Shown: positions 1 through 64,000, counted from the stretch's first letter. The stretch: DNA of 64,000 nucleotides from an uncultured bacterium (GCA_903827975.1 CAIKKG010000014.1:52833-116832), one strand, 5' to 3'. Notes: generated from the letters alone by a model not told the origin. A program made the numbers and translations.

Positions 1-1587
1 GAATCCTGTTCCCCCAGTGCTTTGTGTTGGTGTTGTTGTCTGAGTTGTCGGTAATATAGTTCTGGTTACTACATTTTCTCCAACGTCGATACCACTTAAA
101 ATTTCCGTCATCGTGTCATTTGCAATGCCCGTTGTTACTATCCTTCTTTCTGGAGTTATAACAGCCGTAGTTGATGTTCCAGCAACAGTAATTTGTGATA
201 ATGGTAGAACTTCCACATACTGCTCAGTTCCTTGTGTTTTTACTGCTGAGTTTGGGACAAGAATAATATCCTGTTTTACATCTGTAATAACTGATGCGTT
301 TACGCTCATCCCAGGTTTTACCCTTGTGTCACTAGTATCAAATCCAATTTTTACATTATATATCACTACGCCCTGTGAAACTGTTCCTATTGTGTCAATT
401 TCAATTACTTTTCCGGTAACGCTATATCCATCTATTGCATCAAACGTAAGAGTAGCTTTCTGGCCCACACTTACCTTAGACACATCAACTTCATTTAATG
501 ATATTCCTGCATAACGACTTGATGAGATTAGAGTTGCAAATATAGTTCCTGGAGAAACAGAGTCTCCTAATTTAACAATTGTGCTGGCAATAATTCCACT
601 AAAAGGTGCTCGTACCGTGTAGTACTTTAATGCATCCTTTGCATCCGCGAGTGTATTTTCCTTTTGTTTTAGTGAAAGTTCCTGTGAAGCAATATTTAAT
701 GGTGCATTTGTTATTGAGGATTGGATTGAAGAAAGAGAAGCGATGTGGGGGTTAATTTTTGATGTGTAGTCCGCTAAGTTTGTTTTATATTTTACAAGTA
801 GATTTGAATAAACTGATGGGAGAACACGATTGTTTTTGGTGTTATAGTCATTTATGTAGTCAATAAGATTGACCATATTTTTTACAGCATCTGCAATTTT
901 TATTGAGGCTCCAGATGTCTCATCAATAAATTTAACAATCTTATCTTGTGAGTCCGAGCGACTTACTAAGTGATATTCAGTGAATGCTGTATCGTACGCG
1001 TTTCTCGCATCAGTGTAACTACTTTCCGCAGTTTTAATGAGCGGTCTGACAAGATCCGCATCCTTTGCATCAACGAGATTTGTGTATGATGCAATTGTAT
1101 TATCATAGACAATTGAATTTAGTCCCGTAATTAATGTTGGTAGGTCTAAAAATGTATCTGCAACATCATTGTATCCATCGGAAACTAGTTTCTGAATATT
1201 TGAACTGGATTCTTTTAGGATTGTTAGTTGTAGATTACCTGATTCAAGACTCATTGCTGCGTCGCGGATAGTTTTTTCCGCATCTGCTGTATCAAGTCTT
1301 CCAATCACCTCACCCTCTGATACGTACTGACCATTATGAATATTAATCTCGTTTATTCTTCCTGAGGCTTCAGGTTTTATATCAATCTGATTTAAAACTG
1401 CTACCTGACCACTTCCAGAAATAGATGTTACAAGTGTGCCTTTTTCTACAACTGATGAGACATATTGTGTAACCGCGGGTTTTATATTTGCTTTTGTGTA
1501 CCAATAGTATCCCCCACCAACTACTAAAAGAACTGTTACTGATATTAGAAATTTGTTATTAGCGATCCAGTGTGAAGTTTTTGTCAT
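1..1587 (-). CDS. Efflux membrane-fusion protein (HlyD/RND adaptor family), 3' end runs off window
   Basis: My own translation of the minus strand from ATG at 1587 gives an uninterrupted ORF to position 1 (MTKTSHWIANNKF...; N-terminal TM anchor, biotinyl/lipoyl-like motif ...YTVRAPFSGIIAS..., beta-barrel region ...KATLTFDAIDGYSVTGKVIEIDT...). Not in ORF track because no stop within window. Confidence 0.7.
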   Translation of the reverse strand, partial: MTKTSHWIANNKFLISVTVLLVVGGGYYWYTKANIKPAVTQYVSSVVEKGTLVTSISGSGQVAVLNQIDIKPEASGRINEINIHNGQYVSEGEVIGRLDTADAEKTIRDAAMSLESGNLQLTILKESSSNIQKLVSDGYNDVADTFLDLPTLITGLNSIVYDNTIASYTNLVDAKDADLVRPLIKTAESSYTDARNAYDTAFTEYHLVSRSDSQDKIVKFIDETSGASIKIADAVKNMVNLIDYINDYNTKNNRVLPSVYSNLLVKYKTNLADYTSKINPHIASLSSIQSSITNAPLNIASQELSLKQKENTLADAKDALKYYTVRAPFSGIIASTIVKLGDSVSPGTIFATLISSSRYAGISLNEVDVSKVSVGQKATLTFDAIDGYSVTGKVIEIDTIGTVSQGVVIYNVKIGFDTSDTRVKPGMSVNASVITDVKQDIILVPNSAVKTQGTEQYVEVLPLSQITVAGTSTTAVITPERRIVTTGIANDTMTEILSGIDVGENVVTRTILPTTQTTTPTQSTGGTGF

Positions 1588-1589
1588 TT

Positions 1590-2090
1590 TTATTGAGAAA
1601 TATTTTGATCTACATCTACTCGCTGATTTTCTGGTGGTGGTGGCAATACCCTTATAAGCTTTGCCCCTATTTGGCCCGTATTATTTGGTGAACCTATTAC
1701 TGCGACCGACTCACCAACCAAGAGATTATTTATTGAAATAGTTTCGCGAAACTTTTTTATGACTGTTTCATTACTTACCTGTATCATTTTTTCGGCCCCA
1801 TCACGATCCTGAACTGTAATAGTTGAACTGGAGATTTTAATTATTGGACCCGCTACTCCGTGCCCCATCAGGAAATCGTTTTCTCCAAAATTATTCCCCA
1901 TTTGACCCTTTCTCTGACCCATCACACTCCTATAATATCCCTCGCCCCATTTATATGAGAATTCCGCTTTTCTAAAGCCCACAAGTTCGCCAGCTTTAAA
2001 AGCGCTAAGCAAGACTAAAATGCTACCTAAAATAATGATTGAATATTTTAATGCTTTTGATTGAATTATTTCTCTAAGATTAATTTTCAT
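1590..2090 (-). CDS. Hypothetical membrane-anchored protein, co-transcribed between anti-sigma and efflux adaptor
   Basis: 166-aa ORF, N-terminal hydrophobic segment, stop 3 nt before the adaptor start; no recognisable family. Confidence 0.45.
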   Translation of the reverse strand: MKINLREIIQSKALKYSIIILGSILVLLSAFKAGELVGFRKAEFSYKWGEGYYRSVMGQRKGQMGNNFGENDFLMGHGVAGPIIKISSSTITVQDRDGAEKMIQVSNETVIKKFRETISINNLLVGESVAVIGSPNNTGQIGAKLIRVLPPPPENQRVDVDQNISQ

Positions 2091-2100
2091 TTATATATAT

Positions 2101-2517
2101 TTAAAATGCTACAAGATTCGACCTTGTAAGAGCTCTAACATTGCGAATAAGGCGTTCTGTCGAGACTAGGAATAATAAAACACTGCCAACTAATCCTATA
2201 GCGGAAAGTATGGGCAGAGATTCAGCAAGTGAGAGAATGAAGTCCTGCCAATATGTCATTATTGTCCCTCCATCAGAAAAAATAAGGGACGATAGTTGTG
2301 AGAAGCCTGATTGTGTTAATTCAACATAAAATCCATTCCAAATTGGAGCTAGAACTAAAAGAGCTGTTGCTGATGTAACTCCAAAGAAGCCGATGCGCGC
2401 ATACATTGCGACACGTCTTTTCTTTGCATCTATACGAAGCATTGTGTCATGGAAAAGCTGCTCCGGTGGTTCCACGGGCTCAAATGACTCAAATAATTTT
2501 TGATAGTCTTTATGCAT
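2101..2517 (-). CDS. Putative membrane-anchored anti-sigma factor
   Basis: 138 aa, short cytoplasmic N-terminus then one TM helix, immediately downstream of an ECF sigma gene (classic sigma/anti-sigma arrangement). Confidence 0.5.
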   Translation of the reverse strand: MHKDYQKLFESFEPVEPPEQLFHDTMLRIDAKKRRVAMYARIGFFGVTSATALLVLAPIWNGFYVELTQSGFSQLSSLIFSDGGTIMTYWQDFILSLAESLPILSAIGLVGSVLLFLVSTERLIRNVRALTRSNLVAF

Positions 2518-2548
2518 CAGTATTTATTATATAATACACATAAGTTTC

Positions 2549-3121
2549 TTACTTTGGTGCATCTACACCCAATATTTTTCTTAGCTTATTTATTGCTCTC
2601 AAGTGTCTACTTTTTACGGTATTTACTGATTCATTTTCTATCTCCGCAATTTCCCTGAATGTAAGTTCTTCTTTGTAATGGAGAATTAGCGCCGTTTGAT
2701 ATCTTGGGTTAAGTTTCCCTATTGCTGACTCGAGCTCCTCCTTCAGGCTTGCTCTATCAAAAAGTTCTGCTGGGAGTGGATTTTCATCTTCAATTGTTTC
2801 ATCAAATTGCTGTTCGTCGCCCTCCTTTGTGACATCAGAAAAAGTAGATGGTTTTTTCTTGCGTAGCCAGTTTAGCGATGCATTTTTTGCTATTGCAAAG
2901 ATCCAGGTTTTAAATTTTTTACTGGTATCAAACTTATCGATATTTTTCCAAATACTTACAAATATATCCTGTGTTATGTCTTCAGCATCGCCCACGTTCC
3001 CAACATAGCGAAAAACGAACCCAAAAATGGGTTTTATGTGGCGTCTAACCAGTATTTCAAGTGCCCGATTCTCGCCATTTATATATGCAGTTACAAGCTC
3101 CTCATCTATCCGCTCGTCCAT
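2549..3121 (-). CDS. RNA polymerase ECF-type sigma-70 factor (sigma-24 family)
   Basis: Region 2 (DAEDITQDIFVSIWKNIDKFD) and region 4 (REIAEIENESVNTVKSRHLRAINKLR) sigma-70 motifs in a 190-aa protein. Confidence 0.85.
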   Translation of the reverse strand: MDERIDEELVTAYINGENRALEILVRRHIKPIFGFVFRYVGNVGDAEDITQDIFVSIWKNIDKFDTSKKFKTWIFAIAKNASLNWLRKKKPSTFSDVTKEGDEQQFDETIEDENPLPAELFDRASLKEELESAIGKLNPRYQTALILHYKEELTFREIAEIENESVNTVKSRHLRAINKLRKILGVDAPK

Positions 3122-3194
3122 AATTTATATTATATTCGATAACTCTAAATTCTGATACGCTGAAAACAGTTCATTTTTGTGATATGCTTTTATC

Positions 3195-3794
3195 ATGTCT
3201 GGACTCACAACATCTGCAATATTGGCGCTTATTATTAAATATAAGTATCTAATAATATTCCCAATCGCTGTGTTGGAGGGTCCGTTGATCTCTATGGCAG
3301 TTGGTTTTCTTATTTATTCTGGCTATCTAAATGCATTTTTTGCGTTTACACTTCTAATTCTTGCTGATTTGGTTGGAGACTCACTTTACTATTCTATCGG
3401 CCGATTTGGACGAAAAACATTTATCCATAAATATGGACGTTATATTGGAATTAATGAGGAGCGCGTCCTAAAACTAGAGACTCAGTTTGAACATCATCAT
3501 TGGAAGATAATTGCTGTAGGTAAAACGCAGGCCGTCGGCTCTCTCATACTTGTTGCTGCTGGTATTGCAAATGCGCCGTTTAAGAAATTTTTGTGGTATA
3601 ACCTTTTAGGAACTGTGCCAAAAACTTTAATTTTTGTTTTCATCGGATATTTCTTTAGTCATGGATTTGAGGCAATTACTTCATTTTCGAACTCAATCGG
3701 AATTATTTCAATCGGAATGTCGGTAGCATTACTCATTTTTTACATAGTTTTTAAGATGTATTTGAAAAAGAAGAGTCATCTAAATGGACAGTAA
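3195..3794 (+). CDS. DedA/SNARE-associated (VTT domain) membrane protein
   Basis: 199 aa, multi-TM, DedA-like core LADLVGDSLYYSIGRFGRK... Confidence 0.65.
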   Translation: MSGLTTSAILALIIKYKYLIIFPIAVLEGPLISMAVGFLIYSGYLNAFFAFTLLILADLVGDSLYYSIGRFGRKTFIHKYGRYIGINEERVLKLETQFEHHHWKIIAVGKTQAVGSLILVAAGIANAPFKKFLWYNLLGTVPKTLIFVFIGYFFSHGFEAITSFSNSIGIISIGMSVALLIFYIVFKMYLKKKSHLNGQ

Positions 3795-4821
3795 AAAGAA
3801 AATTGTAATAGTTACTGACGCCTGGCATCCGCAAAAAAACGGCGTTGTCGTGCACTCAGAAAAAATGTATGAGTATCTAACAGCTAAGGGTCATGAGGTT
3901 GTGATTATTCACCCTCAACTTTTCCCTTATAAAATGCGTGTTTTTTTCTATCCTGAGATTGAGCTGTCTCTACTTGTTGGACGAAAAATGCGAGCACTAT
4001 TAAAAGAGCATTCTCCATACTATGTTCATATCGCGACTGAGGGCCCCCTTGGCCTTGCTGCGCGAAAATATTGCATTCAAAATAGGATTAAATTTACTAC
4101 CACCTATCACACACACTACCCCATGTACATTGAGGCCAGGCTTAGCGCACTTTCAAAGATAACATCAGTATATATACGATGGTTTCATAGTGCAGCATCA
4201 CGAACCATGGTTTCAACACCTTCATTAAAATTATTTTTAGAAAATGTTGGATTTAAGAATCTGGTTATTACCCCGCTTGGTGTTGATATAGGTCTACTTA
4301 AAAAAAATGATGAGCCTAAAATTCCAAAGGAACTTGCTGGATTACCACATCCGTTTTTCATATATTTCGGTAGAGTTGCAATAGAAAAAAATGTGGAGGC
4401 ATTTTTAAAATGCAATCTTCCTGGAACAAAAATTGTTTCTGGTGGTGGCCCGCAGCTAAAGGAGCTAAAGAAAAAATATGGGAAAAGCACTATATTCATT
4501 CACTCTGCTGGTTATAAGCGAGACCAGTCATTTATTGACCTGCTTTCACTTGCGGATGTATTCGTATTCCCATCGAAAACTGAAACATTTGGACTTGTTC
4601 TATTGGAGGCACTGGCCTGCGAACTTCCAGTTGCAGCGTACGACGTGATGGGGGCAAAAGACATAATCATACAGGGAGCTCATGGATTTACAGGAGATAA
4701 TTTAGAAAAGGCAGCGCTAATGTGTCTCAACTTACCACGCGAAAATCTGCGAAAAAGAGCCGATGAATTTTCATGGGAGAATGCTGGTAATACATTTTTT
4801 CTGCATCTGGAAGAAAATTAA
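3784..4821 (+). CDS. Glycosyltransferase family 4 (GT-B, GT1-like)
   Basis: N-terminal TDAWHPQKNGV and C-terminal ...FPSKTETFGLVLLEALACELPV... GT4 signature (E-x7-E region). Confidence 0.8.
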   Translation: MDSKKKIVIVTDAWHPQKNGVVVHSEKMYEYLTAKGHEVVIIHPQLFPYKMRVFFYPEIELSLLVGRKMRALLKEHSPYYVHIATEGPLGLAARKYCIQNRIKFTTTYHTHYPMYIEARLSALSKITSVYIRWFHSAASRTMVSTPSLKLFLENVGFKNLVITPLGVDIGLLKKNDEPKIPKELAGLPHPFFIYFGRVAIEKNVEAFLKCNLPGTKIVSGGGPQLKELKKKYGKSTIFIHSAGYKRDQSFIDLLSLADVFVFPSKTETFGLVLLEALACELPVAAYDVMGAKDIIIQGAHGFTGDNLEKAALMCLNLPRENLRKRADEFSWENAGNTFFLHLEEN

Positions 4822-5510
4822 ACCCTTTTATGCTTAACTTTTAGCCGATGCATCTTATAATTTTGCTGCACCACCTCATGCACTGAAACTAGTTTTAATA
4901 TATCTCTAATCATTAATACGTCTCCACACATACCACGGACAAAACCCACTTTGGCTGATTTTCTTGGTGTGATTGTATTTTTCCAGTCAACAACTTTAAT
5001 TGCGTATGAATTTTTAATAATTATTCTGTTAAAAAATGATTCAATGGCAAAACTTGGAAGTTCAGATATCGCATCAAGATGCTCTATCAACATATCTTTT
5101 CTGAAGACTCTCTCACCTGAAATATAATCTAATCCAATCATTCTCATAATCGATAGACTATTTTTTCTTAAACTTATTGATATATCAGCCTCCCCATTTA
5201 AAATTGGCTGAATAAGCCTAGTTACATCATCAGCACTTAGTCCTACTAGGTCAGCATCTAACATAAAAAGATGGTCGTGCTTTGACTCTCTAATTCCTGT
5301 CACAACGGCAAAACTTTTTCCACGATTTTTGGTAAGTGTGATTAGCTTGACCCCTTTTCTTTTTGAAACAATTTCACTCGTATTATCTTTTGAGCCGTCA
5401 TCAATAACAATAACCTCTTCTATTAGAGGGTGGTTTTCGATTGCATCTAAAACACCGCCGATTCTCTCACTTTCGTTATAGGCGGCAATAATACATGAGA
5501 CTTTTTTCAT
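4818..5510 (-). CDS. Glycosyltransferase family 2 (dolichol-P-sugar/polyprenyl-P-sugar synthase-like)
   Basis: CIIAAYNESERIGGVL...VIVIDDGSKDNT, DxD-containing GT-A fold N-terminus. Confidence 0.8.
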   Translation of the reverse strand: MKKVSCIIAAYNESERIGGVLDAIENHPLIEEVIVIDDGSKDNTSEIVSKRKGVKLITLTKNRGKSFAVVTGIRESKHDHLFMLDADLVGLSADDVTRLIQPILNGEADISISLRKNSLSIMRMIGLDYISGERVFRKDMLIEHLDAISELPSFAIESFFNRIIIKNSYAIKVVDWKNTITPRKSAKVGFVRGMCGDVLMIRDILKLVSVHEVVQQNYKMHRLKVKHKRV

Positions 5511-5512
5511 TT

Positions 5513-6145
5513 CTATGCGAAAAGCTCGTAATCTTTTTTGAAGATGTATAAGGAAATACGGTAAATTCCGAATGCAATAAAGAATGCAGCAAATACATCA
5601 ATTGAGTAGTGGAGGTGTCCTAATAAAACGCTAATGGCCCCAACAAATGTAGAGGCTAAGAAAAACCATCTCCAAAATCCTCTATTCCAATAAACAAGAG
5701 AGAGCATAAATGGTAGGCCAGTGTGTGCTGAGAAAAACAGATCATCTCCCGAACTTACAATACTTAATCCGTCTATTCCGTAACCAGGCGTTCCAGCGAC
5801 TGGTGGTGCTAAGTGCGTTAGAATCATGAAAAATGAACGTACAACCAAAAATAATGAGATACTTTTTAGTACAAAAGGAATGTGTTTCGGCTCATAGATT
5901 AACAGCGATGCCAAAACAACTAAAAATGCCAGTGCTCCATATATGAATATAAAGCTCATATCAACAACTGGAAGGTTGTCTAGGATTATATCTGTCGCAA
6001 CATTGCTAGCACTTATTGATGCATAAATATTTGCATAATAATTAACAAATAAACTTACAAATAATAATAAAAGGCCTACAAGCCCCTGAATGAGAGATTC
6101 TTTTTGAAACCAGAATGTTTTATGCTTATGAACTATATTTTTCAT
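5513..6145 (-). CDS. PAP2_C / sphingomyelin-synthase-like integral membrane phosphotransferase
   Basis: Six hydrophobic segments; motifs SGDDLFFSAHTG (C-G-D-x3-S-G-H-T like) and HLHYSIDVFAAFFIAFGIY (H-Y-T-x-D-V-x3-Y) characteristic of the SMS/PAP2_C branch. Confidence 0.5.
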   Translation of the reverse strand: MKNIVHKHKTFWFQKESLIQGLVGLLLLFVSLFVNYYANIYASISASNVATDIILDNLPVVDMSFIFIYGALAFLVVLASLLIYEPKHIPFVLKSISLFLVVRSFFMILTHLAPPVAGTPGYGIDGLSIVSSGDDLFFSAHTGLPFMLSLVYWNRGFWRWFFLASTFVGAISVLLGHLHYSIDVFAAFFIAFGIYRISLYIFKKDYELFA

Positions 6146-6200
6146 AACTGAAACTTGAAATTAATTATATCACCTACCTATTTTAATTGCACATATTTTT

Positions 6201-6209
6201 TGCTATAAT
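6201..6209 (+). promoter_or_regulatory. Extended -10 promoter (TGcTATAAT) giving a leaderless or near-leaderless peroxiredoxin transcript
   Basis: Perfect TATAAT preceded by TG, ending ~7 nt before the ATG at 6217; no room for an SD. Confidence 0.5.
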
Positions 6210-6216
6210 GCCCTGC

Positions 6217-6780
6217 ATGATTACTATAAATTCACCCGTCCCAGATTTTGAGGCGGATTCATACCAGAACGACGAGATTAGCAAGGTTAAACTCTCTGAT
6301 TACAGAGGAAAGTGGGTCGCGATGATTTTTTATCCAGCTGATTTCACTTTTGTATGTCCAACAGAATTGGAGGATGCTGAGGCGCACTATGACGAGATTA
6401 AAGCATTGGGAGGAGAGGTTATGAGCATTAGTACTGATACTGCATTTGCGCATAAGGCGTGGCATGATTCGTCGCCCGCAATAGGAAAGGTTAGATATCC
6501 TATGTTGGCAGACCCATCTGGAAGTATTTCTAAAATGTTTGGAACATATATTGAGGGCGAGGGATTATCACTCCGAGGAACATTTATTATCGACCCAGAT
6601 GGACTTTTAAAAACCATCGAGATTCACGATAATAGCATCGGTAGAAGTGCGAAAGAGTTGGTAAGAAAGATTCAGGCTGCTAAATTTGTGAAGGAACATG
6701 CAGGAAATGTGTGTCCGGCAAACTGGGAGCCAGGAAAAGACACGTTGAAGCCAGGAGTTGAACTAGTAGGAAAGATATAA
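6217..6780 (+). CDS. Peroxiredoxin, typical 2-Cys AhpC/TSA family
   Basis: FTFVCPTE peroxidatic Cys motif and C-terminal VCPANW resolving Cys; ORF-track start 6187 (TTG) overlaps the promoter, ATG at 6217 (MITINSPVPDFEA) preferred. Confidence 0.9.
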   Translation: MITINSPVPDFEADSYQNDEISKVKLSDYRGKWVAMIFYPADFTFVCPTELEDAEAHYDEIKALGGEVMSISTDTAFAHKAWHDSSPAIGKVRYPMLADPSGSISKMFGTYIEGEGLSLRGTFIIDPDGLLKTIEIHDNSIGRSAKELVRKIQAAKFVKEHAGNVCPANWEPGKDTLKPGVELVGKI

Positions 6781-6787
6781 AAATAGA

Positions 6788-6820
6788 AACCCGCCAATAG
6801 ATACGAATGGCGGGTTTTTA
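6788..6820 (+). terminator. Rho-independent terminator
   Basis: cccgccaat..attggcggg hairpin followed by TTTTT right after the peroxiredoxin stop. Confidence 0.7.
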
Positions 6821-6880
6821 ATTGACTCAAATATTAAACAAAGGCAATATAGTTATAGAACCTATACATAAGGAGATTCC

Positions 6881-7489
6881 ATGTTAATTGAGGTTGAGGG
6901 CATCACTGGTTCGGGTAAAACCACACAGTGCGAAAGAATGAAGAGTATTTTAGAGCATGCAAAGTTTACCGCAACGATTGTAAATGAGCCTGGTATGACA
7001 GAAATGGGCACATTTATTATGAAAGCCATAAAATCCAACACTCCAAGAGATAAGGTTGCTGAATTATTTCTTTCTCTTGCAGTTGAGGCAGAATTGCACT
7101 CACAAATTATCATTCCTGAGCATTCGATACCAGGACATCTAGTTCTTCGTGATGGAGGTAGGGGCTCTTTTATAAGTTATCATTATCTCACTACTCAGTT
7201 TAGTCTTGAGAAATTAACACGCTTATATGATCAGGCTACACTTGGGCATCGTTCAATAATGACTATATTTCTTGATGTTCCACTTGATGTTGCGGCAAAG
7301 CGTATCAAAAATAGACGTAAGGAGTCAAAGTTTGATATGTTACCTCTCGTATTTATACAAAGGCAACGTGATGTATTTATGCATCTTTCTCAAACGCTAC
7401 CAAACTGGGTTGTTGTTGATGGAACTAAACCAGCTATCAATGTTCGAGACCAGATACTTAGTAAAATACAGGATCGTGTGAACGCATAA
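6881..7489 (+). CDS. tmk: Thymidylate kinase-like P-loop nucleotide kinase
   Basis: N-terminal VEGITGSGKTTQ (tmk-type P-loop E-G-x-D/T-G-x-G-K-T-T), ~200 aa. Confidence 0.55.
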   Translation: MLIEVEGITGSGKTTQCERMKSILEHAKFTATIVNEPGMTEMGTFIMKAIKSNTPRDKVAELFLSLAVEAELHSQIIIPEHSIPGHLVLRDGGRGSFISYHYLTTQFSLEKLTRLYDQATLGHRSIMTIFLDVPLDVAAKRIKNRRKESKFDMLPLVFIQRQRDVFMHLSQTLPNWVVVDGTKPAINVRDQILSKIQDRVNA

Positions 7490-7505
7490 AAATATGTTTA
7501 TAATT

Positions 7506-7531
7506 ATGGGGGTCAATAGCCCCCATTTTTT
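7506..7531 (+). terminator. Rho-independent terminator
   Basis: tgggggtcaatagccccca hairpin plus T-run after tmk-like stop. Confidence 0.6.
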
Positions 7532-7543
7532 ATTATATAGTTT

Positions 7544-8146
7544 ATGAAGATTAAATATAAAATAATTGTTGTAATAGCGCTTTCGTTTTTTGTTGGCGTC
7601 TTTTTTCAGACACCTAAAATGGGCGTATTTATAAGTATAAATAAAGAGGAAAGTGAATCTACTACATCCTCAGTAAAATCTTCAGGAGTAAGAATACGTG
7701 CTCATGTTACGCGCGTCATTGATGGTGATACACTAAAAGTATTTATTAATGACCGCAATGATACCGTGCGCTTAATCGGAATCGATAGCCCGGAGATTGT
7801 TGATACTCGAAAACCAGTTCAGTGTTTTGCAAATGAGGCTTCTGCAAAAATGACGGAGTTAGTCTCGGATGCCTCCGTATTTCTCGAGGAGGATGCAACA
7901 CAGGGAGACAGAGATAAGTATGGGCGTCTCTTGAGATTCGTATTTTTAGAGAACGGAAATGATATTGGAGAGTTAATGCTTGAAGGTGGATATGCATTTG
8001 AATATACACACAATAAGGCCTACAAATATACTTCAGAATATAAATCATCCGAAAGTGATGCTAGAAATACAAAAGTTGGTTTATGGAATCAACTAAATTG
8101 TCTCACCAAAATTGTTGGCGGACGATTGGAAACTATATATAAATAA
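7544..8146 (+). CDS. Secreted thermonuclease (staphylococcal nuclease / SNase fold)
   Basis: N-terminal TM/signal anchor; VIDGDTLKV...RLIGIDSPE...YGRLLRFVFLENG...GYAFEY matches SNc catalytic core. Confidence 0.85.
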   Translation: MKIKYKIIVVIALSFFVGVFFQTPKMGVFISINKEESESTTSSVKSSGVRIRAHVTRVIDGDTLKVFINDRNDTVRLIGIDSPEIVDTRKPVQCFANEASAKMTELVSDASVFLEEDATQGDRDKYGRLLRFVFLENGNDIGELMLEGGYAFEYTHNKAYKYTSEYKSSESDARNTKVGLWNQLNCLTKIVGGRLETIYK

Positions 8147-8148
8147 AA

Positions 8149-8172
8149 ACCCGCACAAATTTCTGTGCGGGT
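8149..8172 (-). terminator. Hairpin terminator (T-run on minus strand) for the GC-rich small ORF
   Basis: acccgcacaaatttctgtgcgggt, followed on minus strand by TTTTTATTT. Confidence 0.6.
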
Positions 8173-8179
8173 GAGGAAT

Positions 8180-8395
8180 TTAATCCAGACGAACGGTCTC
8201 CTTAAGGATACCGGCGATAAGTGGAGCCAGTCTACTGGCCTCGCTGGCATCGGCTGAGTGGAGCACGAGTATTGATGACCCCGTCTCCAACTCACCTATT
8301 TTTTTATTGCCACGCCAGATCTCTAGTCTGTCCTCCTCCTTGGCTACTAGGTAGCCGACAGCTTCCAGAAAACTGATAATCTTCCTTTCTCGCAT
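8180..8395 (-). CDS. Small GC-rich hypothetical protein (71 aa from ATG 8395; possible HicA/YcfA-like fold)
   Basis: ORF-track ORF 8180..8440 trimmed to the ATG preceded by AGGAGGtaat; local GC ~50% vs ~35% background; weak C-terminal resemblance to HicA (..VLHSAD..LAPLIAGILKE). Confidence 0.4.
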   Translation of the reverse strand: MRERKIISFLEAVGYLVAKEEDRLEIWRGNKKIGELETGSSILVLHSADASEASRLAPLIAGILKETVRLD

Positions 8396-8504
8396 ATTAC
8401 CTCCTTTCAAGGTAGTTCTAGAATTACATAATTTACTCATTTTGTCAATGAATACTCTAATTTCCTTTTTTTCTTATATATAATGTATGTTGTTGGCTAA
8501 AACA

Positions 8505-8519
8505 CTGATTGACAATCAG
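8505..8519 (+). promoter_or_regulatory. Perfect 15-bp palindrome CTGATTGaCAATCAG overlapping a TTGACA -35 box upstream of the ABC-F gene
   Basis: Seen directly; candidate operator for a dimeric regulator plus -35 element, -10-like CATTAT 17 nt downstream. Confidence 0.4.
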
Positions 8520-8566
8520 CAAAATATTTGTCATTATTGACGTTCTGGCGCAAAACTAATAAACAC

Positions 8567-10018
8567 ATGGCACGCAACGAAGTTATATTACGATTTGATA
8601 AGGTTTCCTTTGAATTTGGACACCATTCCCCCATCCTAGATGAGGTTGATTTTTCAGTTCGCGAGGGAATGAAATTTACGCTTATGGGACAGAATGGCGC
8701 TGGAAAAACAACAATTTTCCAACTGATTACAGGAAGTCTAACTCCTGAGTCTGGAAAGGTTATTATTACTAATGATGCCTCCATCGCTATTGCTCGTCAG
8801 GTAATCCCAAGAGATCAGATGAGTCTTACGGTAAGAGAATTCTTTGAAAAGTGTTTCGATAAAAAAATATATGATATCGACCCTAGAATTGATGAGGTTC
8901 TTGAGGTTGTAAATTTAAATGCTCCACATGAAAGAACCGTCGGTTCTTTTTCAGGAGGTCAGCAAGCAAGGCTTTTACTTGCTTCAGCTCTCATTCAGAA
9001 GCCAGACCTGCTTTTACTTGATGAGCCTACAAATAATCTTGATAAGGCTGGCATCGCCCACCTTACACAGTTTCTTATTGATTATAAGAAGACATGCATA
9101 GTAATTTCTCACGATGCAGACTTTTTGAACGCATTCACACATGGTGTTTTATACTTGGATGTTTTCACAAGGAAAATGGAGCAGTACTCTGGTGACTACA
9201 AGGATGTGGTAGCCGAGATTTCTGCACGTATAGAAAAAGAAAACAGAAAGAATGCTTTACTTGAAAAAGAAATACAAGCAAACAAAGATAAGGTAAACTT
9301 TTTTGCACACAAGGGAGGACAGATGAGGTTGGTTGCAAAGAAAATGAGAGAGAAGGTTGAGGAGATGGAGGCCGCAAAAGTTGATGTGCGTAAGGAGGAT
9401 AAAACAATCCGTCAGTTTTTTATTCCTTCACAGCCAGAGCTAATTGGTGAGATTCTTAATATCTCAACTGTTTCAATATTCAAGGATCACAAACCAACGG
9501 TAAAAAAGGTTAAGATTTCAATGAAGAAGAATCAGCACTTACTCCTCGTAGGAAGAAATGGAATTGGAAAAAGTACTCTTCTTGAGGCATTAACACATAA
9601 AGATAACAAAGGTTCCACAATAGCAGAGGATGTTCGTGTAGGATATTACCGCCAGGATTTCTCAACACTAAATTTCGAGGATACTGTATATAATTCATTA
9701 GCATCTGTTGCTGATAATGTAGGAGAGGAGCAATTACGATCAGCTGCATCCGGATTTCTTATTGATGAGGATATGATGAGGCAGAAGATAGGCTCATTGT
9801 CAGAAGGTCAGAAAGGACTTGTGGCATTCGCACAACTCGTCTTACTAAGGCCTGGACTCTTAATACTTGATGAACCTACAAACCATATTAATTTTCGTCA
9901 TATACCTATAATAGCTAATGCTTTAAATAAGTATGAGGGAGCAATGATATTAGTAAGTCACGTGCCGGAATTTATTGAACAGATTCGTATTGACGAGACA
10001 TTTGATTTAGAAAAATAG
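8567..10018 (+). CDS. ABC-F family ATPase (tandem ABC domains, no TMD; translation-factor type)
   Basis: Two Walker A (GQNGAGKTT, GRNGIGKST) and two signature/Walker B sets (LSGGQQARL...LLLDEPTNNLD; LSEGQKGLV...LILDEPTNHI) with a charged linker; ATG at 8567 preferred over the ORF-track start 8528. Confidence 0.85.
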   Translation: MARNEVILRFDKVSFEFGHHSPILDEVDFSVREGMKFTLMGQNGAGKTTIFQLITGSLTPESGKVIITNDASIAIARQVIPRDQMSLTVREFFEKCFDKKIYDIDPRIDEVLEVVNLNAPHERTVGSFSGGQQARLLLASALIQKPDLLLLDEPTNNLDKAGIAHLTQFLIDYKKTCIVISHDADFLNAFTHGVLYLDVFTRKMEQYSGDYKDVVAEISARIEKENRKNALLEKEIQANKDKVNFFAHKGGQMRLVAKKMREKVEEMEAAKVDVRKEDKTIRQFFIPSQPELIGEILNISTVSIFKDHKPTVKKVKISMKKNQHLLLVGRNGIGKSTLLEALTHKDNKGSTIAEDVRVGYYRQDFSTLNFEDTVYNSLASVADNVGEEQLRSAASGFLIDEDMMRQKIGSLSEGQKGLVAFAQLVLLRPGLLILDEPTNHINFRHIPIIANALNKYEGAMILVSHVPEFIEQIRIDETFDLEK

Positions 10019-10028
10019 AATAAAAATA

Positions 10029-10058
10029 AACCCCGAATTTAATCGGGGTTTATTTTTT
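10029..10058. terminator. Bidirectional hairpin terminator between ABC-F (+) and DEAD-box helicase (-)
   Basis: aaccccgaatttaatcggggtt flanked by A-run and T-run. Confidence 0.7.
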
Positions 10059-11682
10059 ATCTTCCTCCAAATTTTGCTGGCCTAGAACCACGGCTTCTGA
10101 ATCTTGGCGTCTTTCTATCCTGAGATGCTCCTGGAGCGCCGGATGTTCTTGGTGCATAAGATGAGCCAGCCCTTGGTGCTCGTGATGAACCTGATGTTCT
10201 TTGCGCATATCCCGAGCTAGGTGTTCTTGGTGCGTATGATGAACCTGTTCGTGGCGCGTACGATGAGCCAGATGTTCTTGGTCCACTTGAAGTTCTTGGT
10301 GCGTATGATGAACCTGTTCGTGGCGCGTACGATGAGCCAGATGTTCTTGGTGCATAAGACGAACCTGAAGTTCTTGGTGCGTATGATGAACCAGCGTGAG
10401 TTGGTCTTGAAGAAGGTGTTCGTGAGTGAGATGAGTTTGCTCTATCCCTATTCATATGAGGGAACCTTCGTGAAGGCGCCTGACGTCTCTCTTCGCGCTC
10501 AGGTGGAATTCCTGTTTTTACTGAAGGTAATGCTTGAGGTAGCTCAGGCAGTTTTGAAACTGGGAGTGTTGATCTAATAAGTTTTTCAATCGAGCGGATA
10601 TCATCGCGCTGATTTGGGCGGGCAAATGAAATTGCATGACCACTAACACCTGCACGGCCAGTTCGTCCTATGCGGTGAACATAATCCTCTGCATTTTCAG
10701 GAAGGTCATAGTTTATAACAACCTCAATATTACTTACATCAATACCACGAGCTGCAATATCAGTTGCAACAAGAACACGGAACCTACCATTTTTGAACCC
10801 TTCTAATGCTTCACGTCTCTGACCAAGTGAGCGATTCGAGTGAATCTCCGCTGCTGCATGTCCTAAAAAGCGGACAGTTGCTGCAATTCTTTTTGCATTA
10901 TGTTTTGTTCTAGAAAATACGAGGACTGAACCGTTGTATTCCTGCAATAATTTTTCTAAAAGTCTAGCCTTATCCTCCTGTGAAACTATAAATAATTCCT
11001 GAGTTACATCTTTTGCGGTACTACCTGAACGCGCTATTTCAATGCGAACCGGCAATTTCATGTATGTCCTTGCAATTATTACGATTTCCTCAGGCATTGT
11101 TGCTGAGAAAAGCATTGTCTGTCTCTCCTCAGGAATTGAAGAGATAATTTGTTTTAATTGTGGAGCAAAACCCATATCAAGCATTCTGTCTGCTTCATCA
11201 AGCACAAGCATTGAAACCTTATCAAGGTTTATTGTTTTCTGGTCTACATGATCAATCAATCTTCCAGGTGTTCCTATTACAATATCAGGGCGTCGCGCTA
11301 ATGAGCGAAGTTGTCGTGACATTGGCTCACCTCCAATTATTACTGATGTTTTTACACCAAGTTGAAGACCAACTGTATTCAATGACTCTGCAACCTGAAT
11401 AGCAAGTTCACGTGTTGGTACTACAATAAGACCAAGTCCGTTAGCTTTTAAAATTCTCTGTATCATTGGGATACCAAATGCGAGTGTTTTTCCAGTTCCT
11501 GTTTGTGCTACACCCATAACATCCTTTCCTTCCATTGCAATCGGAATAGCCTGTTCTTGAATAGGCGTTGGTTTTGTAAAATTAAGCTTTGCAAGGATTC
11601 CTAGTATTCCTGGAGCAATTCCAAGTCCTTCAAATCCCCTTTCGTTATTTGTCATTCGGGCACTATCATAACACATTGACAA
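10057..11682 (-). CDS. DEAD-box ATP-dependent RNA helicase with repetitive S/Y/R/P-rich C-terminal tail
   Basis: Q-motif, AQTGTGKT, VLDEADRMLDMGF, SAT, HRIGRTGRAG motifs; C-terminus is tandem SGSSYAPRT repeats. Confidence 0.9.
   Translation of the reverse strand: MSMCYDSARMTNNERGFEGLGIAPGILGILAKLNFTKPTPIQEQAIPIAMEGKDVMGVAQTGTGKTLAFGIPMIQRILKANGLGLIVVPTRELAIQVAESLNTVGLQLGVKTSVIIGGEPMSRQLRSLARRPDIVIGTPGRLIDHVDQKTINLDKVSMLVLDEADRMLDMGFAPQLKQIISSIPEERQTMLFSATMPEEIVIIARTYMKLPVRIEIARSGSTAKDVTQELFIVSQEDKARLLEKLLQEYNGSVLVFSRTKHNAKRIAATVRFLGHAAAEIHSNRSLGQRREALEGFKNGRFRVLVATDIAARGIDVSNIEVVINYDLPENAEDYVHRIGRTGRAGVSGHAISFARPNQRDDIRSIEKLIRSTLPVSKLPELPQALPSVKTGIPPEREERRQAPSRRFPHMNRDRANSSHSRTPSSRPTHAGSSYAPRTSGSSYAPRTSGSSYAPRTGSSYAPRTSSGPRTSGSSYAPRTGSSYAPRTPSSGYAQRTSGSSRAPRAGSSYAPRTSGAPGASQDRKTPRFRSRGSRPAKFGGR
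10118..10400. repeat. Coding tandem repeat (27-nt unit, with a ~60-70-nt higher-order duplicate)
   Basis: gttcttggtgcgtatgatgaacctg... repeated >=8 times; creates spurious overlapping ORFs 10050..10355(-) and 10221..10577(+). Confidence 0.85.
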
Positions 11683-11727
11683 AATAAAGCAAATATTTTA
11701 TTTTCCACCACCTTTTATGCGAAAAAA

Positions 11728-11747
11728 CCCCCGCCAATAGGAGGGGG
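11728..11747 (-). terminator. Rho-independent terminator for the ClpP-family gene
   Basis: ccccc..ggggg hairpin followed by TTTTTT on the minus strand. Confidence 0.6.
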
Positions 11748-11759
11748 TCTAGTTAAAAT

Positions 11760-12302
11760 TCACTTTAATTTAAACATATTAGTATCAGCAACCGCATCAG
11801 CTAGACCTAGTTTTACAGCCTCATTTGCTGAGATTGAGGTCTCATTTGTCATAAATCGCTTCATTTTACTAGGCGAAAGTAGACCCCCTGATCTTTCCGA
11901 CAAAATATTACAGTAGTTCTTCATGCCAGCATTCAGTTCTTTTCCAAATGTAATAAGTCTTTTGGGACCCAGGGTACTTTCAGCACTTATATCCATAACG
12001 TAAAAGTCATGGAAAAATAATGTGGTATTCGGCATAAGAAGTCGCACTTTGCCTGAGGCTAGAATTAAGGGTGCAATTGAGCGCACGGTTCCAGTGCCGA
12101 TTGTGATGAGTTTTGGCTTTAGGATTTTCATATTGTCATAAAATGAAAAGCCAACGTCTGTCTCCCCTCCATTACTAAAAAGGAAAAGCCCTATGGGTTC
12201 CTTTGGGGCCTCTTCTATTAAATCCATAATCCTTCCCAATACTCTATCAAAATTCTTTTGGTCAATGTCACCTATCCACTTAATCATGCGACTGAGCTTC
12301 AT
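11760..12302 (-). CDS. ClpP-family (S14) peptidase-like protein, short form
   Basis: LFLFSNGGETDVGFSFYDNMKILKPKLITIGTGTVRSIA aligns with ClpP INSPGG...YDTMQFIKP...GQAASMG; Ser and His positions conserved, third triad residue uncertain; no clpX adjacent. Confidence 0.55.
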   Translation of the reverse strand: MKLSRMIKWIGDIDQKNFDRVLGRIMDLIEEAPKEPIGLFLFSNGGETDVGFSFYDNMKILKPKLITIGTGTVRSIAPLILASGKVRLLMPNTTLFFHDFYVMDISAESTLGPKRLITFGKELNAGMKNYCNILSERSGGLLSPSKMKRFMTNETSISANEAVKLGLADAVADTNMFKLK

Positions 12303-12429
12303 AAGCCCTCCATTTGTGATTGCTTTTTTATGTACTAATTACAAAATAATACTCAGAGGATTGGAAGTCAAATCAGTAAATCTATTAGTATATACTTATA
12401 TAAAGGTCGTAAACTATTTATTTTAGAAA

Positions 12430-12639
12430 ATGAAAATATTACATCAAATTACTTTCGTGCTTTTAGTTGTTGGAGGTTTGAATTGGCTTACATTTGCATT
12501 TGACTATGACCTAGTAGCAATGCTTTTGGGAGCTGGTAGCATGCTTTCGCAGATTGTTTATATTCTTGTAGGTCTCTCAGCGCTTGTGCAGGTTTTTACT
12601 CACATGAGTAGCTGTAAGGAGTGCGAGAAAAAAGTATAA
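12430..12639 (+). CDS. DUF378-type small membrane protein
   Basis: 69 aa, two TM helices with GGLNW motif. Confidence 0.5.
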   Translation: MKILHQITFVLLVVGGLNWLTFAFDYDLVAMLLGAGSMLSQIVYILVGLSALVQVFTHMSSCKECEKKV

Positions 12640-12651
12640 GTATTATAAAAA

Positions 12652-12679
12652 ATACGGCACTTATGTGCCGTATTTTTTT
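12652..12679. terminator. Bidirectional hairpin terminator
   Basis: atacggcacttatgtgccgtat flanked by A-run and T-run. Confidence 0.7.
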
Positions 12680-13370
12680 ATACTTTCATTTTCAATTTTG
12701 ATACTTCTGCTTCCGTAAGTTGTCGATATTTACCTGAGGTAATGTCCTTAAGTGTTATATCACCAATTCGCGTTCTCTTTAGGCGATTTATGGTTAGATA
12801 TACAGCAGAACACATTCTGCGTATCTGGTGCTTTTTACCTTCTCGCAAAATGATTTTAAATATGCGAGGGCCGATCATTTTGGTTTTGGCAGGCAATGTC
12901 ATTCCTTCTGCAAGCATAATACCAGTCTCCATTTTTTTAAGCTTACCAGGTGTTAGTGGCTCACTTACCTCGACCTCATACTCCTTTTCAATAAGATGGT
13001 CTGTTCCTGTAACAGTTGAGGTTATGGTTCCGTCATTTGATAGAAGTAGTAAGCCCTCACTTTCCTTATCTAGTCTTCCAACAGTATTTAAATAAGTAAA
13101 TTCTGGAAGCAAATCAAAAACCGTAGGCCCCTCCTCCTTTATTTTTGATGATACAACCCCTCGTGGCTTATTGAACGCAATTGTAATTTTCTTTCCAAGC
13201 GAAGGTCTCGCTGATTGAATAATCTCAACTTTGTCCTTTTCCGGATCAATCTGAGTTCCAAGCTCCTTTACTACCTTGCCATTAACAGTGATAAAACCTT
13301 TTAACATAAAATCCTCCGTCTCTCTACGGGAAAGTATTTTCTGTTCAGATAGATATTTCTGTATTCGCAT
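12678..13370 (-). CDS. rRNA pseudouridine synthase, RsuA/RluB family (S4 domain + catalytic domain)
   Basis: MRIQKYLSE..(S4), FNKPRGVVSS, VGRLDKESEGLLLLSNDG catalytic Asp motif; ATG at 13370 preferred over ORF-track 13406. Confidence 0.85.
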   Translation of the reverse strand: MRIQKYLSEQKILSRRETEDFMLKGFITVNGKVVKELGTQIDPEKDKVEIIQSARPSLGKKITIAFNKPRGVVSSKIKEEGPTVFDLLPEFTYLNTVGRLDKESEGLLLLSNDGTITSTVTGTDHLIEKEYEVEVSEPLTPGKLKKMETGIMLAEGMTLPAKTKMIGPRIFKIILREGKKHQIRRMCSAVYLTINRLKRTRIGDITLKDITSGKYRQLTEAEVSKLKMKV

Positions 13371-13406
13371 TGTTCCTATAGTAAACGAACTGCTGATAAC
13401 ACACAA

Positions 13407-14420
13407 CTAATGACCGGCAAGTCCGGTTTTAATAAACTGTTTTACAATTACCTCAACCTCCTTAGAATTCTTTGCTCCCATGAGTTCTATTCGTAATTCT
13501 TTTGCGCCATCAAAGCCTGAAGCATACGCTTTATAATGCTTTTTCATAATATCAAAGCGCTTTATATCTTTATACATCTTCTCAAACAATTTCGTGTGCT
13601 CAACCATAACCTTCATTCGCTCCTTTAGTGGGATTTCTTTTCCCTCAAATTTACGGTTAAAAAGCCATGGATTTCCAAAAATTGCGCGCCCGAGCATCAC
13701 ACCATCCACCCCATACTTTCTAACCTTATCTTCCGCATCTTTAATATCTCGCACATCGCCATTTCCCAATATTAGAGCACGAGACGGAGATGAGTCATAT
13801 TTTTTTGCCATTACAACTGCCTCACCTATAACATCCCATTGTGCGGGCGCCTTCGACATTTCTTTTCGAGTTCGTGCGTGGATAGTGATTGCCGAAGGCT
13901 CAGCCTCTAACAGAATAGGTAACCATTCTTTTAGAATATTTGTGTTGTAACCTATTCTTGTTTTTACAGAGACTGGCATGTCACCAGCACCTTTTTTAGC
14001 TGCCAGAATTAGTTCCCTAGCAAGTTTCGGATTTTTAATAAGTGCCGCCCCAGCTCCCTGTTTTTCTATCGCTTTGTCAGGACAGCCCATATTTATATCT
14101 AACCCATCAAATTTTAATTTTCTAATAAGTCTTGCGCATTCCTCCATTTGATCTGGTCTGCTTCCAAATAGCTGAGCAACAATAGGCCGCTCTGACTTAT
14201 CAAAGTCTAAATCTTTAAGTAATCTTGGGCGCCCCTTCTCGGAGCATAGACCAGCACATGCTACAAACTCAGTCCATATAACATCAGGCTTACCATGTTT
14301 AGCAATAATACGTCTGAATGCAGCATCTGTTACATCAGCCATCGGGGCTAGTACGAATACCGGTCTTTTAATTTTTTTCCAAAATCCTTTTATCATTTTG
14401 TCATAGCAAGAAGACCCCAT
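13407..14420 (-). CDS. dus: tRNA-dihydrouridine synthase
   Basis: FVLAPMADVTDAAFRRI..., TIM-barrel Dus family motifs, conserved Cys (NMGCP). Confidence 0.9.
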   Translation of the reverse strand: MGSSCYDKMIKGFWKKIKRPVFVLAPMADVTDAAFRRIIAKHGKPDVIWTEFVACAGLCSEKGRPRLLKDLDFDKSERPIVAQLFGSRPDQMEECARLIRKLKFDGLDINMGCPDKAIEKQGAGAALIKNPKLARELILAAKKGAGDMPVSVKTRIGYNTNILKEWLPILLEAEPSAITIHARTRKEMSKAPAQWDVIGEAVVMAKKYDSSPSRALILGNGDVRDIKDAEDKVRKYGVDGVMLGRAIFGNPWLFNRKFEGKEIPLKERMKVMVEHTKLFEKMYKDIKRFDIMKKHYKAYASGFDGAKELRIELMGAKNSKEVEVIVKQFIKTGLAGH

Positions 14421-14441
14421 CAGATGATGGGGTCTGTTGCC

Positions 14442-15791
14442 TTATTTTTTTAATATCTCCCTCACCCTCTCAACTAGATTTTTTTGTTTTACCTCTTCCT
14501 GAGTTCTAGCCCCCATGTCTTTTATAAGTGCTGAAGATTTTTCTGTTTCTGTTGCGCCAATAATTATTACTATTGGAATTTCCATATTTACTGCATATGC
14601 GAGCTGACCCTTAATATTACCTTCATTTCCAAGATAAAATTCGGTATTGATTCCACTAGCTCTTAATTCCGAAGCATTTTTTATAATATCGTGCTCTCCA
14701 GCCTCATCAAAATTTAAAAATAATACATCAGTTACAGTCTTTTCTTTTTTCACAAGCTCAAGTTGCTCCATAGCAACAAATAATCTATCGATTCCGATTG
14801 ATGTGCCAACTGCTGGAATTGAAGAACCTCCAAATCTTTCAATCAGGTTATCATAACGGCCACCTGAGAAAACACTACCAATCTGTGGCATATCTGTAAG
14901 TATTGTCTCGTAAACTGTTCCCGTGTAGTATCCAAGACCTCTCGCGACTGAAAAATCTATTTTCCACGCTTCATTTGGAACACCAAGCCACTCCAGATAT
15001 TTTGCAACCTCTCTCAACTCCTCGATTCCCTCAATGGCAACGGGAACATCACGCATACACTTTATTCCATCTTCGAGAGTATCCTTATAATTAGTATTTT
15101 TTATTGATAAGAATTTTTTAACTTTCTCGCTTTGCGTCTCATCTAAGCTAGCTCCCTTCTCGTCTGATAATTCTTTCAGAACATCATCCCATGATTGCTT
15201 ACCTAGCTTATCAATTGATCTCAGCACAGACTCAGTCTTTGAATCTTCAAATCCAGCATATTCTGCGAGACCATTTAAAATTTTTCTATTATTTACTCTA
15301 ATCAAAAAGTTAGAAACTCCAAGTGCCCTCATTGTTTCATACATTAGGGCTATAATCTCGGCATCCGCCGTTGCTTTGTTTGAGCCAACAATATCTGCGT
15401 CACACTGAACAAACTCGCGATATCTTCCAGCCTGCTGCCTCTCTCCACGCCAGACCTTTCCTATCTGAAATCTCTTAAATGGTTTTTTAAGAGTGCTCTG
15501 ATTTGCTGCAATTACGCGAGCTAGTGGTACTGTTAAATCAAATCTTAGAGATAGTTCATGTTCGTCTTCTTCATTTGATTTTGCTGATACAACTCCATAC
15601 ACCTGCTTTTTAAAGCTTGAATCTCCACTTGTTAATATTTCGGTCTTCTCAATTCCTGGAGTATCAAGGGGTACAAAACCAAACCGCTCAAATGTTTCAC
15701 GTATTGCGTTAAACATTTTTTCGCGTGGAATCATATCTTCCGGTAGATAATCACGAAAGCCGCCGGGTAGTTTTGGTTCTATTTCTTGCAT
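14442..15791 (-). CDS. hisS: Histidyl-tRNA synthetase
   Basis: Class II motifs (GGFRDYLP, ...RFQIGKVWRGERQQAGRYREFVQCD..., GGRYD) and C-terminal anticodon-binding domain. Confidence 0.9.
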   Translation of the reverse strand: MQEIEPKLPGGFRDYLPEDMIPREKMFNAIRETFERFGFVPLDTPGIEKTEILTSGDSSFKKQVYGVVSAKSNEEDEHELSLRFDLTVPLARVIAANQSTLKKPFKRFQIGKVWRGERQQAGRYREFVQCDADIVGSNKATADAEIIALMYETMRALGVSNFLIRVNNRKILNGLAEYAGFEDSKTESVLRSIDKLGKQSWDDVLKELSDEKGASLDETQSEKVKKFLSIKNTNYKDTLEDGIKCMRDVPVAIEGIEELREVAKYLEWLGVPNEAWKIDFSVARGLGYYTGTVYETILTDMPQIGSVFSGGRYDNLIERFGGSSIPAVGTSIGIDRLFVAMEQLELVKKEKTVTDVLFLNFDEAGEHDIIKNASELRASGINTEFYLGNEGNIKGQLAYAVNMEIPIVIIIGATETEKSSALIKDMGARTQEEVKQKNLVERVREILKK

Positions 15792-15799
15792 TGTTTTGA

Positions 15800-18304
15800 T
15801 TATGCCATAGGTTTACGGATTGCAGAATTAACCTGATCAGCATATTCTGGCGCTGACATATATGCCTTAAGACCAACTGCGCTCGTATTGTATACTGCTC
15901 CATTTGTTCCACGATATTCAAACCCATCACCCATCTGCCTTACTAGATATATTTCAGGTTTTTGATCATTCAAATATAGTGTCCTTGGCTCCCACTTTGA
16001 TATGCTCTGTCCAACGCCAGCCTGTGGAAGTTCTTGTGACTGAGAAAGTTCATGGAAATAATCCATATGACCTTCTAGTTTCGCTGTAAGTAGCTTGCCA
16101 CTCTCCTCATCAATATATCTTCCAAATGACTCATGATTCATACGACTTCCCTGACCTAGATAATCTGCGTATATACGCGCATCGTGCGAACTTAAACCAT
16201 TAAGCTTTCCCAGTTCAACAACTGAGTATCTTAGTAAGGTTGTGTCTGAGATATCCTGCGAAAATTCTCCATTAAGAGTGCCCTCGTGTATTTTGTGCAA
16301 TGTGTCAGCTAATTCAGGGTGTAATACAACGTACTTTGGGTTTTCACTTGCAAATCTAACTAGATATTCAGCACCGCTCGCATTAATTCCAGCCGTACCA
16401 TCCGTTGAAGACTCGATGCTGGCTTTGTACAAATCAATATTATTTTGTATTGCCTCTTCATCAATTAGTGTTTCGGCGGCCACCTCACCAGCAACAGCCT
16501 CACCAGCAATAACTTCAACTTGCTCCACTGGACTGTGTAGGGCCTCATACTGAATCCTATTTGATTCAAGTATGGAGCTAATCTGAGCTGTTGAAAGACC
16601 TCTTGCCTGACCTAATATTTTATCCAAATCATCCTTCGCAAACATTCCCTGAAGTTCCTTAGCTCCCCATCCAATCTTTATATGATCGACGTCTGTTAGG
16701 CCATATTTTTGAGGGTCTTCTGCCACCATGTCTTTATAGTGATCAATGACAAGTGTTCGCTGAGCCTCATTTAAATCCTTGAATCCAGGAACATTTTTTT
16801 CCAAGTCATGCTGAATAACACGCCAAACGGAATCTCCAGACTTTGCTGATGTTAATTCCCATACCTTTCCTACTGGCACTGGTTGCACATCATGCTCCGC
16901 CCTAAAATGTGCTGCATTGTTTTGGGACGGGTCGTTCGACGCGGCTGATGGATGTTCCGCATTAAAATGTGCTGCGCTATTTTGTGACGGGTCATAAGGC
17001 GCGGCTGATGGATGTTCCGCATTAAAATGTGCTGCATTAGCTACATGAATATTTGCTCTATCAGCATCTGAAATACTCACACCAGAATTATGAGGCACAC
17101 CTACTGAACTATTTCCACCAGAAGTACCAGTTGTTATAGAATCAACTCCTGAGGGTTCGAATATAGAATTGATTGCGGCCCCAGTACCAAAACCAACCAG
17201 AAGACCTGTTGCCACTGCGGTGCCGACGCGTGCCCACTTATATTTTGATTTAATCTTTTTTTCCTTTTCTCTAATCTCCTCATCGAGTTCTTGTGTTCTT
17301 GCAAGATTCATCTCTGTGAGCAATGCAAAATTTTCCATAATTGCAAGATTTATTAACTCGCTATTTTCTCCCAATGCGAATTCCCCACCAGCAATTACAC
17401 CGCTTCGCATCTTTTCAAGACTCTTTTTTTCAGCAGTGTCCAAAAGTTTTTCACTCACATATTTTTGAATAAGGCCTGATGCGGTAGCTCCAAAAAGACC
17501 CCTGACCATTCTTAACCCAAGAGCTCCAACGCCACCAGTTGCTCCCGCGGCTACAAAACCAACGGTTGATGAGATTGCAATTCTTGCAGCCTTTGGCATT
17601 GCAATCCATTTTGACCAGGCTTTTTTTATAAGGCTAGGCTCATTTTCTTTTTCTGCTTTGTTAGCTCTCTCCTTAGCAGCGTGATTTTTTTCAAGCTCCA
17701 ACATCGACATCCTCGTAAGTTCCATCTCATACGCTGGATTTTCAACGCCACCTTTTAAGATATCACTGGTGATTTTTTCATTAATCGTATTTTCATCAAA
17801 TCCTTCCGCCTCGTATTTTTCCTTAAGAGCTTCTACCTTATCGCTCATAAGTTGTTGCTTAAGATCTAAGAGTCTACTTTTAAATTCCTCATCAATTCCA
17901 CCGACACGCTCTTTTGCATGCTCAATATCAACCTCTTTAATTAACTTTGACCATTCGGAGTCTACTGACGTGCCATTCTCTTTTGCACGACTAACAGCCT
18001 TCTGACGAAGTTCCTCAGATATTTCCTGAAGTTTACATAATGAATTCGCTTTTTCTAGTGCTTGTCTGGTAAAAGACTGATATATATTGTCAAGATAATT
18101 TCTTTGTTCCTCAATTGACTGAACCTCTCCAGCTTTCTGCTTGTCTTGAAAGGCTTTTATCTCCTCCTTGGTTTTCTCATCAATATTACTTGTAAATAAT
18201 TGCACTCCACCTTCAGACAAAAATAAGGCCGTTTCTATTCTTTCCCTTTCTATATCTGAGAGAACCTCCTCAGTCTCGTGACCGCCTGGCGTTTCTGGTG
18301 ACAT
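15800..18304 (-). CDS. Large (834 aa) hypothetical membrane protein with N-terminal coiled-coil, Gly/Ala-rich TM segments and tandem HFNAEHPSAA..DPSQN repeats
   Basis: Coiled-coil rich N-half, hydrophobic G/A-rich helices around aa 230-370, three ~20-aa tandem repeats, structured C-terminal domain; stop 8 nt upstream of hisS start. Confidence 0.6.
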   Translation of the reverse strand: MSPETPGGHETEEVLSDIERERIETALFLSEGGVQLFTSNIDEKTKEEIKAFQDKQKAGEVQSIEEQRNYLDNIYQSFTRQALEKANSLCKLQEISEELRQKAVSRAKENGTSVDSEWSKLIKEVDIEHAKERVGGIDEEFKSRLLDLKQQLMSDKVEALKEKYEAEGFDENTINEKITSDILKGGVENPAYEMELTRMSMLELEKNHAAKERANKAEKENEPSLIKKAWSKWIAMPKAARIAISSTVGFVAAGATGGVGALGLRMVRGLFGATASGLIQKYVSEKLLDTAEKKSLEKMRSGVIAGGEFALGENSELINLAIMENFALLTEMNLARTQELDEEIREKEKKIKSKYKWARVGTAVATGLLVGFGTGAAINSIFEPSGVDSITTGTSGGNSSVGVPHNSGVSISDADRANIHVANAAHFNAEHPSAAPYDPSQNSAAHFNAEHPSAASNDPSQNNAAHFRAEHDVQPVPVGKVWELTSAKSGDSVWRVIQHDLEKNVPGFKDLNEAQRTLVIDHYKDMVAEDPQKYGLTDVDHIKIGWGAKELQGMFAKDDLDKILGQARGLSTAQISSILESNRIQYEALHSPVEQVEVIAGEAVAGEVAAETLIDEEAIQNNIDLYKASIESSTDGTAGINASGAEYLVRFASENPKYVVLHPELADTLHKIHEGTLNGEFSQDISDTTLLRYSVVELGKLNGLSSHDARIYADYLGQGSRMNHESFGRYIDEESGKLLTAKLEGHMDYFHELSQSQELPQAGVGQSISKWEPRTLYLNDQKPEIYLVRQMGDGFEYRGTNGAVYNTSAVGLKAYMSAPEYADQVNSAIRKPMA
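16896..17040. repeat. 60-nt coding tandem repeat (~2.4 copies)
   Basis: gctgatggatgttccgcattaaaatgtgctgc...gacgggtc.t..ggcgcg repeated head-to-tail. Confidence 0.8.
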
Positions 18305-18315
18305 ATATTAGATAA

Positions 18316-18627
18316 TTATTTTTTGAAGCTACTTAGCATCATTTCTTTGTAAGAGGCGACCTCTGCCTTTATAATATCCTCGAATCTTGGTATTTCTTTT
18401 TGTAGAAATGCATACATTTCTTCTGGATTTGATGTGTCATATATCTTTTCCAACTCATTTGCCTGCGCCTCAGTAAGTAAATCCATTACCTTAAGCCAGA
18501 CACCCTTCATGATAATATCTGAGATTTGTGCAAGCATTGCTGTCCTCTGCTCAAGCGGAAGACTTTGTAGGCCTAGCTCAGCTACCAAATCTACACTGAT
18601 TAGCGAATTTATTTTGTTTATATCCAT
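18316..18627 (-). CDS. Hypothetical small alpha-helical protein (103 aa)
   Basis: Acidic helical protein immediately upstream of the 834-aa gene; no recognisable family. Confidence 0.5.
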   Translation of the reverse strand: MDINKINSLISVDLVAELGLQSLPLEQRTAMLAQISDIIMKGVWLKVMDLLTEAQANELEKIYDTSNPEEMYAFLQKEIPRFEDIIKAEVASYKEMMLSSFKK

Positions 18628-18656
18628 ATTGAAGTCATTATATCATTTGTAAATTT

Positions 18657-18680
18657 AAAAGCGCCAGAGCGGCGCTTTTA
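18657..18680. terminator. Bidirectional hairpin terminator
   Basis: aaaagcgccagagcggcgctttt. Confidence 0.7.
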
Positions 18681-18699
18681 GACTTAGAACATATATATG

Positions 18700-19092
18700 T
18701 TATTGCTGAATTCCGATTGAGCCGCCACCTACAAGGAGGATGGCAATATTTGCCGCCAATAGAATAAACTCAAATTCCCACCCTGTTTTATCTGTTGCAG
18801 AAAAAGGAGATCCCCATTTCGTAATTTTCATTGTTATTGCACCAACCATTACACAACTTAGAAGTAGCGCTCCTAATTGTGTATAGAACCCAAAGACAAG
18901 ATATAAGGATGAGACCATTTCAACCAAGCCAAGAACGATTATCATAAAGCTCATACTAGGTATACCCATCCCTATAGCTATATCTTTTGGATGCTTAAAT
19001 TTTGGAATCGCGTGAATGAAAAATACAATTCCAATTGCAAGGCGCAATGCGAATAACCCTATATTGTTGTACTGAAGTGTTTCTGTGAACAT
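18700..19092 (-). CDS. DoxX family membrane protein
   Basis: 130 aa, 4 TM, LRLAIGIVFFIHAIPKF DoxX N-terminal signature. Confidence 0.75.
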   Translation of the reverse strand: MFTETLQYNNIGLFALRLAIGIVFFIHAIPKFKHPKDIAIGMGIPSMSFMIIVLGLVEMVSSLYLVFGFYTQLGALLLSCVMVGAITMKITKWGSPFSATDKTGWEFEFILLAANIAILLVGGGSIGIQQ

Positions 19093-19139
19093 TTTAATTA
19101 AATATTTCTTTCTATTTTCGGCCTTTTAACAAGTTTTCC

Positions 19140-19547
19140 TTAAAAACCGCTTACTAATAATATAATTCCCATAAGCCATAGTGTAAATGCTGACATTAAG
19201 CACCAGAAACACCATGCTTTTATTAACTTCCATTGTATATATGCAAAAATGAATGAAGCGGCACACCCTATTGCCACGCCAAATGAGATTCCGAGTGCCC
19301 AAAAGTGTGTTGGCTCTATCTTCAACGAATATAGCAGGCTAAGTAAGAAAATTGCAACATATCCAAAAAGACCCAACATATCATTTGGAATCATGAATAT
19401 CTTGTTGTATTTACTCTCGAGAACTAGTGTACAGTCATCCCCTAGAATACATACTGGCCTTTCCGCTCTAACTCGTTTACGAATCAGGTACGCTGTTTCG
19501 ACTATGCCGAATATGGAAAGAGCAATTATTGCTACGATTGTTAACAT
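19140..19547 (-). CDS. Vitamin K epoxide reductase (VKOR) family membrane oxidoreductase
   Basis: ETAYLIRKR..PVCILGDDCTL..SKYNKIFMIPNDMLGLFGY (loop Cys pair + conserved Ser/Tyr region) and membrane CFWC (CxxC) active site. Confidence 0.65.
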   Translation of the reverse strand: MLTIVAIIALSIFGIVETAYLIRKRVRAERPVCILGDDCTLVLESKYNKIFMIPNDMLGLFGYVAIFLLSLLYSLKIEPTHFWALGISFGVAIGCAASFIFAYIQWKLIKAWCFWCLMSAFTLWLMGIILLVSGF

Positions 19548-19585
19548 GGTTTAATTGTAGCAAATTTTTGAAATTTTTAATTTCA

Positions 19586-19639
19586 CCCTATTTAAACTGC
19601 CAAAAATGGCAGTTATAAATTGTGCGGGCAAGGGGAATC
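19586..19639. repeat. 54-bp direct repeat, copy 1: partial tRNA-Gly 3' end (19 nt) plus trailer hairpin
   Basis: ccctatttaaactgccaaaaatggcagttataaattgtgcgggcaaggggaatc, identical to 19733-19786. Confidence 0.8.
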
Positions 19640-19732
19640 TCCCTCGCCTCTCAGCTCGTCGCCACTCGCTTCGGACTGGGCACCACCTCGTGATGCATTC
19701 TTCTGAATGCATACCACTCCGGTGTTCGATTC

Positions 19733-19786
19733 CCCTATTTAAACTGCCAAAAATGGCAGTTATAAATTGTGCGGGCAAGGGGAATC
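19733..19786. repeat. 54-bp direct repeat, copy 2 (overlaps the 3' 17 nt of the intact tRNA-Gly and its trailer)
   Basis: Identical to copy 1; includes ctgccaaaaatggcag trailer hairpin. Confidence 0.8.
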
Positions 19787-19840
19787 GAACCCCTGTCTCA
19801 ACCTTGGGAATGTCGCATTCTACCACTAGACCATGCCCGC
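19770..19840 (-). tRNA. tRNA-Gly (anticodon CCC)
   Basis: Minus-strand GCGGGCATGGTCTAGTGGTAGAATGCGACATTCCCAAGGTTGAGACAGGGGTTCGATTCCCCTTGCCCGCA: 7-bp acceptor stem, T-arm AGGGG/TTCGATT/CCCCT, anticodon loop TTCCCAA; no encoded CCA. Confidence 0.85.
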
Positions 19841-19851
19841 ATTTAACTAGA

Positions 19852-20148
19852 TTATTTTTTAGTGCTTGTTGCAGTAGTACTTGAATCGTCCGGAACCACA
19901 ATAAACATCTGCTCCCCTTCCACCTTAAGATTAAATTTCGAACGCGATTCTTTTATAAGATTTTCGGTGCGCCCAAAGTATGCAATTCCGCCCTCAACTG
20001 ATTTATTTTCATCGGTCAACTTTTTTGCAACATCAGACAAACCTCGAATCTCTCTTTCAATTGCTCTTTTCTGCTGAATTAAAGAATACCCCGTCCATAA
20101 AAGTATGGCAATTCCTAAAAATAAAATTGATAATTTTAGTATCTTCAT
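19852..20148 (-). CDS. FtsB/DivIC-like septum-formation initiator family protein
   Basis: 98 aa, N-terminal TM then coiled-coil, size and architecture typical of FtsB/DivIC. Confidence 0.4.
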   Translation of the reverse strand: MKILKLSILFLGIAILLWTGYSLIQQKRAIEREIRGLSDVAKKLTDENKSVEGGIAYFGRTENLIKESRSKFNLKVEGEQMFIVVPDDSSTTATSTKK

Positions 20149-20390
20149 ACATCCCCTTTATAAAATGACCTACTTACGCGCTTTGAAATAGAGATTAATA
20201 ATATCGTAATAGAAAAATGCACAACTACAAGATATTTCGTAGAGGAACTCAGGTATTTGGCAGCTGATTCAAAATTATTAATAACGGCATAAATAATGCC
20301 AAGTTCTAAAACGAACTGAAGCACCAAAAAACCGAATGCAAATAGTAATATTGCAAACTCTCTTCGTAATTTGATTGACCTTGCTAACAT
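20145..20390 (-). CDS. Small hypothetical membrane protein (81 aa)
   Basis: Two predicted TM helices; overlaps neighbours by 4 nt (operonic). Confidence 0.4.
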   Translation of the reverse strand: MLARSIKLRREFAILLFAFGFLVLQFVLELGIIYAVINNFESAAKYLSSSTKYLVVVHFSITILLISISKRVSRSFYKGDV

Positions 20391-20403
20391 GTATTTTATT
20401 ATA

Positions 20404-22224
20404 CTATCTTTTCAATAATTCCTTAAATACTTCTGGTGCTATTTGGACCTGAGCGCGGGCCTCAAGATTTTTCTTTCCCCGCTGTTGTTTTTTCCACAAC
20501 TTCATTTTTCTTGTTCTATCCCCACCATATAAATACCCAGTTACATCTTTTCTTAATGCCGGAATATCCTCTCTTGCTAAGATTTGTCCATCTGCTTGTG
20601 CTTGAATAGGCTGTGTCCATTGCTGACGTGGAAGATGCTCTTTTAGCCTTCCAACCATCTGTCTTGCCTCCCTTAATACAATTTCCTTAGGTAGGAAGCG
20701 GCTTAGTCCTGGAATGAGTTCGTGTGACAATAAAATATCTACGCGAACAACATCGGCTTTTTTATACTCCTCAACCTCATAACTGAATGATGCCATACCC
20801 TTAGTTGCTGACTTTAACTGGTCATCAAAGTCACTTACGAGTTCCGCAAGAGGCATGTGTGTCATTAGTCTAACCCTATCTCCAATTGTTTCTGTATTAA
20901 GATCAGAAAATCTAAATGCACGCTGTAGAGCTATTACGCTGGATAAATATTCATTTGGCAAAATAATATCGAGCTTTATAATTGGCTCCCATATTTCATC
21001 GTAATCATTTGGTAATTCCTCAGGCTTAACAATTGTGAACCACTCCAACCCCTTTTTAACGCGATACAAAACAGATGGAAATGTATTAACTGTTTCCACA
21101 TTGAATTCTCTGCGTAATCTCTCGGCAGTTATTTCGAAGTGTAGTCTACCCAAAAAACCAACTTTAAATCCACGACCTAGAACCTCGTTCTGATCAGGTT
21201 CAATATGAAGTGCTGAATCGTTAAGTTTCAATTTTTGAAGACCCTTACTTAAAAGTTCAAAATTATCACTCTCCTCAGGGTAGAAAGAAACAAATACAAC
21301 AGGCATAGCTTCTTTATAGCCGTGCAACATTAACTTTTCCGGATCTTTTGCATACTTAGAAACAAGGACGGTATCACCAATACGAATTTTTTCTGGGTCT
21401 CTAATTCCGGTTGCTATATAACCTATCTCTCCAGCTGTTAATTTTGATGTCGCAGGTAATGCAGTTAACTGGGGTGTAAAGTATCCAGTCTCCTTAATTT
21501 TTGCATATGTGTTTGTTGCAATAAGCAAAATCTCATCCTCTCCTGAAATCTCACCATCAAACATTCTTACTGATGCAATAACACCCTTATGGTCATCAAA
21601 AAATGAATCAAAAACTAATGCACGGCCAAATGTCTCAATACTTTCTTTTGGTGGTGGAACTTTTTCAATTACATCCTCTAAAAGTTTTTGTACGCCATCC
21701 CCAGTTTTTCCAGAAATATTATGTATTTCATTTTCAGTAACTCCGATAAGCTCGGCAAGGCTTTTCCTAAGAACGTGAATCCTTTCATCATCTAGGTTGA
21801 TATTTCCATCTACATCCTTGAAAAAATCTACTTTATTTAGCGCTCCCACGATTGTAAGCCCCGCAGCCTTAGCTATTCGGTGATTTGCGAGGGTCTGTGC
21901 CTGAATACCTTGTGTTGCATCAACCAAAAGAACCGCCCCCTCAACCGCGTTTAGTGAGCGTGAAACCTCATATGAAAAATCTGAGTGGCCAGGAGTATCA
22001 ATTAGGTTGAGAATATAGTTATTATCTTTGTACTCATAACGCATGCGAACTGGAGCCATTTTTATTGTTATACCTCTTTCTCTTTCAAGCTCTAACTGAT
22101 CGAGGTATTGATCCTTCATTTTTCGAATCTCAACTGTTTTTGTTACTTCCAAAAAACGATCGGCAAGAGTACTCTTGCCGTGGTCAACATGTGCAATTAT
22201 TACGAAATTTCTTATATGCTTCAT
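20404..22224 (-). CDS. lepA: Elongation factor 4 (LepA)
   Basis: IIAHVDHGKSTLADR, DTPGHSDF, NKVD G-domain motifs plus LepA-specific C-terminal domain, 606 aa. Confidence 0.95.
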   Translation of the reverse strand: MKHIRNFVIIAHVDHGKSTLADRFLEVTKTVEIRKMKDQYLDQLELERERGITIKMAPVRMRYEYKDNNYILNLIDTPGHSDFSYEVSRSLNAVEGAVLLVDATQGIQAQTLANHRIAKAAGLTIVGALNKVDFFKDVDGNINLDDERIHVLRKSLAELIGVTENEIHNISGKTGDGVQKLLEDVIEKVPPPKESIETFGRALVFDSFFDDHKGVIASVRMFDGEISGEDEILLIATNTYAKIKETGYFTPQLTALPATSKLTAGEIGYIATGIRDPEKIRIGDTVLVSKYAKDPEKLMLHGYKEAMPVVFVSFYPEESDNFELLSKGLQKLKLNDSALHIEPDQNEVLGRGFKVGFLGRLHFEITAERLRREFNVETVNTFPSVLYRVKKGLEWFTIVKPEELPNDYDEIWEPIIKLDIILPNEYLSSVIALQRAFRFSDLNTETIGDRVRLMTHMPLAELVSDFDDQLKSATKGMASFSYEVEEYKKADVVRVDILLSHELIPGLSRFLPKEIVLREARQMVGRLKEHLPRQQWTQPIQAQADGQILAREDIPALRKDVTGYLYGGDRTRKMKLWKKQQRGKKNLEARAQVQIAPEVFKELLKR

Positions 22225-24317
22225 TGTTTTATAAGCTCCAGCGTCAATACTATGCGTGCATCTGGATTTTCATCCGTATAAACATAATTTGGCATACCAC
22301 TTTCCTTCCATATAAAACCTATTGGCGCTGATATGTTTATATTTATTCTTGTTTGGACACCAGACTGTCGTTCATATACAAATATGTATTTTGAACCCGT
22401 TGTCGGTGCGGTGAGAGAAGTATTATCGTTATGATACCTCATAGTCAAGGTTGATGTAGTTCCAGGGGCTGTATTAAACCATGTTCCAAAAGCAGTTTTT
22501 CCGAACTCGCTCATTGACCAGGCATTGTATTCAGGCAATGAGAGACGTGAAGAGTCAATCTTAAATAGGTCTGGATTTTCATCATATTTATTTTTTTCGT
22601 AATCAAATGATGGCTTCTCCGTTTTTATAGAGTTCCCTTTTAGAGAGATTATTGATGACCCCGGATCAGTCAAAATTTGAATGAAGTTTTGATTCTTTTT
22701 ATTCCACCATGGATCCTTTTTATCACCACCACTGTGTGCACGTGTAATTACAAGATCTGTTAGAACAGCACCATTTGTATCTATATTAATATTCGCGTTA
22801 GCTGTCTGCTTAATAAGCGCATCAGTTTTTCCGCCAGCAACATTTGCATCAACAATTGCTAGATACGAACCTAAAAAGTTTGAAGGAATTTCAAATACCG
22901 AACCATCAGTATTAGTCTGCTTGATAAACGAGGCGAGCTCAGCGTCTTTTGCATAAAACATAATATCTTTCTTAGTTACACGCTCACCCAATTTTTTAAT
23001 AAACATACCCTGACTTGTAGAGTCAAGAAGTTTCATTTTTTCCATCAAAAGTGGCGCTAGTATTTTCAGAATTCGTTTTGGCTCTCCAGCTTTCTTATCT
23101 TTCCCAGCCTCAACCTCGCGCTGAACCTCTGTAAGAAAATTATTCTGGTCTATCGTAACGTTATATTCTGATAGATAGATGGGGCCAGTAACCTCAAGCA
23201 TCGATTGAATTACAGGTATATTTATTGCAATTGCTCCGTCAAAAGTAATGCCCTTCTCTGAATACATTTTTGATAATTCGAGAAAGCTTATTACTGTCTT
23301 TGCTGATGTTGGAAAATCAAAAAACCAGTTTGAATCGCGAGCGCCCCAGTTCTCACTTACGGTCTGTAACTGATACGGAGGAACTATTTTTTCAAAAAAT
23401 TGCCCATCAGGATCATAAATATCTCTTACATCCATTCCTTGCATCTGCCCATCCTTAATTGTTAAATCCGCATAACTACCTATAAACCCACCACCTGGAC
23501 GAATCTCTGCTGGATTTTGGAATAGAAGAAGTAGGTGCCTTGTGTTTTCAGAACCCAACATTGTTATTAAACTATCAAGAGAAGAATTAGCTTTATATAA
23601 TAGTGCGCTGTTTTCTACATAAGTCTTCCCGATAGAGTCATCTATCTTTCCGAAAGATGATGATAACCTCCTTAGGTTTCCCGTTGTATTTTTTACCGCC
23701 TGCCCCTCCTCTAAAATAATAGCTAAGGATTTCTTTATTTCTCTCAATGAATTGAGGAACGCCACGCCATCTGATTGGAAGTTGTGAAAACCGTTTTTCT
23801 TGAGGTCTTCGGTTGTTACAGCCAACTGAAGGAAACCAATATTCAGTGAGGCTATATGGCTAACTAAAGAACCACTTTCTTTGAATGCTGGAATTACACT
23901 ACCGAGTGTGTTCATAAATCCCTCTGCGTGGCTTTGCTTTAATAAGTAATCAAGTTTTGCAATATCTCTTGTATTTTCTTTTAAAATCGAACCTGCTTTT
24001 TCTGGGTCAAGATTTTGCATTGAGTCCAGTGAATTTGAGAAATTTTCTCCTATTCTTACACCAGTAGCCTTCATTACATCTCTAGATTGAAAAAGTCGGA
24101 TACCTTCATATGCAACTAGTAACACAAATATAAGCGCTATTACTCCAATAGAGCGCTTAACTATAAATCCTATATGCTTCATCTCACCATCAGTCCCCAT
24201 CGGAGTTTTGCGTAAATCTATAACGGGATGATGTGAGGACCAGGAATAATTAGTAGATGGATTTTTTATATCAACAACTACTGGAACAATATTATTTCGA
24301 GAAACTTTTTGTTTCAT
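22221..24317 (-). CDS. Large (698 aa) membrane-anchored extracytoplasmic protein of the polysaccharide cluster (DUF4012-like?)
   Basis: Single TM near aa 55-75 then ~620-aa extracellular domain; start overlaps GT4 stop by 1 nt and stop overlaps lepA start by 4 nt. Confidence 0.55.
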   Translation of the reverse strand: MKQKVSRNNIVPVVVDIKNPSTNYSWSSHHPVIDLRKTPMGTDGEMKHIGFIVKRSIGVIALIFVLLVAYEGIRLFQSRDVMKATGVRIGENFSNSLDSMQNLDPEKAGSILKENTRDIAKLDYLLKQSHAEGFMNTLGSVIPAFKESGSLVSHIASLNIGFLQLAVTTEDLKKNGFHNFQSDGVAFLNSLREIKKSLAIILEEGQAVKNTTGNLRRLSSSFGKIDDSIGKTYVENSALLYKANSSLDSLITMLGSENTRHLLLLFQNPAEIRPGGGFIGSYADLTIKDGQMQGMDVRDIYDPDGQFFEKIVPPYQLQTVSENWGARDSNWFFDFPTSAKTVISFLELSKMYSEKGITFDGAIAINIPVIQSMLEVTGPIYLSEYNVTIDQNNFLTEVQREVEAGKDKKAGEPKRILKILAPLLMEKMKLLDSTSQGMFIKKLGERVTKKDIMFYAKDAELASFIKQTNTDGSVFEIPSNFLGSYLAIVDANVAGGKTDALIKQTANANINIDTNGAVLTDLVITRAHSGGDKKDPWWNKKNQNFIQILTDPGSSIISLKGNSIKTEKPSFDYEKNKYDENPDLFKIDSSRLSLPEYNAWSMSEFGKTAFGTWFNTAPGTTSTLTMRYHNDNTSLTAPTTGSKYIFVYERQSGVQTRININISAPIGFIWKESGMPNYVYTDENPDARIVLTLELIKQ

Positions 24318-25456
24318 TATTCAAATTTGTTAAAAACCCTCATTAATTCATCGGTTGCTTTCGTCCAACTGAACCTTTTGATATTTTCAAACCCTTTTTT
24401 CCTTAAATCGATTCGAACCTTTTCATTTTTTAAAATTAACTGCATTGCGTGCGCCAATTCTTCTACTTTCCACGGATCAACTAGGAGAGCAGAATCTCCT
24501 ACAATTTCTGGGAGTGATGAAAGATTTGATGTTATGACTGGTGCCCCGCATGCTTGAGCCTCAAGAGGAGGAAAACCAAATCCTTCAAAAAATGAAGGGT
24601 ATACAAATGCATCTGCGAGATTGTAAAGTAATCTCAAATCTTCGTATGATGACTCACCCCAAAAAATAATATCGCTCTTCCATTTCGAATTTTCTGCATC
24701 CTTAAAAATTGTATCACAAAGCCACCCGCGCTTACCCACAATTATTAATTGCAATTCACTATTAAATAGATCCTCTTTAACAACTTCGAATGCTTTTATT
24801 ATTCCTGAAATATTTTTACGTGGTTCGAGTGTCCCAGCAAATAATAAGAATGGTCTTGTAAGCCTTTTTTCTTTAACAAACGATGCTCGCGACTTATCAT
24901 TTTCAGGAAGCTGTTTATAAAACGGATTTATACCTGAATGTATTGTGTGCACTCTATCAGAAGAAACACCGAGAGTCTTAATAATATCCTGCCGCGTGAA
25001 CTCTGATACCGCGATAATTGCATCAGCAAGGTTGGCTTGTCTTAAATAGTCCTGTTGCCAGTGCCAAAAACGTTTTCTAGCTGGATAAAATTCAGGAAAA
25101 TGAACAAATGATAAATCATGAAAAGTAATAACCCTCTTAGCATTTTTTGGTTTTGGAAGAAAATTAAAGTGCGGGCTAAATACGATATCAGAATTAAGTT
25201 TCTCCTCAATGTGTGGCATTCCCGTAATTCTCATCGATAATTCAAGGAGTTTGTTGGGAATATTCCACTCAAGTAGGCTTGTATTATTCTTTTTCCAATT
25301 TTCAGGAAATTCAGCCTTCTTAATACCGCTGTAAAAAAACTGAAATATATTTTCCTTGTCCTTTTCTAGCAGATTTTGTATTACAAATCTGGCATATTCT
25401 TCTATGCCTGAGATTCTTCCCTTACTCAAAAGTCTTGTATCAATAAGAATCTTCAT
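24317..25456 (-). CDS. Glycosyltransferase family 4
   Basis: C-terminal GT-B motifs ...LFAGTLEPRKNI..., ...YPSFFEGFGFPPLEAQACGAPVI... Confidence 0.85.
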   Translation of the reverse strand: MKILIDTRLLSKGRISGIEEYARFVIQNLLEKDKENIFQFFYSGIKKAEFPENWKKNNTSLLEWNIPNKLLELSMRITGMPHIEEKLNSDIVFSPHFNFLPKPKNAKRVITFHDLSFVHFPEFYPARKRFWHWQQDYLRQANLADAIIAVSEFTRQDIIKTLGVSSDRVHTIHSGINPFYKQLPENDKSRASFVKEKRLTRPFLLFAGTLEPRKNISGIIKAFEVVKEDLFNSELQLIIVGKRGWLCDTIFKDAENSKWKSDIIFWGESSYEDLRLLYNLADAFVYPSFFEGFGFPPLEAQACGAPVITSNLSSLPEIVGDSALLVDPWKVEELAHAMQLILKNEKVRIDLRKKGFENIKRFSWTKATDELMRVFNKFE

Positions 25457-26560
25457 TTATATAGCTTCGGAAAATCCAGCAGAACGCACAACCTCAGAAA
25501 GCTGCTCTTTAAATTTATTTTTTGAAAATCTATCTGCTTTATTTGCAATCACTCGCCGATCAAATTTCATTGATTCAAATTCTCTTACTGCATCCTCTAT
25601 TGCCTCAGCAGACTGAACATTGAATATGAGTCCCGTCTGTTTATTTATTACTATTTCTCCGCCACCCCCGACTTTATATGCAATAACTGGCGTTCCACAC
25701 ATTTGCGCCTCTGCGGCGACCAGTCCGAAATCCTCAATCTGTGGGAAAATAAATGCTTTTGCATTTGAATAAAGCTTTCTTAATTCCGCATCATTAATAC
25801 CTGATAAAAACTCAATATTTGAACCACGTGCAAGTTTTTTAAGTTTTTCGGATTCTGGCCCAGCTCCTACAATTTTTAGAGGTTTTTTAAGATTATTAAA
25901 TGCATGAATAGCCATATCAAACCCTTTGTAATATAAAAGACGGCCAACCATCAGATAATATTCTTCATGCTCATCATCTTTATCAGGATAAAACATATCG
26001 TTTGTAACTGGTGGATATATTACCTGTGCCTCCCTTAAATAATATGAATTAACCTTGTTCGCAATAAACTGAGAGTTGGCTAGAAATAAATTGACATGAG
26101 TCGATGCATGTATGTCCCATTTTCTTAGTGCATTTGCTATTGGGTAAACAAGAAAATCCTTAAGTGGCCATGGGGCAAAAGATAGATTTTTAAGATAGTC
26201 TACTTCCCATGCATACCTTAGTGGGCTGTGACAATAACTAATGTGATAATTTCCTTTAACATGAAATCCTTTTGCATACCCTGCTGTCGAGGAGATAACC
26301 AGGTCGTAATGCTTGTCCGACGTCAGCATATTTGATGCAAACGGCATGAATGGAATAAACATTCTATGGTGTCCGCGAACAAACGGCACGTCTAAAATAC
26401 TCGTTTTCTTAATATTGCGATCAAATATACCAAAAGTCTTTTCTTTGTCATAAAGCAAAGTGTAAAGATCGGCATTCGGGAATATCTCGAGCATTACCTG
26501 AAGCACGCGCTCGGCCCCTCCAAACTGATTCAAATAATCATGCAAAATAGCAACGCGCAT
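25457..26560 (-). CDS. Glycosyltransferase family 4
   Basis: ...MVGRLLYYKGFD..., ...FPQIEDFGLVAAEAQMCGTPVIAY... GT4 motifs. Confidence 0.85.
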   Translation of the reverse strand: MRVAILHDYLNQFGGAERVLQVMLEIFPNADLYTLLYDKEKTFGIFDRNIKKTSILDVPFVRGHHRMFIPFMPFASNMLTSDKHYDLVISSTAGYAKGFHVKGNYHISYCHSPLRYAWEVDYLKNLSFAPWPLKDFLVYPIANALRKWDIHASTHVNLFLANSQFIANKVNSYYLREAQVIYPPVTNDMFYPDKDDEHEEYYLMVGRLLYYKGFDMAIHAFNNLKKPLKIVGAGPESEKLKKLARGSNIEFLSGINDAELRKLYSNAKAFIFPQIEDFGLVAAEAQMCGTPVIAYKVGGGGEIVINKQTGLIFNVQSAEAIEDAVREFESMKFDRRVIANKADRFSKNKFKEQLSEVVRSAGFSEAI

Positions 26561-26602
26561 TACCTACATAATAATGCAAAATACGCGTATTCGCCACAAA
26601 CT

Positions 26603-27193
26603 CTATACGCCAGTTGGATCTGAAAATAAAATCCAAATAGTTTTAAAAAGAATCCTCATATCAAGCCAAAATGACTGGTGCTCCAAATAAAATTTATCAA
26701 GCTCAATCTCCTTTAAAAATGGTAGACCTGACGCGCCACTAACCTGTGATAGTCCAGTAAGTCCGGCTTTCGCGCTAGAAAGTATTTTAAATTCCTCTGG
26801 ATATCCGTCTATCTCCTCCTCCTCGTGAGGACGAGGGCCAACAAGAGATAGGTCCCCCTTCAAAACATTAATAAATTGAGGAAACTCATCTACGCGTAAC
26901 TTTCGTAGTATTTTTCCAACCCTGGTGAGACGTGGGTCATTTTTAATCTTAAAAAGTGGTCCGTCAGAGCGCTCATTTAGATGAGCCAATCCCTTTTTCA
27001 TGGCTCTTGCATTCCTAACCATTGAGCGAAATTTATAAACATATATACGCCTGCCATTACTAATCCTTGGCAGCGAGACAATAATGGGCCATCCACTTTC
27101 TAATAGAATTGCTATTGCGACAAATGGGAAGATAACTATAAGAGCAATTATCCCCAGAATTGAGCAGAATATATCAAAAATTCGTTTTAACAC
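26603..27193 (-). CDS. Polyprenyl-phosphate sugar phosphotransferase (bacterial sugar transferase, WbaP/WcaJ C-terminal domain type)
   Basis: KRIFDIFCS..., YKFRSM, DEFPQFINVLKGDLSLVGPRP hallmark motifs. Confidence 0.9.
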   Translation of the reverse strand: MLKRIFDIFCSILGIIALIVIFPFVAIAILLESGWPIIVSLPRISNGRRIYVYKFRSMVRNARAMKKGLAHLNERSDGPLFKIKNDPRLTRVGKILRKLRVDEFPQFINVLKGDLSLVGPRPHEEEEIDGYPEEFKILSSAKAGLTGLSQVSGASGLPFLKEIELDKFYLEHQSFWLDMRILFKTIWILFSDPTGV

Positions 27194-27210
27194 AGTTGTA
27201 TAATAATACT

Positions 27211-27483
27211 ATGAACTCGAAAAACAACCTATTAATGTTTTATGGACAGGGATGTGTGCATTGCGAAAAGATGATGCCGCTCGTCGAGCAATTGGAGCTT
27301 GAGCATGGAGTTTCAGTCCAAAAACTGGAAACGTGGCAAAATACAGATAATGATGACCTAAGAAAAAAATATGATATCGCAAATTGCGACGGAGTTCCAT
27401 ATTTTTTCAATACTAAAACTGAGAAATTTATTTGTGGGGAAGCTGACTATACAGATTTAATCGTTTGGGCTACTGCTGAATAG
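27211..27483 (+). CDS. Thioredoxin-fold protein with CxxC (CVHC) motif
   Basis: LLMFYGQGCVHCEKMMP..., ~90 aa from ATG 27211 (ORF-track start 27160 overlaps the divergent sugar-transferase start). Confidence 0.65.
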   Translation: MNSKNNLLMFYGQGCVHCEKMMPLVEQLELEHGVSVQKLETWQNTDNDDLRKKYDIANCDGVPYFFNTKTEKFICGEADYTDLIVWATAE

Positions 27484-28176
27484 ATTTCCAACAACTACAA
27501 CAAACTCGCCACGCGCGCGACCCTCTTCCTTAAAGATTTCTAAGGCATCTTTTGCACAACCCTTAAAAACCTCCTCATGTAGTTTTGTAAGTTCTCTTCC
27601 TATAATGATTGTCTGGTCACCACCCATCACATCCACGATGCTATTTAAAGCCTTTTCTATTCTGTGTGGAGACTCATAAAAAACAACAGGCCAGACTTTA
27701 TTCTCCTTAAGATTCTCAAAGAATGTCTTCCTTCCTTTTTTATGCGGAGAATAACCCCAAAATGTGAATTGTTCTGTATTCATACCAGATACAGAGAGAA
27801 TCGTTGTTATTGCTGAGACTCCTGGAATTGGAGTGATTGTAATATCAGGAAGTTGCATTGAGACCTCAGCAACAAGCCTACCGCCAGGATCAGCTATACC
27901 AGGGGTTCCAGCATCTGTTGTTAGTGCTATTTTTTTCCCTTCTTTTAATAACTGTATAATCTTTTTCGTTGACTGTTTATGTGAGTGCTCGTCATAACGA
28001 AATAAAGGCTTTTTTATTGCAAAGTGAGATAGCAGTTTAGAAGTAACACGCGTATCCTCAGAAAATACAACATCAGCATCTTTCAGTGTTTCAAGTGCTC
28101 GTAATGTTATATCGCTTAGGTTTCCTATCGGTGTAGCTACCATAAAAAGTCCGCCCTTCTTTGTAGTTTCTGACAT
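27457..28176 (-). CDS. rsmI: 16S rRNA (cytidine1402-2'-O)-methyltransferase
   Basis: LFMVATPIGNLSDITLRALETLKDADVVFSEDTR tetrapyrrole-methylase fold N-terminus typical of RsmI. Confidence 0.9.
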   Translation of the reverse strand: MSETTKKGGLFMVATPIGNLSDITLRALETLKDADVVFSEDTRVTSKLLSHFAIKKPLFRYDEHSHKQSTKKIIQLLKEGKKIALTTDAGTPGIADPGGRLVAEVSMQLPDITITPIPGVSAITTILSVSGMNTEQFTFWGYSPHKKGRKTFFENLKENKVWPVVFYESPHRIEKALNSIVDVMGGDQTIIIGRELTKLHEEVFKGCAKDALEIFKEEGRARGEFVVVVGNLFSSSPND

Positions 28177-28202
28177 ATGAGGTAAGTATATATTAAAAAG
28201 TT

Positions 28203-28223
28203 AACCCTGCGTATTGCAGGGTT
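28203..28223 (-). terminator. Rho-independent terminator after rplS
   Basis: aaccctgcgtattgcagggtt with T-run on minus strand. Confidence 0.65.
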
Positions 28224-28229
28224 AATTAG

Positions 28230-28550
28230 TTACTTTGTTTTCAAGCGCTCACGAATCTTCTTACTTGAGAAATCACGGATGTGATAAAGTTTTGATTTGT
28301 GAACCTTCTTAGGTGATGAGATTATATCAACCTTTGCAATTGTCGGAGAGTGAGATTGAAATACTTTTTCTACACCTATTTCGGAGATTATTGCACGTAC
28401 AGTAAACGAGGAACCAGCCTCAGCACCATGCTTGTGTGCAATAACTATACCTTCAAAAGAGCTCTGGCGCTCCTTTTCGCCTTCTTTAATGCGCTCCCAG
28501 ACGCGTACCTTTGCGCCTGCTCTAATTTTTGAGAGAACCTCTTTTTCCAT
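28230..28550 (-). CDS. rplS: 50S ribosomal protein L19
   Basis: ...RVWERIKEGEKERQSSFEGIVIAHKHG... L19 core. Confidence 0.9.
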   Translation of the reverse strand: MEKEVLSKIRAGAKVRVWERIKEGEKERQSSFEGIVIAHKHGAEAGSSFTVRAIISEIGVEKVFQSHSPTIAKVDIISSPKKVHKSKLYHIRDFSSKKIRERLKTK

Positions 28551-28607
28551 AGTGGATATAGTGTAAAAGACTATACAAAAAAAATCAAGGGCATATTAGA
28601 TAAAAAT

Positions 28608-28632
28608 GCCCCCGTGATTAACGGGGGCTTTT
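28608..28632. terminator. Hairpin terminator (bidirectional)
   Basis: gcccccgtgattaacgggggc + tttt. Confidence 0.65.
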
Positions 28633-28636
28633 AGGA

Positions 28637-29131
28637 CTATATTTTGGGAACAATAAAAAGCTGTTTAGCATTATCAGGCCAGATAAATACATCATCCACC
28701 TGAAACAGATTTGTCCCAATCTGATAGGACGAGATTGAATAAGCAAATACACTAGCCAAGAAATACTTACCGTCATGTTTGAAAAGGAAAAATGTCGGAG
28801 TGTCTACAACCATAATCCAACCACGATTCGCTCGAGCAAACTCCTTAATCTGCCCAAGTGTGAAGCAAAGGCTATCCAAATCTTTACTGATGAGTCCAAG
28901 CATCTCACAAAACGTGTGAGCCTTCCTCATCCTATAAAAATCAATATCGACTTTCTTAGTTGTATTAGAAAGTTTAAGACCACCTAAAAAATTGAAAAGA
29001 ATGTCGATATTGCCGAATACATCATAGGACAATGAAAATGATTTTTCTTCTGGCTTTGTGGCCTCAATTGCTGTTGGCCACGCATACCTTCTTAAAACCT
29101 GAGGAGTGGAATACTCCTTATCATCAGACAT
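28637..29131 (-). CDS. Hypothetical protein (164 aa), own promoter and strong AAGGAG SD
   Basis: No recognisable motifs; upstream TTGACG/-10-like and AAGGAG 6 nt before ATG. Confidence 0.5.
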   Translation of the reverse strand: MSDDKEYSTPQVLRRYAWPTAIEATKPEEKSFSLSYDVFGNIDILFNFLGGLKLSNTTKKVDIDFYRMRKAHTFCEMLGLISKDLDSLCFTLGQIKEFARANRGWIMVVDTPTFFLFKHDGKYFLASVFAYSISSYQIGTNLFQVDDVFIWPDNAKQLFIVPKI

Positions 29132-29200
29132 AGCTAACTCCTTTTAGAGATTTTAATTTACTCAATATAGGGTGTCATAAATCAAAAAACACGTCAATTA

Positions 29201-29932
29201 TTATGCGTGCTTTTCAAGAGAATCCAAAACTTTTTGAAGTTCTGGTGATAGCTCTGCCTCCAGTTTTATTCTATTACCATCTGGAGTCCCAAACTCAATT
29301 GAATCTGCGTGTAGAAAATGACGATTTAGTCCAAAGCTGTTTGTTTTTGGTCCATATAGAGTATCCCCAACTATTGGATGTCCAATTGATGCAAGATGAA
29401 CCCTGATCTGGTGAGTTCTACCAGTATGTGGAGTTACATGTATTAATGTGTAATAAACCGCACCCCTTCCATCAAGCACACTCTGCTGGTAAATCTTTAC
29501 AGCCTTATACTCAGTCACAGCATCCTTAACCATCTTCATATTCCTAGCAAGCGTACTTCTTTTAATTGTACCTGGTTTTAACCCTATAGGAGCATCTATT
29601 GTTCCGCTACCGAGAACCCTTCCGTTAACTAACGCCGTGTAAGTCTTCTTAACCTGATGATTTTGAAAAAGATTCTTCATAAAACTGAAGAACTTTTGAT
29701 TTCTGGCAATCACAATAACCCCGGAAGTATTTTTATCCAATCTGTGAACGATTCCTGGGCGATTTTCTGGATCATCTCCAACCTTAGCAATCTCGGGAAA
29801 CTCCTTTTTGGCTATATCAGCCAAAGTCTTACCCATTTCCCTATCCTCAAAACCCTTTATTGCGTGCACTAAGACACCGGCCGGTTTGTTGTAGACCGCG
29901 AAGTCCTTCGTCTTGTAAATTAGGCTTGGCAT
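29201..29932 (-). CDS. Pseudouridine synthase, RluA family
   Basis: ...FAVYNKPAGVLVH..., ...HRLDKNTSGVIVIARN... catalytic Asp motif; ATG 29932 preferred over TTG 29971. Confidence 0.85.
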   Translation of the reverse strand: MPSLIYKTKDFAVYNKPAGVLVHAIKGFEDREMGKTLADIAKKEFPEIAKVGDDPENRPGIVHRLDKNTSGVIVIARNQKFFSFMKNLFQNHQVKKTYTALVNGRVLGSGTIDAPIGLKPGTIKRSTLARNMKMVKDAVTEYKAVKIYQQSVLDGRGAVYYTLIHVTPHTGRTHQIRVHLASIGHPIVGDTLYGPKTNSFGLNRHFLHADSIEFGTPDGNRIKLEAELSPELQKVLDSLEKHA

Positions 29933-30061
29933 GGCTTTTAAGCATACTAACACATATGCCGAAAAACTCAATAAAAATGAGGGTTTTTTGTTAAAATAGG
30001 GCCAAAAACCGCTAAAATAACTTGCTAAATTCAGAATAGTGTGCTAGGATAGGCACATTAA

Positions 30062-30083
30062 TCCCCGTGAGGGGGTTTTTGTT
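30062..30083 (+). promoter_or_regulatory. GC-stem GNRA-tetraloop hairpin + T-run inside the ~200-nt 5' UTR of the 3D-domain gene (attenuator / candidate riboswitch expression platform)
   Basis: tccccGTGAggggg followed by TTTTTGTTT ~55 nt upstream of ATG 30139; no + strand gene upstream that it could terminate. Confidence 0.35.
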
Positions 30084-30138
30084 TGGGGGTATCATCCGAT
30101 GTGGAAGTCGACTCCTAAAATAAAATACAAAAATACAC

Positions 30139-30588
30139 ATGACAGCAAAACTCGTATCAACACTAATAAGTCTTTCGGTTCTCGCATTTCCAACTCCATC
30201 TGAGACGTTAGCAAACGGAAGTCGCCAGGCGATTACGAATGCGATTGTTCAGGTTGCAAGGGCGGCAACTGGAAAGGATGAGGAGGTTAAGAAGCCTGTC
30301 GAAGCAATAAAGATGTGGGTAACCGCATATACAAGCGCTCCAGAGGAAACAGATGAGACACCATTTGAAACAGCAATGGGATCAGATGTTCATGACGGAA
30401 TTGTAGCAACAAACATGCTTCCGTTCGGAACTAAGGTTAAGCTTCCTAAGCTTTTTGGTGATAAGGTCTTCGTTGTCGAGGATAGAATGCACAGAAGGAA
30501 GGTTGGATTTATAGATATCTGGATGCCAACCAAGAAAGAGGCATTCAAGTTCGGAATATCATACTCTGATGTAGTAGTGTTAGATTAA
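30139..30588 (+). CDS. Secreted 3D-domain (MltA/RlpA-like lytic transglycosylase fold) protein
   Basis: Signal peptide; ...MWVTAYTSAPEETDETPFETAMGSDVHDGIVATNMLPFGTKVKLP...FVVEDRMHRRKVGFIDIWM... three-Asp 3D domain. Confidence 0.8.
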   Translation: MTAKLVSTLISLSVLAFPTPSETLANGSRQAITNAIVQVARAATGKDEEVKKPVEAIKMWVTAYTSAPEETDETPFETAMGSDVHDGIVATNMLPFGTKVKLPKLFGDKVFVVEDRMHRRKVGFIDIWMPTKKEAFKFGISYSDVVVLD

Positions 30589-30600
30589 TCGAAATATAAA

Positions 30601-30632
30601 AGCACCGCACATTTGTGTGGTGCTTTTTTTTG
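30601..30632 (+). terminator. Rho-independent terminator
   Basis: agcaccgcacatttgtgtggtgct + TTTTTTTT. Confidence 0.75.
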
Positions 30633-30666
30633 TATTCACTGAATGGTAAGATAGATTAATAATTAT

Positions 30667-31965
30667 ATGAATTTCCAAATTGAGGGAGGACATAAGCTTT
30701 CAGGGACAATTGGAGTTAACTCGTCGAAAAATTCGGCGGTTGGTCTTTTGTGCGCATCTCTTCTAAATAAGTCAAAAACAACATTAACCAATGTTCCTAA
30801 AATTGAGGAGGTTTATCGCATAATTGAGGTTTTAGAAAGTATTGGTGTGAAAGTTGAGTGGAATGGCCCCTCACTAACCATAATTCCTCCTAAGAAGCTA
30901 AAGCTTAGTAAGCTTAATGAGGAGTCTGCAAAAAAGACCAGAAGCATTGTTATGTTTATGGGACCACTAGCCCACCTTCTTCAAGCTTTTAAAATTCCTC
31001 AGACTGGTGGCTGTAAGCTTGGATCTAGAACTGTGGCTCCACATCTTTTTGCTCTTAAAAAACTAGGGATTAATATTTTAACGAAAGCTGATGCCTTCGA
31101 TGTTAGGGTTAAGAAGTTACATCCTGGTGAGATTGTTATGTACGAGTCAGGAGATACTGTGACTGAAAATGTATTAATGGCTGCAGCAAAAATACCAGGC
31201 AAAACTGTCATTAAGTTCGCCTCGGCAAATTATATGGTTCAGGATCTTTGTCACTTTTTAGAACTTTTTGGTGTTGTTATAGAAGGTATTGGAACAACAA
31301 CTCTTACAATAACAGGCGTAAGCGACATGGACATGCCAGTGCGTTATACACTTAGCGAGGACCCAATAGAAGCGATGCTTTTCCTTTCTATAGCCGCAAC
31401 GACCAATTCAAAAATCACAATAAAAAAGTGCCCAATAGAATTTTTAGAACTTGAGCTTATGAAATTGGAAGTTATGGGTTTCAAATATAAACGCTCAAAG
31501 GAATATGTATCCGAGAATGGATTTACAAAACTTGTTGATATAGTTACCCTGCCTTCAAATCTTGTAGCGCTCGATGAAAAAATATATGCACGCCCATTCC
31601 CTGGCCTAAACATAGATAACTTACCATTCTTCGTTCCTATTGTTGCGCGCGCAAAAGGACAGACATTAATTCATGATTGGGTTTATGAGAATCGCGCACT
31701 TTATTATTTAGAGTTGTCTAAGCTTGGGGTAAATATGCTACTTGCGGATCCACATCGTGTTTTTATAACAGGACCAACAAAGTTTAAAGCAGCCGAGATA
31801 ATCTGTCCTCCAGCGCTTCGCCCAGCTGCAATAATTATGATTGCTATGCTTGCCGCGCCAGGAACATCTCTGTTAAGAAATGTTTATTCCATTAATCGCG
31901 GTTATGAGGATATTGCTAATAGACTTAGAAAAATTGGCGCTAAAATAGAAACTATTAAAAATTAA
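30667..31965 (+). CDS. murA: UDP-N-acetylglucosamine 1-carboxyvinyltransferase
   Basis: Enolpyruvyl-transferase fold, 432 aa, catalytic-Cys loop ..QTGGCKLGSRTV.. (equivalent to E. coli C115). Confidence 0.85.
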   Translation: MNFQIEGGHKLSGTIGVNSSKNSAVGLLCASLLNKSKTTLTNVPKIEEVYRIIEVLESIGVKVEWNGPSLTIIPPKKLKLSKLNEESAKKTRSIVMFMGPLAHLLQAFKIPQTGGCKLGSRTVAPHLFALKKLGINILTKADAFDVRVKKLHPGEIVMYESGDTVTENVLMAAAKIPGKTVIKFASANYMVQDLCHFLELFGVVIEGIGTTTLTITGVSDMDMPVRYTLSEDPIEAMLFLSIAATTNSKITIKKCPIEFLELELMKLEVMGFKYKRSKEYVSENGFTKLVDIVTLPSNLVALDEKIYARPFPGLNIDNLPFFVPIVARAKGQTLIHDWVYENRALYYLELSKLGVNMLLADPHRVFITGPTKFKAAEIICPPALRPAAIIMIAMLAAPGTSLLRNVYSINRGYEDIANRLRKIGAKIETIKN

Positions 31966-31972
31966 AAGAAAA

Positions 31973-31996
31973 ATCCCGCTATTGCGGGGTTTTCTT
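31973..31996. terminator. Bidirectional hairpin terminator
   Basis: aaatcccgctattgcggggtttt. Confidence 0.7.
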
Positions 31997-32006
31997 TTTT
32001 TACACA

Positions 32007-32306
32007 CTACTTACCTATCTCCGGCTTTATATGATTAGAATCACCATCATGATCCTTATGCCTCATACTTGTTAAAACATAACTCACAAGCACAACTATG
32101 AGAGTAACTAATAGAGCATAAATTAATTTAGCAAATCGTCCTCCTTCAGAAGGAAAGAAAAATTCAATGAATGATTTTATTGCTTCGTTCCAAGCAAGAC
32201 CAGCAACAAAGCTAAAGCTCGTGATGACCATTGTAATCGCCTGATTTCGTCCTTCGCGTCTAAAGCGTTTATGACCCCTACTTAGCTTCTCTTTAAAATT
32301 ACGCAT
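32007..32306 (-). CDS. Small hypothetical membrane protein (99 aa, two TM)
   Basis: Basic N-terminus, two TM helices, His/Asp-rich C-terminus; 8-nt overlap with SOD start suggests co-transcription. Confidence 0.45.
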   Translation of the reverse strand: MRNFKEKLSRGHKRFRREGRNQAITMVITSFSFVAGLAWNEAIKSFIEFFFPSEGGRFAKLIYALLVTLIVVLVSYVLTSMRHKDHDGDSNHIKPEIGK

Positions 32307-32919
32307 ATTTTCCCATTACTTTTTTATACTTTTCTCCGACCCCCTCCCAATCCACAATGTTCCACCACTCAGTAACATACTCAGCCCTACGATTCTGAAA
32401 CTTCAGATAATATGCGTGCTCCCAAACATCAAGGCACATTATTGGTGTGAGTCCTATTGAGATTGGATTGTCCTGATTTGAAGTGCTAAGAGTTTTTAAA
32501 ACTCCATCTGCATCGATTACTAACCACGCCCAACCACTTCCAAAAACTCCTAAACCTAATTTTGAAAAATCTTCTTTAAACTTTTCAAACCCTCCAAGAT
32601 ATTTTGTGATTGCCTCCATAAGCTCGCCATCCGGCATTCCTGTACTTTTTGGCCCTATGCTCTCCCATAATAATGTATGGGCTACATGCCCTCCACCGTG
32701 ATTTTTTACCGCCGTCCTGATTGATTCAGGAATTGCACCTAAATCTCTAAGTAATTCCTCTGGTGTCTTTTCGAATAGTTCCGGATTATTCTGAAGCGCC
32801 TCATTTAACTTAGCCACATATGTTGCATGATGCTTTGAGTGATGAATCTCCATGGTGCGCGCATCTAGGAATGGCTCCAACGCATCATATGAGTATTGTA
32901 ATTTTGGTAATTCGTACAT
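32299..32919 (-). CDS. sod: Superoxide dismutase (Fe/Mn family)
   Basis: LPKLQYSYDALEPFLDARTMEIHHSKHHATYV and C-terminal DVWEHAYYL metal-ligand motifs. Confidence 0.95.
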   Translation of the reverse strand: MYELPKLQYSYDALEPFLDARTMEIHHSKHHATYVAKLNEALQNNPELFEKTPEELLRDLGAIPESIRTAVKNHGGGHVAHTLLWESIGPKSTGMPDGELMEAITKYLGGFEKFKEDFSKLGLGVFGSGWAWLVIDADGVLKTLSTSNQDNPISIGLTPIMCLDVWEHAYYLKFQNRRAEYVTEWWNIVDWEGVGEKYKKVMGKYA

Positions 32920-32931
32920 ATTTATATTATA

Positions 32932-33600
32932 TCATGACTTTTTTGGCGTGTTGTAGCTAATGTCTAAGATTAGCGCATCTTCTTTTGAAAAATTCCCCAC
33001 TCTTGTCCTCTCAAGTGAGGATAGATAACCACCGACATTTAGTTTTCTCCCAATATCGCGCGCTAGTGAGCGAATATAAACTCCTGGACCAGTCGTTACC
33101 TTAATTTTTAGATACGGCCAGCTAAATGACAAGAACTCAATTTTTTTTATAAGTACCTTTCTTGCCGGAAGAATAAGGACCTCTCCCGCCCTTGTTCTTT
33201 TGTAAGCTGTAGAGCCCTGAACTTTAATTGCACTATATACTGGAGGTATTTGCATAATCTCCCCCTCAAAATCCTTTAGTGATTTTTTAATTAGGATTAG
33301 TGCTGGTTTTTTTATTGGGTGTATAGCAGTCTTCATTCCCTCACTGTCATCCGTTGTGCTTTCTGTACCAAGATGAATTGAGGCAATGTACTCCTTTTCT
33401 TTTGCCACCTCGTCGGCAATTTTTTTGGTTGCGTCACGCCCGACCGCGATTACAAGGACTCCTGATGCGCGTGGGTCGAGTGTTCCTGCGTGGCCTATTC
33501 TTTTTTCTGTTGTGTGTTTCTTTATCTCACGGATTACATCATATGAGCTTGGTCCCCTTGGTTTCCAGACTCCAAAAATACCTATAAGTTCTTTTTTCAT
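32932..33600 (-). CDS. truB: tRNA pseudouridine(55) synthase
   Basis: GIFGVWKPRGPSS..., GHAGTLDPRASGVLVIAVG catalytic Asp motif; lacks a long PUA tail. Confidence 0.9.
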   Translation of the reverse strand: MKKELIGIFGVWKPRGPSSYDVIREIKKHTTEKRIGHAGTLDPRASGVLVIAVGRDATKKIADEVAKEKEYIASIHLGTESTTDDSEGMKTAIHPIKKPALILIKKSLKDFEGEIMQIPPVYSAIKVQGSTAYKRTRAGEVLILPARKVLIKKIEFLSFSWPYLKIKVTTGPGVYIRSLARDIGRKLNVGGYLSSLERTRVGNFSKEDALILDISYNTPKKS

Positions 33601-33606
33601 TATATT

Positions 33607-34308
33607 TTATCTGCACGCAAGGTATGAGACTATTGTTGCTGCAGTTTCTGCTCTCAGTGTTAGAGCTCCAAGACTTACCTGAATAATACCGGCCTCTTTT
33701 GCACTTTCTATCTCCTCGCTTGTCCAACCACCCTCCGGCCCTACAAAAATTCCAATATTTTTTGATGATTTGAAAACTGACTCATCTAATACTATTCCAT
33801 CTTTATCAAAAAATATATTTAGGTCATTTTCCTTTGCCTTTAGAATTGCATCAGGTAGCGAGACCGCGCCCTCCATTTTTGGAACAATTCCTCGTCCAGA
33901 CTGTTCTGATGCTTCTTTTATAATTTTTTCTATTCGCTCCTTATTAATATTCATCTTAACAGTTCTTGAAGAAATGACTGGAACGATTCTTGAGATACCA
34001 ACCTCTGTTGCTTTCTGAGCAGAGATTTCAAAATTTTCCCTTTTTAGAATAGACAGAAATAGTGTCACACTTTTCTCTGACTCATTTTTATTTTGCGAAC
34101 GAGCTTCTATTTCCACCTCAACATATCCATTCCCATAGCTTAGTATTTTTGCGTTCGCCTCCTCTCCAAGACCATTTGAAAGCATAAGCTCCTCGCCAAC
34201 ATTAAGACGCAACACATAGCGCGCCTGATTTACAAATTCTTCATCAGTAATTCTTAGTACTGATTCTTTAATATTAAAATTTCCGATGAATCGATGGACT
34301 TTTGTCAT
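33607..34308 (-). CDS. rsmE: 16S rRNA (uracil1498-N3)-methyltransferase
   Basis: MTKVHRFIGNF..., SPOUT C-terminus GIFVGPEGGWTSEEI... Confidence 0.85.
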   Translation of the reverse strand: MTKVHRFIGNFNIKESVLRITDEEFVNQARYVLRLNVGEELMLSNGLGEEANAKILSYGNGYVEVEIEARSQNKNESEKSVTLFLSILKRENFEISAQKATEVGISRIVPVISSRTVKMNINKERIEKIIKEASEQSGRGIVPKMEGAVSLPDAILKAKENDLNIFFDKDGIVLDESVFKSSKNIGIFVGPEGGWTSEEIESAKEAGIIQVSLGALTLRAETAATIVSYLACR

Positions 34309-34333
34309 ATCATTACACTACTACAAACAAGCC

Positions 34334-34359
34334 CCGCCCCTCAATAGAGGGGCGGTTTT
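34334..34359. terminator. Hairpin terminator-like element
   Basis: ccgcccctcaatagaggggcgg + tttt. Confidence 0.5.
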
Positions 34360-34368
34360 ACACGTTTA

Positions 34369-34605
34369 CTATTTAATTCCAACCGCTTCGTTTATCGCAC
34401 TCTTATCGAATCCTATGATTATCTTTCCATCTATGTCTAACACTGGAACGCCAAGCTGGCCCGACTTCTTTATCATTTCTTCACGCCCAACCTCATCCAC
34501 CATTACATCCTTTTCCTCGTATTTAACGCCCTTCTGATCAAAATATGCCTTAGCCATCTTGCAATATACGCACGACGGGGTTGAATAAATTATTATTGGT
34601 TTCAT
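34369..34605 (-). CDS. Glutaredoxin (NrdH/Grx-like, CVYC active site)
   Basis: MKPIIIYSTPSCVYCKMAKAYF..., 78 aa. Confidence 0.9.
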   Translation of the reverse strand: MKPIIIYSTPSCVYCKMAKAYFDQKGVKYEEKDVMVDEVGREEMIKKSGQLGVPVLDIDGKIIIGFDKSAINEAVGIK

Positions 34606-34648
34606 ATAGTGTCATAATAACATATATTTTAAGCTTTGATAAAAAAAA

Positions 34649-34670
34649 TCCCCCGCATTTTTGCGGGGGA
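34649..34670 (-). terminator. Rho-independent terminator after pepF
   Basis: tcccccgcatttttgcggggga with T-run on minus strand. Confidence 0.7.
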
Positions 34671-34676
34671 TGTTTA

Positions 34677-36527
34677 CTATAGTGAAATCCCCATTTCCAG
34701 TGATAATTCCTCGGCCTCCTTCAACATTGACCCAATACCAACATTAATTCCATTAATCCAGAACTGCTCGCTTGTGGGATTTAGGCCAAATGGTGTAAGT
34801 AATTCCACAACATCTAATTTAGACCCAGAACGTAACATGTCCAAATACAGTGGTTCAAATTCATTTCCAAATCTATCTCTTACTGCATACAGGCTTTGCG
34901 TCAGCAGTTCGCCAAACGCATACCCATAAACATAAAAAGGATTGTGAAAGTGAGAAACATATGTCCAGAAGTATTCCATATTATCATAAGTGAATACATC
35001 ACCATCCTCGCCATACAATTCAGAAATCGTCTCCACCCAGATATTACTCAATTCCTCAGCAGATATTTTTCTAGATCTTCCCCACTCGGAATATGTTTCG
35101 TTCATTCCGTGAATTCTGCGTTCAAAATTGGAAAACCCAATCTGCCTAACCATGCTATTCATTGAGTCATCAATTTTTCGCATTAGAAGTATAAGAAGTG
35201 CTTTTTTATCACCATCCTCTAGAAGTCTGTTCTTCAGAAAGTTGAATGTCGTCATCTCTCCAAAAATAGATGCGGTTTCTGCATATGCAGTTGGTGCATT
35301 ACACATTAATACTCCTTGTGCATCACCAGCCTCCTCGCCATGAACTCCGTGACCTACTTCATGTGCAAGAGTCATTACATCCCCACTTCCACCAAGATAA
35401 TTAAGAAGTGTGAATGATAGCGCACCACTTTGAGGTAGTACGGCCCATGTGCAGAATGCCCCGTCAGACTTTCCCTTCTTTGCGCGCGCATCTATGCGCC
35501 CATCACTTACCATCAGACGAACGCGTCTTGCTAAAGTTGGACTAAATTGTTCATATGCATCAATCACCATTTTTAATGCGTCATCAAAGTGTATTTTTGA
35601 AGAATCTGAAAAAGGCATTTGTGCATTTCTATCGCTCCACCGAAGTTTTTCCAGACCAAGGTGTTTTGCTTTCAGGCGATAGAATCTTTTTGCGATAGGA
35701 CTCGCTACATTTCTAACAGCGTTGTGAAGTGCACTCACCATATCATCCGAAACTCGATTTTCCATGTTACGGAATCTCATTGGATGTTCGTATGAGCGCT
35801 CTTCGCACTCAACTGCATTTGAGCCTACAACAATCCACAAGACCTGAGCTGCGCACTTTGCAAAGTATCCCTTAAATGCGTCATTCATTGCTTTCATCGT
35901 TAATACGCGTACATTCTCATCCTGAGATGTATCCAAGACGCTAATAGCCTCTTCGAGAGTAATGCTCATACCAAGAACTTCAATTTCCAAATCTACGACA
36001 AGTTCTTCGTGCAACTCGCTCCACGCACTTGGTCCGAACGTGCTCCTCTTTGTAAGCGCTCCTTCTACGGCCTCGCTCAACATGTGAGACTTAAAACAAC
36101 GAACCTGTTCAATCCAGGATTTATGTTGCTCGACAAACTTATCGAGACCATACCAGCGCTCACAATCCTCATCACTTAGAGAGGCTAGTTCGATGCTAAA
36201 AAACTCAAGATACTTACCGGCCGACGCACTAATTAGAACTGATAATTCTGCTTCCTTTTCTTTTAACTTTGAATCGGAAACATCAAGGCTTTTCTGAAGC
36301 ATTAAATACATTCCAATCTTTTCACCGAGTGCTGTAATGAGTACAAATTCGCGCAATGCACTTCCTAGAGCCTCGGACAGCTTTCCATTAAACCTTATGT
36401 AAAAGTCCTCATAATTTTTAACGAGTTCCTCAGCATCTTTAACAAGCCTTAGGTCGTCTATATCCGAATAAAAGAACCTGGCCAGTTGCCATCGTACGTT
36501 CTCAGTGCCTAGATTTTTAGCACACAT
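34677..36527 (-). CDS. pepF: Oligoendopeptidase F (M3B metallopeptidase)
   Basis: 616 aa, HEVGHGVH zinc motif with downstream Glu, M3 family architecture. Confidence 0.85.
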   Translation of the reverse strand: MCAKNLGTENVRWQLARFFYSDIDDLRLVKDAEELVKNYEDFYIRFNGKLSEALGSALREFVLITALGEKIGMYLMLQKSLDVSDSKLKEKEAELSVLISASAGKYLEFFSIELASLSDEDCERWYGLDKFVEQHKSWIEQVRCFKSHMLSEAVEGALTKRSTFGPSAWSELHEELVVDLEIEVLGMSITLEEAISVLDTSQDENVRVLTMKAMNDAFKGYFAKCAAQVLWIVVGSNAVECEERSYEHPMRFRNMENRVSDDMVSALHNAVRNVASPIAKRFYRLKAKHLGLEKLRWSDRNAQMPFSDSSKIHFDDALKMVIDAYEQFSPTLARRVRLMVSDGRIDARAKKGKSDGAFCTWAVLPQSGALSFTLLNYLGGSGDVMTLAHEVGHGVHGEEAGDAQGVLMCNAPTAYAETASIFGEMTTFNFLKNRLLEDGDKKALLILLMRKIDDSMNSMVRQIGFSNFERRIHGMNETYSEWGRSRKISAEELSNIWVETISELYGEDGDVFTYDNMEYFWTYVSHFHNPFYVYGYAFGELLTQSLYAVRDRFGNEFEPLYLDMLRSGSKLDVVELLTPFGLNPTSEQFWINGINVGIGSMLKEAEELSLEMGISL

Positions 36528-36596
36528 TTAACCCCCTTTTTTGTAAAGTTAAATAACTAAAGCCACCATACTGCTTTTACAAAATAGTGTCAAAAT

Positions 36597-39572
36597 TTAT
36601 TCTTTTATTACTGGCAATTTAACGGTAAATTCCGTACCCTTACCCTCCTCTGATATGAAACTTATATTCCCACCCACTTTTTCAACCATCTGCTTAGTTA
36701 TATAAAGACCAAGACCAGTGCCATCTGGTGCATACTGAGTAATATTTTCACCCCGGAAAAACTTATTATAAACCTTATCCTGCTGATTCAGAGGAATTCC
36801 ATAGCCATTATCCTTTACTTTAATTTCAATCTCTTTTTCGTTTTTATTTATACTCAGATTAATCTGTCCACCCTCCTTTGTATATTTAGTGGAGTTTGTC
36901 ATTAGATTCTGAATTATCATTCTAACTAATGTTTGATCCATGATTTCAATTATTTTCTTAGCTCCATACTCCTTTATAACCTTCTGATTTCTAGCCTTTA
37001 TATTAACCTGTATTTCTTTAATAACGGAGTCTGCAACCTGAATTATATCCAGCTCTTTTGGAGAAGATGAAAATGTGCCGAGCTCAATTCGTGAGACATC
37101 TAAAAGTGCAGTAACAAGCTCCGACATTCGCATAGATGAGGCATTAACCTCAGAAACATATAGATTTTGTTTTTTGTTAAGTTTTCCCGCATCTCCACTT
37201 AGAAGCATTTCTGAATACCAATTAATTGCTGTAAGTGGTGTGCGAAGTTGGTGTGAGGCTACTGAGACAAATTCTGACTTTGAGCGGTCAATCTGCTTAG
37301 CTTTCGTAATATCGCGTTCAACACCGACGAAATATTCTATATTGCCCTCTATATTAATAATAGGAGTGATACTGACCTCAGACTCATATAAAAGACCATT
37401 CTTTCTTTTATTTGTAATCTCGCCAGCGAACGGTTGTTTTAACTCCTTAATCTGGTGCCACAATTCTTCGTAAAACTTCTTAGGCATCTGACCTCCCCAA
37501 ATAGCTGGCGTTTTACCAATCATTTCTTCTTTTGAGTACCCAGTCATCTGCTCAGCTCCCTTATTTGCATAAATAATTTTTCCCTCCACATCGGAAATAA
37601 CTATATGGTCAGATGCATTGCTCACGGCCTCTCTAAATTGTTGAAGCTCCTCAATCTTTATAGCTAGAGACTCTTCTGCATTTTTCCTTTTTGTGATGTC
37701 ACTAATAATAGAAAAGAGAACCTTCTTACCACCAATAACTATTCCATTACTAAATACCTCGACGTCCCTAACAGAACCATCTGCTCGTTTATGTTTAAAC
37801 TCAAATAAAACGTTTTTAGCCTGAGTTGCCTCTTCCATATGACGTGAAACAACATTTGGGTCAAGTGTATTAATTTGTCTAATACTCATTTCTTTAAGCT
37901 GTGAAATAGTCCAACCATAAAAATTTTCTGCTGCTTGGTTTGCATCGATAATATTCCCATCATCAGGATTAATCAGTAACATTACCGCGGAGCTGCGCTC
38001 AAATAATGCTCTGAACTTTTCCTCGCTTTCTTCTAATGATTTCTGAATCTCCTTCAGCTTAGTGATATCAATGTGAGTTCCTGTCATTCGGACAGGTTTA
38101 TGGGCCTCATCCCACTCAACAACGCGGCCACGATCTGTAACCCAGACCCATGAGCCGTCCTTGTGCTTCATTCGTGAATCAAATGAGTAAAACTCAGTCT
38201 TTCCTTCAAAGTGCTCATTAAGAAGCCTATCAGATTCCTTGAGATCATCTGGGTGCGCTAGTGTCTCCCATGTTTTAATACTTACTGGTTCTAGTTCTGC
38301 AAGTGTGTAGCCTAAGATTTCTGCCCAACGTTCATTGAATGTAACCTTACCAGTTTTTATATACCAGTCCCATGTTCCAGCATTAGAACCAAAAATAACA
38401 TTTTTTAAATCTGCCTCGCTTTGTTCAAGAACGACCTCCTTTTCTCTTAAATCTTTTGTAATTATTCCGGCAAGGTCTTCTGCTTTTCTTCTCGCATCTA
38501 AAAGTGTATACGCGTAAATTGCCGACAAAAATGCAAATAAAATACCCATATATATCACTAACCTTGAGGTCAAATCATTGTTTACTAGCGCATCTAATTC
38601 TGGTGTACTTGAAAATTGAATATAATAAGATCCCTCTGGTCTGGAGTTCTTAATTACTGAGAAAAGCGGGACCTTTCCTGAATTTACAGAAGATTTTGAC
38701 TTGCTTTCATACAATAGTGATCCATTTTCAGAATCCGCCCCATCAATTACTTTTAAATTAATCGAACTTAGAAGCTCGCCAAATACCTGCTTGTTATGAA
38801 TATATATATCAGTTTTCTTATATAAAGCGCCGATATAACCAATCAGATTCATATCCCTCTCCTCTGCTGTACTATGTGGACTTCCATTTTTAAAAAGCGG
38901 AAGTACATATATAAGATATGCGTCATTAGCCATGCCGAGCTTAGTTGCTAAAGTAAACTTAACGACATCATTTTTAAGCGAGACATTCAGTATTTTATTC
39001 ACTGACACAACTGATGAGATATCAAAACCAAGAAGAGATTGCTCTCCTTCACGTGTCTCAAGATAGTGAATTGGATAATACTCAGTTGATGTAGATTCTG
39101 AAATCACTGTATATTTTGACAAATCAAGTTCCGGAACTGTCTTGTCGTTACGAACTCCAGCAACATATGAATTAAGATTTCGAGACAAAACTCTGGGAGC
39201 ATAAAAAAGCCCGTAAAGCGGGTAAAGCGGAGAATCTGTGTCAGACTTTCTAAGAGAATGTGCGTTTGAATATGTTTGCCACTCGTTTCGCATAATACTA
39301 TCACTTGATTCAAATAATGCCCTTGCTGAATATAATAATTCCGAGCGTGCAACCTCGTCAGCTATAATATTTCCGGATATCGCTTCGGCATATTTTTCAA
39401 ATGTTGCACCATACTCTTTTTTTGAATCAATTGAAAATGAGTTTGAAATATTAAATACAATAAATGCAATTAAAAAAAATATAAGTGATGAAAACAGAAC
39501 ACTCTTCGGAATATTTTTTGTATTTAATTCTTTCATCAAAATTTTATTTGGGGTGGATGAACTTCCGTACAA
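36597..39572 (-). CDS. Sensor histidine kinase: N-terminal TM + large periplasmic (Cache/CHASE-like) domain + TM + 3 PAS + HisKA + HATPase_c
   Basis: 991 aa; H-box SHQLRTPLT, N/G1/G2 boxes (NLMTNSTKYT, DNGYGIP, GTGLGL). Confidence 0.9.
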   Translation of the reverse strand: MYGSSSTPNKILMKELNTKNIPKSVLFSSLIFFLIAFIVFNISNSFSIDSKKEYGATFEKYAEAISGNIIADEVARSELLYSARALFESSDSIMRNEWQTYSNAHSLRKSDTDSPLYPLYGLFYAPRVLSRNLNSYVAGVRNDKTVPELDLSKYTVISESTSTEYYPIHYLETREGEQSLLGFDISSVVSVNKILNVSLKNDVVKFTLATKLGMANDAYLIYVLPLFKNGSPHSTAEERDMNLIGYIGALYKKTDIYIHNKQVFGELLSSINLKVIDGADSENGSLLYESKSKSSVNSGKVPLFSVIKNSRPEGSYYIQFSSTPELDALVNNDLTSRLVIYMGILFAFLSAIYAYTLLDARRKAEDLAGIITKDLREKEVVLEQSEADLKNVIFGSNAGTWDWYIKTGKVTFNERWAEILGYTLAELEPVSIKTWETLAHPDDLKESDRLLNEHFEGKTEFYSFDSRMKHKDGSWVWVTDRGRVVEWDEAHKPVRMTGTHIDITKLKEIQKSLEESEEKFRALFERSSAVMLLINPDDGNIIDANQAAENFYGWTISQLKEMSIRQINTLDPNVVSRHMEEATQAKNVLFEFKHKRADGSVRDVEVFSNGIVIGGKKVLFSIISDITKRKNAEESLAIKIEELQQFREAVSNASDHIVISDVEGKIIYANKGAEQMTGYSKEEMIGKTPAIWGGQMPKKFYEELWHQIKELKQPFAGEITNKRKNGLLYESEVSITPIINIEGNIEYFVGVERDITKAKQIDRSKSEFVSVASHQLRTPLTAINWYSEMLLSGDAGKLNKKQNLYVSEVNASSMRMSELVTALLDVSRIELGTFSSSPKELDIIQVADSVIKEIQVNIKARNQKVIKEYGAKKIIEIMDQTLVRMIIQNLMTNSTKYTKEGGQINLSINKNEKEIEIKVKDNGYGIPLNQQDKVYNKFFRGENITQYAPDGTGLGLYITKQMVEKVGGNISFISEEGKGTEFTVKLPVIKE

Positions 39573-39745
39573 ATTATTTCACTATAATTATAACATCAAA
39601 GAAATATTTTAATAACTAGTTCTGTTAATAAATATTTGATATTGGTTAATTCGAATATTTATGAATTCTTATATTAGTAAGTTCTTTTAAATAAAATACC
39701 GCCCTTTGGCGTTATTTTATGACTATTATATAGAAAGGTTTTAGA

Positions 39746-40144
39746 TTAAACCTGCTTAGGTAGACAGGTTTTTACTTTTTCTACGAGCTCATTAATCGCC
39801 CAATTTGACTTAACTAAATAGCATGTAGGCTTATCTTCTCTAATTGAACTAACTACATTCACATCATTTTCGTTTAGATTTGAAAGTACTACAACTGAAA
39901 CATTTTTACCCCACTCGTTTTCTCCGCGTAATTTTTTAAGCATTTCTAGCCCACCCATCTTAGGCATTACAATATCAAGCAGAATAAGATCTGGTTGCTC
40001 TTTAATAGCCATAGCAAACCCTTCCTCACCGTCCTGAGCCTCGATAGCAGTAAAACCGTCACGAGCGAATTTATCCGCAAGTGCTTTGCGCTGAGATACC
40101 TCGTCCTCCACAATAAGTATTTTTCTTTTTATTAATTCTTCCAT
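39746..40144 (-). CDS. Single-domain response regulator (CheY-like receiver only)
   Basis: ILIVEDE...DLILLDIVMPKMGG... receiver motifs; no output domain. Confidence 0.9.
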   Translation of the reverse strand: MEELIKRKILIVEDEVSQRKALADKFARDGFTAIEAQDGEEGFAMAIKEQPDLILLDIVMPKMGGLEMLKKLRGENEWGKNVSVVVLSNLNENDVNVVSSIREDKPTCYLVKSNWAINELVEKVKTCLPKQV

Positions 40145-40183
40145 GTTTTTATTATATCAAACCATTGCTACTGGTAAAAATTA

Positions 40184-41935
40184 TTAGCTCTCAGAAACAA
40201 TACCAAGTCTTGTTGTCCCTACTTTTTCCACCATACCACTAAGTGGAATCACTACATGGAAAGCAGTTCCCTTGTTGAGCTCTGACTGAAACCATATCTC
40301 ACCTTTGGTATGTTCAATCACTGATTTAACCAAATATAGTCCCAATCCTGTACCATCTGTATCCATTTCTTTTACATTGTACGCGCGGAAGAGTTTTCCA
40401 AAAATTTTATCCTTTTGGTCTTCTGGAATACCATAACCATTATCTGATATGGTCAAAGCTAAGCTGACCTCTTTAATTATTTTATTCTCAAACTCATCAC
40501 CTTTTTGCTTCAGAAAAATCTCTATACCGATCTCACCCTTAGGTTGTGTGTATTTTATTGCGTTTGAAACAATATTTTGTATAACTATGCGCATAAGTTC
40601 TAAATCAACTACCACCGAACTAAGATTCTCTGAATATTTTTCGGAGATGTGCTGTTTCTTTTCTTGTATTTGTGGATATAGTCCTTGGATTATCTCTTTA
40701 GAGAGTCTAGGTATATCTACTGTTTCTGGCTTGATAGAAAATGTACCTAGTTCAATACGAGACATATTGAGCAATGCATTAATAAGAGTAATCATTCGCT
40801 GATTGTTTTTATATACCTCATCAAAATATTCTTTTTGTTTTTCATTTAACTCTCCAACCTCTCCCGAAATCAGCATCTCTAAAAACCACTTCATGCTTGT
40901 CGGTGGCGTTCGTAGCTGATGAGAAGCAAGTGAGATAAATTCAGTTTTTGCTCTGTCAATTTCTATTTCTTTTGTAATATCACGGAAAACATCAATCGCT
41001 CCTACTACTTTTCCATCAAGAATGATTGGTCTTGTATTTATTGCAACAGGAAAATGAGTTCCGTCTTTTCTAGCATAAAAAGTAGCAGTAGCAGTAGCAG
41101 TAGCAGTAGCAGTAGCAAGTGTAACCTGCGTTGGTCGTTTCTCTATTGGAATTCTAATTCCGTTTTCATCAAAGGATTGGACAACTTCAAACAAACTTTT
41201 TCCTCTTGCATCGCCGAATTGAAGCCCAAGCATTTCTTCAGCCGCTTTGTTGACCGTAATAATATTTCCACTTTCATCAACCGCAATAACTCCATCCCCA
41301 ATGGATGAGAGCATGGCCTCGTCCTTAGCACTTGCTTCCTCAATATTTTCTATGATTTTTTTAATCCAGGTGACATTAGTAATAATAATTATGAATAATA
41401 CAAAAATTAATAAACCAATACTAATATTTAATCTTATTTGTACAGCAGAGGTTTTTGAACGTATTAATGAACCTAGTATTGTGGCCTGATTTGCCATTTC
41501 AGATCTATGTTCCACCAACTGATTAACTAATTTAACTTCTATCTCATGTGTCTTTTGCGGGTCAGATAATACTGTTGGAAGATTCAAAAAAAGGTCACCA
41601 CCGATTTGTTTTATGGAATTATTATGTTCATCAATTAAACCAACCGATTGAAGTTCATCAGGGGCGACGAAATTTGTCTTCATACTCATAACTAGCACAT
41701 CAATATCTTTAGATGATGAAATCCATTTTTCTCGAGAGGAATCATCTGGATGTAATAGATATGCATCAAGAAGGTTTGCACGCTCGAAGATGTGGGTCCT
41801 AATATCACTAATAATTTCTAGTTTTAAAGTGTTGGCATTAGTTTGTATTACAGTAATAAATATAAATACACCTGCCAGAATCGAGACAATTAAGGAGATA
41901 GCGAAGACAATGCTGATTTTTGTTTTATTTTTCAT
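40184..41935 (-). CDS. Sensor histidine kinase (TM - extracytoplasmic ~150 aa - TM - PAS - HisKA - HATPase_c)
   Basis: 583 aa; H-box SHQLRTPPT; N, G1, G2 boxes; contains in-frame (TA)6 dipeptide run. Confidence 0.9.
   Translation of the reverse strand: MKNKTKISIVFAISLIVSILAGVFIFITVIQTNANTLKLEIISDIRTHIFERANLLDAYLLHPDDSSREKWISSSKDIDVLVMSMKTNFVAPDELQSVGLIDEHNNSIKQIGGDLFLNLPTVLSDPQKTHEIEVKLVNQLVEHRSEMANQATILGSLIRSKTSAVQIRLNISIGLLIFVLFIIIITNVTWIKKIIENIEEASAKDEAMLSSIGDGVIAVDESGNIITVNKAAEEMLGLQFGDARGKSLFEVVQSFDENGIRIPIEKRPTQVTLATATATATATATFYARKDGTHFPVAINTRPIILDGKVVGAIDVFRDITKEIEIDRAKTEFISLASHQLRTPPTSMKWFLEMLISGEVGELNEKQKEYFDEVYKNNQRMITLINALLNMSRIELGTFSIKPETVDIPRLSKEIIQGLYPQIQEKKQHISEKYSENLSSVVVDLELMRIVIQNIVSNAIKYTQPKGEIGIEIFLKQKGDEFENKIIKEVSLALTISDNGYGIPEDQKDKIFGKLFRAYNVKEMDTDGTGLGLYLVKSVIEHTKGEIWFQSELNKGTAFHVVIPLSGMVEKVGTTRLGIVSES
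41081..41116. repeat. Hexanucleotide microsatellite (AGTAGC)x6 inside the histidine-kinase CDS
   Basis: agtagcagtagcagtagcagtagcagtagcagtagc; encodes TATATATATATA in-frame. Confidence 0.9.
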
Positions 41936-41952
41936 AAGATTATGGTTTTAAT

Positions 41953-41961
41953 TATATCACT
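41953..41961 (-). promoter_or_regulatory. Extended -10 element TGaTATAAT (with TTGACA-like -35, short spacer) for the HK-RR operon
   Basis: Minus-strand tttgacatactagatagTGaTATAATtaaaaccataatctt ATG. Confidence 0.4.
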
Positions 41962-41982
41962 ATCTAGTATGTCAAATAAAAA

Positions 41983-42004
41983 AACCGCCTTTCGGCGGTG
42001 TTTT
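41983..42004. terminator. Hairpin terminator downstream of the tRNA pair
   Basis: accgcctttcggcggt flanked by A-run/T-run. Confidence 0.65.
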
Positions 42005-42007
42005 TTT

Positions 42008-42084
42008 TGGTGGACCTGACCGGATTCGAACCGGTGACCTCCTCATTGCAAATGAGGCGCTCTAACCAACTGAGCTACAGGCCC
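42008..42084 (-). tRNA. tRNA-Ala (anticodon TGC), CCA encoded
   Basis: GGGCCTGTAGCTCAGTTGGTTAGAGCGCCTCATTTGCAATGAGGAGGTCACCGGTTCGAATCCGGTCAGGTCCACCA with G3:U70 Ala identity pair. Confidence 0.9.
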
Positions 42085-42171
42085 AGAACCCATTTCTTGC
42101 CCCGCTTGCGCTTCGCTTCTTTGGGGTACTGAATTTTGTATTCTCTCATTGACTCGCGAACAAAATTCGTG

Positions 42172-42243
42172 TGGGCGTGGAAGGGATCGAACCTTCGACC
42201 TCTGTCTTATCAGGACAGCGTTCTACCACTGAACTACACGCCC
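42172..42243 (-). tRNA. tRNA-Ile (anticodon GAT)
   Basis: GGGCGTGTAGTTCAGTGGTAGAACGCTGTCCTGATAAGACAGAGGTCGAAGGTTCGATCCCTTCCACGCCCA cloverleaf. Confidence 0.9.
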
Positions 42244-42273
42244 AAATTACTACTTTAATAAAATACCAGACAA

Positions 42274-42492
42274 TTACGACTTTGGTAACTTTAATGCCTC
42301 GAACCCTTGGATGTCAAACTTTTCCGGTGCAGATGATGATTCACTTGTTGAAAATGACTTATTTAGGCTATTTGTCAGTTTTGTCATTTGAGACACGACG
42401 AATACTCCTACCAGGACAACCATAATAAGTGCCATTATTGTGAAAACAATTCTTCTCGAAATCCTAAACTTAATTTTATTAATAAGTTCCAT
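42274..42492 (-). CDS. Small hypothetical membrane-anchored protein (72 aa)
   Basis: N-terminal TM, Ser-rich tail. Confidence 0.4.
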   Translation of the reverse strand: MELINKIKFRISRRIVFTIMALIMVVLVGVFVVSQMTKLTNSLNKSFSTSESSSAPEKFDIQGFEALKLPKS

Positions 42493-42502
42493 AATAATTT
42501 AA

Positions 42503-43042
42503 TTATTCCTGCCTAAAGAATACCTGACCATGTGTTGTAAGTTGACCATTACCTTCTGAAGTTCTAACTATAGAAAAACTATCAAATGTTGAGAAATACC
42601 TGAAGTTTTGTAGCTCTGATACAAATTCAATTAGTTTTTCAAAGTTTCCATTAACCTCTAGCTTAAATTTCATATTTCCAAAATATGTTCCACTTGCTGG
42701 TGATTCGCTTAAAAATGAGAACGATGAAGAAAGGCCATTCTTAGATGAGATTAGCTGAAATTCTTTTGAAAGATTAATGAGTTGATCTTTAATCGGAACA
42801 GCAGCCTTCATAGACTGAAGATATTTGCCAACCTCTCCTGAATACTGTGTTTGCAGTGATGCTAATGAGCCAAGGTCTTTAGCTTGTTTTGTTAACTGAT
42901 TTCTTTTTGCTGATATCTGATCGCTGTACTCAGTTACTCTACTACTTAGAAAACTGATGCCAGCAAAAAGCGTTAACAATATTGCCAATGTAATAACGCT
43001 TTCGGTAAGTAATTTTTTCTTGAATTGATCCATAAAACTCAA
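42503..43042 (-). CDS. Hypothetical membrane-anchored protein (179 aa; PilO-like architecture: TM + coiled-coil + C-terminal domain)
   Basis: Architecture only; no diagnostic motif. Confidence 0.4.
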   Translation of the reverse strand: MSFMDQFKKKLLTESVITLAILLTLFAGISFLSSRVTEYSDQISAKRNQLTKQAKDLGSLASLQTQYSGEVGKYLQSMKAAVPIKDQLINLSKEFQLISSKNGLSSSFSFLSESPASGTYFGNMKFKLEVNGNFEKLIEFVSELQNFRYFSTFDSFSIVRTSEGNGQLTTHGQVFFRQE

Positions 43043-43081
43043 TCACTCAAATCTTAGTGTATAATTATCTTATCATATTAA

Positions 43082-43963
43082 ATGAGAGAATGCATTCTAA
43101 CATTACATTCAGATGATTCGGCATACCCAAGACTTCTTAAGGAGACCGTTGGGTTCCCAAAAACGCTTCATTATATAGGCTCATTACCCACGAGTGAGGA
43201 GATTTGCGTTTCAATAGTTGGTACCCGAAAAGCAACGCGAGAAGGATTGGCTATCGCACACGAGACGGCTAAGGAGATTGCTAAAAGAGGTTTTACAATT
43301 GTTAGTGGACTCGCACTTGGAATTGACGGGGCTGCACATGAGGGTGCCCTTGCTGGGAAAGGAAAGACTGTAGCAGTGCTTGCGAATGGGCTTGATTCTG
43401 TATACCCAAAACAACACGAAAATCTTGCTAAGCTCATAATAGAAAATGGCGGATGCATAATTTCAGAGTATTCAGATGGAACCCCCTCATATCCAAATCA
43501 GTTTCTTGAAAGAAATAGAATTGTGAGTGGGCTTTCAATAGCTACGATTGTGATAGAGGCGCCAGAACGATCTGGGTCACTTGCAACTGCGCGCAATGCG
43601 ATTGAGCAAGGACGTGAAGTATTTATTTTTCCAGGAAGTGTTAATCATGTTAATTATCGCGGATCACATAGACTTATCCGAGATGGCGCTCGATTGGTAA
43701 CAAATTTTTCAGATATTTTAGAAGACCTTGGGATGAGCGATAAAACACCAAGAGAGCAGAGCCTTACAAAAATTACAGAGCTTGAGGACGAGAATGAGAT
43801 TGAAATTGTACGAACACTTCTTGAATCGCCAGATTCTATTACAATTGACAAAATAATTGAACTCACTATACTTCCGCCACATATCGTCAGTGAAAAGCTA
43901 ACACTACTAATATTTGACGGTATTGTGTCAGAGCAGAATGGTTTGTTCTCAATTCGTTCATAA
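43082..43963 (+). CDS. dprA: DNA-processing protein DprA (Smf family)
   Basis: IVGTRKAT..G...A...A..G...VSGLALGIDGAAHEGAL...VLANGLD... Rossmann-like DprA core + C-terminal wHTH. Confidence 0.9.
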   Translation: MRECILTLHSDDSAYPRLLKETVGFPKTLHYIGSLPTSEEICVSIVGTRKATREGLAIAHETAKEIAKRGFTIVSGLALGIDGAAHEGALAGKGKTVAVLANGLDSVYPKQHENLAKLIIENGGCIISEYSDGTPSYPNQFLERNRIVSGLSIATIVIEAPERSGSLATARNAIEQGREVFIFPGSVNHVNYRGSHRLIRDGARLVTNFSDILEDLGMSDKTPREQSLTKITELEDENEIEIVRTLLESPDSITIDKIIELTILPPHIVSEKLTLLIFDGIVSEQNGLFSIRS

Positions 43964-43986
43964 TATATACATATATATAGACACGC

Positions 43987-46176
43987 ATGAAACTTGTTAT
44001 CGTAGAGAGCCCTGCAAAGGCAAAAACAATTGAAAAATACCTAAAGGGAGAATATAAGGTCGTCGCAAGCGTCGGCCATATTCGCGACCTACCAAAAAGT
44101 AATAAAAAGGCTATTGATATACCCGCTGGCTTTGTTCCTCATTACGAAATTTCAAAAGGAAAAGAGGAGGTTGTTCGTGAGATACAAAAACTTTCAAAAA
44201 AAGCAGAAGAGGTTCTTCTCGCAACTGACCCTGATAGAGAGGGTGAGGCAATAGCATGGCACATAAAGGAGGCGGTTGGATTAAAGAATCCTAAGCGTGT
44301 TGTTTTCCATGAAATAACAGAGCCCGCGGTTCAGGAGGCTATACGACACCCTCGCCACATAGATGAAAATCTAAGAAAGGCGCAGGAGGCTCGTCGCGTT
44401 CTTGACAGGCTTGTAGGTTATGACCTTTCAGGACTTATTTGGAAAAAGGTTCGATATGGTCTTTCTGCTGGGCGTGTTCAATCCCCCGCACTAAGAATAA
44501 TTATGGAAAAGGAGCGCGAGATTCGCGCTTTTGTTCCTGAACATTTTTGGACAATAAGCGGAAAATTTAAAACAAAAAGTAAGCATGAATTATTGCTTAT
44601 ATGCGAAAAAGAACCAAGAGACGAGTCTGAAACTAATTCAATCTTAGAACACGCAAAAAAAGGCTCTTGGTTTGTTATTTCCGTAAAACAAACTGAGGCT
44701 AAGCGATCTCCAAAACCACCATTTATTACATCCACACTTCAACAGACAGCCAGTTCACGACTTGGATTCTCCCCTTCACGCACAATGTCTATTGCTCAGA
44801 AACTATATGAGGCAGGACATATTACATATATGCGTACTGATAGTGTGAATCTTAGTGAGTTAGCACTAAAAGATATATATGCCGTTATCGAGAAGAAGTA
44901 TGGATCTGAATTTTTATCACCTAGAAAATATATTACTAAGAGTAAAAATGCTCAGGAGGCGCATGAGGCAATCCGCATAACAAAGCCAAGCGTTGTACAC
45001 GCTGGAAATAATGAGGAACAGAAACGCCTATATGATCTAATATGGCAACGAACAATTGCATCACAGATGACTGATGCAAAAGTTTTACGAACAAAAGTTA
45101 GCGCAAACATTGATGAGAATAATACTATTCCAAATTTTTCAATAAATGGAAATGTTGTTTTGTTTCCAGGATGGCTCTCTGCTGACGCAGGTGCAAAAGG
45201 AGAGGATGTTGAGTTACCACCAATTAAGGAGGGAGAGCCAGTATCATTATTATCTATTGAGGCGGAAGGAAAGGATACTGAGCCACCACCACGCTACACA
45301 GAGGCGGGCCTTGTCAAAGAGCTTGAGAAGCGAGATATCGGACGACCTAGTACATACGCGTCCATAATTAAGACGCTTCAGGACAGAGGATATGTAGAAA
45401 AAATTAATAAGGCACTTAATCCAACTGACACCGGAGAAGTGGTAAGTGATTTTTTGGAGAAGAACTTTGCAGAATACATCAGCGATTCATTTACTGCGGA
45501 AATGGAAAATAAGCTCGATGAGATTGCGGAAGGAAAAAGCGAATATAAAAAAATTCTTAAGAACTTCTATACCCCATTCGCTAAGGAGATTAAGGAGAAG
45601 GAGAAATTAGAAAAAGCAACGAATCTTGGTGAAGATGCTCGCTTCACGTGTCCAATTGATTCAACGCACGGACCGATGGTTATTAAACTTGGTCGCGCTG
45701 GTAAATTCCTGAGCTGTCGATTATTTGATGATAAAACAATAAATTGTCCTGGCGCCAGAAAACTTGATGGAACTCTTATGGAGGGTCCAAAGGAGACTGG
45801 AGAGTTGTGTCCCGAGTGTGGTGGTAAACTTCTAGAACGCGAAGGAAAGTTTGGAAAATTTATTGCTTGCAGTAATTGGAAGCGCGGGAAAAAAGGATGT
45901 CACTATATAAAACAAAGTCCTGAGGAAGAGGAAAAAAGGAAAACTGGGGTTAAATGTCCTGAGTGTGGCGGAGAAATAGTTGAACGACGTGGAAGATTTG
46001 GCGCATTCTTTAGTTGTGCTAATTATCCTAAGTGTAAATTCATAATTAAATCTCGACCCACTGGGAAAAAGTGTGAGCTTTGTGGAGCGCTAATGATGGA
46101 GGGTACAAAAACAATTCCTGAGCGATGCTCAAACAAAGCCTGCCCAAACCATAACCCACATAAGATTAAGAAATAG
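43987..46176 (+). CDS. topA: DNA topoisomerase I with C-terminal C4 zinc-ribbon repeats
   Basis: TOPRIM (LVIVESPAKAKTI..., ...ATDPDREGEAIAWH), active-site Tyr region, three CPxCG zinc ribbons. Confidence 0.95.
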   Translation: MKLVIVESPAKAKTIEKYLKGEYKVVASVGHIRDLPKSNKKAIDIPAGFVPHYEISKGKEEVVREIQKLSKKAEEVLLATDPDREGEAIAWHIKEAVGLKNPKRVVFHEITEPAVQEAIRHPRHIDENLRKAQEARRVLDRLVGYDLSGLIWKKVRYGLSAGRVQSPALRIIMEKEREIRAFVPEHFWTISGKFKTKSKHELLLICEKEPRDESETNSILEHAKKGSWFVISVKQTEAKRSPKPPFITSTLQQTASSRLGFSPSRTMSIAQKLYEAGHITYMRTDSVNLSELALKDIYAVIEKKYGSEFLSPRKYITKSKNAQEAHEAIRITKPSVVHAGNNEEQKRLYDLIWQRTIASQMTDAKVLRTKVSANIDENNTIPNFSINGNVVLFPGWLSADAGAKGEDVELPPIKEGEPVSLLSIEAEGKDTEPPPRYTEAGLVKELEKRDIGRPSTYASIIKTLQDRGYVEKINKALNPTDTGEVVSDFLEKNFAEYISDSFTAEMENKLDEIAEGKSEYKKILKNFYTPFAKEIKEKEKLEKATNLGEDARFTCPIDSTHGPMVIKLGRAGKFLSCRLFDDKTINCPGARKLDGTLMEGPKETGELCPECGGKLLEREGKFGKFIACSNWKRGKKGCHYIKQSPEEEEKRKTGVKCPECGGEIVERRGRFGAFFSCANYPKCKFIIKSRPTGKKCELCGALMMEGTKTIPERCSNKACPNHNPHKIKK

Positions 46177-46306
46177 TGGGTTAGTTTCTGTTCTCGCGTT
46201 GACAATGTAAAAATTCTATGACAATGTAGTTTTAGGTAATTAAAAAACCTCTTCTGTGCGTCGTGCATCATCAGAGAAAATAATACACTTAAACCAAGGA
46301 GGTAAT

Positions 46307-46873
46307 GTGGTTAAAAAGAAGCTGGCGCTCAGGCTCCTCAAGAAGAAAGTCGACTCACTTTTGGTGCGGGAGGAGAAGAAAGAAAAGGTAATGGAACAAC
46401 CCCCAATTGCACTCATGATTCCAGAAAAACTTCTGGTTTCTCAGTGCGACGGGGCGGAGACCTGCCTTCAGAGCGGACTCTTCTTCCCAATCAAAAATAA
46501 AGATGCGAAGGATGTCATGCATCTTGATTCCGCAGTAAACAAGCCGACAACAGCCGCAAAGGTCCGCGTCTACGAACTCAAACGTGATGCAACCTTCGGC
46601 CAGATGTTCAAGCACCTTAGGAATAATCCTCGCAAAATGTGTTTCACAGAGGCACAGATCTGCACCTTCATCCGTGAGAATAAACACGTTCTCACGAGCT
46701 GTGATGCAACATTCTTCCCGTTCGCCCTCAAAAGCGGAAAGGTGGCAGTTCTGCACGTCACCTACTACCCAGAGATTTCGGAGGACCAGTTCTGTATGTA
46801 CACATACCCTATTTGGAATCTCAGGCCATGGAATACGAAATTTAAATTCCATCTTGTTGTAATGTCTAAGTAA
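46307..46873 (+). CDS. Hypothetical protein, GC-rich islet, paralog of 49546..50067 (unknown Cys/His-containing family)
   Basis: GTG start 4 nt after AAGGAGG (ORF-track ATG 46256 lies upstream of the SD); ~50% GC; K-rich N-terminus; shares KRDATFGQMFKHL/TKHATTQEIMKFV, ..SC.., ..V.HV.YYP/..NVHSGYWTP blocks with protein at 49546. Confidence 0.55.
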   Translation: MVKKKLALRLLKKKVDSLLVREEKKEKVMEQPPIALMIPEKLLVSQCDGAETCLQSGLFFPIKNKDAKDVMHLDSAVNKPTTAAKVRVYELKRDATFGQMFKHLRNNPRKMCFTEAQICTFIRENKHVLTSCDATFFPFALKSGKVAVLHVTYYPEISEDQFCMYTYPIWNLRPWNTKFKFHLVVMSK

Positions 46874-46879
46874 AAAAAT

Positions 46880-46899
46880 CCCCCGCCAATTGGCGGGGG
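46880..46899. terminator. Bidirectional hairpin terminator
   Basis: cccccgccaattggcggggg flanked by A-run and T-run; near-identical to the hairpin at 49522. Confidence 0.75.
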
Positions 46900-46907
46900 T
46901 ATTTATT

Positions 46908-47954
46908 TTAATATGCAGTCGTAAGACACACGTGATGAGGGTAGTCAAAACTCTCCTGTCCCTTAATCCATCTATATGAGTCGAGCTCGCAAATAGAAAT
47001 CGGGCGAAGTCCTTCAGTTCCTCTACACGCATTGATGATTTTTAGTTCTTCCATTTGTGCGAATACCGTAGCGGCCCTCAACTCAGTTTCCATTCTTGAG
47101 CCCGCTTTAATTATGGAACGGTCCATAATTTTTTGCATAAGAGAATCTGAGTATATAAAAATTCCATCAGAATGATACCCACGAGGAATCTCATAATCAG
47201 GAATTGGCCCAAGATATTCAATATCTTCAATTAGCCTTTTGAACTTCTGAGTGGCTTTCTCGTGATAGATTTTTACGAATAGTTGCGCTCGTTTCATGAA
47301 ATGAAATTTGCGTACATTACCTTCACCATCTACAAGTGTCGCGTTATCTGCTCCAAAAGTATTTGGGAATTTATTTAGTAGAATATCTACAACACCATCA
47401 CTTCCGTTCTTGCCAAATGCACGATATTGTCCTTCTTCCAAAATATTCATTGGGTCGCCATCAAATTTTTCACTTACAACGATGGCGGCCTCTTCAAGTA
47501 GATCCCTGCGCTCACCAATCATTGGTAAATCATTGAATCCCTTGAAAAACTTTTTTGTTCTTCCAAGCGAAAAAACAATATTCAAAATATCATTTGCATA
47601 TACTGGTGACTCATGGAATGTGCGGAAAAAGCACGCCCCCATAGCGGCGGAACCAAACTTAACATTGTTCCCTGATTTTGCGGAAAATGTAAGCTCATAC
47701 TCTGTTCGAAACTGCCCAGGATGAGCAAAACAGAAATTTACGCACGAGCGCCAAAACTCCTGAGTTACGAATGCGAGAAAATCATGCGCATAAATAGCAT
47801 CGTCATTCCACTTCGGAATAGAAAATTTACGAAGTGCAACTTCAGATGCGGATGCAAAAAGCATTGCCTCGTCTACATATACATGCTGAGGAACTAATGC
47901 TGACCAACTTTCAAGCGTTTCCTGCGTACGCCAATTCATGTGTACCTCCTTCAA
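46908..47954 (-). CDS. QNG1/DUF2419-like protein (putative queuosine 5'-phosphate N-glycosylase/hydrolase, queuosine salvage)
   Basis: Recalled-from-memory similarity to human C9orf64/QNG1 blocks: FL..VTQEFWRS (FLVDTLNFSFW), KFDGDPMNIL (KFGGSFLNCV), FMKRAQLFV (FYKRAQILV), ELDSYRW (LLDYYLW), ..DYPHH.. C-terminus. Confidence 0.5.
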   Translation of the reverse strand: MKEVHMNWRTQETLESWSALVPQHVYVDEAMLFASASEVALRKFSIPKWNDDAIYAHDFLAFVTQEFWRSCVNFCFAHPGQFRTEYELTFSAKSGNNVKFGSAAMGACFFRTFHESPVYANDILNIVFSLGRTKKFFKGFNDLPMIGERRDLLEEAAIVVSEKFDGDPMNILEEGQYRAFGKNGSDGVVDILLNKFPNTFGADNATLVDGEGNVRKFHFMKRAQLFVKIYHEKATQKFKRLIEDIEYLGPIPDYEIPRGYHSDGIFIYSDSLMQKIMDRSIIKAGSRMETELRAATVFAQMEELKIINACRGTEGLRPISICELDSYRWIKGQESFDYPHHVCLTTAY

Positions 47955-47990
47955 GGTTTTAAAGAAACTGCGTATAAAATACAGAAAAAA

Positions 47991-48015
47991 CGTGATTATG
48001 TCAATTACGTTTTTA
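47991..48015 (-). terminator. Hairpin terminator after map
   Basis: acgtgattatgtcaattacgt with T-run on minus strand. Confidence 0.5.
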
Positions 48016-48021
48016 GATTTT

Positions 48022-48783
48022 TTATTTTGTTAAAACCTCGCATCCGCCTTCTGTTATTGCAATTGTATGTTCAAAATGAGCACTAAGACTTCTATCTTTT
48101 GTTTCATAGCTTCCATCACGAGATAAAACCGCATACTTCGATCCTACTGAGAACATTGGCTCGATTGCGAGCACAAGTCCAGGCACAAGTTTCATGCCCT
48201 CACCCCTATTCCCATAGTTAAAAACACTAGGATCCTCATGTAGTTCAAAGCCCACTCCATGCCCTGTAAGCCCCTGAATTACGCTAAAATTGGCCTTTTT
48301 AGCGGTGTTTTCGATAGCCCAGCCAATATCTCCCAAGTACCCACCAGGCACACATTCCTTGATTGATTTCTCTAGTGCGAGCTCTGTTGTCTTTATAAGC
48401 AGTTTTGCTTCGTCTGTGATTCTACCTATCCCGATTGTCATAGCTGCATCAGTTATTCTCCCCTTATAAGTTACACCGAGGTCAATCGAAAGAATATCAC
48501 CATTTTTTAAAACATACTTCCCTGGGATTCCGTGAACAATTGTTTCATTTACTGAGGCACAAAGAGCCGCTGGGTACGGCTTATTTGCGCCCTCTGGCGT
48601 GTAGCCCAAAAACGTGGGCTCACCACCAGCCTCACTTATAAGTTTTCGTGCAAGTTTATCAAGTGTTGAAAGTTGAATACCTTCTTTTGCAATTAATGCG
48701 ATTTCACTTAATGTGTTTGCTAAAATTTTCCCCGAGACCCGCATTAGTTTTATGTCGGCCTCAGTTTTTAAACGTATCTTCAT
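48022..48783 (-). CDS. map: Methionine aminopeptidase type I
   Basis: Pita-bread fold with metal ligands (D..D..H..E..E pattern: ..SIDLGV.., ..HG.G...HE..). Confidence 0.95.
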   Translation of the reverse strand: MKIRLKTEADIKLMRVSGKILANTLSEIALIAKEGIQLSTLDKLARKLISEAGGEPTFLGYTPEGANKPYPAALCASVNETIVHGIPGKYVLKNGDILSIDLGVTYKGRITDAAMTIGIGRITDEAKLLIKTTELALEKSIKECVPGGYLGDIGWAIENTAKKANFSVIQGLTGHGVGFELHEDPSVFNYGNRGEGMKLVPGLVLAIEPMFSVGSKYAVLSRDGSYETKDRSLSAHFEHTIAITEGGCEVLTK

Positions 48784-48787
48784 CTTA

Positions 48788-49468
48788 TTATCCGAGCTTC
48801 AATGCTTTAATGATTTTTTCTGAAACTTTATATGGCAACGATTCTCCGTCCAATTTTTTAATTGTGAATCCTTTCTTTTTCATTTCTGAAACAATTGGGT
48901 ATGTTCTCTCTCTATATTCCTTTAGGCGAACCTTAATCACCTCAGGATTATCTAATGAGCGCGTTCTCATAGTGCCGGCACATAGCGCACAATGTGGAAG
49001 TTTTGCACTTTCCAATTTAGGAAGTCCGCACTGTGAGCAGACTACTCGATGACTGTTTCTTTTTATCGAGGTTGAGTCTTCGACATTAAGTAAAACAACA
49101 GAAATATTTTCCTTGCCAAATGATTTAATAAGAGACTCGGTTAGGCCCTTCGTCTTGCCTCCGCCGAATGCCTCAAACATTGTTCTTGGGGAACCACTAA
49201 AAACTAAATTATATCCTGCTTTCGCGATTCTTTCAGACTCTTCTCTAGTAATTTTTAAAACCCACTCTGGTGAGCATAATATTCCTGAATCAAAATTTGC
49301 TTTTTCTCTTTTTAAAATTGGATCTGTTTTTGCCTTTGGCGAACGAAAAAGACTCTCAAGATATCGCCCCGTATCGAGATGTATAAAATTAAATTTTCTC
49401 GCTAACAAATCCGCCTGCGTACCCTTCCCAGAACCCGGAGGTCCATAAATAATTACAGCTTTTGACAT
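48788..49468 (-). CDS. adk: Adenylate kinase (long form with zinc-binding LID: CSQCG...CALCAG)
   Basis: GPPGSGKGTQ P-loop, LID domain with four Cys. Confidence 0.9.
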   Translation of the reverse strand: MSKAVIIYGPPGSGKGTQADLLARKFNFIHLDTGRYLESLFRSPKAKTDPILKREKANFDSGILCSPEWVLKITREESERIAKAGYNLVFSGSPRTMFEAFGGGKTKGLTESLIKSFGKENISVVLLNVEDSTSIKRNSHRVVCSQCGLPKLESAKLPHCALCAGTMRTRSLDNPEVIKVRLKEYRERTYPIVSEMKKKGFTIKKLDGESLPYKVSEKIIKALKLG

Positions 49469-49521
49469 ATATTTTATTATACATTTCGATTTTAAAAATC
49501 GCTAATTTAAAAAAATAAAAA

Positions 49522-49540
49522 CCCCCGCTTATGGCGGGGG
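49522..49540 (-). terminator. Rho-independent terminator for the GC-rich gene 49546..50067
   Basis: cccccgcttatggcggggg followed on minus strand by TTTTTATTTTTTT. Confidence 0.75.
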
Positions 49541-49545
49541 TATAC

Positions 49546-50067
49546 TTAGAACGAGACCATGATTATCGTTCCGGGCGTCCAATACCCGGAGTGGACATTG
49601 AGGGCCCAGGTGCCATCAATGCACCTGCCGGCAGCCAAAATGCTCTCCTTCTTCTCATCTCCAGATTGGAGGGAGACTAGCGTCTTGCAACTCGGCATCA
49701 CATTACTGCAATACCGGATTGCGATTGCGAGCCCTTGTGGCCCGAGAAGCGTTGGCCGGCCAGGAAGGCCAGCCACGAACTTCATGATTTCCTGCGTTGT
49801 AGCATGTTTCGTTGCGTAGAAAAAGGCAAGGCGCCTTTTCCCGGGCAGAGGGTGGATATTCCCAGCCTCTAATGACTCGAAGGTGCGTTCGAAGAGGTGG
49901 ATACTGACCTTCCCACCACGACGAAGGTAATCGAAGTGGTTCACCACGGATGTGGGTACCCTCACCATGCTCTCGGTGAGGAAGGGAAACGGCTCCTGAC
50001 CCTGCATTAGGTCACGGATCCGCCCTTGGAATGCCCGATAGGGCTTCGTCGTATTCTGATTCAGCAT
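49546..50067 (-). CDS. Hypothetical protein, GC-rich islet (~55-57% GC), paralog of 46307..46873
   Basis: 173 aa; AAGGAG SD 5 nt upstream of ATG; inserted between secY and adk; no recognised domain. Confidence 0.55.
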   Translation of the reverse strand: MLNQNTTKPYRAFQGRIRDLMQGQEPFPFLTESMVRVPTSVVNHFDYLRRGGKVSIHLFERTFESLEAGNIHPLPGKRRLAFFYATKHATTQEIMKFVAGLPGRPTLLGPQGLAIAIRYCSNVMPSCKTLVSLQSGDEKKESILAAGRCIDGTWALNVHSGYWTPGTIIMVSF

Positions 50068-50159
50068 GTTAACTCCTTTGCGGACAGTGCCGCGGTTAAG
50101 TTGCTGGAATTATTGTGTCATAGAATAGACATAATGTCAATCATAATGCATAAAAATAA

Positions 50160-50185
50160 AAGGGGCGGGCAATCTGCCCACCCCA
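50160..50185 (-). terminator. Hairpin terminator for the 83-aa membrane ORF
   Basis: ggggcgggcaatctgcccacccc, T-run on minus strand. Confidence 0.55.
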
Positions 50186-50186
50186 C

Positions 50187-50438
50187 TTACCTACCAAGTA
50201 TTAAATAAAGCATTCCGAGTATTGCTAAGGCCCCAGTAATAAGAGGGTACTTTGCGAGTGTTTCCGCTAAGTACCCTCCCAACCACCTAAGGAACGAAGT
50301 GAGGAGTCCCCTCACCTTACTCCCAAGCAGACCAAGAACCTTCTTTGCAGAAGGCCCACCCCACAGATAAAATGGGGCAACCAGGATGGCCATTAGTATG
50401 GCCATCATTAGAACTATACTATTAAGCTCCTTCATCAT
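50187..50438 (-). CDS. Small hypothetical membrane protein (83 aa), part of the secY-adk insertion
   Basis: Two to three TM helices, elevated GC (~47%). Confidence 0.4.
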   Translation of the reverse strand: MMKELNSIVLMMAILMAILVAPFYLWGGPSAKKVLGLLGSKVRGLLTSFLRWLGGYLAETLAKYPLITGALAILGMLYLILGR

Positions 50439-50514
50439 AGCCCCTTATGCGGAAGTATCCGCTCAAATTTCTATAAATAGATTAGCATTTAACACTTACT
50501 TTGTCAATAAAAAA

Positions 50515-50532
50515 CCCCTGCGAAAGCAGGGG
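50515..50532 (-). terminator. Rho-independent terminator after secY
   Basis: cccctgcgaaagcagggg with T-run on the minus strand. Confidence 0.75.
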
Positions 50533-50546
50533 TTTTATCTTACTTA

Positions 50547-51818
50547 TTAGAATATTCCTTCGTACTCTCGAATTGTGAGTTGTGACTCAATCTGCTTCAT
50601 AGATTCGAGTGCAACTGCAACAACGATTAGTAATGCTGTACCACCAACCTTCAACGACTGAATACCTGTAAAGAATTGTGTGATGTTTGGCAAGATTGCA
50701 ATCACACCGAGGAATAATGCTCCGAACAATGTGGTTCGATGCACTGTCTTTGCAATAACCTCTGCGGTTGCTTCACCAGGACGAATTCCAGGAATAAATC
50801 CACCACTCTGCTGAAGATTCTTTGAGATTTCCTTTGGATCAAAAGTGATAGCTGTGTAGAAATATGTGAATAGCACAACCAAGAAGAAATAAAGTGAACC
50901 ATAGATAAGCTGATTGTTGAATACCTTGGTCACAAAACTATTAAGCTTCAATGACAAATCAGGAGAGAAGATGGAGATTGATTGCGCTATAAACTGAGGG
51001 AATAGAAGAATTGAGATTGCGAAGATTATCGGAATAACTCCAGCCTGGTTAACCTTAAGTGGAAGGTACGAGGATGCTCCACCGTATACCTTTGAACCAC
51101 GAACCTGCTTTGCATATGAAACTGGAATCTTGCGCTCTCCCTCATTGACGAAAACAACGCCACCAATAACCACGAGACTAAGAATTGCAAAAATCAAATA
51201 TGTTGGAAGAACTCCTGGTGTGTAGTTTATGAACGCGGATGAGATTGCCTGAGGTAGTGCACTTACTATTCCTGCGAAAATGAGAAGTGAGATTCCGTTT
51301 CCAATCTTATATTCTGAAAGAATCTCTCCAATCCACATTAGCAATAGTGAACCAGCTGTAATAATTAAGACGTCTGTTATAAGTGAGAAAAAATTAAGTC
51401 TTGGAATAACACCCTGAGACATTAGAAGATTCAAAAATCCATAACCTTGTAATGCTGCAAGTGGGACCGTTATTAGGCGTGAGATTCTATTAAACTTCGC
51501 CTGTCCGGCTGCACCCTCTTCGTAGTATGCCTTCTTAAGATTCGGGAAAATAATGGTCAATAACTGCATAATGATTGTTGCAGTAATGTAAGGACCAACA
51601 CCAAGCATCATAATTGAGAGATGGGAAAGACCACCTCCTGAAAAAATGTTTAAAAATCCAAATAGCTGATTTGATTCGAAAAATGCCTGCAAGCGTGATG
51701 CGTCAATTCCAGGAATAGGAATAGATGCGAAAAGGCGGAAAACAAAAAGCCAAAAAAGCACCATAAGTACTTTTTTGCGAAGGTCCGGGGATTTAAATAC
51801 GAGTAGCAGTTTATTCAT
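50547..51818 (-). CDS. secY: Preprotein translocase subunit SecY
   Basis: 10-TM SecY with conserved ...GGVSHLSIMMLGVGPYITA... region. Confidence 0.95.
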   Translation of the reverse strand: MNKLLLVFKSPDLRKKVLMVLFWLFVFRLFASIPIPGIDASRLQAFFESNQLFGFLNIFSGGGLSHLSIMMLGVGPYITATIIMQLLTIIFPNLKKAYYEEGAAGQAKFNRISRLITVPLAALQGYGFLNLLMSQGVIPRLNFFSLITDVLIITAGSLLLMWIGEILSEYKIGNGISLLIFAGIVSALPQAISSAFINYTPGVLPTYLIFAILSLVVIGGVVFVNEGERKIPVSYAKQVRGSKVYGGASSYLPLKVNQAGVIPIIFAISILLFPQFIAQSISIFSPDLSLKLNSFVTKVFNNQLIYGSLYFFLVVLFTYFYTAITFDPKEISKNLQQSGGFIPGIRPGEATAEVIAKTVHRTTLFGALFLGVIAILPNITQFFTGIQSLKVGGTALLIVVAVALESMKQIESQLTIREYEGIF

Positions 51819-51833
51819 TTGAAATCGAATTGC

Positions 51834-52256
51834 TTACTTAACTGTTCCGCCGGCTTTCTCTATTTTTGCTTTTGCTCCAGCAGAAATCTCTACGCCGTCA
51901 ATTGTTATAGGTTTTTTTATCTCTCCTCCGCTTAAAATCTTTACGCGAATGTGAGTTCCTTTCGTCAATCCCTTCTCGGCAATTATGCTCTTTGAAACGA
52001 TTCCGTCAGGAAATACTTTTGTGAGTTCACCAACATTAAATATTAGTGCAACCTCTCTCTTTGGCTTATTTTTGACACCGCGCAACTTTGGAATGCGCAT
52101 CAAAAGATCGCGCTCTGCAGGGCGAATTCTGTGACCAGCACGTGACTTCTGTCCTTTTTGTCCGTGTCCTGATGTCGTTCCACGCTTGCCACCACGGCCT
52201 ACGCGCTTCTGACTCTTCCTTATTGCATTTTTCGGTTTTAATTCGTTAAGCTGCAT
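51834..52256 (-). CDS. rplO: 50S ribosomal protein L15
   Basis: KRVGRGGKRGTTSGHGQKGQKSR... L15 N-terminus. Confidence 0.9.
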   Translation of the reverse strand: MQLNELKPKNAIRKSQKRVGRGGKRGTTSGHGQKGQKSRAGHRIRPAERDLLMRIPKLRGVKNKPKREVALIFNVGELTKVFPDGIVSKSIIAEKGLTKGTHIRVKILSGGEIKKPITIDGVEISAGAKAKIEKAGGTVK

Positions 52257-52268
52257 ATTATTTAAACT

Positions 52269-52778
52269 TTATTTAATCGGCTCTATCGACTTCAATGCTT
52301 CTATTCCTGCCTGTGCATTCGCAATTTTATTTTTTGTTGTTCCAAGGATTTTTGCAGAAACATCTTTTATTCCTGCGAGTTCCAAGACAACGCGAAGTGA
52401 GCCTCCCGCAATAAGACCGTGTCCCTTTTTAGCAGGCTTTATACGAACTCTTGCTGCATCAAACTTAGCCTCAACCTCATAAGGAACTGTGCGGCCGTCC
52501 TTAAGATTCACGCGAACCACACTTTTTTCTGCCTGACGAGTCGCCTTCTGTACTGCTGCTGAGAAATCTAATCCTTTTGCAGTACCGATGCCGATGCGTC
52601 CCTTCATATCACCCACCACGACTGCTGCGCGGAAGCTAAAGCGCTTTCCTCCTGCAACAACACGAGTTACGCGACGAACTTCGAGAACGCGCTCCTTAAA
52701 CTCAGAAACCCTCTTAGGCATCATACGCCTCGGACCTCTTGGCGAATTTTGATTATTTTTTGAATTAGGGTTGAACAT
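52269..52778 (-). CDS. rpsE: 30S ribosomal protein S5
   Basis: ...RVTRVVAGGKRFSFRAAVVVGDMKGRIGIGTAKG... S5 dsRBD + C-terminal domain. Confidence 0.9.
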   Translation of the reverse strand: MFNPNSKNNQNSPRGPRRMMPKRVSEFKERVLEVRRVTRVVAGGKRFSFRAAVVVGDMKGRIGIGTAKGLDFSAAVQKATRQAEKSVVRVNLKDGRTVPYEVEAKFDAARVRIKPAKKGHGLIAGGSLRVVLELAGIKDVSAKILGTTKNKIANAQAGIEALKSIEPIK

Positions 52779-52780
52779 AA

Positions 52781-53134
52781 TTATATATTGATTCCCTCGT
52801 TTCTTGCGGCCTCAACAAGTGCCTTTACGCGACCGTGATATCTGTATGAACCGCGATCAAATACGGCTGATGTTACTCCAGCTGCTTTTGCGCGTTCTGC
52901 AATTGTCTTTCCGACAAAGGCTGAACCCGTAAGTTTAGGCTCCTTCTTCTTCATTTCTTTTGAGGTTGCTGAAGCTAATGTCTTTCCTGCAACATCATCA
53001 ATGAGCTGAGCAAGCATATATTTATTGCTGCGAAATACTGAAAGACGAGGTCGCTCTGCGGTGCCACGAATACGCGCACGTGTTCGTATCGCTCTTCGCT
53101 CTCTCTTTTCAATTAATTTCTTTCTGTCGTTCAT
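52781..53134 (-). CDS. rplR: 50S ribosomal protein L18
   Basis: ..[24 protein letters not shown].. L18 core. Confidence 0.9.
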
Positions 53135-53146
53135 ATTATTTTACGA

Positions 53147-53689
53147 TTATTTTGCAGCTGCTTTCTTACCCGCTTTGCGCTTAATTATTTCGCCTTGATA
53201 TCTGAAACCTTTTCCTTTGTATGGCTCTGGCTTCTTCAAAGCGCGAATCTCTGCAGCAACCTGCCCTACAAGTGCTTTGTCAAAACCTGCAATTTTTAAA
53301 ATGGTGTTTTTCTCAACTGTAAATTCAATATTCTCAGGAGCCTTATACTTAACCGGGTGGGAAAAGCCAAGACTTAGATTTAAATCGTTTCCATCCTTAG
53401 CAATCTTATATCCGACACCTTCAACAATTAAAGTTTTTTCGTAACCCTTTACGAGTCCTTCTATTGCATTCTGGATCAATGAGCGGAGTGTTCCCCAGTT
53501 GCTACGAATCTGCTTTGCAGTACTATCCGCAGTTAATGTGAGCTCATTGTTTTCAATTTTAACGTTAATTCCGCGCAATTTTTCAATTACAAGCTCTCGC
53601 TTTGCGTCTTTGACAACCACGCGCTTAGGTTCAACCGTTACGGTGATGCCTGCTGGAATTTCTATAAGTTTTTTTCCTACTTTCGACAT
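53147..53689 (-). CDS. rplF: 50S ribosomal protein L6
   Basis: MSKVGKKLIEIPAGITVTV... two L6 alpha/beta domains. Confidence 0.9.
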   Translation of the reverse strand: MSKVGKKLIEIPAGITVTVEPKRVVVKDAKRELVIEKLRGINVKIENNELTLTADSTAKQIRSNWGTLRSLIQNAIEGLVKGYEKTLIVEGVGYKIAKDGNDLNLSLGFSHPVKYKAPENIEFTVEKNTILKIAGFDKALVGQVAAEIRALKKPEPYKGKGFRYQGEIIKRKAGKKAAAK

Positions 53690-53702
53690 ATGTATTAAAT
53701 AA

Positions 53703-54074
53703 TTACCAGACTTGGAATAAGAGTTGACCTCCTACTTTTTCTTTTTTTGCCTCATCGCCAGACATAACACCTTTCGAGGTTGATACCACGAGAAGTCCAT
53801 GTCCACTTTTTACACGCCTAAATTCATCATAACCACCATATCTTCGTAGTGAAGGCTTGCTCAAAAATTTGATTCCTTTAATTGGGTGCTTTTCGTTGAG
53901 CTCCAACTCAATCACCTTTTTATAGGACTTACCTTTTACATCAAAACTTTTCACAAAACCATATCGTGTAAGAATCTCAGTTACTGCGTTGTCCATCTTA
54001 GTGTATCTCGTCTTAAGAGTATACTTTTCAGCGGCCTCAGCGTTTTTAATTTTTATCAAAAGGTCTATGTACAT
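53703..54074 (-). CDS. rpsH: 30S ribosomal protein S8
   Basis: ...DLLIKIKNAEAA... S8 signature. Confidence 0.9.
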   Translation of the reverse strand: MYIDLLIKIKNAEAAEKYTLKTRYTKMDNAVTEILTRYGFVKSFDVKGKSYKKVIELELNEKHPIKGIKFLSKPSLRRYGGYDEFRRVKSGHGLLVVSTSKGVMSGDEAKKEKVGGQLLFQVW

Positions 54075-54075
54075 A

Positions 54076-54261
54076 TTACCAAGATGATTTTTTTACCCCA
54101 GGGATCTCTCCACGACTTGCAAATTCTCTGAAGCAGATTCTGCACAAGTTGAAATCGTTCATATATCCGCGCTTTCTTCCGCAACGGAAACAACGCTTCA
54201 CGATTCGTGTGGAATACTTCGGTGTCTTTTTAGCTCTTGCGATTACAGATGTTTTTGCCAT
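54076..54261 (-). CDS. rpsZ: 30S ribosomal protein S14 type Z (zinc-binding)
   Basis: 61 aa, CFRCGRKRG...LCRIC. Confidence 0.9.
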
Positions 54262-54263
54262 GC

Positions 54264-54776
54264 TTACTTTTCAGAGTTTTTTAATGGTACCCCAAGCGAC
54301 CTATATAAAGCAATTGCTGCTTCACGATCTTTCTCCTTCGGAACAACGGTCACCTGTATTCCAAATGACACGCGTGATTTTTCAGGATTGATTTCAGGAA
54401 ACACCGTCTGCTCACGGAAACCGAAGTTCAAATTACCGTCATGATCAACATTTGAAATTTCAAGTCCGCGGAAATCTTTTACGCGAGGTAATACAACATT
54501 TACAACTTTTGATAAAAAGTCATTCATACGTTGCTTTCTTAGCGTTACTTGTAGTCCAACAACCTCACCTTCACGAATCTTAAATGTTGAGATTGATTTT
54601 TTTGCTTTACGCTCAGCTGGCTTCTGTCCGGTTATTATAGAAAGTTCCTTCTCAATTTCAGGTAATATCTTATCGTCAAACTGTGCCTGATTGCGAAGTT
54701 TACCCACGCCGGAGTTTACGACGAGTTTTGCAAGTACTGTTTGAGTATGTTTATTTGTTTTCGTTTCCTTTTTCAT
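54264..54776 (-). CDS. rplE: 50S ribosomal protein L5
   Basis: L5 family, 170 aa, conserved position between L24 and S14. Confidence 0.9.
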
Positions 54777-54779
54777 ATT

Positions 54780-55085
54780 CTAAATAGCTCCTTTGCACTT
54801 AGCGCAATATCGCACCTTTTTATCAACATCCATACGAAATCCGATACGTGTCTGCTTGTTACAGCTAGGACAAACTATCGCAACATTTGAAATATCCATA
54901 GGCCTTGCTATTGATATGATTTCTCCTTTCTGTCCCTGCTTTTTTGGCTTTACGTGCTTCTTGTATAAATTTAAGCCTTCGAGTGACACCTTGCTCGTTT
55001 TTGAATCAGCATTAACAACCTTGCCGCTTTTTCCGCGGTCCTTTCCTGTCAAAATTTTAACTGTGTCGCCTTTTTTTATGTTCAT
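54780..55085 (-). CDS. rplX: 50S ribosomal protein L24 with C-terminal C4 zinc-ribbon extension
   Basis: KOW motif IKKGDTVKILTGKDRGKSGKV; extra CPSC...CAKC tail. Confidence 0.85.
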   Translation of the reverse strand: MNIKKGDTVKILTGKDRGKSGKVVNADSKTSKVSLEGLNLYKKHVKPKKQGQKGEIISIARPMDISNVAIVCPSCNKQTRIGFRMDVDKKVRYCAKCKGAI

Positions 55086-55103
55086 ACTCGAATTCTTGAA
55101 TTT

Positions 55104-55469
55104 TTACACTAGCTCTTCTGCAAGTGATGCTATTGTTGTATATCCCTTCTCTTTAATTTCGCGTGGGATTGGACCGAAGATACGAGTACCTTTTGGCTCT
55201 CCCTTATCAATGATTACAACTGCATTATCGTCAAAACGAATCCTTGAGCCGTCTGCGCGCTTTATAGGTGCTCGCTGGCGAACTACAAGTGCTCTTACGA
55301 CATCCTTTTTCTTTACCTGTTTTCTTGGTTCTGCCTTCTGAACAGATGCAACGATTATCTGACCTACTGTTGCATAACGCTTACGGCTTCCGCCGAGAAC
55401 ACGAAAACAACGCACGGTCTTTGCACCACTGTTATCAGCCACTTTTAGTATGGATCGTTCTTGAATCAT
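55104..55469 (-). CDS. rplN: 50S ribosomal protein L14
   Basis: [17 protein letters not shown]... L14. Confidence 0.9.
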
Positions 55470-55505
55470 AGTTGTTATCTACCGAAATTAGTGTCTCAAT
55501 AGTAT

Positions 55506-55733
55506 CTACGCTTTTCCGACAATTGTCCAGCGTTTTTCGCGCGACATTGGGCGAACTTCCTGAATTATTACCTTATCTCCGGCCTTGTACTCGTTTTTCT
55601 CATCGTGCGCTTTAAATCTATCCGTTACTGCATAATATTTATCGTATCTCGGATGTTTTTTCATGCGATCGACTGCGACAACACGAGTCTTTGTCATTTT
55701 GTCTGAAACAATTGTACCTTGAAGTTTTCTCAT
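55506..55733 (-). CDS. rpsQ: 30S ribosomal protein S17
   Basis: ...GTIVSDKMTKTRVV... S17 OB-fold. Confidence 0.9.
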   Translation of the reverse strand: MRKLQGTIVSDKMTKTRVVAVDRMKKHPRYDKYYAVTDRFKAHDEKNEYKAGDKVIIQEVRPMSREKRWTIVGKA

Positions 55734-55734
55734 G

Positions 55735-55953
55735 TTATTTGTTATTCTCCACCTCGATCTTTGACCTTTCAGCTAAAACAGTGAGAAGTTGAGCAATGCT
55801 CGTCTTCACATTCTTTATTTCACGGATATTTTTAACCTTACCAGCTGCTAAATCAAATTTAAGATTAACGCGTTTAATGCGAAGTTCATTGAGTTCTTTC
55901 TCAATCTCTGAGACCGCTTTATTTTTCATTAATTTAAATTCGTTCTTCTTCAT
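55735..55953 (-). CDS. rpmC: 50S ribosomal protein L29
   Basis: 72 aa helical, L29 position and motif (..ELNELR..). Confidence 0.85.
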   Translation of the reverse strand: MKKNEFKLMKNKAVSEIEKELNELRIKRVNLKFDLAAGKVKNIREIKNVKTSIAQLLTVLAERSKIEVENNK

Positions 55954-55954
55954 A

Positions 55955-56365
55955 TTATTGTGAAATAAATTTTGTCTTAACAGGCATCTTATGTCCAGCC
56001 ATCAAGAGGGCGCGCTTTGCTACCGCCTCCTTAACTCCATCAACCTCATACAGGATTCTTCCTGGTTTAACAGGAAATACGTAACGATCGATTTCACCCT
56101 TTCCACCTCCCAAGGTTACTTCTGGAGGAAGTTTGGTTACTGGCTTGTCTGGGAATATTCTAATCCAGAGACGTCCCTCACGATGCATTGAGTGTGCAAT
56201 TGTCTTTCTTCCTGCCTCAATCTGGTTGGCTGTAAGCCATGCCGCCTCGAGTGCCTGAAGTCCAAACTTTCCGTAAGAAAGCGTAATTCCACGCGTCTCA
56301 ACTAGGCGTCTTCGTGAGCGTCCTTTCTGCTGCTTCCTATATTTTTGTTTTTTAGGCTGTAACAT
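55955..56365 (-). CDS. rplP: 50S ribosomal protein L16
   Basis: MLQPKKQKYRKQQKGR... L16. Confidence 0.9.
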   Translation of the reverse strand: MLQPKKQKYRKQQKGRSRRRLVETRGITLSYGKFGLQALEAAWLTANQIEAGRKTIAHSMHREGRLWIRIFPDKPVTKLPPEVTLGGGKGEIDRYVFPVKPGRILYEVDGVKEAVAKRALLMAGHKMPVKTKFISQ

Positions 56366-56374
56366 GGTTCAAGA

Positions 56375-57052
56375 CTATTTAGCGTTCTTTTCTTCAAATA
56401 TTTCTCCTTTGTTGATCCAGACCTTAACACCAACCGTTCCATAGCTGTTGAACGAGGTTGCTTCAGCATAGTCAATGTTTGCGCGGAGCGTCTGCAAAGG
56501 CATTCTTCCATTCGCGAGCCAATCGGTTCGGGAAATTTCAGCGCCATTTAAACGGCCGGACAATTTAATCTTTACACCTTTTACATCCCTGTTCTGCATC
56601 GTGCTTTCTACAGCACGCTTCATTATTTTACGATATGGCTGACGGCGCTCTATGTCCGTAGCAATCTGCTGAGCGACAACTGCTGATGAAACATCGGTTC
56701 TTTTTAATTCTTCAATATTAAGATTAAGTGAAAAATTTGTAGGTGCCTTGTTTGCCTTGCGAATTGCCTTTAGCTTTACGAGAAGTTTCTCACGAAGCTC
56801 TTCAATTCCCTTTCCTCCGCGTCCTATTATAAGACCTGGGCGACTTGCAAGAATATTAACTCTTACAACCTCGCTTGTTCTTTCAATAACAATTCCGGCA
56901 ACTCCGGCCTCTTTTAATTTTTCTTTTACAAATTCGCGAATTGCATAATCCTCCTCAAGGAAAAACCTAGATTTTCGTGTGAAAAACCAGCGGCTTGCCC
57001 ATGGAAGCGTAACTCCGATTCGTAATGTTGTTGGTTTAATCTTCTGTGCCAT
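56375..57052 (-). CDS. rpsC: 30S ribosomal protein S3
   Basis: MAQKIKPTTLRIGV... KH + S3 C-terminal domain. Confidence 0.9.
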   Translation of the reverse strand: MAQKIKPTTLRIGVTLPWASRWFFTRKSRFFLEEDYAIREFVKEKLKEAGVAGIVIERTSEVVRVNILASRPGLIIGRGGKGIEELREKLLVKLKAIRKANKAPTNFSLNLNIEELKRTDVSSAVVAQQIATDIERRQPYRKIMKRAVESTMQNRDVKGVKIKLSGRLNGAEISRTDWLANGRMPLQTLRANIDYAEATSFNSYGTVGVKVWINKGEIFEEKNAK

Positions 57053-57057
57053 ACGTT

Positions 57058-57570
57058 CTAAATTGCTTTCCTGCTAAATATTTTTGGACCACCACTTCTC
57101 TTCTCTTTAGGCTTCTCAACACTTACCGTCTTATCTTCGTGTGTGTGCTTTGAATCCTTAGACGTGGTCTTCTTTTTCTTTGGTTTCTCCTCCTTCTTTT
57201 TCTTCGCAATTATGGTGAAACGCTTTGCCTTTGCTTCTCTTACTCCAAGCTCAATTGTGATGTGACTTGTTTTCTTTTGGATCTGACTTGCACTTCCTCT
57301 TGCACGAGGTGTCCAGCGCTTTGTCATTGGTCCGTTATCAACGATAACGTTACTTACATAAAGAGTATCGATATCAAGCTTTTTGTTGTGAGTTGCATTA
57401 GCTATTGCACTTCTCAATAGGCGCAAAAGATAATCTCGTGTGCGATGTGGAGACAATAAAAGCTGTCCCTCTGCTTCGTTTACAGAAAGACCCTTAATAA
57501 TGTTCGCGTAAATTCTAACCTTACGCGGTGACATCTTCATGAACTTAAGTTTTGCGACAATAGTTTCCAT
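57058..57570 (-). CDS. rplV: 50S ribosomal protein L22 with Lys-rich C-terminal extension
   Basis: L22 core then ~55-aa KKKKEEKPKKKK... tail. Confidence 0.85.
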   Translation of the reverse strand: METIVAKLKFMKMSPRKVRIYANIIKGLSVNEAEGQLLLSPHRTRDYLLRLLRSAIANATHNKKLDIDTLYVSNVIVDNGPMTKRWTPRARGSASQIQKKTSHITIELGVREAKAKRFTIIAKKKKEEKPKKKKTTSKDSKHTHEDKTVSVEKPKEKRSGGPKIFSRKAI

Positions 57571-57576
57571 GTTTCG

Positions 57577-57894
57577 TTATTTCTTTGCAGTCGCTGCAGG
57601 TGCAGGAGCTGTTGATTTCTTTTCTAAGTCGCGCTGCATTTTTCCACCGTGCTTCACGAATTTCCTTGTAAGTGAGAACTCGCCAAACCTGTGTCCAATC
57701 ATGTCCTCACCAACTGTTACCTCAATAAAGTCCTTTCCATTGTGTACTCCAAACGTAAATCCAACCATTTCCGGGGAAATTTCTGAATCACGAGACCACG
57801 TCTTTACGACTGTGTGATCGCCATGTTTCATGGTCGAAACTTTCTTTAATATATTTGGGTCTACCCATGGACCTTTTCGTGTTGAACGGCTCAT
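57577..57894 (-). CDS. rpsS: 30S ribosomal protein S19
   Basis: [12 protein letters not shown]... S19; short [10 protein letters not shown] tail. Confidence 0.9.
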
Positions 57895-57949
57895 ATTTGT
57901 TTATTTAATGCGGTGATTAGTATATCGATTAGTTCAGGATTTTACAACC

Positions 57950-58777
57950 TTACTTACTCCTGCGCTTAACGATAAGCTTCGTCGACCACTTCTTCTTGTT
58001 TCTTGTCTTCTTTCCTCCTGTAATCTTTCCCCACTTTGTCTTAGGACGCTTCGTTCCACGTTGCGTACTTCCTTCTCCACCACCGTATGGATGGTCGCGT
58101 GGGTTCATGGCTTTTCCTCTAACTGTAGGACGAATGCCAAGCCAACGTGAATGTCCTGCCTTACCTCCGACAACTAGGTTGTGTTCGATGTTTGAAACCT
58201 GACCGATTGTTGCTGCGCAATCCCAAGATACCTTTCGGACCTCGCTGGATGCCATTTTCAAGTGCGTATATCCGTCTTCATTTGCCAATACCTGAACAGA
58301 TGAACCAGCTGAGCGGGCAAACTGACCGCCTTTTCCTGGCGAGAGCTCAACATTGTGAACAAATGTACCAACTGGAATTCTTTTTAATGATGTTCTATTT
58401 CCTGAAATAAATTCTGATGTTTCTGATGCGATTATCACATCGTCAACCTTCATTCCATGTGGAGCGATTATGTATTTTCGGTCGCCATCTTTATAACTGA
58501 TACGTGCAATAAAGGCTGTGCGATATGGATCATACTCAATAGACTCAACCTTTCCTGGAACGCCAAATTTTTTCTGTACAAAATCAATCTCTCTGAATAT
58601 TTTCTTGTTTCCTCCTCCCTGGTGACGCATTGTAATGCGACCCTGTGAGTTACGTCCGGCTCTGTTACTTCTGCCGCGCGTAAGCGACTTCAAACGCTTC
58701 ACGCCCTTGGTAAGCGTTCCGTAGTCAACTACGGTCATGTGTCTGCGTGATTGAGTTGTCGGCTTATACTGTTTCAT
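57950..58777 (-). CDS. rplB: 50S ribosomal protein L2
   Basis: 275 aa, L2 N- and C-terminal domains (..GGGEGSTQRG.. region). Confidence 0.95.
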   Translation of the reverse strand: MKQYKPTTQSRRHMTVVDYGTLTKGVKRLKSLTRGRSNRAGRNSQGRITMRHQGGGNKKIFREIDFVQKKFGVPGKVESIEYDPYRTAFIARISYKDGDRKYIIAPHGMKVDDVIIASETSEFISGNRTSLKRIPVGTFVHNVELSPGKGGQFARSAGSSVQVLANEDGYTHLKMASSEVRKVSWDCAATIGQVSNIEHNLVVGGKAGHSRWLGIRPTVRGKAMNPRDHPYGGGEGSTQRGTKRPKTKWGKITGGKKTRNKKKWSTKLIVKRRSK

Positions 58778-58779
58778 GT

Positions 58780-59154
58780 TTATGCAATCTCTATTTTATC
58801 TCCTGCTTTCAAGGTCACATACGCCTTTTTGTGTATTGAGGCCTTACCACGGCGACCACGGAATGTTTTTACTTTACCCTTGTTAACAACCATGTCTACA
58901 TCAACAACTTTTACGTTGTATCTGCGTTGTACTTCCTCCTTTACCATAATTTTATTTGCTGAATTCTCAACAATAAAAACATACTGATTGCGTGCCTGAA
59001 GTCCGTACGCCTTTTCACTTGCATGAGGGCGCTTAATAACACTCGTTGTAGCAGAATGCTGCGCAGGTGTGCTTTTTTTCTTAGGACTTGCGGTTACAAC
59101 AGCTGTTTCCTTCTCCTCTCCCTCTTCTTTAGTTTTAAAAATATTCATTGCCAT
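58780..59154 (-). CDS. rplW: 50S ribosomal protein L23 with ~40-aa N-terminal extension
   Basis: C-terminal L23 core (..RYNVKVVDVDMV..), acidic/basic N-terminal extension. Confidence 0.85.
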   Translation of the reverse strand: MAMNIFKTKEEGEEKETAVVTASPKKKSTPAQHSATTSVIKRPHASEKAYGLQARNQYVFIVENSANKIMVKEEVQRRYNVKVVDVDMVVNKGKVKTFRGRRGKASIHKKAYVTLKAGDKIEIA

Positions 59155-59159
59155 ATGCG

Positions 59160-59783
59160 TTATTTCGCTTTCGACAATTCCTCGACTGCGCCCTTTTCTA
59201 TCATCAAATTCTTATGCAACATAACACTCTTCGCATTTAACTCACTTACGTGTGTTATTTCAATCTTAGGAATGTTTCTTCCTGAGAGGAAAAGAGATTT
59301 ATTTTCGTTGCTTGAAACGAAAAGAACATTAGGCTTCTTGTCGAAGAAGTTCTTCAACATTACAGCTACATCCTTTGTTTTTCTTGTGTTAAATTCCAAT
59401 GAATCAACGACAAATACTTCTCCGTCTGTTAATTTCTTTGATAATACAGATGCGAGTGCGCCCCTCTTCATCTTTTTATTTATTTTCTTTGAAAAATCGC
59501 GATCTGCTTTTGGTCCATGGGAAACACCTCCACCCTTCCAAATCGGAGAGCGTGTTGAACCTGCGCGAGCACGTCCTGTGTGTTTTTGTTTGTATGGTTT
59601 TTTACCACCACCACTTACCTCACCACGACCACGAGAAACCGCAATTACTTTGCGGATATTTGCATCATAAGCAACGATAACCTGATGAACAAGATCAGGG
59701 TTCCACTTTGCACCAAAAAGCTGATCCGGCAATTCTGCAGTTCCAACTTTTTTATGCTCCTGATTGTAGAGATCGGTTGTCAT
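59160..59783 (-). CDS. rplD: 50S ribosomal protein L4
   Basis: 207 aa L4 family. Confidence 0.9.
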   Translation of the reverse strand: MTTDLYNQEHKKVGTAELPDQLFGAKWNPDLVHQVIVAYDANIRKVIAVSRGRGEVSGGGKKPYKQKHTGRARAGSTRSPIWKGGGVSHGPKADRDFSKKINKKMKRGALASVLSKKLTDGEVFVVDSLEFNTRKTKDVAVMLKNFFDKKPNVLFVSSNENKSLFLSGRNIPKIEITHVSELNAKSVMLHKNLMIEKGAVEELSKAK

Positions 59784-59788
59784 GTTTC

Positions 59789-60238
59789 TTATTTTCTAAT
59801 TTCAATTGATCCACCACGATTACCCGGAACAGCTCCGCGAACCATGATTATTTTTTCTTCCGGTTTCAATTCAGCAACCATAAGATTTTTTACTGTTACT
59901 CTTCGATTTCCAGTATGTCCTGCCATTTTCCTTCCTGGTAGCACGCGCTGAGGTGCTGTAGGACCGATTGAGCCAGGAGCACGAAGGCGGTCCTTCTGAC
60001 CATGTGACTTTGGACCTCCATGAAAACCATGACGTTTAACTACACCTTGGAATCCTTTTCCGCGGCTAGTTCCAGAAACGATAACTAACTCACCATCCTT
60101 CAATGAAGAAAAAAGTGCGTCAATATCGCCCTTTTCGCAAAGTAGCGGGGTTACCGGAAAGACCTTTCCGTCTTTCCAAATCTGAGACATTCTAAGTTTT
60201 TTTGCAATTACTTTTTCCATGTTAAATGAAAACAACAA
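59789..60238 (-). CDS. rplC: 50S ribosomal protein L3 (short form, ~145 aa)
   Basis: ..RGKGFQGVVKRHGFHGGPKSHGQKDRLRAPGSIG.. L3 signature; true start probably Met7. Confidence 0.85.
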   Translation of the reverse strand: MLFSFNMEKVIAKKLRMSQIWKDGKVFPVTPLLCEKGDIDALFSSLKDGELVIVSGTSRGKGFQGVVKRHGFHGGPKSHGQKDRLRAPGSIGPTAPQRVLPGRKMAGHTGNRRVTVKNLMVAELKPEEKIIMVRGAVPGNRGGSIEIRK

Positions 60239-60333
60239 GGTTACAGCCCTGTTGTTTTCGGTAGAAAAAATCTGGCTAAACCTTACCTATCGTAAATTAC
60301 TCCTTGATTAAAGTCAATACTTTTTCTACACGC

Positions 60334-60666
60334 TTAGCCCATTTTAATCTCCACATCAACTCCAGCTGGAAGATTTAAATCAGTTAATGATTCAATTATC
60401 TTCTGCTGAGGGTTCATAATGTCGATTAGGCGTTTGTGTACACGAAGTTCAAATTGATCTACCGATTTTTTATGCACGAACGTTGAGCGATTTACAGAAT
60501 ACTTTCTAAATTCTGTAGGCAAAGGAATAGGGCCTGTTACATCCCCACCCTGCCTTTTAATAGCCTCAACAATCTGCCTTACGGAGCTATCAATGAGTTT
60601 CGCATCGTATGACTTAATACGAAGTCGCAATTTTTCTTTTTGAAGTTGCTCGTCTCTTTTTGCCAT
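60334..60666 (-). CDS. rpsJ: 30S ribosomal protein S10
   Basis: ...LRIKSYDAKLIDSSVRQIVEA... S10. Confidence 0.9.
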   Translation of the reverse strand: MAKRDEQLQKEKLRLRIKSYDAKLIDSSVRQIVEAIKRQGGDVTGPIPLPTEFRKYSVNRSTFVHKKSVDQFELRVHKRLIDIMNPQQKIIESLTDLNLPAGVDVEIKMG

Positions 60667-60700
60667 TTGTGTTTGCTAACTCACAACACACAGTCTACTG

Positions 60701-60736
60701 TCAGCGACCTTGAACTTTTATATTCTCAGTCGCTGA
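60701..60736 (-). promoter_or_regulatory. 8-bp inverted repeat (tcagcgac ... gtcgctga, 20-nt loop) in the tuf-rpsJ spacer, candidate S10-operon leader structure
   Basis: Seen in sequence; located in the untranslated leader of rpsJ. Confidence 0.3.
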
Positions 60737-60757
60737 TTGTAGATTGCTAGTTGCTGG

Positions 60758-61957
60758 TTATTTAAGAATTTTTACTACCGCACCGGCTCCGACTGTCTTA
60801 CCTCCTTCGCGGATTGCAAAGCGTTGTTTCTCTTCGAGTGCAACAGGTGCAATAAGCTTTACGGTGATGCTGACTGTATCGCCAGGCATAACCATTTCAA
60901 CTCCTGCTGGCAAGATTACCTCACCAGTGACATCTGTTGTGCGGATGTAGAACTGCGGCTTGTAACCCTTAAAGAATGGGGTGTGGCGTCCGCCTTCCTC
61001 CTTAGAAAGAACGTATACCTCAGCCTCAAATTCTGTATGAGGAGTTACTGAACCAGGTTTAGCAATAACCTGACCGCGCTCGATATCATCCTTCTTCAAA
61101 CCACGGAGAAGAATTCCAACGTTGTCTCCTGCCTGTGCGTCATCAAGAAGCTTCTGGAACATTTCGATTCCGGTTACAACAGTCTTCTGTGTAGGCCTTA
61201 ATCCGATTATTTCCACTTCCTCGTTTACCTTCAACACTCCGCGCTCTGCACGACCTGTGCAGACTGTTCCACGTCCTTCAATTGAGAAGATGTCCTCAAT
61301 AGGCATAAGGAAAGGCATATCTGTTGCGCGAACTGGCTCAGGAATGTAATCATCAACGGCTTTAACAAGGTCTAAGATTGGCTTTACTGCAGGATCATCA
61401 AGTGACTTTGTTTCAAGTCCCTTCAATGCAGAACCACGAATAATCGGGGTTGTTTCGCCATCATAGTTATACTTTGTCAAAAGTTCACGAATTTCTGACT
61501 CCACGAGATCCAACATTTCAGGATCCTCAACCATATCGCACTTGTTCAAGAAAACAACGACTTTAGGCACACCAACCTGGTAGGCCAAAAGGATGTGCTC
61601 TCTTGTCTGAGGCATAGGACCATCAGTTGCAGCAACCACGAGAATTGCGCCGTCCATTTGAGCGGCACCCGTGATCATGTTCTTGATATAGTCTGCGTGT
61701 CCTGGTGCATCGATGTGTGCATAGTGACGTGTTTCTGACTCATATTCTGAGTGGTGGAGCGCGATTGTTATACCGCGAGCCTTTTCCTCAGGAGCATTGT
61801 CAATGTTATCGACTCCTTCTTCTTTCTTTGCAAGACCTTTCATAAAAAGGACGTGCGTAATTGCCGCGGTAAGAGTTGTCTTTCCGTGGTCAACGTGACC
61901 GATTGTACCAATGTTTACGTGTGGCTTGGTACGCTGAAATTTTTCTTTTTCTGCCAT
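60758..61957 (-). CDS. tuf: Elongation factor Tu
   Basis: [31 protein letters not shown] motifs; 399 aa. Confidence 0.97.
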
Positions 61958-62017
61958 GTTTTTTTTGCTTTTTTGTTTGTTTTTTTCGACCTGTTTAGGT
62001 TTATATAAGCAAGGATA

Positions 62018-62046
62018 ATTCTTACTTATTAAGGAAAAAATGTCAA
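62018..62046 (-). promoter_or_regulatory. Sigma-70-like promoter for tuf (TTGACA - 16 nt - TAAGAAT)
   Basis: Minus-strand ggTTGACAttttttccttaataagTAAGAATtatcc ~60 nt upstream of tuf ATG. Confidence 0.45.
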
Positions 62047-62186
62047 CCCCTTTCGCGTAGGATAACTAATAATATCTTTATGCTTAGCCATACTTAGCAT
62101 TAAAAAATTAAATTAGTTAATTTTATCTGCTAAATAAACATTATTTTGTGCCAAATAATAATGTTTTAGCTTTTTTATAATAAAAA

Positions 62187-62208
62187 ACGTCCCACAATTG
62201 CGGGACGT
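62187..62208 (-). terminator. Rho-independent terminator for the 62220 gene
   Basis: acgtcccacaattgcgggacgt with T-run on minus strand. Confidence 0.7.
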
Positions 62209-62219
62209 TGATGTACTTA

Positions 62220-62666
62220 TTACGGTTCAATTTTATAAACATCGAGCACGTCTTCGGTGTTTAGGCGTCCACAAAACTTCCAGTGAAATTTTTCTATGCG
62301 ACGCATATTTTCAAGAATCCAAATCTCTGCCGTACCACACTGCCACTTACCGTCCGAGCGTTGTACTCGGCAGTTGGCCTGAACGTGCAGATAATCATCA
62401 AATATGAAATCGAAGGAGAATGCCCTGGTAGCATTGATTTTATTGCCCTCTACTGCACTACCAAACCACTTAGCACTAACTTTTGCATTGCTGTGTGTCT
62501 TTCCTAGATACTGCAGAGACTTACAGACAAGATTTGTTGAAAAAGTAACTGCATCAGCAACAAGCTCAGAATTCTCGTACTCCATGAAACCCTCCTTATG
62601 GGATTTTGTGTTTGTTAATGAACAACTATCCAGAATTGGATGTTGTGAATATGACACATACTTCAA
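62220..62666 (-). CDS. Hypothetical protein (Cys-containing, 120-148 aa) inserted between fusA and tuf
   Basis: ORF starts with TTG; internal ATG (MEYENSELV..) plausible; no recognisable family. Confidence 0.45.
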   Translation of the reverse strand: MKYVSYSQHPILDSCSLTNTKSHKEGFMEYENSELVADAVTFSTNLVCKSLQYLGKTHSNAKVSAKWFGSAVEGNKINATRAFSFDFIFDDYLHVQANCRVQRSDGKWQCGTAEIWILENMRRIEKFHWKFCGRLNTEDVLDVYKIEP

Positions 62667-62723
62667 ATATAATCAAGTAAGCCATGCCTCGAACAGTATT
62701 TAGGCCTTATATTTCTTATACTA

Positions 62724-63437
62724 TTACTCCCTTACTATAAATGAGAGTGTTTTTAGAATTTCGGTGACAAATCCGCTTCCACCAAATGGGATGCTGCCAA
62801 GGCTTGCAGTAAATACAAGATCTTCGGTGTCAGAAAGTGAAATTATTGCATTAATATAATGTGTTGAACTTACAATACCCTCCTCACCCCTACATCGTTC
62901 GTGTTCCGCAATATCAAGTATTTTTCCACCTACCATAAACTCGGAATGCGCGAAAGACTTGCACGCTGATGCTTCCGTATACTGAATGAATGAACCTTTT
63001 TCGTATACTTGAAATGAAATTGCTTTTCCGTTTCCAGCATATGCAATATTTGCATCTCTTAATTTTACAATCACATTTACACCAACTGAACTACTGGATG
63101 TTGCGAAAGTTACTTTTGATAAAGCTGGATATTTAAAAGAGAAGCCATACTTTGTATTTTTATATGTGAGCCACTCGTTTCGCAATGGGGTGTTACCAAT
63201 TTTAGACGTGGTTGATGTTGCTATTACGGTTGTGGATGTTGGACATAGCGCAAAATCACAGGAGGGTCCTGTGCGTCCCACTGCTGTTCCATCCGGACAG
63301 ATTTTTGCCTCCATGGTACAACTAACCTCGTTATCAATTTTAGGTTTTTTTGAAACAGAAAAATAAACGCCAAAACCCACGGCAATAATTGCTATTAGCA
63401 CGCTAACCTGAATTAGAACTGAATTCTTTTTATCCAT
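62724..63437 (-). CDS. Hypothetical membrane-anchored/secreted protein with Cys-rich N-proximal motif
   Basis: N-terminal TM anchor; ..VSCTMEAKICPDGTAVGRTGPSCDFALCP..; beta-rich extracellular domain. Confidence 0.5.
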   Translation of the reverse strand: MDKKNSVLIQVSVLIAIIAVGFGVYFSVSKKPKIDNEVSCTMEAKICPDGTAVGRTGPSCDFALCPTSTTVIATSTTSKIGNTPLRNEWLTYKNTKYGFSFKYPALSKVTFATSSSSVGVNVIVKLRDANIAYAGNGKAISFQVYEKGSFIQYTEASACKSFAHSEFMVGGKILDIAEHERCRGEEGIVSSTHYINAIISLSDTEDLVFTASLGSIPFGGSGFVTEILKTLSFIVRE

Positions 63438-63475
63438 ATCATCATTATAATCACAAAATAACTGTTTGAAAACAA

Positions 63476-63510
63476 AAATCCCGCCACTCAGATTAAGTGA
63501 CGGGATTTTT
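63476..63510. terminator. Hairpin terminator after fusA
   Basis: atcccgccactcagattaagtgacgggat flanked by T-runs on both strands. Confidence 0.6.
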
Positions 63511-63520
63511 TATAATTTAT

Positions 63521-64000
63521 TTATTTCTTCTGTCTTCCTTCAATGATGGTTGTCGCAACATTGCCTGGGACCTCTTCGTAGTGCGAGAACTCCATGCTGA
63601 AGCTTCCGCGGCCCTGAGTCATTGAGCGAAGTGTCGTAACATATCCGAACATCTCTGCCATAGGACATGTTGCATCAATAACGCGAAGATTACCTCTCTC
63701 ACCCATCGCTGAAATCTTTGCTCTGCGTGAGCTCAAATCTCCTGTAATATCACCCAAGAAATTTGCTGGGGCAATTGCTTGAACCTTCATGACCGGCTCC
63801 AACAATACGAGCTTTGCCTGCTTTGTTGCCTCCTGGAATGCCATTGAACCCGCAATCTTAAACGCGAATTCAGATGAGTCAACCTCGTGGAAGGATCCAT
63901 CGTAAAGCGTTACCTTAACGTCTACAACTGGGTATCCAGCGAGTACACCACGCGCAACAGTCTCTTCAATACCTTTCTTAATTGGGTTAATGAATTCCTT
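63521..64000 (-). CDS. fusA: Elongation factor G, C-terminal part (gene continues beyond window end)
   Basis: C-terminal domains IV/V: ...[31 protein letters not shown]...; reading frame open to position 64000. Confidence 0.9.

Follow-up and report, generated by a model that had tools for sequence, protein, structure and literature searches.

In E. coli or B. subtilis, spc-secY-adk-map is co-transcribed as an operon, and at capsule or O-antigen loci homologous recombination via conserved flanks replaces allelic cassettes. Roughly half of the genes in organisms of the Candidate Phyla Radiation (CPR) are without an assigned function. The C-type-lectin-like (CLec) fold is the usual scaffold of the variable proteins of diversity-generating retroelements (DGRs), and the CPR has been mentioned in connection with DGRs (PMC5006420, PMC11661182). 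The locus described here is the secY-adk junction of an uncultured CPR bacterium with a tiny genome; the junction carries two genes, orf83 and orf173, and lies within a 64-kb (64,000-nt) stretch of DNA, hereafter the window. Like operon-boundary hotspots and capsule or O-antigen loci, this site has conserved housekeeping flanks that bracket lineage-specific cargo, and like loci of allelic cassette replacement it combines deeply divergent alleles with near-identical backgrounds and with breakpoints inside or beside the gene. Unlike at capsule and O-antigen loci, the unit that appears to be replaced is no more than one block of ~450 nt within a small gene, and the site interrupts spc-secY-adk-map, one long conserved gene string in most bacteria. 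In contrast to the DGR variable proteins Mtd and TvpA (2y3c), the variation in orf173 is N-terminal and takes the form of discrete, apparently recombinant haplotypes with saturated synonymous sites.

The features of the junction are given below in the order of transcription; the promoters and terminators were identified by their match to a consensus and not by mapping of transcript ends.

51834-52256, minus strand: L15
50547-51818, minus strand: secY, last gene of the ribosomal-protein/spc cluster (Pfam SecY, E 2.9e-99)
50511-50536, minus strand: secY terminator, a hairpin with a T-run behind it; strains differ in the orientation of its 4-nt loop (50522-50525)
50479-50507, minus strand: putative orf83 promoter-like site, read from the sequence (TTGACA, 17 nt, TAATCT; weak -10)
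50187-50438, minus strand: orf83, 83 aa, small and hydrophobic, two membrane helices predicted
50243-50278, minus strand: hairpin within orf83, 14-bp stem; its 8-nt loop is inverted between strains
50162-50184, minus strand: orf83 terminator, 10-bp stem with 8 GC pairs, T-run
50112-50140, minus strand: orf173 promoter-like site, TTGACA, 17 nt, TG-n-CACAAT (10/12 matches, extended -10, sigma-70-like)
50073-50078, minus strand: AAGGAG Shine-Dalgarno (SD) sequence, 5 nt before the orf173 ATG
49546-50067, minus strand: orf173, 173 aa; predicted alpha/beta subdomain at the N-terminus (~1-73), then a predicted C-type-lectin-like domain (~74-173)
49636-50084, minus strand: hyper-divergent allelic block relative to strain L001, comprising the SD region and codons 1-144
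49521-49541, minus strand: orf173 terminator, 8-bp stem with 7 GC pairs, T-run, conserved in relatives
49476-49483, minus strand: TGTATAAT extended -10 box, 7 nt before the adk ATG, read from the sequence as a putative leaderless-type adk promoter
48788-49468, minus strand: adk (Pfam ADK, E 1.3e-19)
48022-48783, minus strand: map, next after adk
next after map, minus strand: queuosine-salvage gene

The two ORFs between secY and adk, the SD sequence ahead of orf173 and the separate terminator hairpin of each ORF (50184-50162 for orf83 and 49541-49521 for orf173) agree with what an earlier note on this DNA had described. The orf83 promoter-like site adjoins the secY terminator and was missed by a promoter scan, its -10 matching at 3/6 positions.

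We examined how this junction is organized in related genomes. A SecY search returned relatives from 80 species; every one belongs to the Patescibacteria/CPR, and most carry the label Paceibacterota or Jorgensenbacteria. Among the 66 related species with adk downstream of secY, the gap between the two genes ranged from -11 to 4705 nt with a median of ~120 nt, and it exceeded 300 nt in 22 of them. The cargo was unrelated from species to species and, judged by eye from N-terminal translations without a family scan, includes products that resemble histidine phosphatase, HIT, NUDIX, SDR and methyltransferase proteins, as well as small membrane proteins; in 25 relatives, no junction cargo other than the copy in L004 belonged to the orf173 superfamily. 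A hairpin equivalent to the secY terminator was present 3' of secY in all relatives examined, those carrying the orf173 family gene included, and the TGTATAAT box was found ahead of adk in all but one (L091). At the consensus level, the window and all relatives examined but one thus have both signals, unlike a co-transcribed spc-secY-adk-map arrangement with neither terminator nor promoter between secY and adk. The terminator behind secY and the separate TGTATAAT box of adk lead us to read the junction in this clade as an operon boundary and a variable site, not the highly constrained locus of the earlier note. Moreover, since accessory genes are common at this boundary in the CPR, an insert there is by itself no evidence of recent transfer. 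Two other junctions were conspicuous: that of L043 (41% GC) holds a 1.27-kb, 50%-GC insert (7273-8539) with two ~160-aa hydrophobic-looking ORFs, which repeats the pattern of a GC-rich insert with unrelated genes, and that of L028 holds a 4.7-kb multi-gene insert (5954-10658).

The close family of orf173 consisted of ten proteins (P0001-P0010) recovered by word-indexed and exhaustive profile searches. All seven close homologs with readable context lie between secY and adk, and P0001 does likewise by gene calls alone (residents: P0001, P0002, P0003 in L004, and P0006, P0007, P0008, P0009 and P0010). Homologs occupied the junction in L004, L084-L088, L090, L091 and L095, lineages whose SecY is 87-92% and whose Adk is 77-87% identical to that of the window. 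As all close relatives found share the secY-adk junction across distinct lineages, orf173 is, on this synteny, an old resident of the site and no recent arrival. Most relatives also had the same cassette plan, running from the secY terminator through a TTGACA promoter, a 5'UTR with AAGGAGG, the gene and its terminator to the adk promoter. AAGGAG(G) was kept in L001 and also preceded the family gene in L004, L088 and L090. Of six relatives with a readable secY-to-gene spacer, five had a TTGACA at a position after the secY terminator like that of the orf83 promoter-like site, and five had a TTGACA...TGnCAAAxT site analogous to that of orf173. The family protein was 47-59% identical where Adk was 80-87% identical, 35-40% identical between the window clade and other lineages, and 73% identical within the species, where Adk was 99% identical. 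By these comparisons the orf173 family is evolving several times faster than its housekeeping neighbours.

The composition of orf173 is strongly atypical. The 400-nt bin 49601-50000 had the highest GC content (55.7%) among the 160 bins of the window, and orf173 as a whole (GC 0.550) was the strongest GC outlier of the window when measured against sliding 522-nt windows (mean 0.393, sd 0.033; z = 4.7). Its GC3 was 0.66 compared to a mean of 0.345 (sd 0.069) for 76 ORFs. Thus, the GC anomaly that the earlier note had reported was borne out at 55% GC for orf173, although against a background of ~39% and not the ~35% given there. orf83 was mildly raised (GC 0.46, GC3 0.48). The atypical composition ended exactly at the limits of orf173, whose promoter, UTR and terminator look native, and the structure of its 5'UTR was no different from that of shuffled sequences (z = -0.82). 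Furthermore, the family gene exceeded its flanks in GC3 by +5 to +20 points in every lineage examined. Side observations on composition concern two other places in the window. The second-highest GC stretch (10101-10622; 0.494, z = 3.0) lies inside a 541-aa minus-strand ORF (10057-11682), and the second-highest GC3 (0.55) belongs to a 205-aa ORFan on the plus strand (46256-46873). In relatives this ORFan keeps its place, with topA on one side and the queuosine-salvage gene or map on the other, although its N-terminus varies (167-246 aa), and it matched nothing in Pfam, PHROG, NCBIfam or PADLOC; its candidacy as an orf173 paralog was unsupported (hhalign E 0.07-0.15).

The translation signal of orf173 also stands apart from the genome around it. 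An SD-like 4-mer occurred upstream of 10 of the 69 window ORFs of at least 100 aa, against a random expectation of 15.5%, and this chance frequency means that native genes mostly lack an SD, as the earlier note had held. A strong AAGGAG/GGAGG was present in only ~5 window genes, including orf173 and rplE (54264-54776). In many native genes, adk included, a TATAAT box lies 7-10 nt ahead of the ATG (for example 40145-40170 and 43060-43081). This placement suggests widespread leaderless mRNAs and translation, and the genome appears to be essentially Shine-Dalgarno-free.

We then compared the window with strain L001; L003, at 100% identity, is this strain again and therefore no independent observation. 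The window and L001 were 98.2% identical over 18.2 kb, with 341 differences, and their SecY proteins were 100% identical. Of these differences, 144 fell within orf173, which makes up 2.9% of the compared length, and ~150 fell in the block 49636-50084; the last 30 codons of orf173 and its terminator were identical. The reading frame of orf173 was intact despite ~35% nucleotide divergence, with three indels of 3 nt each, and substitutions were distributed 74:38:22 over codon positions 3:1:2. Over codons 1-130, pS was 0.71, dS ~2.2 and dN/dS 0.11. The codon-structured substitutions, in-frame indels and low dN/dS show that orf173 encodes a protein under purifying selection. In the flanks, dS was 0.033 for secY, 0.029 for map and 0.136 for adk, the changes in adk being clustered at 48850-48977 (19 substitutions in 128 nt, the rest of the gene ~99% identical). 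This patch looks like a second short recombination tract beside the junction, and a small recombination-like patch was also seen at the N-terminus of orf83.

Both orf173 alleles are GC-rich, with GC3 of 0.66 and 0.70 compared to 0.30-0.35 in the flanks. Long residence cannot explain this doubled GC3, because alleles with saturated dS sit in ~99%-identical backgrounds. Alleles that had diverged to saturation in a 39%-GC host should have lost their GC3 excess, and recent independent replacement is therefore favoured. Together, these sequence patterns point to a coding block recently imported by recombination, that is, to horizontal exchange by allele replacement at an occupied site. Outside this species, no protein more than ~40% identical to the window allele was found (5.8 billion proteins, 1.84 billion representatives, JGI contigs), and the JGI metagenome contigs, searched for a donor, contained none and yielded only a single, partial copy of the window-type allele. 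The GC3 excess of the family gene in every lineage means that GC-biased gene conversion, codon selection or another intrinsic force could contribute, so that import is not strictly required. Given this smaller, family-wide excess and that no donor was found, our confidence in allele import is moderate.

The homology between the window and L001 stops at window position 41861, just past tRNA-Ala and tRNA-Ile (42008-42243), so that the strain-variable region there adjoins tRNA genes; beyond this end, L001 (18215-20513) has a DUF1330 gene, an epimerase and a reverse transcriptase (RT) with the motif QGxxxSP.

orf83 has a different history from orf173. Its four variants (83-100% identity) all lie at the secY-adk junction, and no homologs were detected in the 80 related species, only within the species of the window. 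Its distribution makes orf83 look like a genuine later addition confined to this species. Two hairpin loops in this part of the locus were inverted between the window and L001. The 4-nt loop of the secY terminator (50522-50525) reads TTTC in one and GAAA in the other, an exact reverse complement, and the 8-nt loop of the hairpin within orf83 (50257-50264) is reverse-complemented with the frame kept, which changes YLAETL to HFASVS; both loop orientations were found in the population.

Neither orf173 nor orf83 could be assigned to a described family, as searches of Pfam (E <= 0.1 for orf173), PHROGs, NCBIfam and PADLOC gave no match for either. An exhaustive profile search with orf173 recovered 153 cluster representatives at E <= 1e-3, mostly of 160-250 aa, unnamed and metagenomic, which share the motifs VP..Y.H..QL, L.PGK.Y.VKIF, LVGAQGLSL and VSFD. 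One remote member, in another CPR genome, lies between an aminoacyl-tRNA synthetase gene and mraZ. Ten orf173 homologs contained no relevant Pfam domain, and no lectin-type family was found among 97 superfamily members. A sequence-profile search of the PDB with orf173 gave noise only (E = 0.2), and a search of the viral structures in BFVD gave nothing significant, the best match being a C-type lectin (E 0.33).

The structure model of the orf173 protein was confident and contains the CTLD core topology (strand, two helices, C-terminal antiparallel strand set); the C-terminal ~100 residues are thus confidently predicted to adopt a C-type-lectin-like fold. In fold it resembles the Bdellovibrio Bd2740 fibre tip (8oks) and the C-terminal domain of Legionella Lcl (8q4e), and also intimin/invasin D-domains and FGE-type domains (SUMF2, PvdO, EgtB). 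It differs from bacterial CLec/CTLD domains in that sequence identity to them is 5-15%, in that it matches none of the described families (Pfam Lectin_C, other Pfam lectin families, FGE-sulfatase, DUF1566 and others), and in that it has no signal peptide or anchoring domain. The canonical Ca2+ lectin features are absent from the 173-aa sequence, which has no EPN/QPD, WND or WIGL motifs. Additional to these domains, orf173 has the N-terminal alpha/beta subdomain of ~70 residues, which is conserved in ~150 remote relatives. Cys127, Cys149 and His159 are invariant within the orf173 subfamily. The N-terminus has no hydrophobic signal and the protein appears to be cytoplasmic. Because it has neither a signal peptide nor a canonical Ca2+/sugar motif, we call orf173 a lectin-like-fold protein and not a lectin; it is probably a binding module of an undescribed family. 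Judged from fold similarity (modest Z, 5-15% sequence identity), its role is most likely in ligand binding or recognition.

How orf173 and orf83 came to lie between secY and adk can be explained in several ways. The earlier note had argued for recent horizontal acquisition, as a single insertion of a foreign two-gene cassette into an invariant secY-adk junction. The strong GC and GC3 anomaly, an SD-led gene with its own terminator in an SD-less genome, the terminator of orf83 and the limitation of orf83 to this species are in line with such an event. However, at least six other lineages, their SecY 87-92% identical, have an orf173 homolog at this very position, one third of the related species vary at the junction, and the promoter/UTR/terminator architecture recurs in most relatives examined. 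The insert consists of the two ORFs alone, neither an integrase nor a transposase gene is present, flanking repeats and mobile-element termini were absent apart from terminator modules, and no phage or plasmid relatives of it were found in IMG/VR, INPHARED or PLSDB. Of the properties of genomic islands, atypical composition was found, and absence from relatives at the same site was found for orf83 only. Synteny has thus largely refuted this reading, which we regard as improbable. Related genomes carrying the same gene at this junction had been named in the earlier note as evidence against it, and for the most part this is what was found; of recent acquisition there remains, for orf173, an old resident gene, the probable recent import of its coding block as an allele and, for orf83, an apparent later addition. 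Less likely still is a two-gene toxin-antitoxin or anti-phage defence module, which a small membrane protein beside a fast-evolving cytoplasmic protein would fit, as would the allelic hypervariation typical of conflict genes and the position of the pair at a variable hotspot. Against it, PADLOC (E <= 0.1), PHROG, Pfam and NCBIfam were silent on both ORFs, the genes appear to be separately transcribed, each with its own terminator, and in every other lineage the orf173 homolog has no orf83 beside it. An artefact, be it a chimera of the assembly or an ORF that arose by chance over a structured, GC-rich RNA, comes to mind because GC-rich islands in AT-rich genomes are often RNAs and because GC-rich DNA yields chance long ORFs on both strands, several antisense ORFs being present here. 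This reading is effectively refuted: the two-gene layout is repeated in at least ten independently assembled contigs from several samples, which rules out the chimeric assembly that the earlier note had considered, Rfam at the gathering threshold gave three tRNAs only and none in the region, and the codon-structured substitutions, in-frame indels, confident protein model and 153 homologs all speak for a real gene.

Two further readings concern the origin of the divergent block itself. That orf173 is a DGR variable protein and the block its hypermutated variable region is suggested by the C-type-lectin-like fold, the usual scaffold of DGR targets, and by the RT that lies ~9 kb away in L001. We consider this hardly credible. 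The QGxxxSP motif of that RT is one we take to be of non-DGR type, tblastn with the L001 RT found no RT in the 64-kb window, and word-7 blastn found no template repeat of the gene in the window or L001, with terminator-like matches only; in this orf173 differs from Mtd and TvpA. Furthermore, the substitutions between the strains are of all 12 types, with third-position bias and 3-nt indels, and not adenine-specific, and the C-terminus of orf173, where DGR variable regions lie, is its most conserved part. A more serious alternative dispenses with import altogether: the two alleles would be an ancient balanced polymorphism whose high GC3 is upheld either by selection on codons or mRNA or, at a recombination hotspot, by GC-biased gene conversion. 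This would account for the GC3 enrichment of the family gene over its flanks in every lineage, for the additional recombination-like patches nearby (adk 48850-48977 and the orf83 N-terminus), for a composition anomaly confined to the ORF and for the empty donor search. However, the GC3 excess is +31 to +37 points here and only +5 to +20 in relatives, a divergence ~70x the genomic background needs very strong and long-lasting balancing selection, and the dN/dS of 0.11 gives no sign of diversifying selection. We consider an ancient balanced polymorphism unlikely, while giving it appreciable weight.

The explanation that we favour, and hold with moderate confidence, combines a landing site of the clade, an ancestral orf173 unit, allele replacement from GC-richer relatives and the later arrival of orf83. 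The Paceibacteria/Jorgensenbacteria-like CPR clade would use the secY-adk boundary as a place where accessory genes arrive and are kept, and orf173 would be the ancestral occupant of this site in a genus-level group, as a transcription unit of its own in which a TTGACA promoter and a 5'UTR of ~35-60 nt with AAGGAG(G) precede the gene and a terminator follows it. In the species of the window, the block from the ribosome-binding site to codon 144 exists in near-identical genomes as two or more deeply diverged, GC-rich alleles, which would have come in by repeated homologous replacement from unsampled GC-richer relatives with the gene at the same site. The exchange would have run from these putative donors into this species, with one crossover in the conserved 3' end of orf173 and the other near the ribosome-binding site. 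orf83 would have been added later, in this species only, together with its own promoter and terminator. The protein itself is most likely a ligand-binding or recognition module in which the N-terminal part changes from lineage to lineage and the lectin-like core at the C-terminus is kept. Of this picture, the reality of the gene, its synteny, the consensus-level signals for separate transcription, the fold, the two alleles and the lack of a DGR in the sequence available are supported directly; the donor, the direction of exchange and the binding role are inferred.

These findings bear on the biology of the CPR in several ways. The 'universal' secY-adk linkage is, in the CPR, an operon boundary that often holds accessory genes, and orf173 defines an unannotated protein superfamily of ~150 cluster representatives with no Pfam model and a confident prediction of a lectin-like fold. 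The clean, deep allelic dimorphism in ~99%-identical genomes (dS ~2 compared to 0.03) means that metagenomes already at hand can serve as a direct test for recombination and gene flow among uncultivated CPR lineages. Three leads are worthwhile: the dimorphism of the alleles, the new fold family and a gene led by an SD in a genome that otherwise lacks them. A bolder proposition, which we put forward as speculative and rather doubtful, is that orf173 belongs to a CPR-wide, undescribed superfamily of recognition proteins which are small, intracellular and of lectin fold, and whose specificity part is diversified by lineage-to-lineage exchange of allelic cassettes at a fixed site and not by a retroelement. 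If so, recombination would here play the part that the retroelement has in DGR diversification, possibly in the recognition of phages or host cells, and the Shine-Dalgarno leader in an SD-less, largely leaderless genome would provide orf173 with a separate channel of translational control.
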